64,000 nucleotides of DNA, from NCBI GenBank assembly GCA_963737155.1, contig CAVTRN010000001.1, positions 768,001 through 832,000 on the forward strand. The letters run 5' to 3'. The translations under genes and the position numbers were made by a program. Positions 1 through 64,000 of the stretch are shown here, piece by piece. The DNA is from Nitrospirota bacterium. GTDB taxonomy: Bacteria; Nitrospirota; UBA9217. The notes beneath the pieces were generated by a model. That model had not been told where the DNA came from, searched no databases, and saw only the letters and a list, made by a program, of their open reading frames with translations. How positions within the stretch are numbered: the first letter of the stretch is position 1; every line of letters begins with the position of its first letter.

Positions 1-1223
1 ATGGCAATCGGCTGCTGATAGATGTTCCCAGCAAATTTCATCGTGATTGGATCAAGGAGCATCACTGGGGGATACTGAGCGAGGTTATTCGCGAAGTCAC
101 CAAGAAAGAGGACATGGAAATAGAATTCTTTGTCCAGCCGCAGCAAGTGAAAAAGGCGGTGCGCCAGTCAAAGGAAGAAAAAAAAGAAGGTCGAGAGGAA
201 AAGATCGGGCTCTTTGAAAAAAAATACACGTTCAATACCTTCGTTGTCGGGCCAAGCAACCAGTTTGCTCATGCGGCGGCAAAGGCCGTAGCTGATGCTC
301 CGGGAAGGGCTTACAATCCGCTGTTCATCTACAGCGGGGTCGGGCTTGGGAAGACCCATCTCATCAATGCTGTCGGGCATTATATCCAAGGCAAATCGCC
401 GCGTACCAAAGTAGCCTACCTTTCTTCGGAACAGTTTACGAACGAACTGATCAACCGCATGAGCCACCAGCGAATGGAGGAGTTTCGTCAGAAATACCGG
501 AATATGGACGTTCTAATCATCGACGATATCCAATTCATCGCCGGCAAGGAGCGGACGCAGGAAGAGTTCTTTCACACGTTCAATGCACTCTATGAAGCGC
601 AGAAACAGATTGTGCTTACAAGCGACCGACAGCCGAAGGAAATTCCTGATATTGAAGAGCGTCTGCGCTCACGATTTGAATCTGGCTTGATTTCCGATAT
701 TCAGCCCCCCGATCTGGAAACGAGAATTGCAATTCTTAAGAAGAAAGCGGACGTCTGGGGAATCCGTCTGCCTGACGATGTGGCAGAGTTTCTCGCTGCG
801 ATGATGAAGAGCAACATACGCGAACTTGAAGGCGGACTCGTCAAACTCGGCGCCGTTTCGTCGCTGACAAATACTGAGATAACACAGGAGCTCGCAAAAA
901 ACGAACTCAAGTATATGATCGACAACAGGGATAAGATCATCACGAACGACCTTATCCAGAAGTTCGTAGCTGAATCCTTTGGAGTTAAAATTTCTGATCT
1001 GAAATCGAAACGCCGCACCAAGGCCGTAGTTTTGCCACGGCAGGTGGCGATGTATCTTTGTCGCACACTGGCGAATTCATCGCTTCCCGAGATAGGTAAT
1101 TTTTTCGGCGGCAAGGACCACAGCACCGTAATCCATGCTTGTAAAGTGATAGAAGAAAAGAAAGAGAAAAACACCGAACTTCGGTCGAGAATAGAGATGT
1201 TGATTAGGCAGATAAAGCGTTGA
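1..1223 (+). CDS. dnaA: Chromosomal replication initiator DnaA (5' end outside window)
   Basis: Frame open from base 3 (GNRLLIDVPSKFHRDWIKEH, domain I-like); YNPLFIYSGVGLGKTHL Walker A, LIIDDIQF Walker B, C-terminal GGKDHSTV DNA-binding motif. Confidence 0.99.
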   Translation, partial: GNRLLIDVPSKFHRDWIKEHHWGILSEVIREVTKKEDMEIEFFVQPQQVKKAVRQSKEEKKEGREEKIGLFEKKYTFNTFVVGPSNQFAHAAAKAVADAPGRAYNPLFIYSGVGLGKTHLINAVGHYIQGKSPRTKVAYLSSEQFTNELINRMSHQRMEEFRQKYRNMDVLIIDDIQFIAGKERTQEEFFHTFNALYEAQKQIVLTSDRQPKEIPDIEERLRSRFESGLISDIQPPDLETRIAILKKKADVWGIRLPDDVAEFLAAMMKSNIRELEGGLVKLGAVSSLTNTEITQELAKNELKYMIDNRDKIITNDLIQKFVAESFGVKISDLKSKRRTKAVVLPRQVAMYLCRTLANSSLPEIGNFFGGKDHSTVIHACKVIEEKKEKNTELRSRIEMLIRQIKR

Positions 1224-1310
1224 AATTACAAGATAAAACGTAGTAAAAAGTTATTGCTATTTATTGATGAATCTGATAGTATTGTTGGATGTGACAGGAG
1301 GCTTCCCTAG

Positions 1311-2426
1311 ATGAAATTGAAGATCAAAAAAGAGGAAATCCTGAAGGGGCTGCAGAGAATTCAGGGCGTCGTGGAAAAAAAGAACACTATGCCCATTCTC
1401 TCGAATATGCTCCTCACAGCCGATGACGGCGGTCTAGAGATCATTGCCACGGATCTGGAGATCGGGCTCCGCGGGCGCTATACGGCCGATGTCGAAAAAC
1501 CCGGTTCCGTAACCGTGTCGGCGAAGAAGATGTACGAGATCGTACGCGAGCTCCCCGCGGATGATGTGCAGATAAAAGTTGAGGAAGGTAACTGGGTAAA
1601 AATAATATCGGGGCCTTCGCAGTTCAAGCTTGTGGGACTGCCGAGGGATGAATATCCCGCACTTCCCGATGTGGCGGAAGAAGGAATGATCGCTATCGAC
1701 GGAGACATGCTCCGCGATATGATCAGGAAGACACTGTACTCAGTGGGCGAGAATGACGCCCGGTATGTGCTGAACGGTCTTTTTATGCACATGACTCAGG
1801 TAAAGGGTGGACTCAATATTCGCATGGTTGGCACTGACGGGCACCGTCTTTCCATGATTGACCGCGTTATTGACGCCAAGCACAAGGAGGAGAGCATCAT
1901 CATCCCCAAGAAAGCCATGATGGAGCTCCGGCGTCTCCTTGAGGAAGATGCACCCAAGACCGAACTCAGGCTCGGGTTCAGCAAGAATCATGCTCTCTTT
2001 AAACGCGACGGACTCGTCATGGTATCGAAGCTCATCGATGGCAACTATCCCAATTATCTCCAGGTGGTGCCGGCGAAGAGCTCGAAGAAGGTCTTGGTCT
2101 CCAAGGAAGTGATGGTCCATGCAGTCAAGAGGGTGTCGATCCTGTCCAAGGAAAAGACTAACGCCGTCAAGCTGCAGCTCGAGAAAGAACGTATCATTCT
2201 CTCGACGAACAACCCGGAAATCGGGGAAGCGAGCGAAGAACTAGCCGTGGATTACACAGGTGAAGAAATTGCCATCGGTTTCAACTCCCGCTACCTCATT
2301 GATGTGCTCATGTCGATTGACCGAGAACATATTGCGATTGAACTCAACGACCCCCTGAGCCCGTGCCTCATAACTGAGGATGGCGACGAGCATTATAAGT
2401 GCGTGGTCATGCCCATGAGGGTTTAG
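1311..2426 (+). CDS. dnaN: DNA polymerase III beta clamp
   Basis: ATDLEI, TDGHRL, C-terminal VVMPMR; follows dnaA; SD CAGGAGG. Confidence 0.99.
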   Translation: MKLKIKKEEILKGLQRIQGVVEKKNTMPILSNMLLTADDGGLEIIATDLEIGLRGRYTADVEKPGSVTVSAKKMYEIVRELPADDVQIKVEEGNWVKIISGPSQFKLVGLPRDEYPALPDVAEEGMIAIDGDMLRDMIRKTLYSVGENDARYVLNGLFMHMTQVKGGLNIRMVGTDGHRLSMIDRVIDAKHKEESIIIPKKAMMELRRLLEEDAPKTELRLGFSKNHALFKRDGLVMVSKLIDGNYPNYLQVVPAKSSKKVLVSKEVMVHAVKRVSILSKEKTNAVKLQLEKERIILSTNNPEIGEASEELAVDYTGEEIAIGFNSRYLIDVLMSIDREHIAIELNDPLSPCLITEDGDEHYKCVVMPMRV

Positions 2427-2485
2427 CCACAGGCGTATGACGAAGAGGGACTTGATTGCTAGTGGACACATGAATTTAAATGTAA

Positions 2486-4969
<2,484 letters not shown>

Positions 4970-5607
4970 CAGCGTGGAATTCAAGTAGCGGCTGGTTTTG
5001 GTCTGCGATGGATCAGAACTCTGGCGGTGCGAGGTTGCATGGGCGAACGGTTTGTACGAAAGGGCGTTTGCCGGACCTATCTAAAATCAAGGAAAACCGA
5101 CTTTTTTGATTGTCCAAAATACCGGAAGATTTCATCGCAGCCATTGAAAAAACGCTTGCGAAGAGAACGGGATGGAAGGGAAAATCGACTAAAAGTACTG
5201 CTTGCGCTTTTCAACAAAAATGAATTGCGCCGCCTGCTAGTCGACACGTATGCGCTTGTCTTTCATTGATCGCCGCGATTCACCAGCGTTCTGGATATCT
5301 CGACAACCGGGACGAGTGATGTGCATTTATAATCATGCTAAGTGAAAGAATAGTTCGGATTTTGGCGTCCCGGGATTGAAGGTCGATGATTTCGCAGTCC
5401 CAGAGAGGGTTGGTCAATACGCATGCCGCCGGTCCGAATCGACACTGTACCATAGATCACCGGCATAGCATGGAGAAAAGGCATACTCAAGCCTGATGCG
5501 GATTCGTTCGATGCCATTTCCTACATCGGGAAGGACGAGTCCATTTGAAATAAGCACGCGCACTGGCAGAAAGACCTTGCTGATGCTCTCGGCGAGGATT
5601 TATCTTT

Positions 5608-8100
5608 ATGGAACCACTTGAAATAAAGTCGCAGATTAATATAGAGCAGGAGATGAAGACCTCCTACCTCGACTACTCTATGAGCGTGATCGTTGGCCGG
5701 GCGTTGCCCGACGTGCGCGATGGGCTTAAGCCTGTGCACCGACGCATTCTTTATGCAATGTTCCGTGAAGGACTCCTGCATAACAAAAAGTACTCCAAAA
5801 GCGCAGGTGTTGTAGGCGAAGTGCTGAAGAAATACCACCCCCATGGAGACAGCGCAGTCTATGATACCATGGTCAGGATGGCCCAGGACTTCAACATGCG
5901 TTACACCCTGGTGGACGGCCAGGGAAACTTCGGGTCCGTAGACGGCGATCCAGCTGCGGCCTATCGCTATACCGAGGCGCGGCTCACGAAGCTTGCCGAA
6001 GAGCTTCTTACTGATATCGACAAAGAGACGGTGGACTTTGTACCGAATTTCGATGACACCACGACGGAACCCTCAGTGCTTCCCACACGCGTGCCGAATC
6101 TCCTGATCAACGGTTCGGCAGGCATCGCCGTGGGCATGGCCACAAACATCCCGCCCCATAATCTCTCGGAAATCGTCGACGGGCTCTTGATGATGATCGA
6201 CACTCCCGAGGTCACGATTCCGGAGCTTATGACCGTGATCAAAGGGCCGGATTTTCCCACTGCCGGTTTCATACACGGCTATGAAGGAATCAAGCAGGCT
6301 TACATGACCGGCCGGGGCATCGTTCAGATGCGCGCCCGGGCAACGATAGAAGAAGGCAAGGGAGACCGAGAAAGCATCATCGTAACGGAACTTCCCTACC
6401 AGGTGAACAAGGCCCGGCTGCTCGAACGGATCGCTGAACTAGTGCAGGACAAGAAGATTACCGGCATATCCGAGATTCGCGATGAATCGGACCGTGAAGG
6501 AATGCGCATCGCAATAGACCTGAAGAAGGGCGAAATCGCGACGGTTATCCTGAATCAGCTCTACAAGCATACGGCAATGCAGTCTACGTTTGGCGTAATC
6601 ATGCTTGCCTTGGTAAACAACCAGCCGAGGGTGCTGAACCTTCGTAAACTCCTGTCGAACTTTATCCAACATCGCAGGGAGGTGGTTGTTCGCAGGACAA
6701 AATACGACCTGAAAAAAGCAGAAGAACGCGCGCATATCCTACTAGGTCTCAAGATCGCTCTCGAAAACCTTGATGCGGTTATCGCCCTCATTAAAGCCTC
6801 AGCAAACCCCGACGAGGCTAAATTAGGGTTGGTGCGGGAATTCAAACTTTCCGAAATACAGGCCCAAGCCATCCTTGATATGCGGCTTCAAAGACTTACA
6901 GGCCTCGAGCGCGATAAAATTATTACCGAATATGAGGAAGTGCTCAGAGAGATTGTGAGATTGAACGAGATTCTTGCTTCCGACGCATTGGTCATGAAAA
7001 TTATAAGAGATGAGCTGCTCGCGATCAAAGCGGAATACGGAGACCCGCGCCGAACCGAGATCGTGGCGCAAACCTCGGAAATCGACATCGAGGACCTGAT
7101 CAAGGATGAAGAGATGGTGATCACCATCTCTCATGCTGGCTACATTAAGCGTAATCCGCTTACGACCTATCGCGCTCAGAAACGCGGCGGCAAGGGCAAA
7201 ATCGGCATGGAGACGAAGGAAGAGGATTTCGTCGAACGGCTCTTTACCGCCACGGCGCACAGCTACATCCTTTTTTTCACGAACAGGGGCAGAGTATACT
7301 GGCTCAAGGTCCATCAGATACCTGAGGCAAGCAGACAGGCGAAGGGAAAGGCCATCGTCAATTTGATCCAGATAAGCCAGAACGAGCGTGTAACGGCGGC
7401 GCTTCCGGTACGAGCATTTACGCCGGACCACTTTGTTCTCATGGCGACCAAGCAGGGCATCGTAAAAAAAACGGAGCTCGAATCTTATAGCCATCCCCGG
7501 CCTTCGGGCATTATTGCAATCACCCTTGAGGAAGGGGATGAGCTCATCTCCGCTGAAGTAACAGACGGTAATTGCGACGTGTTCCTTGGGACGAAAGATG
7601 GCCTCTCGATCCGCTTTACCGAGGAGGATGTGCGCGAGATCGGACGGACGGGCAAGGGTGTGATTGGAATCAGGCTTGACGAAGGTAACGAGGTCAAGGG
7701 GATGGAGATTGTGCGTGATGATTCGACGATTCTCACTGTGACCGAGAAAGGTTATGGGAAGAGGAGCACGCTTGAAGATTACCGCAGCCAGGGCCGTGGC
7801 GGCAAAGGCATCATAACCATCAAGACCACTGAGAAAAACGGCCGGGTCATTGGTCTGGCCCAGGTATCTGGGGAAGACGAGATTATTCTTATTACCTCGA
7901 ACGGAAAAGTGCTGCGTATCCGGGCCGGGGATATATCTGTGCAGGGCCGGAATACCCAAGGTGTGCGTCTCTTCGATATTGAGGAGGGAGATAAGGTTGT
8001 CAGCTTCGCCAGGGTCGTTGAGCGGGAAGACGTGAAGGAGGAGGCGAGTGAGAAAGGTGTACCCGAGCCACCGGCCGGCCAGGATTCCGGCGTGTCATGA
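5608..8100 (+). CDS. gyrA: DNA gyrase subunit A
   Basis: [29 protein letters not shown] catalytic Tyr, GyrA box QKRGGKG. Confidence 0.99.
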
Positions 8101-8885
8101 AAAAAGCTCTTCTGGTTATCCTGATCGGATTTCTCTTGACGGGATGCGATGTTTTTGACAAGGCCGCGAACGAGAAGTATGAAGCCGCAACCAAATGCTG
8201 GAATGCGAGGGATTACCAGACCGCCGTGAAGTTATACTTCGAGCTTGTGAAAGAGCATCCTTCGAGCCCGAAGGCGGATGATGCGCTCTACTGGGCAGGG
8301 GTAACACAGTTTCTTTATCTTGGCGAAACTGACAAAGCGCTCCAGACGCTTCGGCTTCTGCTCAAGACCTATCCAAACCGAGAAAGGGCGCCGCACGCAC
8401 AATGGTATATCGCGCAGATCTATGAATTGGGTTACAACGACTATGAACGGGCGATAAAGGAATATCAGGCGGCTGCTGCCTACACGAACCCTGAAGTACG
8501 GGAAAAGAGCCTCTACAGCCTTGCGGAATGCCAATTCCGGGTGGGAAGGATTGAAGAGGCGAAGGAGACCTGGACGAAACAGGTGGCCGAGTTTCCAAAC
8601 GGGTCGCAGTCGCGTATTGCCTACTTCCGCCTCGGTACGGCGGCATTTTCAAAAGGCGACCTCGATGCTTCAGAGCAGTATTACCGGAAAGCTTTAGAAC
8701 AAAATACGGACAAGGAACTGGTGATTAAGACGAAATTTGCCCTTGCCGAGTGCCTTGAGCTCGGCGGTAAACTGAAAGACGCACTCGCGCTCTATAAAGA
8801 GATTGAACCGCTATATCCGAATCCCGAGGCCATCCAGATCAAGATTAAGGCACTCGAGAACAGGATTGTCAAGAAAAGTTATTGA
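8097..8885 (+). CDS. TPR-repeat lipoprotein (BamD/CpoB-like)
   Basis: Lipobox LTGC, repeated TPR-like helices, ATGA overlap with the gyrA stop. Confidence 0.8.
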
Positions 8886-8912
8886 CAATGTAGAAGGAGA
8901 ATGATAACCTAA

Positions 8913-10199
<1,287 letters not shown>

Positions 10200-10277
10200 G
10201 TTTTTTAGTTGAGAGTTTATGGACGCGAAGAATTAGTATCCAAGAAACTCTTAAAACGCGACGGACTTGCGAAACAC

Positions 10278-10363
<86 letters not shown>

Positions 10364-10429
10364 TACATAATGAAAGAACGGTTAAACAGTCTGAATGATT
10401 TGAGCGGTTGAGAAAATAATGATGAATAT

Positions 10430-10519
10430 GGAGAGGTGGCCGAGCGGCTGAAGGCAGCTGCCTGCTAAGCAGTTGTGGGGGTAACTCCACCCCGGGTTCG
10501 AATCCCGGCCTCTCCGCCA
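10430..10519 (+). tRNA. tRNA-Ser(GCT)
   Basis: CT-GCT-AA loop, long variable arm, T-loop, CCA. Confidence 0.97.
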
Positions 10520-10596
10520 GTTTCAAGAAAGCTTATAAGCAGCAGCCAACGGAACACTGTAAAAATATTTTTATCATTTTCAGGAGGGTATTTCCC

Positions 10597-11139
10597 ATGC
10601 TAAAAAGATCCATCGCCTTTATTGCTGTATTTGTTCTGGTTCTATCATTCGGAGCATGCAAGAAAAAAGAAGAGACGCCCCAGTTGCCATCAGGTCAACC
10701 GAGTGTCGGAGGGGGAATGCCCCCGGCCGGCATGCCGCCAGCGGGTATGCCGCCAGCCGTTGCGCCGAACTTACCAACGGTCGAGCGGCAAGTTGTGGTT
10801 TCGAAAGAAGTAAAGGCGAAGTGGAAGGCAGTGACACTGGCAGTTGAAGACAAAACATCCATGAAGACCAAAGAATATACCATAAACATCGGATCCCAGT
10901 TTGCCATCCCCGGCACCAAGTTGGTTGTTAAGGTGCTCAATTTCCTGCCGGACTTCAAAATGTCCGACAAGGAGTTTATGTCTCCTACGGATAAGCCGAA
11001 CATGCCCGCGGTGCAGATTTTTGTTTCCGAGAATGGGAAGGAGATTTGGAGAAACTGGCTGTTCTCGTTGCAGCCCACAGTTCATCCCTTCCAGCATGAG
11101 AAGATCGGCATCACGCTTGTGGGCGGTGTTCCCAGGTAG
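10597..11139 (+). CDS. Lipoprotein with Pro/Met-rich linker (DUF2155-like)
   Basis: Lipobox FGAC-KKKEE, GMPPA x3 linker, C-terminal WRNWLFS..HPFQH; SD AGGAGG; the family name is recalled, not searched. Confidence 0.65.
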   Translation: MLKRSIAFIAVFVLVLSFGACKKKEETPQLPSGQPSVGGGMPPAGMPPAGMPPAVAPNLPTVERQVVVSKEVKAKWKAVTLAVEDKTSMKTKEYTINIGSQFAIPGTKLVVKVLNFLPDFKMSDKEFMSPTDKPNMPAVQIFVSENGKEIWRNWLFSLQPTVHPFQHEKIGITLVGGVPR

Positions 11140-11184
11140 TTTCAGATTTCGGTGTTACTAGCTCATGCGCAGATGCGTTTTTTT

Positions 11185-11261
11185 GCGCCCATAGCTCAGC
11201 TGGATAGAGCAACGGACTACGAATCCGTAGGCCAGAGGTTCGAATCCTCTTGGGCGCACCA
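11185..11261 (+). tRNA. tRNA-Arg(ACG)
   Basis: GCGCCCA acceptor stem, CT-ACG-AA loop, GGTTCGAATCC, CCA. Confidence 0.97.
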
Positions 11262-11303
11262 TCTATCCTGAACAGAATTATTATCCGAGCGCAGGAAAGG
11301 GAA

Positions 11304-11798
11304 ATGGGACAGGGGCGGAGGACAGACGAGGATTTCATGACCCTGGCCTTGGCAGAGGCGCACAAGGCTGATGCTTTGGGTGAAACGCCGGTCGGAGCCG
11401 TACTTATCATCGGCGATGAGGTTATTTCCTCGGCCCACAATATGCGCGAGACATGGCAGGACCCCGCAGCCCATGCCGAACTGCTTGCAGTACGCGAGGC
11501 AGCGACCAGGCTCGGAAGGTGGCGGCTTTCGGACGCAACTCTATATGTGACTCTTGAGCCATGCCTGATGTGTTCTGGCGTCTTAGTGCTTGCGAGAGTC
11601 GGAAGGCTGGTGTATGGTTGCCGCGATTCCAAGGCTGGCGCGCTCGGATCGGTATACGATGTCGTGCGAGACGGCAGGCTGAACCATACCTATCGGATAA
11701 CACCCGGCATTCTGGAGGCGGAATGCCGTCAGGTACTTCAAAACTTTTTTGAAAAAGTTAGAAATAAGCCCCTTGGATCGAAGGCATCGAGGGTGTGA
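11304..11798 (+). CDS. tadA: tRNA adenosine(34) deaminase
   Basis: HAE and EPCLMC zinc motifs, PVGAV; start moved to ATG 11304 because the ORF-track start lies inside the tRNA. Confidence 0.95.
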   Translation: MGQGRRTDEDFMTLALAEAHKADALGETPVGAVLIIGDEVISSAHNMRETWQDPAAHAELLAVREAATRLGRWRLSDATLYVTLEPCLMCSGVLVLARVGRLVYGCRDSKAGALGSVYDVVRDGRLNHTYRITPGILEAECRQVLQNFFEKVRNKPLGSKASRV

Positions 11799-11865
11799 TG
11801 GGGCAACGGCTTGAAGACTCGGCACGCTTATGTAACTTCAGAACCGTAAGTTATTGATGAAACCC

Positions 11866-11955
11866 GGAGAGGTGGCCGAGCGGCTGAAGGCGGCAGTCTC
11901 GAAAACTGTTGTGGGGGTAACTCCACCGGGGGTTCAAATCCCCCCCTCTCCGCCA
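11866..11955 (+). tRNA. tRNA-Ser(CGA)
   Basis: CT-CGA-AA loop, long variable arm, CCA. Confidence 0.97.
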
Positions 11956-12006
11956 TACACCAAAAAGATTTAAACGGTTCATGCGGTCGAACAAAATGAA
12001 GATCAC

Positions 12007-12094
12007 GGAGAGGTGGCCGAGCGGCTGAAGGCGCACGCTTGGAAAGCGTGTTTAGGGAAACCTAACGTGGGTTCAAATCCCACCCTCTCCGCCA
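12007..12094 (+). tRNA. tRNA-Ser(GGA)
   Basis: TT-GGA-AA loop, long variable arm, CCA. Confidence 0.97.
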
Positions 12095-12192
12095 TATTTA
12101 AAAAAAGTTCATAGTTTAGAGTAAGAGTTAAAATGATTATAAATGATTTTACCTTAAGCATTGAACCCTAAACAACGTGCTATTTTATAAGC

Positions 12193-12305
12193 GCTCATGA
12201 GCCCGGGTCCTGCGCAACCACGGTCCCGTGAACCCCGTCAGGTCCGGAAGGAAGCAGCGGTAAGCGGGGTCCGGGTGTGCCGCAGGGGCACCCGGGTTCA
12301 TGAGC
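12193..12305 (+). ncRNA. ffs: Signal recognition particle RNA (small bacterial type)
   Basis: Helix-8 signature TCAGGTCCGGAAGGAAGCAGC; ends pair (GCTCATGAGCCCGGG / CCCGGGTTCATGAGC); upstream of dnaX. Confidence 0.95.
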
Positions 12306-12491
12306 TTTTTATTTTTTAAAAGCGGAGACAAAAAACAAAAATGAAAAAATTGATGGGACAATGGTTGAACCCAGCTTATATCAGGATAATCTATGAATAG
12401 ATTTTTCCCGTGAAGTTGTGATTTTTTCCCCTCATCGATTTCTATGTTCATCAGTAGTTACTAGGCACTGCCAGGTTGTTGCGAGGGCGCT

Positions 12492-14150
12492 ATGAGTTAC
12501 CAGGTGCTGGCTAGAAAATGGAGGCCCCAGGTTTTCGATGATGTTGTTGGTCAGGGGCACATCACGAGAACGCTCCAAAACGCGATTGTTTCGAGACGAC
12601 TCGCCCATGCATTCCTGTTCTCGGGCCCTCGAGGCGTGGGAAAAACCACCACGGCTCGTATCCTTGCCAAAGCGTTGAACTGCAGTCAGGGTCCGACACC
12701 GACACCCTGCGGCAAATGCGATTCCTGTCTCGAAACCGCAGCCGGTACCTCGGTGGATGTCGTTGAGATCGACGGCGCATCGAATAGGGGCATTGAGCAC
12801 ATCCGCGAACTGCGCGAGGCTGTTAAATATGCTCCTGTCGGCGGCAAGTACAAGGTCTACGTGATCGACGAGGTCCATATGCTCACGAACGAGGCCTTCA
12901 ACGCCCTGCTCAAGACGCTTGAAGAACCGCCGCCCCACGTCATTTTCATTTTTGCCACAACGGAACCGCAAAAAATACCCGCAACGATTCACTCCCGCTG
13001 CCAGCGCTACGGGTTCAAGCGTGTGTCGCTTCTCGAAATCATCGGGAGGCTTCGCACAATCGCCGAAGCGGAGGGCATAAAAATTACGGACCGGGGCCTT
13101 TCAATGATTGCACGCGCGGCGGAAGGCAGTATGCGGGACTCGCAGAGTCTCCTGGATCAGGCGGTTTCATATAGTGGGATGGAGATCAACGATGGTGATC
13201 TCCAGGCCACTCTTGGTACTGTAGCCCAAGAGCGTCTGCTACAATTTGCAGACAGTCTCTTAGCAAGGGATGCCAGCGATCTCCTCAAGCAAGTTGATGC
13301 TCTGATGGAGCAGGGGCAGGATATGCGCCAGTTTCTTACCGGGATGGTGGAGCATCTGAGAAATCTGATGATTGTGAAAATTACGTCTGATCCGGGCCAA
13401 ATCATGGAGCTTTCCGCAGCCGATATCGAAGCCATAAGGCGACAGGCTGAAAAGGCCGAAGCAGAACAACTGCTTATGCTTTTTGACAGTCTTTCAAAAA
13501 CGCTCGACGATATGCGCTGGTCGCCCCATCAGAGATTTACTCTTGAAATCGGCCTCATCAAAGCCTGCAGTCTTGCTCCGCTTCAGCCGCTTGCAGAAGT
13601 GCTTGGCCGCATAAAAGAACTCGAGACACGGCTCGAATCGGGCAAGCAGGTTTTGACGGTTCCCGCAGGAGCGCCAACACATACGACGCGAGGGGGGCGT
13701 GAATCGCCTCAATCTTTTGTCCGGCCTGTAGTACGCTCGTCAGCGGCCCCTCTTTCCCCGTCAGCAGCATCGGGCTGCGAACAGGGTGATGTTTGGGGCG
13801 TGATCATGAAAGTGCTCAAATCCAAAAAGCCGGGCCTTGCCTCTTTTTTGGAGGATAGCACACTGCTTGAAGATGCCGATACGACTTTAGTCCTCGGCGT
13901 GAAAGGTGTTTTTCAGGTTAGTCAGGCAGAAAAGCGGGAAAATCTCGACATTATCGAGCAAGCAGTCCTAGAGGTTCTGGGCAGAAAAGTTCAGGTGAAG
14001 GTCAAGCCTCTTGGAGATACGCTGAGGAGCGTTGTCAAACCGAAAAGCTCCAAAAAGATCAGACCAGAAGAGCAGGATCCCGTTGTCCAGGATATTCTTC
14101 GCGTTTTTCCACAGGGTGAAATCATAGAACATGACAACTCTACTGACTGA
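12492..14150 (+). CDS. dnaX: DNA polymerase III gamma/tau
   Basis: LARKWRP, GPRGVGKTT, PCGKCDSC, IDEVHML, SRCQR. Confidence 0.98.
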   Translation: MSYQVLARKWRPQVFDDVVGQGHITRTLQNAIVSRRLAHAFLFSGPRGVGKTTTARILAKALNCSQGPTPTPCGKCDSCLETAAGTSVDVVEIDGASNRGIEHIRELREAVKYAPVGGKYKVYVIDEVHMLTNEAFNALLKTLEEPPPHVIFIFATTEPQKIPATIHSRCQRYGFKRVSLLEIIGRLRTIAEAEGIKITDRGLSMIARAAEGSMRDSQSLLDQAVSYSGMEINDGDLQATLGTVAQERLLQFADSLLARDASDLLKQVDALMEQGQDMRQFLTGMVEHLRNLMIVKITSDPGQIMELSAADIEAIRRQAEKAEAEQLLMLFDSLSKTLDDMRWSPHQRFTLEIGLIKACSLAPLQPLAEVLGRIKELETRLESGKQVLTVPAGAPTHTTRGGRESPQSFVRPVVRSSAAPLSPSAASGCEQGDVWGVIMKVLKSKKPGLASFLEDSTLLEDADTTLVLGVKGVFQVSQAEKRENLDIIEQAVLEVLGRKVQVKVKPLGDTLRSVVKPKSSKKIRPEEQDPVVQDILRVFPQGEIIEHDNSTD

Positions 14151-14290
14151 CAACTCCCTGCAGCTGCAACCAGCCATTTAATTTTTTTATACAGCAATAA
14201 ATTTCGCAATTTTTGTTGCAAAACCGAAAAATTTCTTTTAATATATTCTCCCTTAACAGTTTTTAAAATATCTTTTAATCAGGATATCCT

Positions 14291-14611
14291 ATGTCAAAAA
14301 ATATGCTCAGCAACATCATGAAACAGGCCCAGCAGATGCAGGAGCGGGTTAAAAAGCTCCAAGAGGAAGCTGGAGGAAAAACCGTGGAGGCTTCTTCCGG
14401 TGGCGGTATGGTGACCGTCGTTTCCAATGGCAGGCAGGAAGTCCTTTCCATTAAAATAGACGCCTCGGTAGTCGACCCAAAGGATATTGAAATGCTTCAG
14501 GATCTGGTCACTGCCGCGGTAAACGAGGCGCTCAGAAAATCTCAGGACCTGATGAAGGAAGAAATGTCCAAACTGACTTCAGGCATGGGGATTCCGCCCG
14601 GTTTGTTTTAG
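14291..14611 (+). CDS. ybaB: YbaB/EbfC nucleoid-associated protein
   Basis: MKQAQQMQ..GGGMVTV..EMLQDL; between dnaX and recR. Confidence 0.95.
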   Translation: MSKNMLSNIMKQAQQMQERVKKLQEEAGGKTVEASSGGGMVTVVSNGRQEVLSIKIDASVVDPKDIEMLQDLVTAAVNEALRKSQDLMKEEMSKLTSGMGIPPGLF

Positions 14612-14711
14612 CACAGGGTTATACATGGAGCGCGGCGCACAGGACAGGGCAGCAGTAAATGAGCAAACGTCCCGGACTTCCCCGCAGGAACGAAAACAGG
14701 GGAGGGTCGGC

Positions 14712-15320
14712 GTGCAAGCTGTTGAAGTCTCGGGTAAGGCACTCGGTAGGATGGTCGAGGCTTTCATGAAGCTGCCCGGGATTGGCAGAAAGAGCGCCGA
14801 GCGGCTCGCCTTTGCTGTCCTCAGCATGCCGCAGAGCGAGGCTGCGGGCATAGCGCAGGCTATCCTAGACCTAAAAAATAACACTCGGTATTGCTCTGTA
14901 TGCAGTAATATTACCGAGGATGAGTTGTGTAGCATATGCCGCGATGAAAAGCGCGACAGCACTCGCATATGTGTTGTTGAAGAGCCGAGCAATATTCTTG
15001 TTCTTGAAAAAAACGGCATCTTCCGGGGACGCTATCATGCGCTACTCGGTGCCATCTCTCCGCTCGATGGTATTGGCCCGGAAGACCTTAAAATCGACGC
15101 CCTCATGGATCGCTTGAAGTCTGGCTTGGTCAGGGAAGTCATCATCGCGACGAATCCCACGGTAAAGGGCGAAACAACGGCGCTCTATCTTTCCAAATTG
15201 ATCAAACCTCTCGGGATCAGTGTCAGCCGGATCGCCTATGGCCTTCCGGTCGGCGGTGATATTGAGTACGCCGACGAGAATACCGTCCAGCGGGCGCTCG
15301 AAGGCCGGCGGGAAATGTGA
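14712..15320 (+). CDS. recR: Recombination mediator RecR
   Basis: LPGIGRKSAER HhH, CSVC..CSIC zinc finger, Toprim domain; GTG 14712 follows GGAGG (ORF open from 14625). Confidence 0.96.
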   Translation: MQAVEVSGKALGRMVEAFMKLPGIGRKSAERLAFAVLSMPQSEAAGIAQAILDLKNNTRYCSVCSNITEDELCSICRDEKRDSTRICVVEEPSNILVLEKNGIFRGRYHALLGAISPLDGIGPEDLKIDALMDRLKSGLVREVIIATNPTVKGETTALYLSKLIKPLGISVSRIAYGLPVGGDIEYADENTVQRALEGRREM

Positions 15321-15405
15321 TTTAATGGCTGACTTCGGATAGTGGAGTGCAGATTGAACAATAAATCCGAAATCGCAATCCGAAATTGAGCAGGAGGACA
15401 AATCC

Positions 15406-15981
15406 ATGGCAGATATGATTGAAATCAGGTGGCACGGAAGAGGGGGTCAGGGAACCGTCACCGCGGCCAAGGTGCTCGCTGACGCCTGTCTTTCCGGCGG
15501 ACGCCAGGTGCAGGCGTTCCCGGAATATGGGCCGGAACGCGCTGGTGCGCCGCTCCGTGCATACAACCGTATAAGCGAAAAAACGCTCCGGATGCATTGC
15601 CCTGTGCTAAATCCGGGAGTGGTTGCGGTGGTGGATGCGTCGCTCCTTGACGCGATCAACGTTGCTGAAGGCGCGAAAGACGATGCCATCTTCGTAATCA
15701 ATACTAGTAAGGACCCGACAGAAGTCCGTGAGAAACTGAAAGCAAAGCCTTCCCAGAAGGTTTTCACGATCGATGCGACCAAAATCGCGATTGAGCAGAT
15801 CGGTCGGCCAATGCCGAACGCCTCCATGCTCGGTGCTGTAAACAAGGCCACGGGGATTGTGGCAATGGATATGCTACTCGATGACGTGAAAGGGAGCTTC
15901 GGTAAGAAGTTCGCCCAGAAGATCATTGATGGAAATCTGGCAGCGGTTAAGCGCGGATACGAGGAGGTAAGGCAGGGATGA
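15406..15981 (+). CDS. porC: Pyruvate/2-oxoacid:ferredoxin oxidoreductase gamma subunit
   Basis: EIRWHGRGGQG, YGPERAGAP. Confidence 0.92.
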   Translation: MADMIEIRWHGRGGQGTVTAAKVLADACLSGGRQVQAFPEYGPERAGAPLRAYNRISEKTLRMHCPVLNPGVVAVVDASLLDAINVAEGAKDDAIFVINTSKDPTEVREKLKAKPSQKVFTIDATKIAIEQIGRPMPNASMLGAVNKATGIVAMDMLLDDVKGSFGKKFAQKIIDGNLAAVKRGYEEVRQG

Positions 15982-16271
15982 AACAGATGAACTGGAAAGA
16001 ATTGCCTCATGCTGGAACGATCCTAAAGGCCGGCAATGCGAATGAATATAATACAGGTTCTTGGCGTTCGTTTAAGCCGAGGTGGGTCCAAGATAACTGC
16101 ATTCAGTGTCTGTTCTGCTGGATTTACTGCCCCGATTCCGCGGTCACGGTAAAAGATGAAAAGATGACTGGTTTCGATTATGATCACTGCAAAGGCTGCG
16201 GTGTATGCGCCATGGAATGCCCGGGCAAGAAGGGCAACAAGGCCATTGTCATGGAAGAGGAGGGCAAATAA
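15978..16271 (+). CDS. porD: Oxidoreductase delta subunit (2x[4Fe-4S])
   Basis: TGSWR, CIQCLFCWIYCP, CKGCGVCAMECP. Confidence 0.92.
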   Translation: MKQMNWKELPHAGTILKAGNANEYNTGSWRSFKPRWVQDNCIQCLFCWIYCPDSAVTVKDEKMTGFDYDHCKGCGVCAMECPGKKGNKAIVMEEEGK

Positions 16272-16273
16272 TT

Positions 16274-17461
16274 ATGGCTGTAGCGACGACAAAAACCGTG
16301 GCGGTCACTGGCAACCAGGCTGTTGCCGAAGCGCTCCGCCAGTTAAACCCCGATGTGATGCCCGCCTATCCCATTACGCCGTCAACAGGAATCATGGAGT
16401 CGTTTACCACTTTCGTCTCGAACGGCAAGGTGGACACCGAGACGATCCTTGTAGAGAGTGAACACAGCGCCATGAGCGCCTGCATCGGTGCATCTGCGGC
16501 GGGCGGCCGCGTTGCAACGGCGACGAGTGCACAGGGTCTGGCCCTTATGTGGGAGATGCTCCACATTGCGTCCGGTTATCGCCTGCCGATTTTGATGGCG
16601 CTCGTAAACAGGGCATTATCCGCGCCGCTCAATATTCACGGCGATCACTCAGACGGCATGGGCATGCGCGATTGCGGATGGATCCAGCTCTTTTCGGAAA
16701 ATGCCCAGGAAGCGTACGACAACACGATCATGGCCTACAGGATCGCGGAGCACAAGGACGTGCGGTTGCCGATCGCGGTTAACATGGATGGATTCATCAT
16801 AAGCCACTCCATCGAGAGCATGCAGTACATGACCGATGAAAACGTGAAAAAGTTCGTAGGTGAATATATCGCCATCAATCCACTGCTTGATATCGACAAC
16901 CCGAAGAGCATCGGGGCGCTCGTGCTGCCGGACTACTACATGGAGCACAAGCGCGCCCAACACGAGGCCATGCTGAATGTGAAGCGCGTCGTAGAAGAGG
17001 TATCCGACGAATTTGCTGGGATTACGGGCAGGAAATATGACCTGTTCGAATCGTACCGGATCGAGGATGCTGAGATCGTGCTTGTGGCGCTGAACTCCGC
17101 CGCCGGCACGATCAAAGATGAAGTCGACCGGTATCGTGCGAAAGGTGTCAAGGCTGGCCTGCTGAAACCCCGGCTTTTCCGACCCTTCCCCTATGACGAA
17201 ATAGGCGCCGCGCTCAAGAACGCTCAGGCTGTCTGTGTCATGGACCGTGCGGATTCCTACGGAGGCTATGGCCCGCTGTTTATGGAAATCGCTTCAGCAC
17301 TATATCCCCAGCGAGGACCAGTTATGTTCAACAAAATCTACGGCCTCGGCGGTAGGGACCTGATGCCCCTCGATGTGGACACGGTGATTGAAGAGACCGC
17401 GGAAGTCGCCAAGAGCAGCAAAGTCAGGATGATGAAAGAGTACATTACAATCAGAAATTAA
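16274..17461 (+). CDS. porA: Oxidoreductase alpha subunit
   Basis: YPITPST, ESEHSA, NRALSAPLNIHGDH. Confidence 0.93.
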   Translation: MAVATTKTVAVTGNQAVAEALRQLNPDVMPAYPITPSTGIMESFTTFVSNGKVDTETILVESEHSAMSACIGASAAGGRVATATSAQGLALMWEMLHIASGYRLPILMALVNRALSAPLNIHGDHSDGMGMRDCGWIQLFSENAQEAYDNTIMAYRIAEHKDVRLPIAVNMDGFIISHSIESMQYMTDENVKKFVGEYIAINPLLDIDNPKSIGALVLPDYYMEHKRAQHEAMLNVKRVVEEVSDEFAGITGRKYDLFESYRIEDAEIVLVALNSAAGTIKDEVDRYRAKGVKAGLLKPRLFRPFPYDEIGAALKNAQAVCVMDRADSYGGYGPLFMEIASALYPQRGPVMFNKIYGLGGRDLMPLDVDTVIEETAEVAKSSKVRMMKEYITIRN

Positions 17462-17551
17462 TAAATAAAGTCAACCGCAGAGGGCGCCGAGGACAATGAG
17501 AGTCGAACGTTGATTCCCTCAGTGGCTTTGTGGTTATCCAAGGAGAAGAGA

Positions 17552-18505
17552 ATGAGCACGACACCGGAAAAATCCCTGACTCTTAAATCGCTGTCACACA
17601 AACCGAATCAACTCACTGGCGGTCATCGAATGTGTTCTGGGTGCGGCGCGCCGACGGTTGTGCGCCAAGTTCTCTTGGCCATAGACGGACCCATTGTGAT
17701 CGCGAACGCCACGGGCTGTCTTGAGGTGTCGACCTGTCTGTTCCCATACACAGCCTGGCAGGTACCCTGGATGCATAGTGCTTTCGAAAACGCCGCTGCC
17801 ACTGCCTCTGGGATAGAAACGATGTACCGGGCGCTCCGGAAAAAAGGCAAAATCAGCAAGGATATCAAGTTTATTGCTTTCGGTGGCGACGGCGGCACCT
17901 ATGATATTGGGTTCCAAGCGCTTTCTGGCGCAATGGAGCGGGGTCACCAGCTCCTTTATATCTGTTACGATAACGGCGCCTACATGAACACCGGTATCCA
18001 GCGATCGAGTGCTACCCCCCTCGGCGCAGACACAACCACGCAGCCAGTAGGCTCTCAAGTTCAGGGAAAAACGCAACGCCGTAAGGATCTCACACGCATA
18101 ATGGCCGCACATAATGTGGCTTATGCTGCGCAGGCTTCACCGCATAACTGGAAGGACCTCATGACCAAAGTGAAAAAAGCTCTGGAAACAAACGGGCCTG
18201 CCTATATGGGTGTTATCGCTCCCTGCAACCGTGGGTGGAGGTCTCAGACCAATGATTCGATCCTTTTGTCCCGGCTCGCGGTCGAGACGTGCTACTGGCC
18301 TCTCTATGAAGTCCAGGATGGCAAGTGGACCATTAACTATGATCCGAAGGATAAAAAGAAGCCTGTTGCGGATTGGCTCAAGCCGCAGGGTCGGTTTAAA
18401 CATTTTTTTGCGCCGGGAAATGAGGCGTTGCTGGAGAGGTTCCAAAATCTTGTGAACGAAGACTGGGAGAGCCTGAAGAAACTCCAGGAGATGTCCAAGG
18501 GTTGA
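17552..18505 (+). CDS. porB: Oxidoreductase beta subunit (TPP-binding)
   Basis: CSGCG, GGDGG..YDNGAYMNTG TPP motif; ATG after AAGGAG. Confidence 0.93.
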   Translation: MSTTPEKSLTLKSLSHKPNQLTGGHRMCSGCGAPTVVRQVLLAIDGPIVIANATGCLEVSTCLFPYTAWQVPWMHSAFENAAATASGIETMYRALRKKGKISKDIKFIAFGGDGGTYDIGFQALSGAMERGHQLLYICYDNGAYMNTGIQRSSATPLGADTTTQPVGSQVQGKTQRRKDLTRIMAAHNVAYAAQASPHNWKDLMTKVKKALETNGPAYMGVIAPCNRGWRSQTNDSILLSRLAVETCYWPLYEVQDGKWTINYDPKDKKKPVADWLKPQGRFKHFFAPGNEALLERFQNLVNEDWESLKKLQEMSKG

Positions 18506-18529
18506 TTTTCACGATTCTGATTCCGAACC

Positions 18530-18564
18530 AAAATAGCCGGGGTGCTGCATCCCCGGCTATTTTT
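18530..18564 (+). terminator. Intrinsic terminator of the por operon
   Basis: AAAATAGCCGGGG..CCCCGGCTATTTTT. Confidence 0.8.
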
Positions 18565-18675
18565 ACGTGAAGGATAGAGCCAAAAAAAGCTTGAATTCTC
18601 ACGATTGATATGGTTTAATAACGTCACCTGAGCATTTTGTACTGGGCCATGCAGTTTGGATAAGGAGATGCAGAC

Positions 18676-19170
18676 ATGCTGGGTGCCGATTTAGTGATGT
18701 ATGAAGAAGAGTTTAAACAGATAGACGGAGAACTCCAGCGTCTTCTTCAGCAGGCAAATGCAAAGGTCGTCTTTCTTGTGGACAAGAATGGCCAGCTCAT
18801 TGCTGCGACCGGTGAGACGGAGAACCTCGACACGACGTCGCTGGCATCGCTGACGGCTGGCAATATTGCCGCAACCGGCGGCATGGCCAAGCTTCTGGGC
18901 GAGAAGGAATTTTCCATCCTCTTCCACGAGGGTGCGCGAGACAATATTCATATTTCCATTATTGGACAGCGTGTAATTCTCGTTGTCATTTTTGATCAAC
19001 GCTCTTCATTGGGTCTCGTACGACTCCGCGTGAAAAAGAGTGCCGAGATTCTCAGCAACATATTCAACCAACTCCTGCAAAAAGTGGAAACGGGAAAAGA
19101 TTCCGACAAGGGCAGCGAATCTCCCTTTGCCGAGATTACCGACGAAGACATCGATAAGCTCTTCGGTTAA
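18676..19170 (+). CDS. mglB: Roadblock/LC7 GAP MglB
   Basis: FLVDKNGQLIA, LASLTAGNIAATGG, LGLVRLR, C-terminal ITDEDIDKLF. Confidence 0.93.
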   Translation: MLGADLVMYEEEFKQIDGELQRLLQQANAKVVFLVDKNGQLIAATGETENLDTTSLASLTAGNIAATGGMAKLLGEKEFSILFHEGARDNIHISIIGQRVILVVIFDQRSSLGLVRLRVKKSAEILSNIFNQLLQKVETGKDSDKGSESPFAEITDEDIDKLFG

Positions 19171-19221
19171 AGGCAGCCTAGTGTATTCCACAATGATCAC
19201 AAGGAGAGAGATTACGACTCC

Positions 19222-19815
19222 ATGTCCTTTATCAATTATTCTTCGCGAGAGATAAACTGCAAGATCGTCTTCTACGGTCCCGGCCTCTGCGGAAAGACGA
19301 CCAACCTGCAGTGGATTTATAAAAAAACCAACCCAGACAGCAAGGGCAAGATGATCTCTCTAGCGACGGAAACGGAGCGTACCCTGTTTTTTGATTTCCT
19401 GCCACTGGCGCTTGGCGAAATCCGCGGATTTAAGACCCGGTTTCACCTTTACACCGTTCCGGGCCAGGTCTTCTACGATGCGAGCCGCAAGCTCATTCTC
19501 AAGGGTGTTGACGGTGTTGTGTTCGTCGCCGATTCGCAGATCGAGCGTATGGAAGCTAATATCGAAAGCCTCGAAAATCTTCGGTCAAACCTCGCCGAAC
19601 AGGGATATAATATGGACGCGGTGCCCTTGATCATTCAGTACAATAAACGGGACCTTCCGAATGTTGTGCTGATCGAGGAAATGCGCAAAGCGCTGAATTC
19701 GAGGAATGTTCCTGATTTCGAGGCCGTAGCAAGCGAGGGCACGGGTGTGTTCGATACTCTCAAAGCGATTGCAAAACTAGTTATCATGCAATTGAAAAAG
19801 GGTCGGGAAGGTTAA
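19222..19815 (+). CDS. mglA: Ras-like GTPase MglA
   Basis: MSFINYSSREINCK, GPGLCGKTT, ERTLFFDF, TVPGQ, NKRD. Confidence 0.96.
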   Translation: MSFINYSSREINCKIVFYGPGLCGKTTNLQWIYKKTNPDSKGKMISLATETERTLFFDFLPLALGEIRGFKTRFHLYTVPGQVFYDASRKLILKGVDGVVFVADSQIERMEANIESLENLRSNLAEQGYNMDAVPLIIQYNKRDLPNVVLIEEMRKALNSRNVPDFEAVASEGTGVFDTLKAIAKLVIMQLKKGREG

Positions 19816-19946
19816 GGTTCCAGGATCCGCCAGCTACGTATAAAAGGAACCAAAAAACTAAATAACCCGTTGACATATCAGGTTATATGTGGTAATTATA
19901 CCAGCCTGATTTCATTGTTCCATCTAAATTAAAACAAACTGATCAT

Positions 19947-20022
19947 TCCCGGATAGCTCAGTCGGTAGAGCTGGTGGCTGTTAACCACCCTGTCGCAGGT
20001 TCGAGTCCTGCTCCGGGAGCCA
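19947..20022 (+). tRNA. tRNA-Asn(GTT)
   Basis: TCCCGGA acceptor stem, CT-GTT-AA loop, GGTTCGAGTCC, CCA. Confidence 0.97.
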
Positions 20023-20032
20023 TAACAATATG

Positions 20033-20067
20033 AATAGTCCAATTCCTAAGGGAATTGGACTATTTTT
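20033..20067 (+). terminator. Terminator after tRNA-Asn
   Basis: AATAGTCCAATTCC-TAAG-GGAATTGGACTATT-TTT. Confidence 0.85.
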
Positions 20068-20106
20068 ACTTAGCGGCTATTGTCAAGATGTACTCGCGGG
20101 TTGGGG

Positions 20107-21851
20107 TCAATCAGTTAACGTGACCGACGAAGTCCGCCGCTCGGCGACTTTGGTCAGTTCATTCGCGATGTTCGGGCTTTCAAGCCGCATGAGGCTTTCT
20201 TCCACGACGCCGTAACTCAAGAGATTTATGCTGCCGTACCAGACGATCTTCTGGTCGATCACGGCGAATTTCTGGTGGATCTTCGAACGAAACACGACGC
20301 ACACGCCGGAGCTGTCCAACGTCTTCAGGGTTTCGCGCAACGCGGCCCCGTCTTTTTCCTTGAAATCCTCCGGCGGTCTGGTCACGACAATCGTTTTGAC
20401 TTCGTTTTTTACAGCAGTTTCGCGAAGGCCGTTGTGCCGCAGAGCACCCCTATGTCATGGTTGAGCAGTTTTTCGAGGGCAGCGTTCTGGTCGTCCCGTA
20501 GAACACCTTTGAATTCGACGTCGATCTTCCTGCCGTGATTAGTTTTGTCCACCCAGGCGACACCCACCCCGTGTTCGGTCATCAGCTCGTTCAGTTCCTT
20601 CCGGCATCCCCTCGGCAGACAGAGATATTCGGAAGTCTCTTCAGCGCAGCAGATGATTCTCGGTTTGCCGTAAGTCGGGAAGCGCATCGCCTGTGTTCTA
20701 TAGAACTCAGGGTTACTGAAGGCAGCCAGACGTTTGATTCGGTTCAAGCACCTCTGCGATATGCCGGCTTTGGGGACATACAGCATATTCGCGTTGACAA
20801 GCTCGAGCGCCTCCGGGAAATCCGACGGCAGCAATTTGACCGCCGCTGTTTCCCAGGGTTTATGCGGTTCTTCTTCAACGAGCTTCAAGACGCCGAGTTC
20901 ATTTCCTCGGCAAAGTGTTGCCGTGAGCGAAACAAGGTCTTTTTCGGTCAGTTTTCGGATAGCAACCAAGTACGACCATTGATCGGGATAGGAATTAAAA
21001 TCTTCGTCGATAAATTCGCTGTTTCGGGCGTTCCTCGCTTCTTTTTGCAGAGGGAGCGCAATCAGGTTTCCCAAGCCGCCCGCAGGCATCGTGTCCTGAT
21101 TGGGGAACAATCTATCATAGGATTTAAAGGTGAGCTCGTGCCGCGCGCTCATGGTCCGGGTGAGTAAGGCCGTGCCGAATTTTCTGGCAACCACGGCGGA
21201 CAGCGGCTCTTCAAAGAAGACCCAGGCATGGGCGCCGTTGCCTGAGCGGGAGCGTTCGACTGCAAGCGGTATCTCATGTTCAGACGCCATTTCTCGTAGG
21301 GCCGCGATGTCTTTGCGCCATTCCTCTTCGTCCAGATCGATGGCCAGAAACCGGCATGTCTCATCGGGAAGCATCGGGTAGACGCCGGCGACAATGTTCC
21401 CGCGCAGATGTTCTTCTACGACTTTTTCATTAAAAGGGACATACGCTGTATGGCCGCATGCTGAGCACTTGACCTGCGGTTTAGCGCAAAGCCCGCGTTC
21501 CCATTCGTTTATACAATACGGCGAATAACCGGAGGTCCCCTTCTTCCTGTTTTCCCACCGTCTGGCGTAAACGTCGTCCCGACCCTTGAAGAGCGACAGA
21601 AAAAGCCTGATTTTGTCGCCTACGTCCGATCTGCCGTTGACCAGCGACGGTAAAAAGGGTTTCCGTGTCCGGTCACCGAGGGTCGCTTCCGCTCCCTGTG
21701 TATTTTGCGAAATCTGATCCGGAGCAGGCAAGGGCTCGTCACGCAATCGGGCTTGTAACTCCCTGATTTCTTCCCGTAACCTCACGTTTTCGGCGAGCAG
21801 GTCCTGATACTGTTCGCGCAGCTCTCGTGCGGAGGAGTCTTTATCTGTCAT
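20107..21851 (-). pseudogene. AEP primase-like / SF2 helicase / PLD fusion (TOTE-type primase domain) with the helicase core deleted
   Basis: N-terminal ORF has FLAIDLD and ERSRSGNGAHAW; it ends at GTTAF where Walker A is expected; another frame continues directly into a PLD-like HQKFAVIDQKIVWYGSINL domain. Confidence 0.75.
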
Positions 21852-22006
21852 GAGTCTACCTCATTAACCTCATTGCGCATAGTACGCATATTATCTTAAA
21901 GCGGTCATGAAAATAAAGTTATTCTTTTGACTCCCACCTGCAAACCGGCTATAATTATTACCAGATTAGGCCTTTGTCGGCAATAACTACGACCACTACC
22001 GATCCT

Positions 22007-23320
22007 ATGCTAGAGACTATAAAAACTATCCTTTTGGATTTCCAGGAAATCAAACTTGAAACCGGAGTTTCCCGGCGCTTGCGCCTCGAGACGGTGCACG
22101 GCAAAGCCTCGGTCTGTATCGGGGTCCGTCGCAGCGGAAAGTCAACATACCTGTTCCAGGTTATTGAGCGGCTTCTCGAAGGCGGCGTATCGCGTGACAA
22201 CATCCTGTATCTGAATTTCTTTGACGACCGTCTGCACAATCTGCGTCATGACAGCCTGGGGCAGATACTTGAGGCATATTATTCTCTCTTCCCGGAGAAG
22301 AAAAACTCAGAAACAGTCTATTGCTTCTTCGATGAGATTCAAGCGATCCCAGGTTGGGAGCCTTTCATAGATCGTCTTATGCGTACTGAAAAATGCGAAG
22401 TATATCTCACAGGGTCATCGGCGCATATGCTTTCGAAGGAACTCGCAACGCAGATGCGCGGCAGGGCGCTGTCATGGGAGATGTTTCCGTTTTCATTTCA
22501 GGAATTCCTCGACTGGAAAGGGCATGCAAGTGCCGGCCCTCGCTCCACAAAGAAGAGGCTTATCATTAAGAAAGACTTTGCGGAATTCTGGGATACCGGC
22601 GGCTTTCCCGAGGTGCTCGGTCTGAGCAGAAATCTGAGGATCAGGACCCATCAGGAATACTTTCACGCCATCCTGTTTCGGGATTTGGTCGAACGCCACG
22701 ATGTTTCCCATCCGAAAGCGGTGACCGACCTGGCTCATTTCCTCGTGGACAACACGGCAGCTCTCTATTCAGTGAACAGCCTCACCGGGTATCTGAAATC
22801 ACTTGGGCACAAGGCACCCAAATCCGCAGTATCGGATTATCTGGAATGGTTCGAAGATGCCTACTTTCTATTTACCGTGCGTATTTTTGATGCATCCCTG
22901 GCGCGCAGCAATACTAACCCAAAGAAGATCTACTGCATCGATCATGCGTTAGTCGCGTCGGTATCGTCAGGGATTCTGGTCAATTCAGGACATCTTCTGG
23001 AGAATCTAGTCTTTACTGCGCTTCGGCGATACCACCCGGAAATCTACTATTACAAGACCAAGACCGGACGAGAAGTGGATTTTATTGTGCCGACACGAGA
23101 ACGCGAGCGTATGTTGGTCCAGGTGTGTGAGTCCCTAGCCGAACCGAAAACGAAGCAACGGGAGACAACGGCCCTCACAGAGGCGATGATTGAGCAGAAA
23201 ATAAAATCTGGTACTATCGTAACCAGGAATGAAGAGGAGCGGATTGAAACCGGACACGGGGCTATTGATGTTGTTCCGGTATGGCGTTTCCTTCTCAACA
23301 TGTCAGAAGTGGCAGAGTAG
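22007..23320 (+). CDS. AAA+ ATPase (AAA_14 with DUF4143-type C-terminus)
   Basis: GVRRSGKS, FFDEIQ, LTGSS, GGFPE, PKKIYCID, LENLV..EVDF nuclease-like tail. Confidence 0.9.
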   Translation: MLETIKTILLDFQEIKLETGVSRRLRLETVHGKASVCIGVRRSGKSTYLFQVIERLLEGGVSRDNILYLNFFDDRLHNLRHDSLGQILEAYYSLFPEKKNSETVYCFFDEIQAIPGWEPFIDRLMRTEKCEVYLTGSSAHMLSKELATQMRGRALSWEMFPFSFQEFLDWKGHASAGPRSTKKRLIIKKDFAEFWDTGGFPEVLGLSRNLRIRTHQEYFHAILFRDLVERHDVSHPKAVTDLAHFLVDNTAALYSVNSLTGYLKSLGHKAPKSAVSDYLEWFEDAYFLFTVRIFDASLARSNTNPKKIYCIDHALVASVSSGILVNSGHLLENLVFTALRRYHPEIYYYKTKTGREVDFIVPTRERERMLVQVCESLAEPKTKQRETTALTEAMIEQKIKSGTIVTRNEEERIETGHGAIDVVPVWRFLLNMSEVAE

Positions 23321-23379
23321 CCGGCTGTCACCCCGGTTCAAAACGTAAAAGGAGGTCACCATTCGCAACTACAAGTACA

Positions 23380-23608
23380 AAGATCGCCGAAGATCATTAA
23401 ACTTCGCAAGCTGACACAGACTCAGGCCTCATCGCTGCTCAAGATGACTCAGCCCAAACTGTCCAATATGCTGCATGGACGGTTCCGGGACATCTCGGCA
23501 ACAAAGATGCTTGAGTGCATGACCCTCCTGGGCCGCGACGTACAGATCGTTGTAAAACCGGCTTCTCGTTCGCGCAAGACAGGCCACGTTTCGGTACTCT
23601 TCGCCTGA
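23380..23608 (+). pseudogene. 5'-truncated XRE/HigA-like antitoxin copy
   Basis: Encodes IIKLRKLTQTQASSLLKMTQPKLSNML..RKTGHVSVLFA, closely similar to the gene at 27125-27445 on the opposite strand; no start codon. Confidence 0.8.
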
Positions 23609-23636
23609 TTAAATGCTACTGAAGATGATTGACAAC

Positions 23637-23753
23637 TCACTTCAAGGTCCATGTCGTACCGATGCGGGCCAGAACCCCCAATTTCCAGAGCGCGGCGAGA
23701 AGGCCACCAATCAAGGTAACATAACCAAGAAGATAAATACCCGTTCATTTCAT
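23637..23753 (-). pseudogene. Small membrane protein remnant
   Basis: MK*TGIYLLGYVTLIGGLLAALWKLGVLARIGTTWTLK*, a hydrophobic helix with a stop at codon 3. Confidence 0.45.
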
Positions 23754-24491
23754 GACAACCCCCCGAGCTTACCTTTCCTTTTTTTCCGTGAAATTCTGCT
23801 CACGTAGGCGCAGTGCACACCGAGATGACCGGCGATCGAACATTGAGCGTATCTGTGCTTCTCAATAACCTCGGCTATCTTCCTGTCCCGCTGCTTTTGT
23901 CGTGAGTATACTCTTAGTGAATATTTTTCAAGCTAAGGACAGTTGGGTGTCAAATGGTGATAAGATGGGTAGGTGATTGAAAAATACAACTTCAAACTTG
24001 CACATGGGATCATCTAGCTAAAAGTGCAATGTACAGGATATTGTTGCGTTTTTGTTATGGTTCAAAAAAATAATGACTACAATTAGAACTGAGTTCAAAG
24101 ATGCACGTTAACGTATGTAATCTGCACATGCATAAGTGTGTGACCAATTCTTTCGAAAATGCGACGGATCAGTCTGTTTAACAATCGTGAAGTTAAAATA
24201 ACCTTATTTTATTGAAATTTGTTCTTATGTAAGTATGCAAGGCATGACGAATTGCGCTTCGATACAAGACAATTAGGTGTCGTGATTTATCGGCTATTCA
24301 GAAGAGTGTCCTCTATTGAGCCCTGATGAAAGGAACCTTTCTCAAAACGGCACGGTGTTTAGAGAGATCCACAATCTGTGTGACACTGTTTCTACCCGAT
24401 TTAATTTTTCCCTTGTTTCAATCACCCACTTTAGGCTATATTTCGGTCATCATTGTTACTTGCAGAACCCTCGACAAAAGGAAACAATCCC

Positions 24492-26963
24492 ATGACATTG
24501 ATAAAAAGCAGCGCTTCCAAAAAGAAATTAAAACCTCTTAAACTGAAAGTCTCCCGCACTCATAAGCCCGAGGACCTTTCGCTCGAAGACTGGCAGCGCG
24601 CCCTCAGAAAACAGTTCGGCGAACAACAGAAGTTCATCCTCCGAAACAACGGAGAGCATCCGATCTTTTCCGAGTTCTCGCTCACCAACCCGGCCACGGG
24701 TAAAACTTACAAACTCGCCATTCGCGGGCGTGACGCGGGCGACAACTACTGCTCCTGTCCGGATTTCAGCGTCAACAACCTTGGCACCTGTAAACACATC
24801 GAATTTACTCTTGCTAAACTGGAAAAGAAACCAGGTGCGAAAAAGGCGTTCAAGGAGGGCTATGCCCTGCCCTATTCCGAGACGTTTCTGCACTACGGGC
24901 TGAAGAGGGAAATACGGTTCAAGCCCGCCGCTGACGCTCCCGCTGTGCTGCGCACCCTCGCACGCAAGTTTTTCGACGCACAGGGGAGCTTGAAGCCTGA
25001 GCGTATCCTGGATTTTCCTGATTTTCTTGACGCATCACGGCGCATAGGTAATCACGAACTGCGCTGCTACGACGACGTTATGGCTTTTGTCGCGGAACAT
25101 CAAGACAAGGAACATCGGGCTGGTGTCATAGCGTCGAAGCTGAAACAGGGGATAGGGAGCCCGGAGTTTCACAAGCTTCTGAAAACCGAACTGTACCCCT
25201 ACCAGAAGGAAGGCGCGCTGTTCGCGGTCCGTGCGGGTCGCTGTTTGATTGGCGATGACATGGGCCTCGGCAAAACCATTCAGGCTTTGGCAGCTTCGGA
25301 GTTGCTGCACCGGCTATTCAATATCAGGAAGGTACTTATCGTCACCCCCACTACGCTCAAACATCAATGGCATGCCGAGATCGAGAAGTTTACCGATAAG
25401 AGCGTTTGCGTGGTTGAGGGTATGAACACGGAGCGGGTACGACTGTATCGGGCAGAATCATTTTACAAAGTCATAAACTATGAGGTTGTGTTCCGCGACG
25501 CGGACTTGATCGAGGCGTGGTCCCCAGATCTCATCATCCTCGACGAGGCGCAGCGAATCAAGAATTGGAATACCCGAACAGCGAAATCGGTCAAGCGGCT
25601 CGAATCAATTTTTACCGTGGTACTGACCGGAACACCGCTTGAAAACAAGATTGAGGAACTGCATTCGATCATGGAATTTATCGACCGGCTCCATCTGGGT
25701 CCTCTCTATCGTTTCGTCCACAATCACCGCATTGTCGACAACGTCGGCAAAGTGACCGGCTACCGTCATCTCCAGACCATCCGCGAGTCGCTCATGGGCG
25801 TTATGATCAGGCGGACGAAGAACGAGGTGCTCCGGCAGCTCCCGGAGCGCACGGACAAGAACTTCTTCGTGCCCTTGACCCGGGAACAATTCGTGATCCA
25901 CGACGAATATCGCGAGATAGTGGCCAGGCTCGTGGCCAAATGGAGGCGCTATAGATTCCTGTGCGATGCGGACCAGAAACGGCTCATGATCGCGCTCAAC
26001 CTTATGCGTATGGTTTCCGACAACACATATCTGGTGGACAAAAAGACAATACACGGACCCAAGATCGAAGAGCTGGAAATCATTCTCCAGGAGCTTGTGC
26101 TGGAGGGCGACGAAAAAGTCGTCATTTTCACCCAATGGCTTAGAATGGCCGAACTCGTTGAGGAAAGATTAAAGAGAAACAATATAGGATACACCCACTT
26201 GCACGGCGGCGTCCCCTCCAAGGGGCGGCGCGATTTGATTGCAAAATTTAGGGAGGACCCGAAATGCAGCGTCTTCCTCTCGACCGACGCCGGCGGGGTG
26301 GGGCTCAATCTTCAAAGCGGTTCTGTCGTGATCAACATGGACATCCCCTGGAATCCGGCAGTTCTTGAACAGCGAATCGGCAGAGTCCATCGGATGGGCC
26401 AAAAGAAGCGGGTCCGCGTGATCAACTTTGTGACCGCAGGTTCTATCGAAGAGCGCATCCTCGAATTGCTTAAGTTCAAGAAATCAGTATTCGCAGGCGC
26501 GCTCGATAAGAACGGCCAGGATATGGTCATGGTCGGCGAATCACAGCTTAATAAACTTATGAAGACTGTGGAAACGATGGCGGGAAATATCGCGCAGCCT
26601 GACCCAGCCATGGAACGGCAGAGACAAAAAGAAGATGATCTCGCGGAAAAGCTGGAGATAAGCGATGCGGTAAAGGAAAAAACTGGATCAGAGGATTCCG
26701 ACAATGGTCGCGGAGACAGGCCCGATTCACTGAGCGACCTGCTTCAGAGCGGCGCCCGGTTCCTGATGAGCCTCGGAGATCTGATGGCGAAGCCTGGAGA
26801 GCCGGTGGAGAAACGCCTCCAAACCCTGATCAGCCGGGACGATGCTACGGGAACCGCATACCTGAAAATACCTTTACCCGAAACGAAAACGATAAAGATG
26901 GTTTTTGCCGCTCTCGGTGAGCTGCTATCGCAGACTGCGCAGCCCGAAGGAAATAGGGAATGA
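24492..26963 (+). CDS. SWIM zinc-finger SNF2-family helicase
   Basis: CSCPDF..CKH SWIM, DDMGLGKT, DEAQ, LTGTP, GGVGLNLQ, QRIGRVHRMGQ. Confidence 0.92.
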   Translation: MTLIKSSASKKKLKPLKLKVSRTHKPEDLSLEDWQRALRKQFGEQQKFILRNNGEHPIFSEFSLTNPATGKTYKLAIRGRDAGDNYCSCPDFSVNNLGTCKHIEFTLAKLEKKPGAKKAFKEGYALPYSETFLHYGLKREIRFKPAADAPAVLRTLARKFFDAQGSLKPERILDFPDFLDASRRIGNHELRCYDDVMAFVAEHQDKEHRAGVIASKLKQGIGSPEFHKLLKTELYPYQKEGALFAVRAGRCLIGDDMGLGKTIQALAASELLHRLFNIRKVLIVTPTTLKHQWHAEIEKFTDKSVCVVEGMNTERVRLYRAESFYKVINYEVVFRDADLIEAWSPDLIILDEAQRIKNWNTRTAKSVKRLESIFTVVLTGTPLENKIEELHSIMEFIDRLHLGPLYRFVHNHRIVDNVGKVTGYRHLQTIRESLMGVMIRRTKNEVLRQLPERTDKNFFVPLTREQFVIHDEYREIVARLVAKWRRYRFLCDADQKRLMIALNLMRMVSDNTYLVDKKTIHGPKIEELEIILQELVLEGDEKVVIFTQWLRMAELVEERLKRNNIGYTHLHGGVPSKGRRDLIAKFREDPKCSVFLSTDAGGVGLNLQSGSVVINMDIPWNPAVLEQRIGRVHRMGQKKRVRVINFVTAGSIEERILELLKFKKSVFAGALDKNGQDMVMVGESQLNKLMKTVETMAGNIAQPDPAMERQRQKEDDLAEKLEISDAVKEKTGSEDSDNGRGDRPDSLSDLLQSGARFLMSLGDLMAKPGEPVEKRLQTLISRDDATGTAYLKIPLPETKTIKMVFAALGELLSQTAQPEGNRE

Positions 26964-27124
26964 CCCATGTGACAACTGCACGGGTGTTAGCTCTATACTT
27001 CATCAACGGCGGTTAGCCTCGAATTAACATGAATAAGTTAACAGCTTGTGTACGTAGCGTATTCACCCATTGCTGAAGTTGATTTACAGACTAATAAGCG
27101 ACTTCATTGCCTTGCTGCAGCAAA

Positions 27125-27445
27125 TCAAGCGAAGAGTACCGACACATGGCCTGTCTTACGCGAACGGGAAACCGGCTCGACGACGATCTGCACGTAGCGG
27201 CCCAGGAGGGTCATGCATTCAAGCATCTTGGCTTCCGAAATACCGCGAAAGTGGCCGTGCATCATGTTGGATAGCTTGGGCTGAGTCATCACGAGCAGCG
27301 ATGAGGCCTGCGTCTGTGTAAGTTTACGCAGTTTAATGATCTCAGCAATCTTCGCGGCAAGCTGGGTCTCAACCAGCATCTCGTCTGCATCCACCATGCC
27401 GAGATCGGCATACATATTCATGCTTCCTTTTTAAATCTTGCTCAT
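27125..27445 (-). pseudogene. XRE/HigA-like antitoxin with stop at codon 5 (may restart at ATG 27421)
   Basis: ATG AGC AAG ATT TAA AAA GGA AGC ATG.. (MSKI*KGSMNMYADLG) followed by an HTH. Confidence 0.7.
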
Positions 27446-27447
27446 GG

Positions 27448-27800
27448 TCATACTCCTTCCGAAAGCTGGCGGGCCAATTTCAGCCGCGCTTCGGTCATTT
27501 CCTTATTTTGTTTTGACGTCTCAACACCTTTGCGCGATTTTTTCTGGAAACAATGCTGCACATAGACGCCGTTGCTGAATCTGACGGTATACACAGCGCG
27601 ATAAGTGCTGCCGTCGTAATCCTCCGCTACCTCAAGCACTCCGGCTGACTCGAACCCTTTGAGCGTCTTGGCCAGCTGATGCTTTTGACCACCCTGCGCC
27701 AAATATAACGCATAGCCGACGACATCGACCACGCCGGCATTTTCAGAAGATCCTTTTTTGCTGATCCTACCCAGAACAAAGGCTTCAAATCGTCTGCTCT
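27448..27800 (-). pseudogene. RelE/ParE (Gp49-like) toxin, frameshifted
   Basis: KPLFWVGSAKKDLLKMPA in one frame, VGYALYLAQ..YRAVYTVRF..HCFQKKS in another; no clear start codon. Confidence 0.8.
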
Positions 27801-28019
27801 CCTAGCAGAGTTATACCTAAATGGATATAAAAAGCAAGTCAAATTACAGTCATCATGCTATATAAATAGTGTTTGTGAAGATATTGATGTAGAATTTAGT
27901 CGTTTTAGCTGAATTAACATCATTTTTCATGCTCTGGAGATAATATAGCTTATTGTTGGTATTTTTTCTTGATAGGGGTCATTAAAAAGCCGAAATGGTA
28001 CCGAAACGAGTTTTGCTGA

Positions 28020-28090
28020 GAGTCTCGCTCGGGGAGCCATACCAATACGAAAAGGTCAATTTCTAAGGAAATTGGCCTATTTTTACTTCG
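28020..28090 (+). repeat. Degenerate direct repeat of the tRNA-Asn 3' end plus terminator (att-like)
   Basis: GAGTCTCGCTCGGGGAGCCATACCAATACGAAAAGGTCAATTTCTAAGGAAATTGGCCTATTTTTACTT aligns without gaps to 20003-20071. Confidence 0.8.
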
Positions 28091-28154
28091 CCCTTGTCTG
28101 TCCCGCTTTGCTGTATGTATCTTCGAAGTTGATTCTGATTAAATATTACACTTC

Positions 28155-28586
28155 TTGTTCCATAATACCAATAAATATGACCTCTTCGAGGAGCAGGCGT
28201 TAGTGCAAGAGGAACAAGCATGCTTAGCTGATAAGAAAGCTCGGGAGCGGAGCAGAGAGCGCGAAGCAGAGCGGCGGGTCGAACATGATCGCGCATATAT
28301 AGATCTATTCGCTAAACGAATTCGCGAACTATTTCCCTTTTGTCCTCCAGAAAGAGAAGTAATTGCGGAACACGCATGCCTTAAATACAGCGGCCGTATC
28401 GGTCGTACGGCGTCCGCAAAGGATCTGGAGGAAAAGGCCGTTCTGTTAGCCGTAATCGCTCATATCAGAAATACTGAGACGTCATACGACAGACTTTTAG
28501 CGATGAGGTATGATAGGCGGGAAGCGCGGAGTCGTGTCGAAGGTAGAGTAGATGAAATCATTGCTACCTGGAGCCGTCGTAAATAA
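28155..28586 (+). CDS. DUF2293-like protein (probably 5'-truncated)
   Basis: IRELFPFCP..IAEHACLKYSGRIGR..LAVIAHIR..YDRLL; no good start codon. Confidence 0.6.
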   Translation: MFHNTNKYDLFEEQALVQEEQACLADKKARERSREREAERRVEHDRAYIDLFAKRIRELFPFCPPEREVIAEHACLKYSGRIGRTASAKDLEEKAVLLAVIAHIRNTETSYDRLLAMRYDRREARSRVEGRVDEIIATWSRRK

Positions 28587-28600
28587 ATTATGGAGAATAA

Positions 28601-28939
28601 GTGACCATGCTAAACAGATCTGTCGCAATAATTCGGTTAAAAGAGCCATTCTTGAAATGGGTAAAGACACTTCCTGATCTTGCAGACGTTTCCAAGGACA
28701 TCATCAATCATGATACTACCGCTTATCTTTTGCCAGCGCTTATTTATGATTCTGAAGAGGCAGAATTACTTCAACAATTTCATGACCTAATTTTTGAAGA
28801 ACAGCTTAATGGATGGTGGAAGGAAAAGAGCGACTGGCCTAAAAAACGTGACATGACAACGTTCAAAAAATGGTTTGATGTAGAATTTCATTCCCTAGTA
28901 ATTGATCTAGTCGAAGCGCCACTTCAAGATGACGAATGA
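28601..28939 (+). CDS. Conserved hypothetical protein
   Basis: SD GGAG; LNRS..KEPFLKW..EQLNGW..WP..FKKWFDVEFHS. Confidence 0.65.
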   Translation: MTMLNRSVAIIRLKEPFLKWVKTLPDLADVSKDIINHDTTAYLLPALIYDSEEAELLQQFHDLIFEEQLNGWWKEKSDWPKKRDMTTFKKWFDVEFHSLVIDLVEAPLQDDE

Positions 28940-29009
28940 TATATTGATTGAATAGAGGAGACATTTGCGACATACAAAGATTCTGGATGAATTGTGTGAT
29001 ATTTGCTAT

Positions 29010-29356
29010 GTACGTGAAATCGCGAGGTCCTTTCTGGTCATACAACAGTAGACAACCATATTCAATGCTTTCACTGCAAAGGTTGCGTCGAATATTTACG
29101 GCCAGGAGAAAAGAATTACAATAAGCGCTTCGATGATAAATATATTGATGCTGTTTTTAAAACCCTTCATGCACCACCAATCAATTATGATATTAATAGA
29201 ACAACGTGGAAACTATCGGATATCCAGTCCGTTTTATCAAAGGAAGGCATTGATATAGGCAAGACCTGCATCAGCAAAATTATAAAAGATGCCGGTTTCG
29301 ATCCGGATGTCGAAATTGATGATGCGCAGAGATCGCTAATATCGAAGCTCATCTAA
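29010..29356 (+). pseudogene. IS630-like transposase HTH remnant
   Basis: AVFKTLHAPPINYDINRTTWKLSDIQSVLSKEGIDIGKTCISKIIKDAGF resembles the IS630 winged-HTH region; no DDE domain. Confidence 0.5.
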
Positions 29357-29667
29357 TGCTCGAATGAGATGTTAGTATTTCAAATAATGCCGGATAGTAA
29401 GGCGCATACTTTAGTCGAATTGACATTCATTCGCGTTGCGATAATTTTAAAATATAATTAATATTTTTGGGTGCTTGCATATATCTGTGAGAAATTTGAG
29501 ACGGTTTGACTGTCGGCACCATGCCGAGCGCCCTCAGTCGCGGTACATGGCGAGAAGATTCACGCCAAAACAGAGACGTGAAACTTGCTGGAGAGCGACG
29601 TGGGCCGGATAATGAGTTCTAAGGCTGGTTCTTATTCGAGCATCTGGTGAACAGTGAGGAGGATTCG

Positions 29668-30129
29668 ATGATAGCTCTTAAGCCTGGAGTACAAGCTCCT
29701 GACTTTTCTCTTTCAACCACCCCCGATCAGAAAGTATCCCTCTCCGACTTTCGTGGACAGCCCGTAGTCCTCGTCTTCTATCCGGCCGATTGGAGTCCCG
29801 TTTGCAGTGATCAGTTGGCGCTCTATAATGAGTTAAAACCCGAATTCTCCGAGTTCGACGCGCAAATCATCGGCATCTCGGTCGATGGTGTCTGGTGCCA
29901 TCTCGCCTTCAGCAAAGACCGCAAACTGCATATTCCGCTCTTGGCGGACTTTGAACCGAAAGGCGCAGTGGCCCGTCAATACGGTGTTTACCGAGAGAAA
30001 GACGGCGAGTCGGAACGGGCGCTGTTTGTCATCGATGCCGAGGGCATTATTCGTTGGAGTTACGTCTCGCCGGTGGGCATCAATCCGGGTGCCGATGGAA
30101 TATTGAAATCGCTCGAATCAATGACCTAA
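29668..30129 (+). CDS. Peroxiredoxin (AhpC/TSA, AhpE-like)
   Basis: FYPADWSPVC peroxidatic motif, GISVD, ERALFVID; SD GAGGAGG. Confidence 0.9.
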   Translation: MIALKPGVQAPDFSLSTTPDQKVSLSDFRGQPVVLVFYPADWSPVCSDQLALYNELKPEFSEFDAQIIGISVDGVWCHLAFSKDRKLHIPLLADFEPKGAVARQYGVYREKDGESERALFVIDAEGIIRWSYVSPVGINPGADGILKSLESMT

Positions 30130-30171
30130 GGCCAAAAGTAGCGAGCGTCCGAAACTAAGTCAGGAGGGATT

Positions 30172-30756
30172 ATGGAAAATTCCGCCAAGCTCACCCAGCG
30201 CGTTTCAGCGCGTGACCATGCCGAAGGACCCACAGATGCTCCTTTGACATTAGTAGAGTACGGCGATTATCAATGCTCTTACTGTGGAGCTGCCTATCCC
30301 ATCATAAAGCGCTTGCAGAAAACGTTGGGGAAGAAGCTGCGATTTGTGTTTAGGAATTTCCCCGTGACCCAGGCGCACCCCTATGCTATGATCGCGGCCG
30401 AAACGGCGGAAGCCGCGGCACTTCAGGGTAAGTTTTGGGAGATGCACGATCTGCTTTATGAACAGCAAACCTTACTCGAGCCGGATATCATTCCCTCGTG
30501 GGCTAAAAGGATTGGGTTGGATATCGATAAATTCGGAAACGATATCAAACAAGGCGTTGTGAAAAAACGTATCAAGGAAGATCGCCAGAGCGGCATCCGC
30601 AGCGGCGTTAACGGTACGCCAACATTTTATGTCAACGGAACACGCTACGATGGCTTGTATGATTATGATTCGCTCCTGGTTATATTATGCACCCAGCGAG
30701 AAAAGGAAAATTTGCTGCCTCTCAAAGACATCTATCTTCATGATCCATCGTATTAA
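30172..30756 (+). CDS. DsbA-family thioredoxin-fold protein
   Basis: EYGDYQCSYC, FRNFP, GVNGTPTF. Confidence 0.9.
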   Translation: MENSAKLTQRVSARDHAEGPTDAPLTLVEYGDYQCSYCGAAYPIIKRLQKTLGKKLRFVFRNFPVTQAHPYAMIAAETAEAAALQGKFWEMHDLLYEQQTLLEPDIIPSWAKRIGLDIDKFGNDIKQGVVKKRIKEDRQSGIRSGVNGTPTFYVNGTRYDGLYDYDSLLVILCTQREKENLLPLKDIYLHDPSY

Positions 30757-30805
30757 TGATGCATCTTTTTGTTCATGGGTGTCCATAGGCAGCCAATCTC
30801 CTTTC

Positions 30806-31192
30806 TCACTTGATGTTGAATCTGTAGTTGCCCGCGGTACGGTGTCCGTCCCTTGCTACAACGCTCCAGTAGACTATGTATTCACCGGGAGGCAATGCAG
30901 GCACGCTGACCTCGAGAGGTGTTGAGTCTGACGAATCCACGTGCCCGTCTCCTTTGTCCACCCTCCGGTTGTCTTTCGCAGCATAGACCATGATCGAGGA
31001 AAAGAGAGGCTCCAACTCACTATCGAACCAGATGCGGACAATTGCGGGAGGCATCGAGATTGTGGAGCCTACTTTCGGATCGGCGTGGTCAGGATATGCA
31101 TGTCCCTGGGCCGCAACTGGCATCAGGAAGAGAAGTAAAAGGAAGATGATTTGTGCCTCCATTATATTGAGAATATGTAGCCGGATTCTCAC
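30806..31192 (-). CDS. copC: Periplasmic copper-binding protein CopC
   Basis: Signal peptide then N-terminal His (HAYPDHADP), C-terminal VARDGH; GTGA overlap with the upstream gene. Confidence 0.88.
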   Translation of the reverse strand: MRIRLHILNIMEAQIIFLLLLFLMPVAAQGHAYPDHADPKVGSTISMPPAIVRIWFDSELEPLFSSIMVYAAKDNRRVDKGDGHVDSSDSTPLEVSVPALPPGEYIVYWSVVARDGHRTAGNYRFNIK

Positions 31193-32132
31193 GGGAAAAT
31201 CGGTTTCCCTATGCTCTTCGGGAAAAGGTCGTCGATAAATAGGTGAAACAAGGCGTAGACGCCGGTGCCCGCTCCCGAGCGCGGGTTCATGGGAATTTCT
31301 GCGGCAGGGCCAAGCTCCGTATATTTCCCAATCCAGGTGATCCCCGAGTTTACGCTCCCGGATGTCTGATCCTTACAATCTGTGTTCAGACAGGTATCCA
31401 TGGGGAATTCGACAACAGCGACCATGCGGTTGAAAGGCTGACCGAGACCTATATCCTTGACAACGGACTGGAGATACATCAGGCTATACTGTACGGAGAA
31501 CGCCCACGTCAATGAAGTGGGGTTGTTTGTTACCGCACCTGTGTCATCCGTAGTCGTTTTGCTCGTCGGAACACTCAGGCCGATGACGCCGGTGACGGCG
31601 AGGGGTCTTAAAAAGCTTGATGAGTCAAACAGGTCGCCAAAACCTTTCCCAAAATAGAAATCCGGCGAAATGGTAGAGAACGGTTCGGATACGCTAGGAT
31701 TGCCCGTGTTCCCGATCTCATCTGACACGCCGACAGAATCGTTTCATGCTCGGCACTCGTGTAAAACTGGTACTTCAAATTCACATCCAGATTCACGAAA
31801 CCGCTTAAGGTCCCATCGCTCTCGGTGGAGGTGCTGGTACTGTTCATCGACTTCTACTCCGAAGTTGGGCAAGATGCGTTTGGAGTATCCGACATCAAGT
31901 GACGAAGTCTGAATCCGAGGCCCGCCTGCTTCATCTTTATCGAATTATACAGCACGGAAAACTCGTCAGAAATGAACGGATCGTCCACAGCGAACGTTGT
32001 CGGGAAAAACCGCTGCCCAGCGACCCCGTGGGCGTATGACGTCAATGGGATTATTACGACAACGATATTGAGCACAAAGCGGAGTGCCAGGTACAACCAA
32101 TATATTGTTGAGATCCCCCTCCTGTAGGTCAT
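31189..32132 (-). pseudogene. Exported, probably outer-membrane protein upstream of copC, split over three frames
   Basis: Signal peptide then AHGVAGQRFFPTTFAVDDPFISDE; fragments 31854-32132, 31608-31847, 31189-31728; SD GGAGGA. Confidence 0.65.
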
Positions 32133-33035
32133 TAAAGTCCTCCGGATATAAAGAGAATCAGATGGCCGCAGTCTGACACACATCACAGCCTTGAACCGAA
32201 CGCCTTGGAGACACGACCGAGATATTCATTGTTTACAAGAACGTATCCCATTCACCAGCATCTATCACATCTTCATCGATTCTGTGGAAGCATCTTATCG
32301 AAAAGGTCTATGACTTTTCCTGCCGAAGCGCGATCTTGCGCCTGTCTGCCGTCATTGCTTGTTGCCGATAACACCGTTCGCATGCATTTCACTCATCGCA
32401 TTGCCTATCAGGATTTCTGTCAATACGAAGCGGGCATCGGACAACATTATTTTTCTTATGTTCGATGGAATATTTGGCCAAATTCTCGGCATTCCCGCCC
32501 TAGTGCAGGTGCTCGTGCATCACCGCCCGTGCCGTGCATCCTGCCGATGTCCTGGTGTTCCATTTCACCTATCATGCCGCCTTCTTGCATGCCCCCGCCT
32601 TAATAACCATGCAACGGTACATCTGTGCCTGCGCAGTCCAAACTGACACCGCAATAAAGATGAACCTGGAGAGTGTACGGACCAGCCTTTTTCTTTTACA
32701 CATACACGCCCTTAAATTTATATGCACATATGATCAATGGTAGCAGAGAGAAGAAACAAATACAATTCTTCGGTGCATATAGAAATTTCGGCTCATCTCC
32801 AAGATGTTGTAGCACATGCTGGTGCACGTCCTGTTCTTGTATTCTCTGTCTCTGGTATACATAAATCCCCTTATCCGGGACTGAATGCGCTGGATTTATT
32901 TATTCGCTATCCACTTCATCTGCTACCTGTATCAAATGCTACATGCACTACTGCAAATGCTCCACAATAATAATTATTCTTTGTTTTCCTGCCTATAAAA
33001 GCATGATTTATCGTAAGAAGTTGTAGCTGATAGGA

Positions 33036-33051
33036 TGGCATGGACATTGCT
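33036..33051 (+). promoter_or_regulatory. sigma54 (-24/-12) promoter of the cus operon
   Basis: TGGCATGGACATTGCT matches TGGCAC-N5-TTGCW spacing, 25 bp before ATG 33076. Confidence 0.75.
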
Positions 33052-33075
33052 ACTATTAAGAACGGGAGGTCAGTA

Positions 33076-34326
33076 ATGCGGATTCACGTGGTCATCTTCT
33101 TAATGGTGGTTCTCTTCATTCCTTCAGTTTCACTTGCTGATGATTCCCCCATCACCCTAAAAGACCTGGAGCAGGAGGCGCTAAACAATAACCCCGAAAT
33201 CCTCATGACGACAAAGAAGGTTGAGTCCGCTAAAGATAAGAAATCCCTTGCTTCGGCCCTGCCGGACCCCATGATCGGCTACATGGTGCAGAATGTCGGA
33301 TCTCCGGGGCCGTGGACCGTCGGCGTGCAAGACATGAGCATGGAGGGCGTGGTCTTCTCGCAAGAGATCCCATTTCCTGGCAAGCTGGGGACAAAAGGAC
33401 GCATTGCAGGTAAAGAAGAGGAACAGATAGAACAAGGAGCCCGCGAAACAAAGCTCGAAGTATTGAACAACCTAAGGTCAGCGTACTATGAATACTTTCT
33501 TGCGTTTAAATCCGCTGCGATTTTAGATCAGACCAAGGATCTCTTGAAAGATTTTCAGCATATTGCCGAAACACGCTATGCGACAGGCCAGGGAATTCAG
33601 CAAGATGTCATACGCGCCCAGCTTGAGGTCTCCTCGATCATGGACAGGCTTGCCGAAGAGGAACAAAAAAAAGAAGCACAAGCGGCGGTCATTAACAGCC
33701 TCATAGGCCGCAATCCGTTTGCGCCACTTGGCAGGCCTGATGAACTTCCCAGGACGACACCCGCCATCACAATCGACGAAATGGCCACCATGGCGATTGA
33801 GCATTCCCCGATGCTGCAAGGGACGAAACGGATGGTGGAGCAAAACAGGGAAGAGCTTTCCCTGAGTCGCAGGGAATACCTGCCGGACATGGTGGTCTCA
33901 GGCGGGTGGTTTACCCGGGGAGAAAAAACAGATGTATGGCAGGCAAGTGTGATGTTCAAAATTCCGCTCTACTTTTGGAATAAGTCAACGGGTGTGAAGG
34001 CCGCGTCAGCCGATCTCAGCGCCACGCGCTACGAATACGACGCTGAACGACTCGCGACGCTTGCCCGGGTGCGCGACCTCTATTCCATGGTGAAGACCGC
34101 GGAGCACCACATCCAGCTCTATGAGGCAGGGATTATTCCGCAGGCGAAGATGTCGCTTCAGTCTGCAACAACGAATTATCAAGTAGGGAAAACCGATTTC
34201 ATGTCGCTGCTAGAAAGCGAAAATATGCTCTTGAAGTATCAACTCATGGAGCAGGAGGAGCTCGTGAACCTGAACAAGACCATGTCCATGCTCGGCGAGA
34301 TAACGGGAGAAGAGCATGAAAATTAA
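33076..34326 (+). CDS. TolC-family outer membrane factor (CusC-like)
   Basis: SQEIPFPGKL, OEP repeats, YQVGKTDF; SD GGGAGG; first gene of the RND operon. Confidence 0.88.
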   Translation: MRIHVVIFLMVVLFIPSVSLADDSPITLKDLEQEALNNNPEILMTTKKVESAKDKKSLASALPDPMIGYMVQNVGSPGPWTVGVQDMSMEGVVFSQEIPFPGKLGTKGRIAGKEEEQIEQGARETKLEVLNNLRSAYYEYFLAFKSAAILDQTKDLLKDFQHIAETRYATGQGIQQDVIRAQLEVSSIMDRLAEEEQKKEAQAAVINSLIGRNPFAPLGRPDELPRTTPAITIDEMATMAIEHSPMLQGTKRMVEQNREELSLSRREYLPDMVVSGGWFTRGEKTDVWQASVMFKIPLYFWNKSTGVKAASADLSATRYEYDAERLATLARVRDLYSMVKTAEHHIQLYEAGIIPQAKMSLQSATTNYQVGKTDFMSLLESENMLLKYQLMEQEELVNLNKTMSMLGEITGEEHEN

Positions 34327-35527
34327 GGATTGCTGGATGTTTCGCAAACGAAACGGGGGCCAAGCCAGCTGCCGGCGGGGAAAAGGATCGTCCATTCTTG
34401 CGGTATTTGGTGCCGCATGCGCTTTGTTTTTTATGAGCCTTACAGTGTCGGCCCAGGAGCACGCTGGCCACTCCGGACAACCATCGGGCGGCCAGGAACG
34501 GAATGCTGAAAGTGTGAAACAAGAGAATCCTCCCTTTATTACGATCAGTCCGGACAAGATCCAGCTCATCGGCGTGCGCACAACTGTTGCGGACTACCGA
34601 TCGCCGGACAAACAGATCCGCACAGTGGGCAAGATTGAGCCTGACGAGACCCGTCTCGCCTTCGTGAACACCAAGATCTCTGGCTGGGTGAAGAAGCTCT
34701 ACGTCGACTACACCGGCAAGGAGGTCGTGAAAGGCCAACCGCTGCTGTCGCTTTACAGTCCTGATCTCGTTACGGCACAGGAAGAATACCTTCTCGCGCT
34801 CCGGTCCGCCGGTTACGGCAAACATGAGACGGGTGACATGAAGGAGCTGGAAACTTCTCGCAACGAACTCCTTGAGTCCGCCAAACGACGACTACTACTG
34901 TGGGACATCACGGAAGCGCAGATTGCCGAACTTGGGAAAACCGGAAAACCCCAGACTGAGATGATCATCGAAGCACCCCTCAACGGGATTGTACTCGAAA
35001 AGATGGTGCTCGAAGGAGGCTATATTACGCCAGGCACGAACCTTTATAAAATAGCCGACCTTTCGTCGATCTGGATCATTGCCGATATCTACGAATATGA
35101 AGTACCTTTGGTGAAAGTAGGCCAGACCGCACTGGTGACCTTGCCGTACTATCCTGGCCAGCGCTATCGTGCAACCTTAAATTATATCTATCCGTCCTTG
35201 GATCCCGTTAGCCGGACAGTCAAGGTGCGGTTGTCCATGAAAAATCCCGGACTCATGCTGAAACCCGAAATGTTTGCAAATGTCCAGATCATGGTTTCCA
35301 CGGGCTCAAAACTGGTGATCCCACGCGAGGCAGTGATTGATTCGGGCAGGCGCCAGATCGTTTATGTCGAAAAAAAGGCGGGGGTGTACGAGATGCGCGA
35401 CGTGACCCTCGGGCAGCGTGGCGAGGATTATGTAGAAGTCCTGAAGGGCATTAAAAAAGGGGAGCGCATCGTTACTTCTGGCAATTTTCTCATCGATTCG
35501 GAGAGCCAGTTGAGGTTGGGGCAATAG
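34316..35527 (+). CDS. cusB: Heavy-metal RND membrane fusion protein
   Basis: GWVKKLY, YSPDLVTAQEEY, LKPEMFA, FLIDSES. Confidence 0.88.
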   Translation: MKIKDCWMFRKRNGGQASCRRGKGSSILAVFGAACALFFMSLTVSAQEHAGHSGQPSGGQERNAESVKQENPPFITISPDKIQLIGVRTTVADYRSPDKQIRTVGKIEPDETRLAFVNTKISGWVKKLYVDYTGKEVVKGQPLLSLYSPDLVTAQEEYLLALRSAGYGKHETGDMKELETSRNELLESAKRRLLLWDITEAQIAELGKTGKPQTEMIIEAPLNGIVLEKMVLEGGYITPGTNLYKIADLSSIWIIADIYEYEVPLVKVGQTALVTLPYYPGQRYRATLNYIYPSLDPVSRTVKVRLSMKNPGLMLKPEMFANVQIMVSTGSKLVIPREAVIDSGRRQIVYVEKKAGVYEMRDVTLGQRGEDYVEVLKGIKKGERIVTSGNFLIDSESQLRLGQ

Positions 35528-35631
35528 AATTCCTTATTGGAGTTTGCCAAATAGGTTGAGATAACAATAAAAGATGTAGAAATAACATTTCATGCGCAAT
35601 CAGATTGCAGAAATCGACGATCAGGTAACTT

Positions 35632-38600
35632 ATGCTGTCCAAAATCATAGAGTTTTCAGCTCGCAATAAATTTATCGTTTTACTCCTCGTAGGGTTCCTT
35701 ACCCTGTGGGGGATATGGGCAGTGTATAATACACCGCTTGACGCTATTCCTGACCTTTCGGACGTGCAGGTGATTGTGTACACTAATTGGGCGGGCAGGA
35801 GTCCGGATCTCGTTGAGGACCAGATCACCTATCCCATCGTCTCGACGCTGCTCGCGGCACCCAAAGTGCGCGTAGTCCGCGGAAAATCCTTTCTCGGCAC
35901 ATCCTTCGTCTATGTGATCTTTGAAGACGGCACTGACATCTACTGGGCAAGAAGCCGGGTGCTCGAATATCTCCAGGGCGTCCAAGGCAAACTGCCCGCG
36001 GGTGTGACTCCGCAGCTCGGTCCTGACGCAACTGGTGTGGGATGGGGGTTCCAGTATGCCCTGGAGGATGAAAGCGGAAAACACGACCTTTCCCAACTCC
36101 GATCACTTCAGGACTGGACCCTCAAGTATGCAATTGAATCAGTGCCCGGCGTTTCTGAGGTGGCGAGTATTGGCGGGTTTGTGAAACAATACCAGATCGC
36201 CGTGGATCCGAACCGGCTCGCGGCGTATAAGCTTCCACTGGCTAAGGTCATTGACGCCGTTATACGGAGTAACCGCGACGTGGAAGGCAGGGTCGTGGAA
36301 TGGTCCGGAAGGGAGTATATGGTACGCGGCCGCGGCTACATCCATGACAAGTCAGACATCGAGAAGATCGCCGTGGGCACTAACGAGCAAGGAACGCCCA
36401 TTTTGCTCAGCGATGTCAGCCAGGTCCAGCTCGGCCCGGAGATCCGGCGCGGTACCTCTGATCTGGACGGAAAAGGCGAGACCGTGGGCGGCATTGTTGT
36501 GGTCCGCTTCGGGGAGAACGTCCTCAACGTGATCGATCGGGTAAAAGCAAAGATTAAAGAGTTACAGCCCTCCCTGCCCGAAGGGGTCAAGATCACAACA
36601 ACCTACGACCGATCCGAGCTTATCCACGGCTCCGTGGACACTCTCCGCGAAGAAGTAATAAAACTTGGCATTGCCGTAGGCGTGGTTTGCATCGTTTTTC
36701 TCTTCCATCTTCCGAGCGCTCTCGTTGTTATTTTGACCTTGCCCGTGGCGATCCTGATCTCCTTTATCTGCATGTATTATCTCAAGATCAGTTCGAACAT
36801 CATGAGCCTGGGCGGCATCGCCATAGCCATAGGCGCTATGGTTGACGCCTCTATTATCATGGTCGAGAACGCGCATAAAAAGCTTGAAGAATGGGAGAAG
36901 GGCGGGATGGTCCACGGCTCGCGCGTCGATGTGATCATCAACGCTGCAAAAGAGGTCGGACCATCTCTCTTTTTTTCGCTCCTGGTGATCACGGTCGGTT
37001 TTTTGCCGATCTTCACCCTTGAGGAACAGGCAGGCAGACTGTTCAAACCCTTGGCGTACACCAAGACTTTTTCCATGCTTTTTGCGAGCTTTCTCGCGAT
37101 CACGCTGACGCCGGTCTTGATGACGCTTTTCATCAGGGGAAGGATCAGGCATGAGGACAACAATCCGATCAGTCATGTACTCACAAAAATTTACCACCCT
37201 GTTGCGGCCTTCGCACTCCGGTACCGGAAGTTCGTCATCATCGCAGCGATCATCATTGTTCTCATCACGGTTTTTCCTTTTACCAAACTGGGTTCGGAGT
37301 TTATGCCTCCGCTGTACGAGGGCACGCTTCTGTTCATGCCGTCATCAGTGCCCGGCGCCTCCATAACGACCATGAGCGGGGTGCTCCAGGCGGAGGACCG
37401 CATCATCAAAGAGTTCCCCGAGGTGGAGCACGTTTTCGGCAAAGCAGGCAGGGCCGAGACGTCGACCGATCCTGCGCCACTCGAGATGGTCGAGACCAAT
37501 GTGACTTTAAAGCCGATGAGCCAGTGGCGACCGCAGTACAAAAAATGGGAAGACCTCCGCGATGACATGGACAATGCCCTCACCATGCCAGGCGTGGCAA
37601 ACACCTGGACCATGCCGATCATCGGCAGGATTGACATGCTCGCGACGGGCATCCGGACGCCCTTGGGCATCAAGATATTTGGCCCCCATCTCGATGGAAT
37701 AGAACGCATTGGCCTGGATCTGGAACAGACTCTTCGCACCGTCTCCGGTACGCGCAGCGTCTACGCAGAGCGGGCCAACACGGGCTACTTTCTCGATTTC
37801 GATATCAACCGCGACGAAATCGGCAGATACGGCCTAACGGTCGAGGACGTGCAAGAAGTGATTGAGTCTGCCATCGGTGGCATGGACCTGACGACAACGG
37901 TCGAGGGCCGGGAGAGGTATCCCGTAAACATCCGCTACGGCCGGGAACTCCGGAATAATATCGAGGATCTCAAACAAGTGCTTGTACCGACGAGTGGTGG
38001 CGCCCAGGTCCCGTTGGGTCAGCTTGCGGACATCAAGGTGACGCGTGGCCCCGCTATGATCCAGAGTGAGGGTGGGATGCTGACTTCCGCGGTTACGCTA
38101 GGCATTGAAGGAAGTGATTATGGCGGCTACGTGGAGAGGGCCAACAGGGCAATTGCTGAAAAGATGAAGATCCCTCCAGGATACACAATCCAGTGGAGCG
38201 GTCAGTACGAATACATGGAGAATGTCAAAGCCAAACTCTTCTTCGTGATTCCGCTCACGCTGCTGATCATTGTGGTGCTGATTTATCTCAACACGGAATC
38301 GCTCACCAAGACTATGATTGTGCTGCTGGCAGTCCCCTTTTCGCTTGTGGGCACGGTCTGGTTCCTCTATCTCCTTGGCTACCACCTGAGCGCCGCGGTT
38401 TGGGTCGGCGTGATCGCCCTGGCGGGCCTCGACGCGGAGACTGGAATTGTGATGTTGCTTTATCTTGATTTGTCATATAACCGGTGGCATCAGGAAGGAA
38501 GGATCAATGCTCCCCAGGACATCGAGGACTCGGTGATGGAAGGAGCGGTGAAGAGAATCAGGCCAAAGATCATGACGGTGTCGGTAATCCTCGCGGGCCT

Positions 38601-38772
38601 CGTTCCGATCATGTTCTCGAGCGGCACCGGCGCGGACGTTATGAAGCGGATCGCAGCACCTATGATCGGCGGCGTGGTGACATCGACGATATTAGAATTG
38701 ATCATTTATCCCGCGATTTACGTGATCTGGAAGGAAAGAGAGCTGAGAAGGGCGGTAGACGGCCGTCTGTAA
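35632..38772 (+). CDS. cusA: Cu(I)/Ag(I) RND efflux pump
   Basis: DAIPDLSDVQVI, LGPDATGVGW, EFMPPL, APLEMVET, IDMLATG, MKRIAAPMIGG. Confidence 0.93.
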   Translation: MLSKIIEFSARNKFIVLLLVGFLTLWGIWAVYNTPLDAIPDLSDVQVIVYTNWAGRSPDLVEDQITYPIVSTLLAAPKVRVVRGKSFLGTSFVYVIFEDGTDIYWARSRVLEYLQGVQGKLPAGVTPQLGPDATGVGWGFQYALEDESGKHDLSQLRSLQDWTLKYAIESVPGVSEVASIGGFVKQYQIAVDPNRLAAYKLPLAKVIDAVIRSNRDVEGRVVEWSGREYMVRGRGYIHDKSDIEKIAVGTNEQGTPILLSDVSQVQLGPEIRRGTSDLDGKGETVGGIVVVRFGENVLNVIDRVKAKIKELQPSLPEGVKITTTYDRSELIHGSVDTLREEVIKLGIAVGVVCIVFLFHLPSALVVILTLPVAILISFICMYYLKISSNIMSLGGIAIAIGAMVDASIIMVENAHKKLEEWEKGGMVHGSRVDVIINAAKEVGPSLFFSLLVITVGFLPIFTLEEQAGRLFKPLAYTKTFSMLFASFLAITLTPVLMTLFIRGRIRHEDNNPISHVLTKIYHPVAAFALRYRKFVIIAAIIIVLITVFPFTKLGSEFMPPLYEGTLLFMPSSVPGASITTMSGVLQAEDRIIKEFPEVEHVFGKAGRAETSTDPAPLEMVETNVTLKPMSQWRPQYKKWEDLRDDMDNALTMPGVANTWTMPIIGRIDMLATGIRTPLGIKIFGPHLDGIERIGLDLEQTLRTVSGTRSVYAERANTGYFLDFDINRDEIGRYGLTVEDVQEVIESAIGGMDLTTTVEGRERYPVNIRYGRELRNNIEDLKQVLVPTSGGAQVPLGQLADIKVTRGPAMIQSEGGMLTSAVTLGIEGSDYGGYVERANRAIAEKMKIPPGYTIQWSGQYEYMENVKAKLFFVIPLTLLIIVVLIYLNTESLTKTMIVLLAVPFSLVGTVWFLYLLGYHLSAAVWVGVIALAGLDAETGIVMLLYLDLSYNRWHQEGRINAPQDIEDSVMEGAVKRIRPKIMTVSVILAGLVPIMFSSGTGADVMKRIAAPMIGGVVTSTILELIIYPAIYVIWKERELRRAVDGRL

Positions 38773-38984
38773 AGAGGATGCTGAATGCGCAGGAGAGAAT
38801 AAACCGGAGAAGGTCTGAGAATCAGGTGTCGTTGAATCCTGTAATTGTTCCCTTTGCTTTGTCTTTGGAACAGTGTCATAGCGTATCAAGTAGTCGCAGT
38901 TTACGCTTTTTGGCCTTCATCCCATCTTGTGAAGCGGCTAGAATCCACCGGTATCGCACAAAACAGATCTACAGGAGAGACTTC

Positions 38985-39285
38985 ATGGACCGGAAGCGTT
39001 TATTTACCTATATCTCAGGACCGGTCGACCAGACACTGCTTCTGCGTTATGAATACTTAACGGCAGAAAACAGCATTTTACGGCATCAATTCAAATGCCG
39101 CCTCCGGCTTACCGATGGCGAGCGTAAAACTTTGCTGAGATCGGAAAACGCTTGGGGAAGAAAGTGTCAGAAGAGGTCGCCAATAGTGTCAAGCCTGAGA
39201 CCATTTTGGCGTGGCGCCCGATCTGATCGCCTGCATGTTTGGCGGTTCCAAAACAGGGCCGCACGGGGCAGGCCCAAGATAGAAG
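38985..39285 (+). pseudogene. N-terminal remnant of an integrase-core (rve) transposase
   Basis: MDRKRLFTYISGPVDQTLLLRYEYLTAENSILRHQFKCRLRLTDGERKTL then frameshifts and GRP; catalytic core absent. Confidence 0.55.
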
Positions 39286-39337
39286 CGAAAGGAAATATCG
39301 TTATCTTGGAACCATGTGATCTAACAAGAGGTAAAAC

Positions 39338-39352
39338 CGGTACGCGAATTGC
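39338..39352 (+). promoter_or_regulatory. Candidate sigma54 promoter
   Basis: CGGTACGCGAATTGC has GG-N10-GC spacing, about 55 bp upstream of ATG 39407. Confidence 0.5.
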
Positions 39353-39406
39353 GATTGTGTATACGAGCAATGATTTGCAAATAAATTAAATCGAAGGAGG
39401 ACTGAA

Positions 39407-39808
39407 ATGATGAAAAAGTTTTTTTTGGTGGTTCTGGCAGGTTCAATGATGTTGTCGCTTATTGTAGGCTGTTCAAAAGGGTATGTCTCGCAAAAAACGG
39501 TGGACAGCACGACTATCACGCTCAAAGCAGAACAGTACCCACTGATAAAGGGCGACAACGCCTTGTCTGTTAAAGTGGCCGATTTGTCGGGAAAATCTGC
39601 GGGCGACGCCATGGTGATGGCACGTTACTATATGCCGCCCATGCCCGGGATGGCGCCTATGGAATACAAGACCATGGCCCAGGCGAAGGGCGAAGAATAT
39701 GTCTTAACCGCCAATATCCCGATGGAAGGCGGCTGGAAGATTGACGTGACGTCTACGCAGCCGGGGAAACCGGCGGTCACTGCAACGTTCAATGTCGATG
39801 CCAGGTAA
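39407..39808 (+). CDS. YtkA/FixH-like Met-rich lipoprotein (putative Cu chaperone)
   Basis: Lipobox IVGC, YYMPPMPGMAPM, MEGGW; SD AGGAGG. Confidence 0.75.
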   Translation: MMKKFFLVVLAGSMMLSLIVGCSKGYVSQKTVDSTTITLKAEQYPLIKGDNALSVKVADLSGKSAGDAMVMARYYMPPMPGMAPMEYKTMAQAKGEEYVLTANIPMEGGWKIDVTSTQPGKPAVTATFNVDAR

Positions 39809-40293
39809 AGACACGGCAATTGGCATCTAAGAAGAATAGTCATGATGAGTTGGGGTATTTCAGATGGTGTCCGAGATAAAAGGCATCTGGGAAGAAGTTC
39901 CCCTTGCAGGTCGTACACGATACACAACGGATTCCGATCATCAAGGCTTATGAAGAGACCGATGAAGCAGCAAACATTTTCTTGGAATACGCTGCGATTG
40001 GGTCTTGCCGGCGATGGCATTGTTGCCGCACCGCCGATGGACCATGCGGTACGCGTCTAGACAAAGGAACCTCAAATTAACTAAAAAGCCGCCGAGCGCC
40101 TTGAAAAGCGGGGAAGAGAAGAGTAGGATGATGGGAAATATCTTTGAGGTAGCGAGTTGCCACCTGAATGATGAGTTTGATATATGGGAAAACCCCGTCC
40201 AGAACCTTTAATGTTGATGCACAAAGATAAAGATCCGGAGCCTGGGTCGGGTTCCAGAGATCATGCCGTGATTCGGCGTTCTTATTTCCCTGT

Positions 40294-41397
40294 ATGATCA
40301 TGTCAGCATTTAAACAAATCAATCATGTCAGAGTGTATGTGCTTGCGGGCCTGCTTGCGATCATCTCGCTCATGCATTACCTCGCGGGCGCGGCAGTAGA
40401 GGGCATGGTCCACGGTCTTCTCGGCCATCTCTACATCGTACCGATCATCCTCGGTGCCTACTGGTACGGGATGAAAGGCGGTGTGATCGTAGCCATAACA
40501 TCAGCCGTGTTGTTTTCGCCCCATCTTTTCCTGCACTGGCATGACCCATTCATGGAGGTTTTTAATTACGTCGAATTATTTCTATTTTTCCTGATCGGAG
40601 GAGTCACCGGCGTACTGAGCCAGATGGAGCGAAACCAGCGCATACGGTATGAAGAAGCGCTGCAGCGACTCGACGAATCCCACCGAAAACTCAAGGAACA
40701 GACCGACGTGCTGTTCCAGACTGAAGAACATCTGAGACGGGCCGATCGCCTGTCTGCGCTGGGCGAGCTGTCGGCGGGCATGGCTCACGAGATCCGAAAT
40801 CCGCTCGGCTCGATTAAAGGCGCAGTCGAGATTCTGAAGGATGATTATTCGCCCGACGATACCAAGTATGAGTTCATCCAGATCCTTCTGAAGGAAACGG
40901 ACCGGCTGAATACTATCGTGCAGGAGTTCCTCGGTTTTGCCCGTCCTAAACAGCCCGAATTCCAGCTATCGGATATAGACAAGACGATCGAGTCCGTGTT
41001 GACGCTGACGGCTCAGGAGGCCAGGAAGTCGGGAGTGAGGATCGAAAAGAAACTCGATTCCACCATCGGAAAAAGGAATCTTGATGCCGGGCTGCTCAAG
41101 CAGGCGTTCCTGAACATAGTTCTGAACGCAATCCAGGCAATGCCGGATGGCGGGCGGCTCATCGTGGAAACCAGTCTTCGAAATGAACTGTTGGAGGTGA
41201 AAATCGTTGACACGGGGAACGGTATCCCTGAGGAAAACCGGAAAAAGCTTTTCAGCCCCTTTTTCACGACGAAGAAAAATGGTACCGGCCTCGGCCTCGC
41301 GATCACCTATCGGATCATCGAAAATCACCGTGGGACAATCGATGTCGTAAGTGAACCAGGGAGGGGAACGACGATTACAGTGAAGATCCCGGCATGA
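40294..41397 (+). CDS. Membrane sensor histidine kinase (NtrB-like)
   Basis: Four His-containing TM segments, AHEIRNPL H-box, NAIQAM, DTGNG, FFTTK..GTGLGL. Confidence 0.92.
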   Translation: MIMSAFKQINHVRVYVLAGLLAIISLMHYLAGAAVEGMVHGLLGHLYIVPIILGAYWYGMKGGVIVAITSAVLFSPHLFLHWHDPFMEVFNYVELFLFFLIGGVTGVLSQMERNQRIRYEEALQRLDESHRKLKEQTDVLFQTEEHLRRADRLSALGELSAGMAHEIRNPLGSIKGAVEILKDDYSPDDTKYEFIQILLKETDRLNTIVQEFLGFARPKQPEFQLSDIDKTIESVLTLTAQEARKSGVRIEKKLDSTIGKRNLDAGLLKQAFLNIVLNAIQAMPDGGRLIVETSLRNELLEVKIVDTGNGIPEENRKKLFSPFFTTKKNGTGLGLAITYRIIENHRGTIDVVSEPGRGTTITVKIPA

Positions 41398-41589
41398 GAA
41401 ATCAGTCGGAGAAGCTTGAGACGCGGAGACTAAAATTAAAGGAGAAATAAGGACGCGCATATATGCTGATAGATCGGGTCAAGAATTTGATCGCATAATT
41501 TGCAAGATTATCATGAGCGATCATTCACATACTGCGTTTGCTTCTGTTTCTCGCCATACCTCTGTGCCTTCGTGGTACAATTATCCATT

Positions 41590-42942
41590 ATGCAAAAAAA
41601 TTCAATCCTTCTCATAGACGATGATGACAGCCTGCGCCGAATCATGGAGTTCAGCCTGACTGAAGCGGGATACCGTGTCCAGATCGCGGCGAATGGAGAA
41701 GAAGGCCTGCGACTCTTGGAAAAGGACAGCTTTGACGCCGTCATTTCGGACATTACCATGCCTGGTATGGACGGCATGGAGGTCCTGATGAAGATTCGCG
41801 AGCAGGACGCTCAAATTCCGGTGGTCATGATAACAGCTTACGGTACGATCGAGAGTGCCGTTGATGCGATGAAACGGGGGGCATTCGATTATATCACCAA
41901 GCCGTTCAGCCGCGATGAACTCCGGCTCACACTTGACAGGGCGCTTAGGATGCGAAGACTCGAGAAGGAAAACATCGAGCTCAGGTCCGAAATCACGGAC
42001 CGCTACCGTTTCGATAGTATCATCGGCAGCAGTGAGAAAATTCGTGAAGTACTCGACTCGGCCGGTCGCGTGGCCGCAAGCGATGCCACGGTCCTGATCA
42101 CCGGTGAGCGAGGAACCGGGAAAGAGCTTCTCGCAAAAGGCATCCATTTCAACAGCTCCCGGGCGAAGGGCCCTTTCGTAGCGGTCAACTGCGCGGCCAT
42201 TCCGGAAACGCTGATCGAGAATGAGCTGTTCGGCCATGTGAAGGGAGCCTTTACCGGCGCAGGCAAGGACAAGGAAGGCAAGTTCGAGCTTGCCGACGGA
42301 GGAACAATTATGCTGGACGAGATCGGGGAGCTTCGCATCGATCTCCAGTCTAAACTACTCCGGGTCTTGCAGGAACGGAGTGTCGACCGGCTCGGAGACA
42401 GGAAATCCATTGCCGTGGATGTCCGGGTCATCGCTTCCACGAACCGGGACATTGAACAGGCGATCAAGGAAGGCAAATTCCGCGAAGATCTGTATGATCG
42501 CATTAACGTGGTGGGCCTTAGAATGCCGCCTCTCCGCGAGCGCAAGGAAGACATTCAGCTGCTCGCACAGTATTTTCTCAAAAAATTCAACAAGAGTGCA
42601 GCGGTTGGCATCGATCAAGAAGCGATGCCTGTGCTCCTGTCGTATGGCTGGCCAGGCAATGTGCGAGAACTCGAGAGCGTGATAGAACGAGCATCGGTGC
42701 TAAAACACGGGAACCTTGTAACGCCCGCCGATCTACCCGAGAAACTCAAAAAAGAAAAGAATAGCCTGGAGAATATCCTGTTGAACCTACCGGAAGAAGG
42801 TATTGCGCTTGAGGAACTGGAAAAGAGCCTCATCGTCAAGGCACTCGAAAAGAACAAAGGCAACCAGACCCGTACCGCCGAATATCTTGGTATCACAAGG
42901 CCGACGCTCATTTACCGAATGGAAAAATTCGATCTAAAATAA
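41590..42942 (+). CDS. sigma54-dependent response regulator (NtrC family)
   Basis: Receiver (DDDD, SDITMP), GERGTGKE, GAFTGA, WPGNVRELE, Fis-type HTH. Confidence 0.95.
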   Translation: MQKNSILLIDDDDSLRRIMEFSLTEAGYRVQIAANGEEGLRLLEKDSFDAVISDITMPGMDGMEVLMKIREQDAQIPVVMITAYGTIESAVDAMKRGAFDYITKPFSRDELRLTLDRALRMRRLEKENIELRSEITDRYRFDSIIGSSEKIREVLDSAGRVAASDATVLITGERGTGKELLAKGIHFNSSRAKGPFVAVNCAAIPETLIENELFGHVKGAFTGAGKDKEGKFELADGGTIMLDEIGELRIDLQSKLLRVLQERSVDRLGDRKSIAVDVRVIASTNRDIEQAIKEGKFREDLYDRINVVGLRMPPLRERKEDIQLLAQYFLKKFNKSAAVGIDQEAMPVLLSYGWPGNVRELESVIERASVLKHGNLVTPADLPEKLKKEKNSLENILLNLPEEGIALEELEKSLIVKALEKNKGNQTRTAEYLGITRPTLIYRMEKFDLK

Positions 42943-43717
42943 TGTAATGCACGATCCACGAAGGAGTATGGGATGGATATTGTTCAGAGAATCGATCTCT
43001 CGATGTTGAAGGGACATAGTGCTGTTTCGGAGTGTGTGGGCGGACAAGCAAAGTTGACTCCTTGCGTTGGTATATGATAACAAAATTGCTTGTGGACGCC
43101 TGAACTGCTCCGGAGTTCTCTGATCGGAATGCTCAGGTGGAGGAAGGTGGTTCTTGTGAACAGCAATTCCCTTCACACGTACATGCAAGGCTTTTTGTCT
43201 TTGCCTTTTCAAACGCTTCCTTTATGTTTGACATCAATGTAAACTGTCAGATCAATAGCGGGAGGCAATATGAACACAAGGTAATACAGCTGCCTATATA
43301 TTGCAAAAATTCTGACAGGTTAAACGGCGGTTGTTACAGCCAGTCATACAAAGTACAATATTAGAGCAATAATTATAACCCATATAAAATAGAAAAAAGT
43401 ATTAACGAAACGTGGGATAAAAAACTCTCTCCTATCCCAGCAGCTTGCATAGAATCATCATGGTGTAGTCTTGCGGATAAAATGGAAATTATCGTGAATG
43501 GTAAACAGATATGTTTTACTTCAGTCTATAATCTCCAGATTGGCCATTTTCATTGAAACAGAAATCCAAGTAGATGGCGCAATGATGTTATTACTTACTG
43601 AAGGCGATGCAGCAGGGGGTAGATATGTTTATTGATATGCATGAGCGAAGACCGGGGCTGCCGCCATCACTCTCCGGACAAGCCCCGCGCCGGTCAGGTC
43701 GGTGAGCAGAGATCATC

Positions 43718-44731
43718 ATGTTCATGCGGGCGTTCGAACGGGTGCGTACGAAAAAATCGAATAAACTTCTGGTGATCATCGGGGTTGCCCTCTTTTTACT
43801 GCCCGCGTCCGGCGGCGTCATCCTCTGTCAGAAGAACCGGATTCGCAGGATGACGAGTACGGCGGAGAACCTCTTTTACGCCATGAAGTCGCTGGAGCTT
43901 GAGATCGCAAAGGTTGAGGATACAGTGCTCCGGCAGGCCAATCCGGAACAGCTGGCCGAACTCCGAGCGAAGCGGGAGAAGCTTCTGAGCATGGAGAAGG
44001 ACTATGATCGGCTGGTAAAGGATCTGGGGATTTACAGGAAAATGAGCGAGGAGGACCGGCTCATCCTCAGGACGGCGCACGCGCTGCGAGAATGTGAACT
44101 GACCGTCCCCACGGGGTTCACGGACGAGGTCAAGAATTATATCCTCAAGTGGAAGTCCACAGACCGTCTTGAAACGGCCATCGATCGGGCAAAGTCGAAG
44201 GGATATGTCCCCATCGTTGAGCATGTGCTGGCGCATTACGGACTGTCTGCCCATTACTTCTTTCTGGCTGTCCGGGAAAGCGGATTCAAGTATCATGCCG
44301 TGGGGCCTTTTACGCGAGATGGATACGCCAAGGGCGTCTGGCAGCTGATTCCTACGACGGCCACTGCCTACGGACTCAAGCTGGGGCCGCTCGCTGCACA
44401 GCCATTGTATGACCCCCGCGATGAACGGTTCAATTTCGAAAGGGAGACGAAGGCCGCGGCCGAGTACATCAAGGACATCAGAGATATCGTGGCGCAGGCA
44501 TCCGGCCTTCTCGTATTGGTGACCTACAATTGGGGGGAGACCAATGCACAGAAAATTATCGATCAAATGCCAGAGAATCCGAGGGAGAGAAATTTTTGGC
44601 GGTTCATTGCGATAGAAAACATTCCTCAACAAGCATACGATTATGTGTTCTATGTCTTTTCCGCTGCCGTCATCTGCGAGAATCCACGGCTCTTTGGCTT
44701 TGATTTTGAATGCCCGGTGACGCTTCAATGA
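43718..44731 (+). CDS. Lytic transglycosylase (SLT domain), possibly 5'-truncated
   Basis: TM segment and coiled coil, RESGF catalytic Glu, AKGVWQLIPTTATAYGL, YNWGE. Confidence 0.7.
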   Translation: MFMRAFERVRTKKSNKLLVIIGVALFLLPASGGVILCQKNRIRRMTSTAENLFYAMKSLELEIAKVEDTVLRQANPEQLAELRAKREKLLSMEKDYDRLVKDLGIYRKMSEEDRLILRTAHALRECELTVPTGFTDEVKNYILKWKSTDRLETAIDRAKSKGYVPIVEHVLAHYGLSAHYFFLAVRESGFKYHAVGPFTRDGYAKGVWQLIPTTATAYGLKLGPLAAQPLYDPRDERFNFERETKAAAEYIKDIRDIVAQASGLLVLVTYNWGETNAQKIIDQMPENPRERNFWRFIAIENIPQQAYDYVFYVFSAAVICENPRLFGFDFECPVTLQ

Positions 44732-45135
44732 GGGGACGTCCGCCGCATGTATCGCGCGAATTGACCGGTTCGCTTTGTGATACATTCCGGTCATAGGAAG
44801 GATAAACCGGCTCTCATACATATGTGGCAAAAGGTCGCCGGCACTTTCGCGGTGAATACTTCCAACGAAGCGTTGGAGTTTCCATTCTTCATAACACATA
44901 AAGTTTCGATAGGTATTCTTCCATACATACCATTAAAATATCCATCTGCCATCGCTGACATCGTTATTAATCGAGCATATAGTCGTCCTAGTAGATAATA
45001 GGCATATTCTTTGCTAAATCCATTAAGGGTGTATTTGGGCAAGTTGAGGAAGGGACCTACTCAATCATTGGTATGTCGGATGCTGACGCGCAAAAATGAC
45101 AAAGATAAAGTGTAAACTGACAAATTGAAATGTAG

Positions 45136-47286
<2,151 letters not shown>

Positions 47287-47470
47287 CATTTCAATATTTC
47301 CGGTATTTGTCAATATTCCCTCAGCCAAATTTCTAAATTTCCAAGATATTCTAACAATGTATCATTCCTCGCTTATGTTATACTAAATATGACGAATTTT
47401 TTAAGATCGCCTTTTTTATATTTCAATGGCCTCCACGAGGCGGAAACCACAATTTTACGGAGGATGATGG

Positions 47471-47588
47471 GTATTCCGGTCCAAGCCGACCCATCATTCC
47501 GCTGATATCCGACCCCTGATTCCGATTTAATCCGACCCATTATTCCGCTGGTATTCGACCCATCATTCCGGTCTAATCCGGCCACCCG
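47471..47588 (+). repeat. Five 23-bp tandem IS21 terminal repeats
   Basis: ATTCCG..CGACCC units starting 47473, 47496, 47519, 47542, 47565; three inverted copies at about 50030-50100. Confidence 0.85.
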
Positions 47589-47668
47589 CTAAAAGCTAAT
47601 CGACGCTGGGTAAATTCTAAAAGGTCGTGTATCCTGAACCCTTAAAATTCGCTTTTAAGGAGAACTGG

Positions 47669-49210
47669 ATGACGAGAGAAAGAATGCCCATGCGAACAAT
47701 CAAAGAAGTGTTACGCCTCAAATGGTCTTGCGGCTTAGGCAACCGCGCCATAGCCAAAAGCTGCGGCATCGCAAAGAGCACTGTTACTGAGTATCTAAAA
47801 CGAGCAACCAAAGCCAACCTGTCCTGGCCTTTGCCTGATAAACTCGACGATTCTGCCATTGAGCATCTGCTCTTCCCGCCTGTCATCGTTTCAGATTCCC
47901 CACGACCACTTCCTGTATGGGCTGACATCCACCGAGAGCTTGCACGGAAGAGCGTTACCTTAATGCTTCTCTGGGACGAGTACAAAGCGCAATATCCCGA
48001 GGGCTATCAGTACAGCCATTTCGCGGACCTCTATCGAGCCTATGCAAAGAAACTTGATATCTCCATGCGACAAATTCATCATGCAGGAGAGAAGCTATTT
48101 GTTGATTACTGCGGCCAAACGGTTCCGGTCATCGATCAATCCACCGGCGAGGTGCATGCGTGCCAGATTTTTGTCGCCGTTCTAGGCGCCAGCAACTTCA
48201 CGTATGCTGAGGCAACGTATACGCAGAGCTTGCCAGATTGGATCGGCTCCCATGTCCGAGCTCTCGGGTTCATCGGTGGTGTTCCGGAACTTCTAATCCC
48301 CGACAATTTGTTGAGTGGCGTTACCAAGGTTTGTCGCTATGAGCCAGGCATCAATCGCACCTATCAGGAGTTGGCCGTTCATTATGGGGCCGCGGTTATT
48401 CCCGCCCGTGTCAGAAAGCCAAAAGATAAAGCCAAGGCAGAGGCCGGAGTTCAACTCGTGCAGCGATGGATTCTGGCGGCTCTCAGGAACCGCACTTTTT
48501 TCAGCCTCACGGAGCTCAATGAGGCAATCTGTGGACTGCTGGATAAACTCAATAACAAACTGTTCAAGAAGCTCTCCGGCAGCCGTATGAGCCGGTTTCT
48601 CGAGCTTGATAAACCGGCGTTACGGCCGCTCCCTGCTATAGCGTTCGAGTACGCGGAATGGCAAATCAAAAAACGGTCAGGTATCAATTACCACATCGAA
48701 GTTGATAACCACTATTACAGTGTCCCGTATCAACTCCGCAGAGAATATCTGGACGTTCGGCTCACAGGATCCATTGTGGAGGTTTTCTTTAACAACAAAC
48801 GGGTCGCCTCGCATCTCCGATCCTATATAAAGTGGGGCTATACGACGCTCGCCGAACACATGCCGAAGTCCCATCAGGCCCATGCGGGTTTTACCCCAGA
48901 GCGTCTGATACGATGGGCGTCGGAAACCGGCAAATCAACAGCCGAACTGGTTACTGCCATCCTCGAAACGAAGCTTCACCCGCAACAGGGGTATAACTCC
49001 TGCTTTGGACTCGTCACTCTAGACAAGAAGTTTGGCAAAGAACGTGTCGAGGCCGCATGCAAGCGGGCGCTCGCCATCGGGGGCATCAGCTACAAAAGCG
49101 TCAGGTCCATTCTCGAAACCGGTCTGGACAAAAAGCCCTTGCCGGAGCCGAGAACTGCCGCACCGAAGATCACGCACAGCAACATCCGGGGCAGCGAATA
49201 CTATATCTAA
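47669..49210 (+). CDS. istA: IS21 transposase
   Basis: HHAGEKLFVDY, PDNL, PKDKAKAE, YSVP. Confidence 0.95.
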   Translation: MTRERMPMRTIKEVLRLKWSCGLGNRAIAKSCGIAKSTVTEYLKRATKANLSWPLPDKLDDSAIEHLLFPPVIVSDSPRPLPVWADIHRELARKSVTLMLLWDEYKAQYPEGYQYSHFADLYRAYAKKLDISMRQIHHAGEKLFVDYCGQTVPVIDQSTGEVHACQIFVAVLGASNFTYAEATYTQSLPDWIGSHVRALGFIGGVPELLIPDNLLSGVTKVCRYEPGINRTYQELAVHYGAAVIPARVRKPKDKAKAEAGVQLVQRWILAALRNRTFFSLTELNEAICGLLDKLNNKLFKKLSGSRMSRFLELDKPALRPLPAIAFEYAEWQIKKRSGINYHIEVDNHYYSVPYQLRREYLDVRLTGSIVEVFFNNKRVASHLRSYIKWGYTTLAEHMPKSHQAHAGFTPERLIRWASETGKSTAELVTAILETKLHPQQGYNSCFGLVTLDKKFGKERVEAACKRALAIGGISYKSVRSILETGLDKKPLPEPRTAAPKITHSNIRGSEYYI

Positions 49211-49224
49211 AAAAGGAGACCAAT

Positions 49225-49968
49225 ATGTTAATACACCCTACACTCGACAAGATCGAACAGCTCCGATTGTTCGGTATGGCAAAAGCCCTGCGTGAACAGC
49301 TGCAGAATCAAGAAGCATCTGCTTTAAACTTCGAGGAACGCTTGGGGCTCCTCATTGACCGCGAAATGACGGAGCGGGAAAATAAGCGGCTTGCGACCCG
49401 CTTAAGAACAGCAAAACTGAGGATGTCGGCGTCCGTAGAAGACATCGACTTTCGTCAGCCCCGGGGGCTGGACAAATCGCTTATCCTGTCGCTTGCCTCG
49501 AATCAATGGATCACTGAACGTCACAACTTGCTCGTCATCGGCCCGACGGGTGCGGGCAAGAGCTATCTCGCCTGCGCCCTGTCCCACAAAGCCTGTCGCG
49601 ACGGGCATGTCGTCGTGTATCAAAGACTACCCCGGCTTCTGGAAGATCTGGCCCTTTCTCATCACGACGGACGATATCGAAAACTGATGAAATCCCTTCT
49701 CAAGGCAGATCTGCTTGTCCTCGACGACTTCGGGCTTGGTCCGCTTACATCGGAACAGCAAAGAGATCTTCTGGAAGTCATCGAAGACCGCTACGATCGC
49801 CGTTCAACACTCATAACCACTCAGCTAGCAGTGAAGCACTGGCATGATATCCTGGCTGATCCGACCTTGGCTGACGCAATCATGGATCGTTTGGTGCACA
49901 ATGCGTACAAAATCGAATTGAAGGGAGAGGACTCAATGAGAAAGATCAAATCAAAGATCAGGCGTTGA
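49225..49968 (+). CDS. istB: IS21 helper ATPase
   Basis: GPTGAGKS, LLVLDDFG, AIMDRLVH; SD AAGGAG. Confidence 0.95.
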   Translation: MLIHPTLDKIEQLRLFGMAKALREQLQNQEASALNFEERLGLLIDREMTERENKRLATRLRTAKLRMSASVEDIDFRQPRGLDKSLILSLASNQWITERHNLLVIGPTGAGKSYLACALSHKACRDGHVVVYQRLPRLLEDLALSHHDGRYRKLMKSLLKADLLVLDDFGLGPLTSEQQRDLLEVIEDRYDRRSTLITTQLAVKHWHDILADPTLADAIMDRLVHNAYKIELKGEDSMRKIKSKIRR

Positions 49969-50109
49969 CAAGACAAAATCCCTGTGAGATAGTAGTCGCA
50001 ACCTAGCGCTCGATCAGCCCTCAGCGGGAGGGGTCGGATTAAATCGGAACGCCGGGTCGGATAACTTCCGAATCAGGGGTCGAATTCAGTGGAATACCCA
50101 GGATGAGAC

Positions 50110-50757
50110 ATGAACGAAAAGAAAATCAGGAAAGTCACCATGATTCTCGTTGTACTCGCTTTGATCAGTCTTATGGCTTGTGCAGTCCGGAAAGGGCCGA
50201 TCCTCGTAGGAGCCAGCTATGAAGTTCACCAGGGGCTGGCACCATCCGCACAGAAGGTCGTGGTGGGATTGACCACCTTTCAGGATGCGCGGGGAGGGAA
50301 ACCATCGGTTGTAGGCGTTCGGGAAACCAAGTCGGGGCAGTTCGAAAACGACCTTGTCATTCAAGACAACGTAGCGGATCTGGTGACGGCAGCGTTTAGA
50401 AAAGCGCTCAAGGCGAGGAAAATCACGGTGAAGGACTTTCCCATCTGGGACCTGAACACCGAGAACATGAAGACGGATGACGTTGACATCGTCCTGGGGG
50501 GAACGGTTACGTCTCTGTGGACGAAAGTCGTCACAGAGCCGCTTAATGTCACTACACATGTGGACATTTCTGTCCATGCCGTCTTGGCTGATGCCAGAGA
50601 CAAAACAGTGATTCGCACGCTGGACATGAACGGAACTTACGACCGCCGGGACCTCACATTTGATCCGGACAGGGTTGGCCAGGCAATCTCCTCGGCGCTC
50701 TCATCAATGATCGACCAGCTTATGAATGATCCAGAGTTTAAGAAAAAAGTACAATAA
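50110..50757 (+). CDS. Lipoprotein (YajG-like)
   Basis: Lipobox LMAC, FQDAR motif. Confidence 0.65.
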   Translation: MNEKKIRKVTMILVVLALISLMACAVRKGPILVGASYEVHQGLAPSAQKVVVGLTTFQDARGGKPSVVGVRETKSGQFENDLVIQDNVADLVTAAFRKALKARKITVKDFPIWDLNTENMKTDDVDIVLGGTVTSLWTKVVTEPLNVTTHVDISVHAVLADARDKTVIRTLDMNGTYDRRDLTFDPDRVGQAISSALSSMIDQLMNDPEFKKKVQ

Positions 50758-50852
50758 ATTCAGATAACAGCTCTTCTGAAGAGATTCGATTGTCAGCACT
50801 TATGCTATTTTGCTGAGGACCGGAGGAAAGTTTCGACTGATGCGCGAAAGTT

Positions 50853-51674
50853 ATGGACAGAAAAGACTATTACAAGATACTGGGCGTAAGTGAGACTGCA
50901 ACTTCCGATGATTTAAAAAAAACCTATCGCAATCTTGCATTCCGCTATCATCCAGATAAAAATCCGAGCGGTCAGGAACTGATGAAGGAGATCAATGAAG
51001 CATATGCAGTTCTTTCGAGTCCGGAGAAGAGGCAGGAATATGATCGTCTGCGGCAGAATTTCGGTACCTTTGCTAGGGATCGCTTCAGACAGACCCATAC
51101 CGACGAGGATATCTTTCGGAATTCAGACATCAACCAGATCTTTGAAGAACTCAGCAGGATTTTCGGATTCAGTAGGCCGGAAGACATCTTCAGTCGCGAT
51201 AGCTTTTACGGTCACAATTACAGAGAGTTCAAATTCAAGGGCCCCGGTGTTTCCGGCAGCGGTTTTTTCTTTTTCGGGCCGATGGGAAGTGTCTATAGTT
51301 CAGATAAAGTTCACGCAGAAAAGTATTCGTTGGCCTCTAAACTCATGATCAAGGGACTCAGAATGTTCCAGAAGATGGCGGCAAAGAAGCTGGGCATAAT
51401 CCTGCCGGAAAAAGGGAGAGACCTCAGCGAATCGATTGTAGTGACGCCAAAGGAAGCCGCCTCCGGAGGAAAGGTCAGATACATCCTCAATCAGCCTAGG
51501 AAACCCAGGGAAATCCTGATCACCGTTCCGCCAGGAATCAGAGAGGGGCAGAGGATCAAGCTCAAGGGTTTGGGCGAACAGGGAAAGAACAGGGGCGAAG
51601 CTGGGGATCTTTTTCTCAAGGTCAGGATTCGTCGGCCCCTTATTGAAAGGGTGAAAGAAATCTTGAGGCGTTGA
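50853..51674 (+). CDS. J-domain protein (CbpA-like, no zinc finger)
   Basis: KDYYKILGV..YHPDKN, C-terminal PPGIREGQRIKLKGLG..GDL. Confidence 0.88.
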   Translation: MDRKDYYKILGVSETATSDDLKKTYRNLAFRYHPDKNPSGQELMKEINEAYAVLSSPEKRQEYDRLRQNFGTFARDRFRQTHTDEDIFRNSDINQIFEELSRIFGFSRPEDIFSRDSFYGHNYREFKFKGPGVSGSGFFFFGPMGSVYSSDKVHAEKYSLASKLMIKGLRMFQKMAAKKLGIILPEKGRDLSESIVVTPKEAASGGKVRYILNQPRKPREILITVPPGIREGQRIKLKGLGEQGKNRGEAGDLFLKVRIRRPLIERVKEILRR

Positions 51675-52412
51675 AAGATACATCAGAAAATTCGAGATGT
51701 GCTACCTCTATCAGATGATGCTGCGATCGTCGAACGGCTACGGGAAATATCGGCATAATCCGCACCGACTCGAAAAAGAGGATAATAATAAATTTGTTCT
51801 TGCTGCTTCAGGCAGTATCCCCTTGGTCGGTGACTTTTTAAGTGATACTGCTGCAAGCTCTTAGGCCGAGGAGGGATCGATAAAGCAGTATTTCACAGCC
51901 ATTTCAGCTGACCCTGGCTGCATATTAGGGGGTCGATCAGTCACAAATCTTCAATGTGTAAATTGAAGGCTGTGGATTGAAATATACAGTGCGCTGACCT
52001 TCCTGTTAAGTGCACCCGAGAATAATATGCTACCATTGCATGTTTCAACCAGTGTTCTGTATAGATGATTCGTCAACACGTTTGCATTCTCGTAGGTGAA
52101 GGCGAGTTTCACCTGTAAATCCTCCTCTTCTTAAGACACAACTTGGACATAGCCTCTCCGTTTTTAGCAGTGAGGTCTTTGATGTGTCTTCACTTTGTAG
52201 TTCTATTCCCGATGCAACAATCCCGCAATTTGCTCAAGATTATAAATGAGTGGCCGGTTTGAGATAAAAAATTTCACCTGCGTGCTCGTGGCAACATTCC
52301 TTTGTGCTTAGAACCGGCCTGGTCAGTTTCATATTCGGGGTCGTAACCACCAGTAACTCTCGACCTATATCTCACATAAATCTTACTTCAATCACGAGAT
52401 CTTATAAAACTC

Positions 52413-53630
52413 CTACGCAACTTGTTTTACAGTCACTTGGTACCCCAATGCGGTAAGCCGTTTGATATAGCTTCGCGTTATCTTATCCTTCTTCCGTTTA
52501 TCAAGATAATCAGCGCCAAGCTCTCGATACGGAGTTTTGTGCTTCAGCATCTCGTAACTCATGATGAGGATCTTATGACCCACGGCTACCAAGGCTCGTT
52601 TCTTTCCGCGGCGTCCCACAAAACTATGGTACTTGGCTTTCAAGTAGCAATCTTTCTTTCGAGAGGCTGCCCAGCCGCATTCCGTAAGCGTTGTTCTTAA
52701 AGCTTTGTTTCCATGGGTGGTCTTGGATGTTTTTTTTTACCCGCGCTCTCGTGGTTACCAGGGCTCATCCCAGCCCAAGACGTTAAATGCTCAGCGGTAG
52801 GAAACTGGCTCATATCCACACCGATTTCGGCAATAATGGACGCTGCGCCATATTCCTTGACCCCGGGTATCGTCTGGAGCAACTCATACTCTTCTGCGTA
52901 AGGTTTGAGCTTGGCGTCTACCTGTCGATCTACATCAACGATAAGCTTCTCGATCGACTTGATATGCTCAAGGGATGTTCGAATCATGAAAATATGGTGT
53001 CCGGTTACCCGTCCGACCAGCGCCTCGCGAATCGCGTCTTTCTTCTTCTTAAGTTTTCCCTTGGCAAGGTTGGTCATTTCCTCAATCGTCAGTTCATCCG
53101 TCAAAAGTGCATCGATGATCGCCGTGGCGCTTACACCAAAGGTGTCTGATACGACCGAGGAAAGTTTGATGTTGGCATCTTCCAGGGTCTTCTGCACCCG
53201 ATTCCTTTCGGCGGTAATAGACTGAATTAATTTTTTCCGATATCTCGTCAGGTCCCGTAGTTCCCGAATATCCTGCGGTGGAATGAAGCTGCCTTTCACC
53301 AAACCAGCTCGTAGAAGTTTGCACAACCATTCACTGTCGCTCACATCAGTCTTTCTGCCGGGCACATGCTTAATGTGACGGGCATTGACCAAAACTACTT
53401 CAAAATCCTCTTCCAGAATATTAAAAAACCGGTTTCCAGTAAATCCCGGTGCTCTCCATCGCCACGTGGGTGATGCCGTTCTCCTTGAGCCAGTCCCGCA
53501 GTCGATACAATTCGTTGGTTACCGTGCCGAAGGTTCGCGTCTCTTTTTTGATACCCACTCCATCAATAGTTGCGACTACCGTTTCCTGGTGTACATCCAA
53601 ACCCGCTCCACGTTCTACTACAATGTCCAT
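52413..53630 (-). pseudogene. IS110-family recombinase, two frameshifts
   Basis: GLDVH, MESTG, GRKTDVSD (DEDD), TIPGV, ESAGK; frames break at a T6 run near 53425 and an A9 run near 52735. Confidence 0.88.
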
Positions 53631-53993
53631 CGGTCAATCCTCCTTGGGTCTTTTTGACAAGTGTAGCAGCACTCTTGATCAAAAACAACTGCCCTGGAAT
53701 ATTGATGGCGGAACACGCTATCTATGCCTAATTTACATCTTCCCTTGTGAACGTCAGTTCATGAACGATTCATATAATATTAGCACAGGTACATAATACA
53801 TTTTGTATTATCGCATTTTGTGGTAAGGTTTTCTCTCATCGTTAACTTCCTGAAACACGCAACCGTTGCGTAATTTAGAAATTACATCTTTCATGTTGAA
53901 ATTGTCAATATCGGTTTGCATATGCACTCGAACTCGTCCCACGTAACCTTTCCCCGCAGAATGTAGTCCCCTTGGCGCACAGATCCCTTTTAT

Positions 53994-54137
53994 AAAACAG
54001 TCCTGAAATACCCAGCAGCTTGCTGCTGGGATGAAAAGGACATCCTGGCGAAGCCAGGATAAGTCTTCAGCTTCTTTGTTGTGCTTTTTTAAGGTTTCAA
54101 GTTCCGATGCCCCGCAGCTTGCTGCGGGGTAATTCAC
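53994..54137 (+). mobile_element. 144-bp non-autonomous IS200/IS605-type element (PATE/MITE), copy 1
   Basis: Follows TTTAT; subterminal hairpins CCCAGCAGCTTGCTGCTGGG and CCCCGCAGCTTGCTGCGGGG; ends TTCAC; identical copy at 58740. Confidence 0.75.
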
Positions 54138-54759
54138 TGCGGCTTATCTAATGTTTGAACGTGACGTTCGTATTGAAAATTGTGCTGAATTGTGATGTGC
54201 ATACTTTAGTATAATTGACATTAATTCAGGTTGCGATGGATAGCGTACAGCCACGCGACTGCGTGACATTCGAAGCAGACACCCTCGGCGACGTATCGGG
54301 ACTTTGGGTACATCCGGCGGACTGGTCAAGCGAGGCGATCGTCCACCTGCACGGTGGTTGGTTTAACTTTGGCTCCGCCAAAGCATACCGCTATCTTGTC
54401 GGGCATATATTGCTGCGAAAGCGGGCGCGAGGGCGTTTATCCCGGACTATCGGCTTGCTCCTGAACACCTATTTCCGGCGGCCACGGACGATGTGTTGGC
54501 ATGTTACCAAGGACTTGCCGAGAGGGACGTTCACCGGATTGCTCTTACGGGAGACTTTCGGTGGAGGCAATCTAGTACTCGTTCTTGCGTGGCGCGTTAC
54601 AGGCGAAGCCGCCTCCATCAACGCGACTCTTGTCGGAGTTGCCTTGTTGTCGCCGGTTACCGAACTAACTCTCTCGGGCGCGACCTACGAGACGCGCGCC
54701 GAAGCCGATCCCCTTTTTAATCGCCCGCAGGTCGCGGAACTCGTGCATTCCTACTTAGT

Positions 54760-56603
54760 CCCATCTTCTACAGTTGTAGCCGAGAAAAGGGCTATTTGCG
54801 TGAGTGAAGTTGTTTGATTTCGCAGAGTTACAAAAAGTTTTTTGGAAAAAGATCAAAATGTAGTGCCACGTTTATATATTAATTGCTTGCAATTAATAAT
54901 TATTATGATATATTTATGGTGCTATGTTCTTCCGGGTAAAACGCTCCGAATCGCGAGCATATCTCCAAATCGTTAATAACCGCCGCGACAAGGGCAAGGT
55001 AAAGCAGGAAGTCGTCGCCACGCTTGGACGACTCGATGCGCTCAAGGAAACAGGGGCATTGGACAGCCTGCTACGGTCAGGGCTCAAGTTCTCTGAACAG
55101 ATCGCTGTCATCGACGCGCATAAGCAGGGCGAAGCAATTGAGACGGATTCCAGGCGTATCGGCCTTCCGATGATATTCGGCCGGTTATGGAAAGAGCTGG
55201 GAATACAGGCGGTGCTTGCGACATTGGCCAAGGAGCGCAAGCATCAATTTTCCATCGAGCGGGCGATTTATCTTACGGTGCTGCACCGCTTGAGCGTATC
55301 GGGTTCAGATCGTGCCGCTGAACAATGGTGCCTTGGCTACAGGATAGAAGGGGCCGACGGAATCGATTTACATCATTTATACCGGGCTATGGCATGGCTC
55401 GGCGAACCCCTTGCCGATGCTGATCAGCACGGGGCCACCGGATTTTCTCCCCGCTGCACCAAGGATGTGATTGAGGAAGAGCTGTTCCGACGCAGACGGG
55501 ATTTATTCACCGATCTACGGCTGGTCTTTTTCGACACCACGAGCATTTACTTTGAAGGAGAGGGCGGCGAGGATATCGGTGCATATGGCCATTCCAAGGA
55601 CCACCGGCCCGATCTCAAACAGATGGTGGTCGGTGCAATCATCGATCATCACGGCAAGCCCCTTTGCTGTGAGTTATGGCCCGGCAACACAACCGACGTC
55701 AAGACGCTCGTGCCGATTATAGACCGGCTGAGGCTCCGCTTCGGCATCAATCAGGCGTGTGTAGTGGCCGACCGAGGGATGATCAGCGAAAAGACTCTGG
55801 CCGATTTGCAGGAGCGGAAGATCGATTACATTCTGGGCGCGCGGATGCGGCGGCAAATGGTAGGCGAGCGCCGCTACATCGTGTGTGTCAATGAGGACCA
55901 GCGGAAAAAAGACGCCGCTGATAGAGAAGCCATCATCGCATCCCTTCGAGAGAAGCTGAAGCAGGGAGGCAAGAGCCTGGTTGGCAACAAAGGGTATCGT
56001 AAATATGTGAAGAGCGCAGGCAGTGCTTTTGCCATTGATGAAGAGAAAGTTCAACAGGAATCACGATATGACGGTAAGTGGGTCCTCTCGACCTCGATGC
56101 CCATGCCTGCGCGCGAGGTTGCTCTCGCGTACAAGGAGCTGTGGATGGTGGAGCAGATCTTCAGGAGCACTAAAACGGTGCTGACGACGCGGCCGATTTA
56201 TCATAAATGCGATGAGACGATTCGCGGTCACGTTTTCTGCAGCTTTCTTGCGCTTGTTCTTATGAAGGAATTACAGGAGCGATTGGATAGCCGCAATGAG
56301 GAGAAGCTTGAGTGGGGCCAGATGCTCCGAGATCTTGAGGAATTGAAGCAGATCACAATTACAAGCGACAACAAGGAAATGATTTTACGGACCGAATTAA
56401 AAGGCGATACGGGAAAGGTGTTTCAGGCTGCGGGAGTGGCGATTCCGCCAAAGGTCTTGATACCGCAGAAGGGAAAGGATGCATGACGCTCATCAGCATG
56501 ATCGAATTGGAACGAGAGGGGAAAGTGTAGTGCCACGCCACCTTTCGACAGCCGTATCATATTGTTTAAGCGAAGTTATTTTTTGGCAGGTGTAGAAGAT
56601 GGG
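54760..56603 (+). mobile_element. Second IS1634-family element
   Basis: 13-bp IRs CCCATCTTCTACA / TGTAGAAGATGGG, 5-bp target duplication TTAGT (54755-54759, 56604-56608). Confidence 0.92.
54924..56486 (+). CDS. IS1634 DDE transposase
   Basis: FFDTTSIYFEG, GHSKDHRPD, VADRGM, YKELWMVEQIFR..RPIYH. Confidence 0.9.
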   Translation: MFFRVKRSESRAYLQIVNNRRDKGKVKQEVVATLGRLDALKETGALDSLLRSGLKFSEQIAVIDAHKQGEAIETDSRRIGLPMIFGRLWKELGIQAVLATLAKERKHQFSIERAIYLTVLHRLSVSGSDRAAEQWCLGYRIEGADGIDLHHLYRAMAWLGEPLADADQHGATGFSPRCTKDVIEEELFRRRRDLFTDLRLVFFDTTSIYFEGEGGEDIGAYGHSKDHRPDLKQMVVGAIIDHHGKPLCCELWPGNTTDVKTLVPIIDRLRLRFGINQACVVADRGMISEKTLADLQERKIDYILGARMRRQMVGERRYIVCVNEDQRKKDAADREAIIASLREKLKQGGKSLVGNKGYRKYVKSAGSAFAIDEEKVQQESRYDGKWVLSTSMPMPAREVALAYKELWMVEQIFRSTKTVLTTRPIYHKCDETIRGHVFCSFLALVLMKELQERLDSRNEEKLEWGQMLRDLEELKQITITSDNKEMILRTELKGDTGKVFQAAGVAIPPKVLIPQKGKDA

Positions 56604-56890
56604 TTAGTGGTTACCGACGCGAGCATTCACTGGCTTCGCCCCTTCACGGTCGACACTCCGGCATGCCTTCCACCCACATTCACGTCGGCGACGACGAAGT
56701 GCTGTTGGACGACTCGCTCCAATATGTTGAGCGTGCAGTTGCCGCAGGCGTCGATGCCCGAGCTGATGTGTGGATGGGGATGCCACACGGGTTTCTCGTA
56801 AGCATCGGAAGATTGAAGGCGGCAGCACAGGCGCAGGATGCCATCGGTGCTTTCCTCGCCGAGAGTTTGAAGGCGCACGAGAGTCCGTAA

Positions 56891-57085
56891 TTGCGTCCCA
56901 TTGAGATCACGGCGAAGATCGCCGGGAACAACGGCTATATAAGCTACATTAAAGTCCTCGACGCCGAGCGTAGCCTTTTCAACGGAGAGCTCTCCTACGC
57001 TCAGACCCGGGACACACTGTTCCGTCGTTCGCGAACCATTACAAGGCCATGGGCATCGGCTGGATTACAGAAGCCGACTGCATAG
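56891..57085 (+). pseudogene. C-terminal remnant of an RND outer membrane factor (NodT/OprM type)
   Basis: NGYISYIKVLDAERSLFNGELSYAQ matches the typical OMF C-terminal repeat. Confidence 0.6.
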
Positions 57086-57452
57086 CGACGATCCCGCCGA
57101 GGTAGTCCACGCAAGGGGTTAGCGTGTTCATATCTTTGTGTTTGCTAGAACAAATATGGAACGAGACTTCTTTATGAGACAAAAGATTGGAAAATGGGAA
57201 TTAAAATTCAGTAGACTTTCGGACGGGGTGCTCATCACATCCTACCCTACGTTGGTCCGGCCAAACGGAACCTGACGCTGCTGTAGCTTTGACTTCTGAC
57301 ACGTCGTCCGGCATGAAGCACGAGCTTGTCGTGTTGCCTGGCGTTTAGTCGACCTGCAAAATTGCTGTGCTTCCTGCGGTTACCTGCAATGACGACCTAG
57401 CAAGCCTTTTTGCACTCGAATTAGTAAACTCTTTTTTTGGAACGAACTCGGT

Positions 57453-58391
57453 TTATTCTTTCATCACCAGTTCTACGGGATAGCCATGATCGCGCCATGC
57501 GTGAAATCCACCCAGAAGCGGCCGAACATGCTTAACCCCCTTTTGCCGCAAAACCAGCGCCACCCGGGCGCTCGAGGCCTCGTTGGGTCACGTGCAATAA
57601 ACGACTGTCTCACGGTCGCTTGATAATGCAGGATAACTCTCTGCCTGGTCTAAAGACATGCGTAAAGCTCCAGGGATCACATAAGGGTCCGCTTCGAAAT
57701 CGAGAGAGTGGCGCACATCAATAATTAATACGTTTTCGCCGGTTTCTAATTTTTGTTTCAATTCATCCGGTGTTATGCGCGCCATGACAAGTTGCTTTAA
57801 AAAGCGCCGACGTAAAGAGTATTTCCAAAGGATATAAATGGTCAGTCCTCCAGCCACGAGCGCAAAGAGCGTTTTGCCCATGCTCCCGGCGTAGTCCAAG
57901 GCGCGATCAAGCTCTTCGCTGAAGATATATCCGAGAATAGAATATGTAGTGGTCCAAAGGAGTATTCCAAGAACATCGAATAGCACAAAGCGTGACAGGG
58001 GCATGCGGATGATACCAGCCAAAGGCGTTGACACGGCGCTCAGGCCGGGTAGAAATTTTGTTATCAGGAGGGACCGTGCGCCGTACACTCCAAAGATGCT
58101 CTCTGTGTGACGGACGCAGGAGTCTGGTTCGAGAGCAATACGGCAGATCATGGATAACACCTTGCTTCCGCGATTGCGGCCCACCGTATACCAGAAAATG
58201 TCACTCAGTAGTGCAGCACAGACTCCCAGACCGATACAGAGAAACAGATTCAGTTGCCCGGCACCAGCAAGGGCTCCCATCGTTATGAGGAGGGGAACGC
58301 TCGGCAGAGGAAGCCCCATTGTTTCCGCAAGGACCCATATAAACAGCACTGCGTACCCGTGTTGTATGAGAAACGGTATGATTTTATCCAT
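57453..58391 (-). CDS. DedA-rhodanese fusion, candidate selenoprotein (in-frame UGA at 57588-57590)
   Basis: DedA domain (ETMGLPLP, KFLPG..RF); rhodanese IDVR..IPGA..YCT*PNEASSARVA..LLGGFHAW..GYP continues 44 aa past UGA to TAA at 57453. Confidence 0.8.
57549..57590 (-). promoter_or_regulatory. Candidate bacterial SECIS element
   Basis: UGA, then 21 nt to a CGGGU loop closed by AGCGCC/GGCGCU; possible lower stem CGAGGCC/GGUUUUG. Confidence 0.6.
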
Positions 58392-58739
58392 AGTGAAATT
58401 GTTTTTACGATGACACTGCAAGGTGATTAAAAAAATCCTTGATAGTGACTCGTTGGTTTCCGTCTATTAAAGCATATCACAAATTCGAGTTTCAAACATT
58501 TAACAGAATAAACGTAATACTTAATCTGGTTTCCCGGGGAGCGATAAACTCAACGTAGGACTGAGGCCGCCTCCCAGCTCTATGTGCAAAGCCTTGTCGA
58601 GAATCAGTCCGGCGTTGTCATCGAAGCAAAAGTTTGAGTAATACTACATGTGGAATAAACTAAACAGGATAAAATCGTGATTCAAACACACTGTCGCCGG
58701 ATTGCTCGTTTCTGTAGTTCACGGAAGTTTCATTTTTAT

Positions 58740-58883
58740 AAAACAGTCCTGAAATACCCAGCAGCTTGCTGCTGGGATGAAAAGGACATCCTGGCGAAGC
58801 CAGGATAAGTCTTCAGCTTCTTTGTTGTGCTTTTTTAAGGTTTCAAGTTCCGATGCCCCGCAGCTTGCTGCGGGGTAATTCAC
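58740..58883 (+). mobile_element. 144-bp non-autonomous IS200/IS605-type element, copy 2
   Basis: Identical to 53994-54137 and also directly after TTTAT. Confidence 0.75.
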
Positions 58884-58926
58884 TGAAATTGCTCACATCG
58901 AAGTTTTCTTTCCAAAGTTCTTTACA

Positions 58927-58955
58927 TTGACATGCATTCCTAAAGAGTTTAAACT
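58927..58955 (+). promoter_or_regulatory. sigma70-type promoter upstream of the nitroreductase
   Basis: TTGACA-N17-TAAACT. Confidence 0.55.
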
Positions 58956-59086
58956 TTTGTCAAAACGCTGATGATCTCGAACTATGCTATAAGGCAGATG
59001 GACACGATTTGGCTGAAGAGACAGTTTGATACCCTGCGGGAATTGCGTCAAGAAAATAGCTGGGGTGTTCCAACAAGGAGGTGTTC

Positions 59087-59698
59087 ATGCCGCGCGTATT
59101 GATCGACATCAAAGGACAGGATTTTCGGAAGCCCGACCACGATATAGAAAGATATTTCCTGAACCGGTGGTCGCCGCGGGCAATGACTGGTGAAGAGATT
59201 ACGCGGGAGGAGCTGATGCGGATGTTCGAGGCGGCACGGTGGGCCATGTCGTCGTCCAATAACCAGCCGTGGCGGTTCCTGTTCGCCATGCGGAACACGC
59301 CGCACTGGGAAACCTTCTTCGACCTCATGGTGCCCGGTAATCAGATCTGGTGCAGGAACGCGGCGGTTTTGCTTGTCGTCGCATCGAAGACCACCTTTGA
59401 TCACAACAATAATCCTGCGCGCACCCATTCCTATGATGCCGGCGCTGCATGGTACAGCTTTGCGCTGCAGGGCGTGACGATGGGGCTCGTTGTTCACGGC
59501 ATGCAGGGGTTCGATTACGACCGGGCGAAAAGGGAGTTGGGCGTGCCCGACGATCACCAAGTCGAGGCCATGGCCGCAGTCGGTAGGCCCAGTGATATCA
59601 AGGACTTGCCCCAAGCCTTACAGGAACGGGAGAAACCCTCGCAGCGAAAAAAAGTGGAGGAGTTCACCTTCGAGGGAGGGTTCGGGACTGGTCAATAG
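59087..59698 (+). CDS. Nitroreductase family protein
   Basis: RWSPR, EAARWAMSSSNNQPWRF, HGMQGFD; SD AGGAGG. Confidence 0.92.
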   Translation: MPRVLIDIKGQDFRKPDHDIERYFLNRWSPRAMTGEEITREELMRMFEAARWAMSSSNNQPWRFLFAMRNTPHWETFFDLMVPGNQIWCRNAAVLLVVASKTTFDHNNNPARTHSYDAGAAWYSFALQGVTMGLVVHGMQGFDYDRAKRELGVPDDHQVEAMAAVGRPSDIKDLPQALQEREKPSQRKKVEEFTFEGGFGTGQ

Positions 59699-59971
59699 CG
59701 GAACGGCTATCAATTACTAACTCGCATACGTGGCAACCGTTTCCATCCTGACGCAGAATAAACGTCACTGGCTCAGGGTTTAGATAGTCAGCGGTGCGGC
59801 TGATGCTTGGCGCTGATGTGCAATTATCAATCAGTTATATATGAGTAGAGCATGAAGTTAATCTTCCCTATTTAATCATAAGGGATAGTGCACTTTCAAT
59901 CTACCCAAAATAGAAACCTCCTGCTAAGAATTAGTTTACTAGGAACTAAATTCAAGTGACAGGAGGCTTCT

Positions 59972-61242
59972 ATGAACTGCATTAATGATATCAGACTTGA
60001 GCAGTTCCATCAACTGAAGAACGAGATTCGCAGTTCTGCGGAGTATTTGGTCGTCGGTTTGGACATTGCCAAGGAGAAACACAATGCTTTCTTCGGTACA
60101 GCAAACGGTAAAACACTGCACAGGGGAATGTCCTTTGATAATACGTTAAAGGTTTTCGCAAGCTGCTTACGCAGGTAGAGGCACTCAAGACGCAATATGG
60201 TCTGCCGAAGGTGGTCTTTGGCATGGAGCCGACGGCTAATTACCATAAACCCTTGGCGGAACATCTCATAAAGTACAGCCACATGGTTGTTCTGGTATCT
60301 ATCGCATCGACAGCAAAGAACCGGGAGCTTTTGGACGGCCGATGGGACAAGCATGACACCAAGGATGCGGCGAACGTTGCTGACCTTGTCGCCCAAGGGA
60401 AATGCCTGTACTACGACTTTCCGGAAGCAGCTATACGTAATATGAGGGGCCTCCTTTCGTTCAAGAAGCGGCTCACGAAAGAAGAGCATGCACTGCAGGT
60501 CCGCATCCGCAATCAGCTGCTCGCACAGTACTTCCCGGAGATGGACCGCCATTTTCGCTCAGCAGTGAGCCTGGCCGTGATTCGGACCTGTCTTGATCCA
60601 TCGTTGATTGTTGGGATGGAATACGACGAGTTTTGCCGGACCGTAGCGCCAGGGAGGGTGAACTTTAGACAACAGAGTCTGCTCCAGCAGATCTGGCAAC
60701 TAGCTCACAAGTCTATCGGTTGTCGGGTAGATGAAACCGTATTGTTTGAAGCGCAAACGATGGTTCAGAGCCTCCACCATGTGCGGGAGACGATTAAAGC
60801 CGTTGATGATAAAACAAAGGATCTCTGTTTACCGTATCCCGAATACGCCTGTCTTTTAAGCATCCCGGGCTTTGGTCCAGATGTTTCTTCCACTGTATTG
60901 AGCGCGCTCGGCAATCCGTACTGGTTTTCCTGCAGTAAGCAGGTTCTAAAGATGGCCGGTTATGATTTGTGTGCTGATCGGAGCGGTAAAACAATATCAA
61001 ATGCCGTTCCGGTTATTTCCAAGATAGGCAAGGTTGGTCTGCGATCCGCCCTTTATCAGGCGGCGGTTATCGCTTCCAACAGCAATACTTTATTCATGGC
61101 CTATTACACCGATAAGCTTAAAGATCGAAGTTGGGAGAAAGGAATCGGAACCAAAATGCGGGTGAAGCTCGCCGCGAAACTCTTGATCGTTGCCTGGACA
61201 CTGATGAAGAAGAAAGAGGGCCTGGTTGGCCAGGGGTCATAA
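59972..61242 (+). pseudogene. Second IS110-family recombinase, frameshifted
   Basis: VGLDIAK, MEPT, KHDTKDA, SIPGFG, RSGK; frame break near 60150-60180. Confidence 0.85.
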
Positions 61243-61545
61243 ATTCAGATTCAAATATGCCATTATTTCGACTTCTGATAACTCGCGAGGTTCTTCCTTT
61301 AGTTGTTTAAGTTTATATTCTTAGCTTAATGTTTAAGCCTGTATCCGATAATATCTACCCATAAAATACATTACTTTTGTCCTTTTTCTAGCCGTATCTT
61401 TCCATATGCTTCTATGTATCGACTGATCGAGCGAATTACATGTTAACGAACGAATAGACAAATCCGGCCATTTGGAAGTTTTTAGGGCTCGATCAGAGCA
61501 GCCAGGTTCGCTATTAAATACCGCAGGAACACCCGTTTCTGCGTT

Positions 61546-61974
61546 TCAAATACAGGTAAAAGGCAACACCCTTTCTCGAGAGGCAAAGTTGAGATAGCGC
61601 GGCGACAAATAAGCATCCATAATCGTATGACTGCTAACAATACCTACGTATTTCTTGTTGTTAACAATCGGGATAATGGTATAGTTGCTGAGAAGCAGCA
61701 TCTCAATCACATCATCGCACAGTGTATTCATTTCGGCTATTGTCGGGTCCGTGCTCATGATCCTGCGCACTGTTATTTTTTCCAGGTCAAGGCCTTCTCG
61801 CATTGCGCCGAGCACATTAAATTCGGTAACGATCCCGATAACCTCCATATTTTCGTCGACAACTGGAAGCCCTGGTTGCCCGGTTGAAATTATTTTATGA
61901 GCTGCGTCTTTTACGTTCGCATCCGCTCCAACAGCAACTTTTCTTCTCATGATATGTTTAGCGCTGATAGTCAC
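61546..61974 (-). CDS. CBS-domain pair protein
   Basis: LPVVD..GIVT, IPIV..VGIVS; GTG start after AAGGAG. Confidence 0.85.
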   Translation of the reverse strand: MTISAKHIMRRKVAVGADANVKDAAHKIISTGQPGLPVVDENMEVIGIVTEFNVLGAMREGLDLEKITVRRIMSTDPTIAEMNTLCDDVIEMLLLSNYTIIPIVNNKKYVGIVSSHTIMDAYLSPRYLNFASRERVLPFTCI

Positions 61975-62660
61975 CTTTTTCTCCTTTCAATTAAATGAAT
62001 GAGAACTCCACACGTATAGATGGCCCACATTCATCTATTGGTGGCAATCACTACTGGTCGGGGTCTGTGGAGCGAAGTAGATACCCCCTTAACAAAAAAT
62101 CACTGCTGCTTAAGTAAAACTCAACTTACCGCACCGGATTGTCAAAACAGCGCGTTTTTTTTGAACAGAGTAGTGTCGATTTATTGAAAACGCTGCATTT
62201 AATACCTTTTAACTTGCTATTCCCAATAACTTAAGGGAAAAGTGAAAGAAACCAAAGGTTACTTATTGAGAAATCAAACAAAATACCCTGTGTCTGTTTG
62301 CTGCGTGTGTTCATTTATTACGTCAAACTTTTATAAATCCTGATACAAACTGTCTAATCAATAGAACGTCTCTCTGAAAATTGGTCTATATATTACATGA
62401 ATAACTTTTGTATCTTATCGGAAAATACTAAAATAACTTTAATTCTTTGGGCGAAGTCTTATGGTAAAACAAAGTAATTTCCAGGCTTGCTTTATGAGTT
62501 TGCAAAATCAACCACATTCTCGGGATTTTAAAACAGGATGCGAAGCCCAGAGAACTAAGATCAACAAGAAAAAGATAATTTCTGTGTGAATTTTTTAGTC
62601 AAACCTCTTTTTGGAAGCTGTTATAGTTGCATTTCCTTTAAACATGTCTGACTACATTCT

Positions 62661-64000
62661 GTCGCGCCAGGTCAAGCCTGGGAGAGGTGAACGACCAGAA
62701 ACCGAAACCTTTCGTAGTGATTCTGTAGGCAACCAATCCTACCTGACAAAGCCTGGTCAGCAGTCAGAAGCGAGTCTTGCATGCGCATAGGTGACTATGT
62801 GTGTGAAGCGTAGACAGCTACTGCAAAAGCCGTGTCATTGAGCCCCGAAATAGCCTTGTGAGAGTTTTCGTTTTCAGAATGACGGGAACAGCATCGATCG
62901 TGCAGTACCGACCTTACATGATCGGTCCCACCGGGGTCAAAGAGCAGGGCAAATGTAGAGAAGGGTCATCCAGGAACCTGGGAGGTCTTGCCAACTCCGT
63001 CTTTGAAACACCGGTGGGGATACGGAACGAATAACTCCAGGCCTCAAATGTCCGCGCTGAGACGTGTGAGGAGGTGCTGAAGGGCACGAAACGAAACGAT
63101 CAGCGCGAAGGACGGTATCGCCAACTGAAGGAAACGAAAGACGGCGAGATGGGAAGCAAGATGTCGTAGCGCCCTCATAGTACCGGTGAAGCAGGGGAAT
63201 GAATCCCATCGGACCCTGTCGAGGTAAGGGGGGCGTCGTATTGTAGAATCGTTGAGGGGAAAGACAGAGGATGCGATGGAATCCGGAAATACAGTCTACA
63301 CGAAACAGCAACGGATAGCAGAACTCGCGAGGATTCACCCTGATGTGAGTTTTACGTCTCTAGCCCACCATATTGATTTAGGGTGGCTCTATGAAGCATT
63401 CGGGCGAACGCGAAAGGACGGAGCACCGGGAATAGATAAGCAGACCGCAGAAGAGTATGAGAAGGAGTTGAATGCGAATTTGCGGTCACTTCTGGAACGT
63501 GCCAAGTCGGGAAAATACGTCGCGCCGCCGGTGTTGCGGGCGCATATCCCGAAAGACCCGGCGAAGAATGAAACCCGTCCTATCGGTATACCGACGTTCG
63601 AGAATAAGGTGCTTCAGAGAGCTTGGCAGATGGTGCTGGAGCCATTATACGAACAGAAATTTCTGGACTGCTCATATGGGTTCCGGACGGGGCGTTCGGC
63701 CCACGACGCGCTGCAATCGTTGTGGACGCAGATGATGGACGTAGGCGGATGTTGGATCATCGATTTGGATATTCGGAATTTTTTCGATACGATGGTTCAC
63801 GAACACATCAGGAAAATTCTCAAGAGGCGGGTGAGTGACGGAGTAATAACGAGACTCATAGGGAAGTGGTTAAGGGCCGGTGTATGGGAGGCAGGAAACA
63901 TCAGTTACCCAGAAAAGGGTACTCCTCAAGGGTCGTTATGAGAAGCTTCTCATAAGCCGCCTTATCAGAAGTAATATGTTATCCGAAGTAAACACTGTAA
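62661..64000 (+). mobile_element. Group II intron, 5' part (start approximate; 3' end not in window)
   Basis: Domain I-like motifs GAAGCGAGTCTTGC, GAAGCGTAGACAG, TTGAGCCCCGAAA, GGAACCTGGGAG and ATAGTACCGGTGAAG before the RT ORF. Confidence 0.8.
63276..63941 (+). pseudogene. ltrA: Group II intron reverse transcriptase/maturase, interrupted after GTPQG
   Basis: APGID, RPIGIP, SYGFR.GRS, DIRNFFD, GTPQG then a stop; YADD absent. Confidence 0.88.

Follow-up and report, generated by a model that had tools for sequence, protein, structure and literature searches.

Introduction

DedA proteins are almost universal, and a role, that of lipid-carrier flippases, has been assigned to just a part of them. 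The members of COG0586 are described as putative undecaprenyl-phosphate flippases with four essential re-entrant-helix residues in YghB: E39, D51, R130 and R136 (PMC10127716). The DedA-rhodanese architecture is in print in its cysteine form, including PA1209 of Pseudomonas aeruginosa (PMC10127716, PMC12893004), and a rhodanese-fused DedA subgroup has been remarked on in published text as unexplained. Rhodaneses with a Cys-x-Sec motif are catalogued as predicted selenoproteins, under 'form 3' and NF041203 in one review (PMC13188914) and under 'COG0607 form 2' in another paper (PMC9312934); the function of NF041203 is itself just predicted. A link between DedA and selenite in Cupriavidus metallidurans, invoked by the first-pass annotation of the present locus, is indeed in print (PMC2744661, citing Ledgham 2005). 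Full-text searches yielded no paper or catalogue entry for a selenocysteine form of DedA-rhodanese, and the words DedA, VTT and SNARE are absent from the text of a 2026 selenoproteome review.

Here we describe a DedA-rhodanese gene in a window of 64,000 nucleotides (the whole stretch of DNA that was analysed) from a Nitrospirota bacterium. The best explanation overall, which we regard as highly probable, is that it encodes a 312-residue inner-membrane selenoprotein with a Cys-x-Sec rhodanese domain.

Gene and reading frame

The gene is complete on the minus strand at 57453..58391 and consists of 312 codons followed by a TAA stop, as judged from sequence, translation and Pfam matches. The ATG at 58391 was taken as the start codon, in agreement with the N-termini of orthologues (MDKVIPFL...). 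In the list of open reading frames the locus appears as a 277-residue minus-strand frame closing at the stop at 57588-57590, around which the codons read TAT TGC ACG TGA CCC AAC GAG. Translation from 58391 to 57453 with TGA read as U gave 312 residues with no other stop and no frameshift, the protein ending in VVYCTUPNEASSARVALVLRQKGVKHVRPLLGGFHAWRDHGYPVELVMKE before the terminal stop. The earlier description of a frame ending in YCT*, a UGA at 57588-57590 and a read-through product of 312 residues without a further lesion was correct in all its coordinates.

The putative selenocysteine codon is number 268 (57588..57590, minus strand); its assignment rests on TGA in the same column of 18 distinct orthologues and on alignment to the catalytic cysteine of PDB entries 6mxv and 3iwh. 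The codon at Sec minus 2 is TGC for Cys266 (57594..57596, minus strand), a possible resolving cysteine of the Cys-x-Sec pair. Its column holds cysteine in 131 of 150 cluster representatives and in all 18 Sec forms.

Rhodanese domain

The rhodanese domain covers residues 207-301 (57489..57773, minus strand; Pfam PF00581, 49.9 bits), and its annotation is broken by the UGA. The first-pass annotation had seen a clean rhodanese C-terminus beyond the UGA; this was borne out, the Pfam domain spanning the TGA and PDB rhodanese sequences (6mxv, 3iwh and 3tp9) aligning with it. The HMMER alignments place column 268 on the active-site-loop cysteine of 6mxv and 3iwh. The loops of the solved structures read C-G-G-G-F-R-S and C-A-G-G-V-R-S (C-x4-R-S), whereas the loop here reads U-P-N-E-A-S-S. 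Cys266 lies at the end of the central strand, two residues ahead of the Sec, and the homologue P0032 has glycine at 266 and keeps the cysteine at 268. The alignments strongly support the view that the Sec would stand in the rhodanese loop where the catalytic cysteine canonically lies. Its use at this site in many members of the family implies that the rhodanese domain matters for catalysis and is no mere decoration.

An AlphaFold2 model calculated with Cys in place of Sec from 106 aligned sequences has a pLDDT of 86.5 and a pTM of 0.77, and the predicted fold of the full-length protein is coherent. Searching the PDB with this model in Foldseek returned matches for the rhodanese part only (2hhg, 3nhv, 6mxv and the membrane-anchored YgaP), with no PDB structure matching its DedA part.

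Selenocysteine and cysteine forms among homologues

Among 401 genomes of the phylum, 60 have a match at E <= 1e-40. Full-length matches at 63-100% identity number 22, of which 15 carry one TGA and seven are stop-free; 55 further matches at 32-51% identity are stop-free. One genome has a copy in two pieces, and in another a TGA copy and a Cys copy coexist. A search of genome contigs with the single protein gave nine loci.

Codons were taken from 41 loci. After removal of duplicates these comprised 18 distinct TGA forms, all with the TGA in the same column, five close Cys forms (TGC or TGT), ten distant Cys forms, one Arg form (AGA) and one stand-alone YCTU rhodanese. The TGA-form proteins are 62-86% identical, so they are not one clonal sequence. 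The Arg form is the nearest relative (82-83% identity), and its loop reads YCTRPDEAL, the neighbouring residues being changed too; the Sec residue can thus be lost. A maximum-likelihood tree of 34 rows, for which midpoint rooting was the only rooting used, placed the ten distant Cys forms outside and required four label changes within the close clade; these would fit a single gain of Sec with two returns to Cys and one switch to Arg.

The same column marks the end of many deposited proteins. Among the 120 nearest proteins clustered at 90% identity, 83 end directly after x-C-[T/S], 75 of them at exactly 267 residues, and the 37 full-length ones have Cys (36) or Arg (1) in the column. At the 50% level, 505 cluster representatives match at E <= 1e-30; among the best 150 of these, 43 end just before the column, 81 have Cys and 13 a different residue in it, and the other 13 lack coverage there. 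The proposal that UGA replaces the cysteine of a YCxCPNE motif agrees with these counts, for the close homologues (36 of 37 full-length) and the distant representatives (81 of 150) alike.

Most close homologues are thus deposited as 267-residue truncations, and the mis-annotation is general in the family: it had been predicted that such genes would be annotated as truncated, and 83 of the 120 nearest homologues stop after YC[T/S]. The shortened entries are named 'membrane protein DedA with SNARE-associated domain' or 'VTT domain-containing protein'.

Translation downstream of the UGA

Over the 39 codons that follow the UGA in the 18 Sec forms, the mean dN was 0.14, the mean dS was 0.97 and the median dN/dS, from 149 of 153 pairs, was 0.15. 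This ratio shows purifying selection on the protein, and the tail after the UGA is therefore translated. The alternation of Cys and UGA with a conserved downstream coding sequence, which the first-pass annotation had named as a check, is present, with 18 TGA forms against 15 Cys forms.

SECIS-type hairpin

Bacterial SECIS elements are hairpins just 3' of the UGA with a G early in the apical loop. The candidate here lies at 57556..57572 on the minus strand and is made up of a stem strand AGCGCC (57572-57567), a loop CGGGU (57566-57562) and a stem strand GGCGCU (57561-57556). It spans +16 to +32 nt after the UGA, the stem beginning 16 nt and the loop 21 nt downstream, and it also codes for Ser-Ala-Arg-Val-Ala-Leu. 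A 66-nt stretch folded as a single sequence was not more stable than its shuffles (z = 0.47); because the lone fold is unremarkable, the case for the hairpin rests on comparisons.

The first of these concerns synonymous codon choice. Codons +6 to +10 are AGC GCC CGG GTG GCG in all 18 Sec forms, except for one CGT and three cases of GCG for GTG, whereas the wobble positions of codons +1 to +5 vary freely in the same forms, with up to four synonymous codons each. The Cys and Arg forms (six close and ten distant) vary within the hairpin, with CAG, CAA, AGA or AGG at +8 and GCA, GTG or GCC at +10. Of 190 codons compared across the 18 Sec forms, 38 encode an invariant residue for which synonymous codons exist; zero codon entropy was found among these at +6, +7 and +10 only, all in the hairpin arms, with 0.31 at +8 and 0.31 to 1.86 at the remaining invariant-residue codons. 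The claim of a conserved hairpin at SECIS distance with a G early in its loop is upheld by this pattern, synonymous sites being frozen only there and only in Sec forms. Part of the conservation is at the protein level, since the hairpin overlaps the conserved residues SSARVA.

RNAalifold retained just four invariant G-C pairs (CGCC/GGCG) and the CGGGU loop, and gave no extended lower stem; the stem is short, at 4-6 bp. With CUG as codon +11 the two outer pairs form, with AUA some of that pairing is lost, and the second pair from the base of the stem is unpaired in nine of 19 distinct rows. The pattern TGA-N15-AGCGCCCGGGYGGCG occurs once in the 4.84-Mb genome; the reversed control occurs nowhere.

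Two paralogues in the same genome have hairpins of equal geometry, each consisting of a 6-bp stem that spans +16 to +32 and a loop of five nucleotides whose second is G. One is the genome's own NF041203 gene (161 bits, LYCA-TGA; AGUGCC-CGUGU-GGCACU, stem from +16) and the other a third Cys-x-TGA rhodanese (FYCA-TGA; GCCGCC-GGUCG-GGCGGC, stem from +16). In an alignment of 21 sequences including these, 91.2% of the cells pair and three of the six pairs are changed on both sides; none of 500 shuffles reached that pairing and compensation, and slid registers pair at 19-63%. All three compensatory pairs stem from the two paralogues and none from orthologues. The hairpin after the UGA of selD itself has its loop 20 nt downstream.

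A scan of the window at Rfam gathering thresholds gave no match at the gene. Several otherwise dissimilar contigs of one wetland metagenome run had matches confined to 57555-57599, the stretch of the UGA and the hairpin. The DNA contigs of four runs included none that spanned the TGA at high identity, and a look for RNA runs containing the stretch gave none.

Taken together, the comparisons strongly support a role of the hairpin as a SECIS element that would direct recoding of the UGA.

Genomic context

The surroundings in the window contain IS21, IS110 and IS4 transposases, an alpha/beta-hydrolase remnant and a group II intron, and IS elements flank the gene on both sides (54924-56486 and 60211-61242). 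With IS elements and remnants of genes around it, this copy may be expressed only weakly. Gene order was compared between the window and 20 relatives over about 7 kb on each side (less at contig ends), and no neighbour was conserved beyond genus level in this set. Only two genera have thiol-redox genes upstream in the same orientation, one (g18) an AhpC/redoxin gene with a 115-residue open reading frame and the other (g87) genes for a receiver-TrxR-like protein and a DsbA-like protein; DUF302 is found downstream at two loci. Assigning a function from the neighbours was considered and rejected, the context being too thin.

The strongest competing explanation is that the family is a true selenoprotein family of which the copy in the window is silent or non-functional, for example because an IS element has severed its promoter. 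The IS elements on either side fit this, as does the finding that no sigma-70-like promoter was detected upstream on the strand of the gene, and the change of Sec to Arg with an altered loop in the nearest relative hints at relaxed constraint in a small lineage. On the other hand, the promoter scan used a crude sigma-70 consensus that found fewer sites than in shuffles throughout, and the open reading frame, Sec codon and hairpin are intact, free of frameshifts and in accord with the consensus of the 18 forms. We consider a silent copy improbable.

Selenocysteine machinery

The genome of the window (4.84 Mb in two contigs, 100% complete) contains all four components whose presence the first-pass annotation had proposed to verify, each above its curated cut-off: selA (604 bits), which adjoins selB (374 bits), selD (370 bits), which has one in-frame TGA of its own, and tRNA-Sec or selC (65 bits). 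Across relatives, selB was above the cut-off in five of five other genomes tested with Sec forms, in four of five with close Cys or Arg forms (the remaining one being 89% complete) and in none of five with distant Cys forms, each of these at least 99% complete. The presence of selB tracks the TGA form of the DedA-rhodanese gene.

This distribution bears on the explanation that the UGA is read through without Sec delivered by SelB, either by near-cognate insertion of Trp or Cys or because UGA has been reassigned. In its favour, the hairpin is minimal beside the classic E. coli fdhF element. Against it, the TGA forms tested all occur together with selB (in the genome of the window and in the five others), the five relatives without selB all use Cys, and alternation with Cys is the signature of Sec. 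Nor is UGA reassigned genome-wide, because other genes end at TGA, such as the rhodanese gene at C2:2795406-2795684. Read-through of this kind is in our judgement very improbable.

Least credible of all is a plain nonsense mutation, that is, a recently broken pseudogene in a decaying, IS-ridden region with the hairpin a by-product of the coding of SSARVAL: the transposases, hydrolase remnant and group II intron nearby and the non-significant single-sequence fold would suit it, but 18 distinct orthologues, the most diverged at 62% identity, have TGA in the same column, the sequences of 43 among 150 distant cluster representatives break off there, the downstream frame is intact under a dN/dS of 0.15, and the freezing of synonymous sites is confined to the hairpin of TGA forms. 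The two observations that had been named as pointing to such decay, a lack of selABC and a UGA peculiar to this strain with no conserved hairpin, are both contradicted, as selABC exist, the UGA is shared by orthologues and the hairpin is conserved.

UGA268 is thus very probably read as selenocysteine and is not a lesion. In the mechanism proposed, the SelA/SelB/SelD/tRNA-Sec system would recode the UGA at codon 268 under the direction of the short GC-rich hairpin, whose 5-nt G-rich loop starts 21 nt past the UGA.

DedA domain

The DedA/VTT membrane domain comprises residues 29-155 (57927..58307, minus strand; Pfam PF09335, 57.9 bits against a cut-off of 33.9). It contains a Cys-x8-Cys motif, C83...C92 (CRIALEPDSC; 58116..58145, minus strand), in a basic, presumably cytoplasmic loop. 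Among the best 150 of the 505 cluster representatives, C83 is present in 138 and C92 in 136; E. coli YghB is without the motif and has W and K at those columns. Strict coupling of the motif to the active-site Cys-x-Cys/Sec pair was considered and rejected, there being no strict co-loss: seven representatives have CxC without CX8C, and nine have CX8C without either active-site cysteine.

The loop (residues 72-105) contains six Arg or Lys residues, K112 lies just past it, and the linker that follows the last membrane helix reads KYSLRRRFLKQ. From the positive-inside rule we infer that the Cys-x8-Cys loop and the rhodanese domain are both cytoplasmic.

In the alignment with YghB, E39 corresponds to E23 and R130 to K112, while D51 and R136 are replaced by V32 and S118; the consensus of the 106-sequence family, K-F-x-P-G-L-S, likewise has no second basic residue at the S118 position. 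The UptA equivalog models gave 60.2 bits against a cut-off of 250 and 48.9 bits against 300. The absence of two of the four flippase residues, as aligned, argues against a standard undecaprenyl-phosphate flippase, and the substrate of the DedA domain may be a different one because these two essential residues are missing.

Possible function

As the nucleophile, the selenolate would carry either a sulfane sulfur or a selenium atom; alternatively, it may form and release a selenenylsulfide with Cys266 in a cycle. An exchange between the Cys-x8-Cys loop and the selenolate is possible, and the DedA domain may handle another membrane-associated substrate coupled to this chalcogen or redox chemistry. 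This functional part of the explanation, drawn from sequence comparison, is tentative, and we would sooner expect it to be wrong than right.

More specific still is the idea of a membrane chalcogen device, in which the flippase residues have been lost and the Cys-x8-Cys loop relays sulfur, selenium or reducing equivalents to or from the rhodanese selenolate (Cys-x-Sec), which would be tethered next to it. The lost residues would be the phosphate-binding one and one of the proton-binding ones, the cytoplasmic Cys-x8-Cys pair would be a gain, and transport or scrambling of the substrate would be coupled to persulfide/perselenide or selenenylsulfide chemistry. We regard this proposal as doubtful. 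If true, the DedA/VMP1/TMEM41B superfamily would gain its first selenoenzyme, and the protein would offer a handle on the role of the DedA proteins that are not flippases.

Whatever the chemistry, the family belongs in the catalogues of the prokaryotic selenoproteome and in annotation rules, and the Sec, Cys and Arg forms that occur naturally in close relatives offer a ready-made set for tests of function. The practical benefit lies in improved annotation, and the scientific one hinges on identifying the substrate.

Comparison with known systems

In NCBIfam release 20 the protein passes the cut-off of no model. Its best match is NF041203, 'rhodanese_LYCAU', which likewise has a rhodanese fold with Cys-x-Sec at the active-site loop. 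The alignment covers model positions 19-124 of 126 and scores 85.6 bits for the whole protein and 88.2 bits for the domain alone, short of the curated cut-off of 115; the positive controls L032 (135.3 bits) and the paralogue from the same genome (161.2 bits) pass. These two members, of which L032 is stand-alone, share the SECIS geometry of the present gene and have a near-identical hairpin sequence. The motif of the model is L-Y-C-A-U, whereas the present protein has V-Y-C-T-U-P-N-E (YCTU being residues 265-268), and the model describes a stand-alone protein of about 126 residues, whereas here the corresponding part is residues 199-312 of a 312-residue DedA fusion.

A precedent for a rhodanese selenoprotein domain on a polytopic membrane domain is provided by TsoB (NF045694), which is rhodanese/DsbD fusion-like. 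It differs in its membrane domain, its motif (UxxxxU) and its two Sec residues, and the present protein scores 19-23 bits against the TsoB cut-off of 805.

The core VTT/DedA domain is common to this protein and to YghB and YqjA of E. coli and UptA of Bacillus subtilis (NF052604, NF052605), YghB being 29% identical over 156 residues. Compared with these flippases, the window protein adds the Cys-x8-Cys loop and the rhodanese domain, and it has Val and Ser as the equivalents of D51 and R136. PA1209 (311 residues), a fusion of the COG0586 DedA subfamily, is alike in length and in its two domains, PF09335 and PF00581, the likeness being one of architecture. The gene described here is a fused form of a known selenoprotein domain on an architecture known in its cysteine form.

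Forms of the active-site codon among relatives

The nearest relative of the DedA–rhodanese gene, L022 (G029:C52:8568-9491; 82–83% identity), carries AGA (Arg) at the position of the Sec codon, and the residues of the loop are altered to YCTRPDEAL. The hairpin sequence is retained at this locus and selB is also present. In this form the catalytic residue seems to have been lost recently.

Two relatives were found to carry more than one copy of the gene. In the genome G215 one copy has TGA and another has Cys, and 100 kb separates them (the two loci are G215:C4:179984-180916 and G215:C4:80118-81044). A further genome, G221, has an intact TGA copy and, in addition, a second copy that is broken into two overlapping frames (G221:C2:203578-204494).

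The Cys form lies downstream of thiol-redox genes on the same strand in two genera. In one genus these encode an AhpC/redoxin-like protein and a 115-amino-acid ORF without a family (L066:5954-6825 and L068:5849-6816); in the second they encode a fusion of a receiver domain to a pyridine-nucleotide-disulfide oxidoreductase, together with a DsbA-like protein (L077:4692-6979 and L081:4770-6979).

Genomic context in the window

The DedA–rhodanese gene is located in an IS-dense stretch of the window. The elements comprise an IS21-type pair (Mu-transposase-like and IstB; 47627-49965), an IS110 fragment (52700-53392), a DDE (IS4-type) transposase (54924-56486) and a full IS110-type transposase (60211-61242); the stretch also includes a 75-amino-acid C-terminal remnant of an alpha/beta hydrolase (56663-56887). 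A group II intron is located at 62733-62946 (Rfam RF02005, 134 bits) and is followed by a reverse-transcriptase ORF reaching the window's end (63252-63941). Elsewhere in the window, four tRNA-Ser genes with differing anticodons, a tRNA-Arg gene and the SRP RNA are clustered within 2 kb (10278-12300), with a tRNA-Asn gene beyond them (19947-20022).

Recurrence of the UGA and hairpin

In one wetland metagenome sequencing run (X6), several contigs, with a summed depth of ~76, match the window solely at 57555-57599 and are otherwise unlike it. This 45-nt island corresponds to the UGA and the hairpin; at the nucleotide level the element appears to be common to many different organisms.

The window's own genome (G000) contains two more Cys-x-TGA rhodanese genes besides the DedA fusion, L083 (G000:C2:476410-476781) and L087 (G000:C1:868788-868997). 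In both genes the UGA is followed, at the spacing seen in the DedA fusion, by a 6-bp stem with a 5-nt loop. One of the pair, with a hydrophobic N-terminus, is a bona fide member of NF041203, the known Cys-x-Sec rhodanese family; the other has the motif FYCA-TGA-AKEAS.
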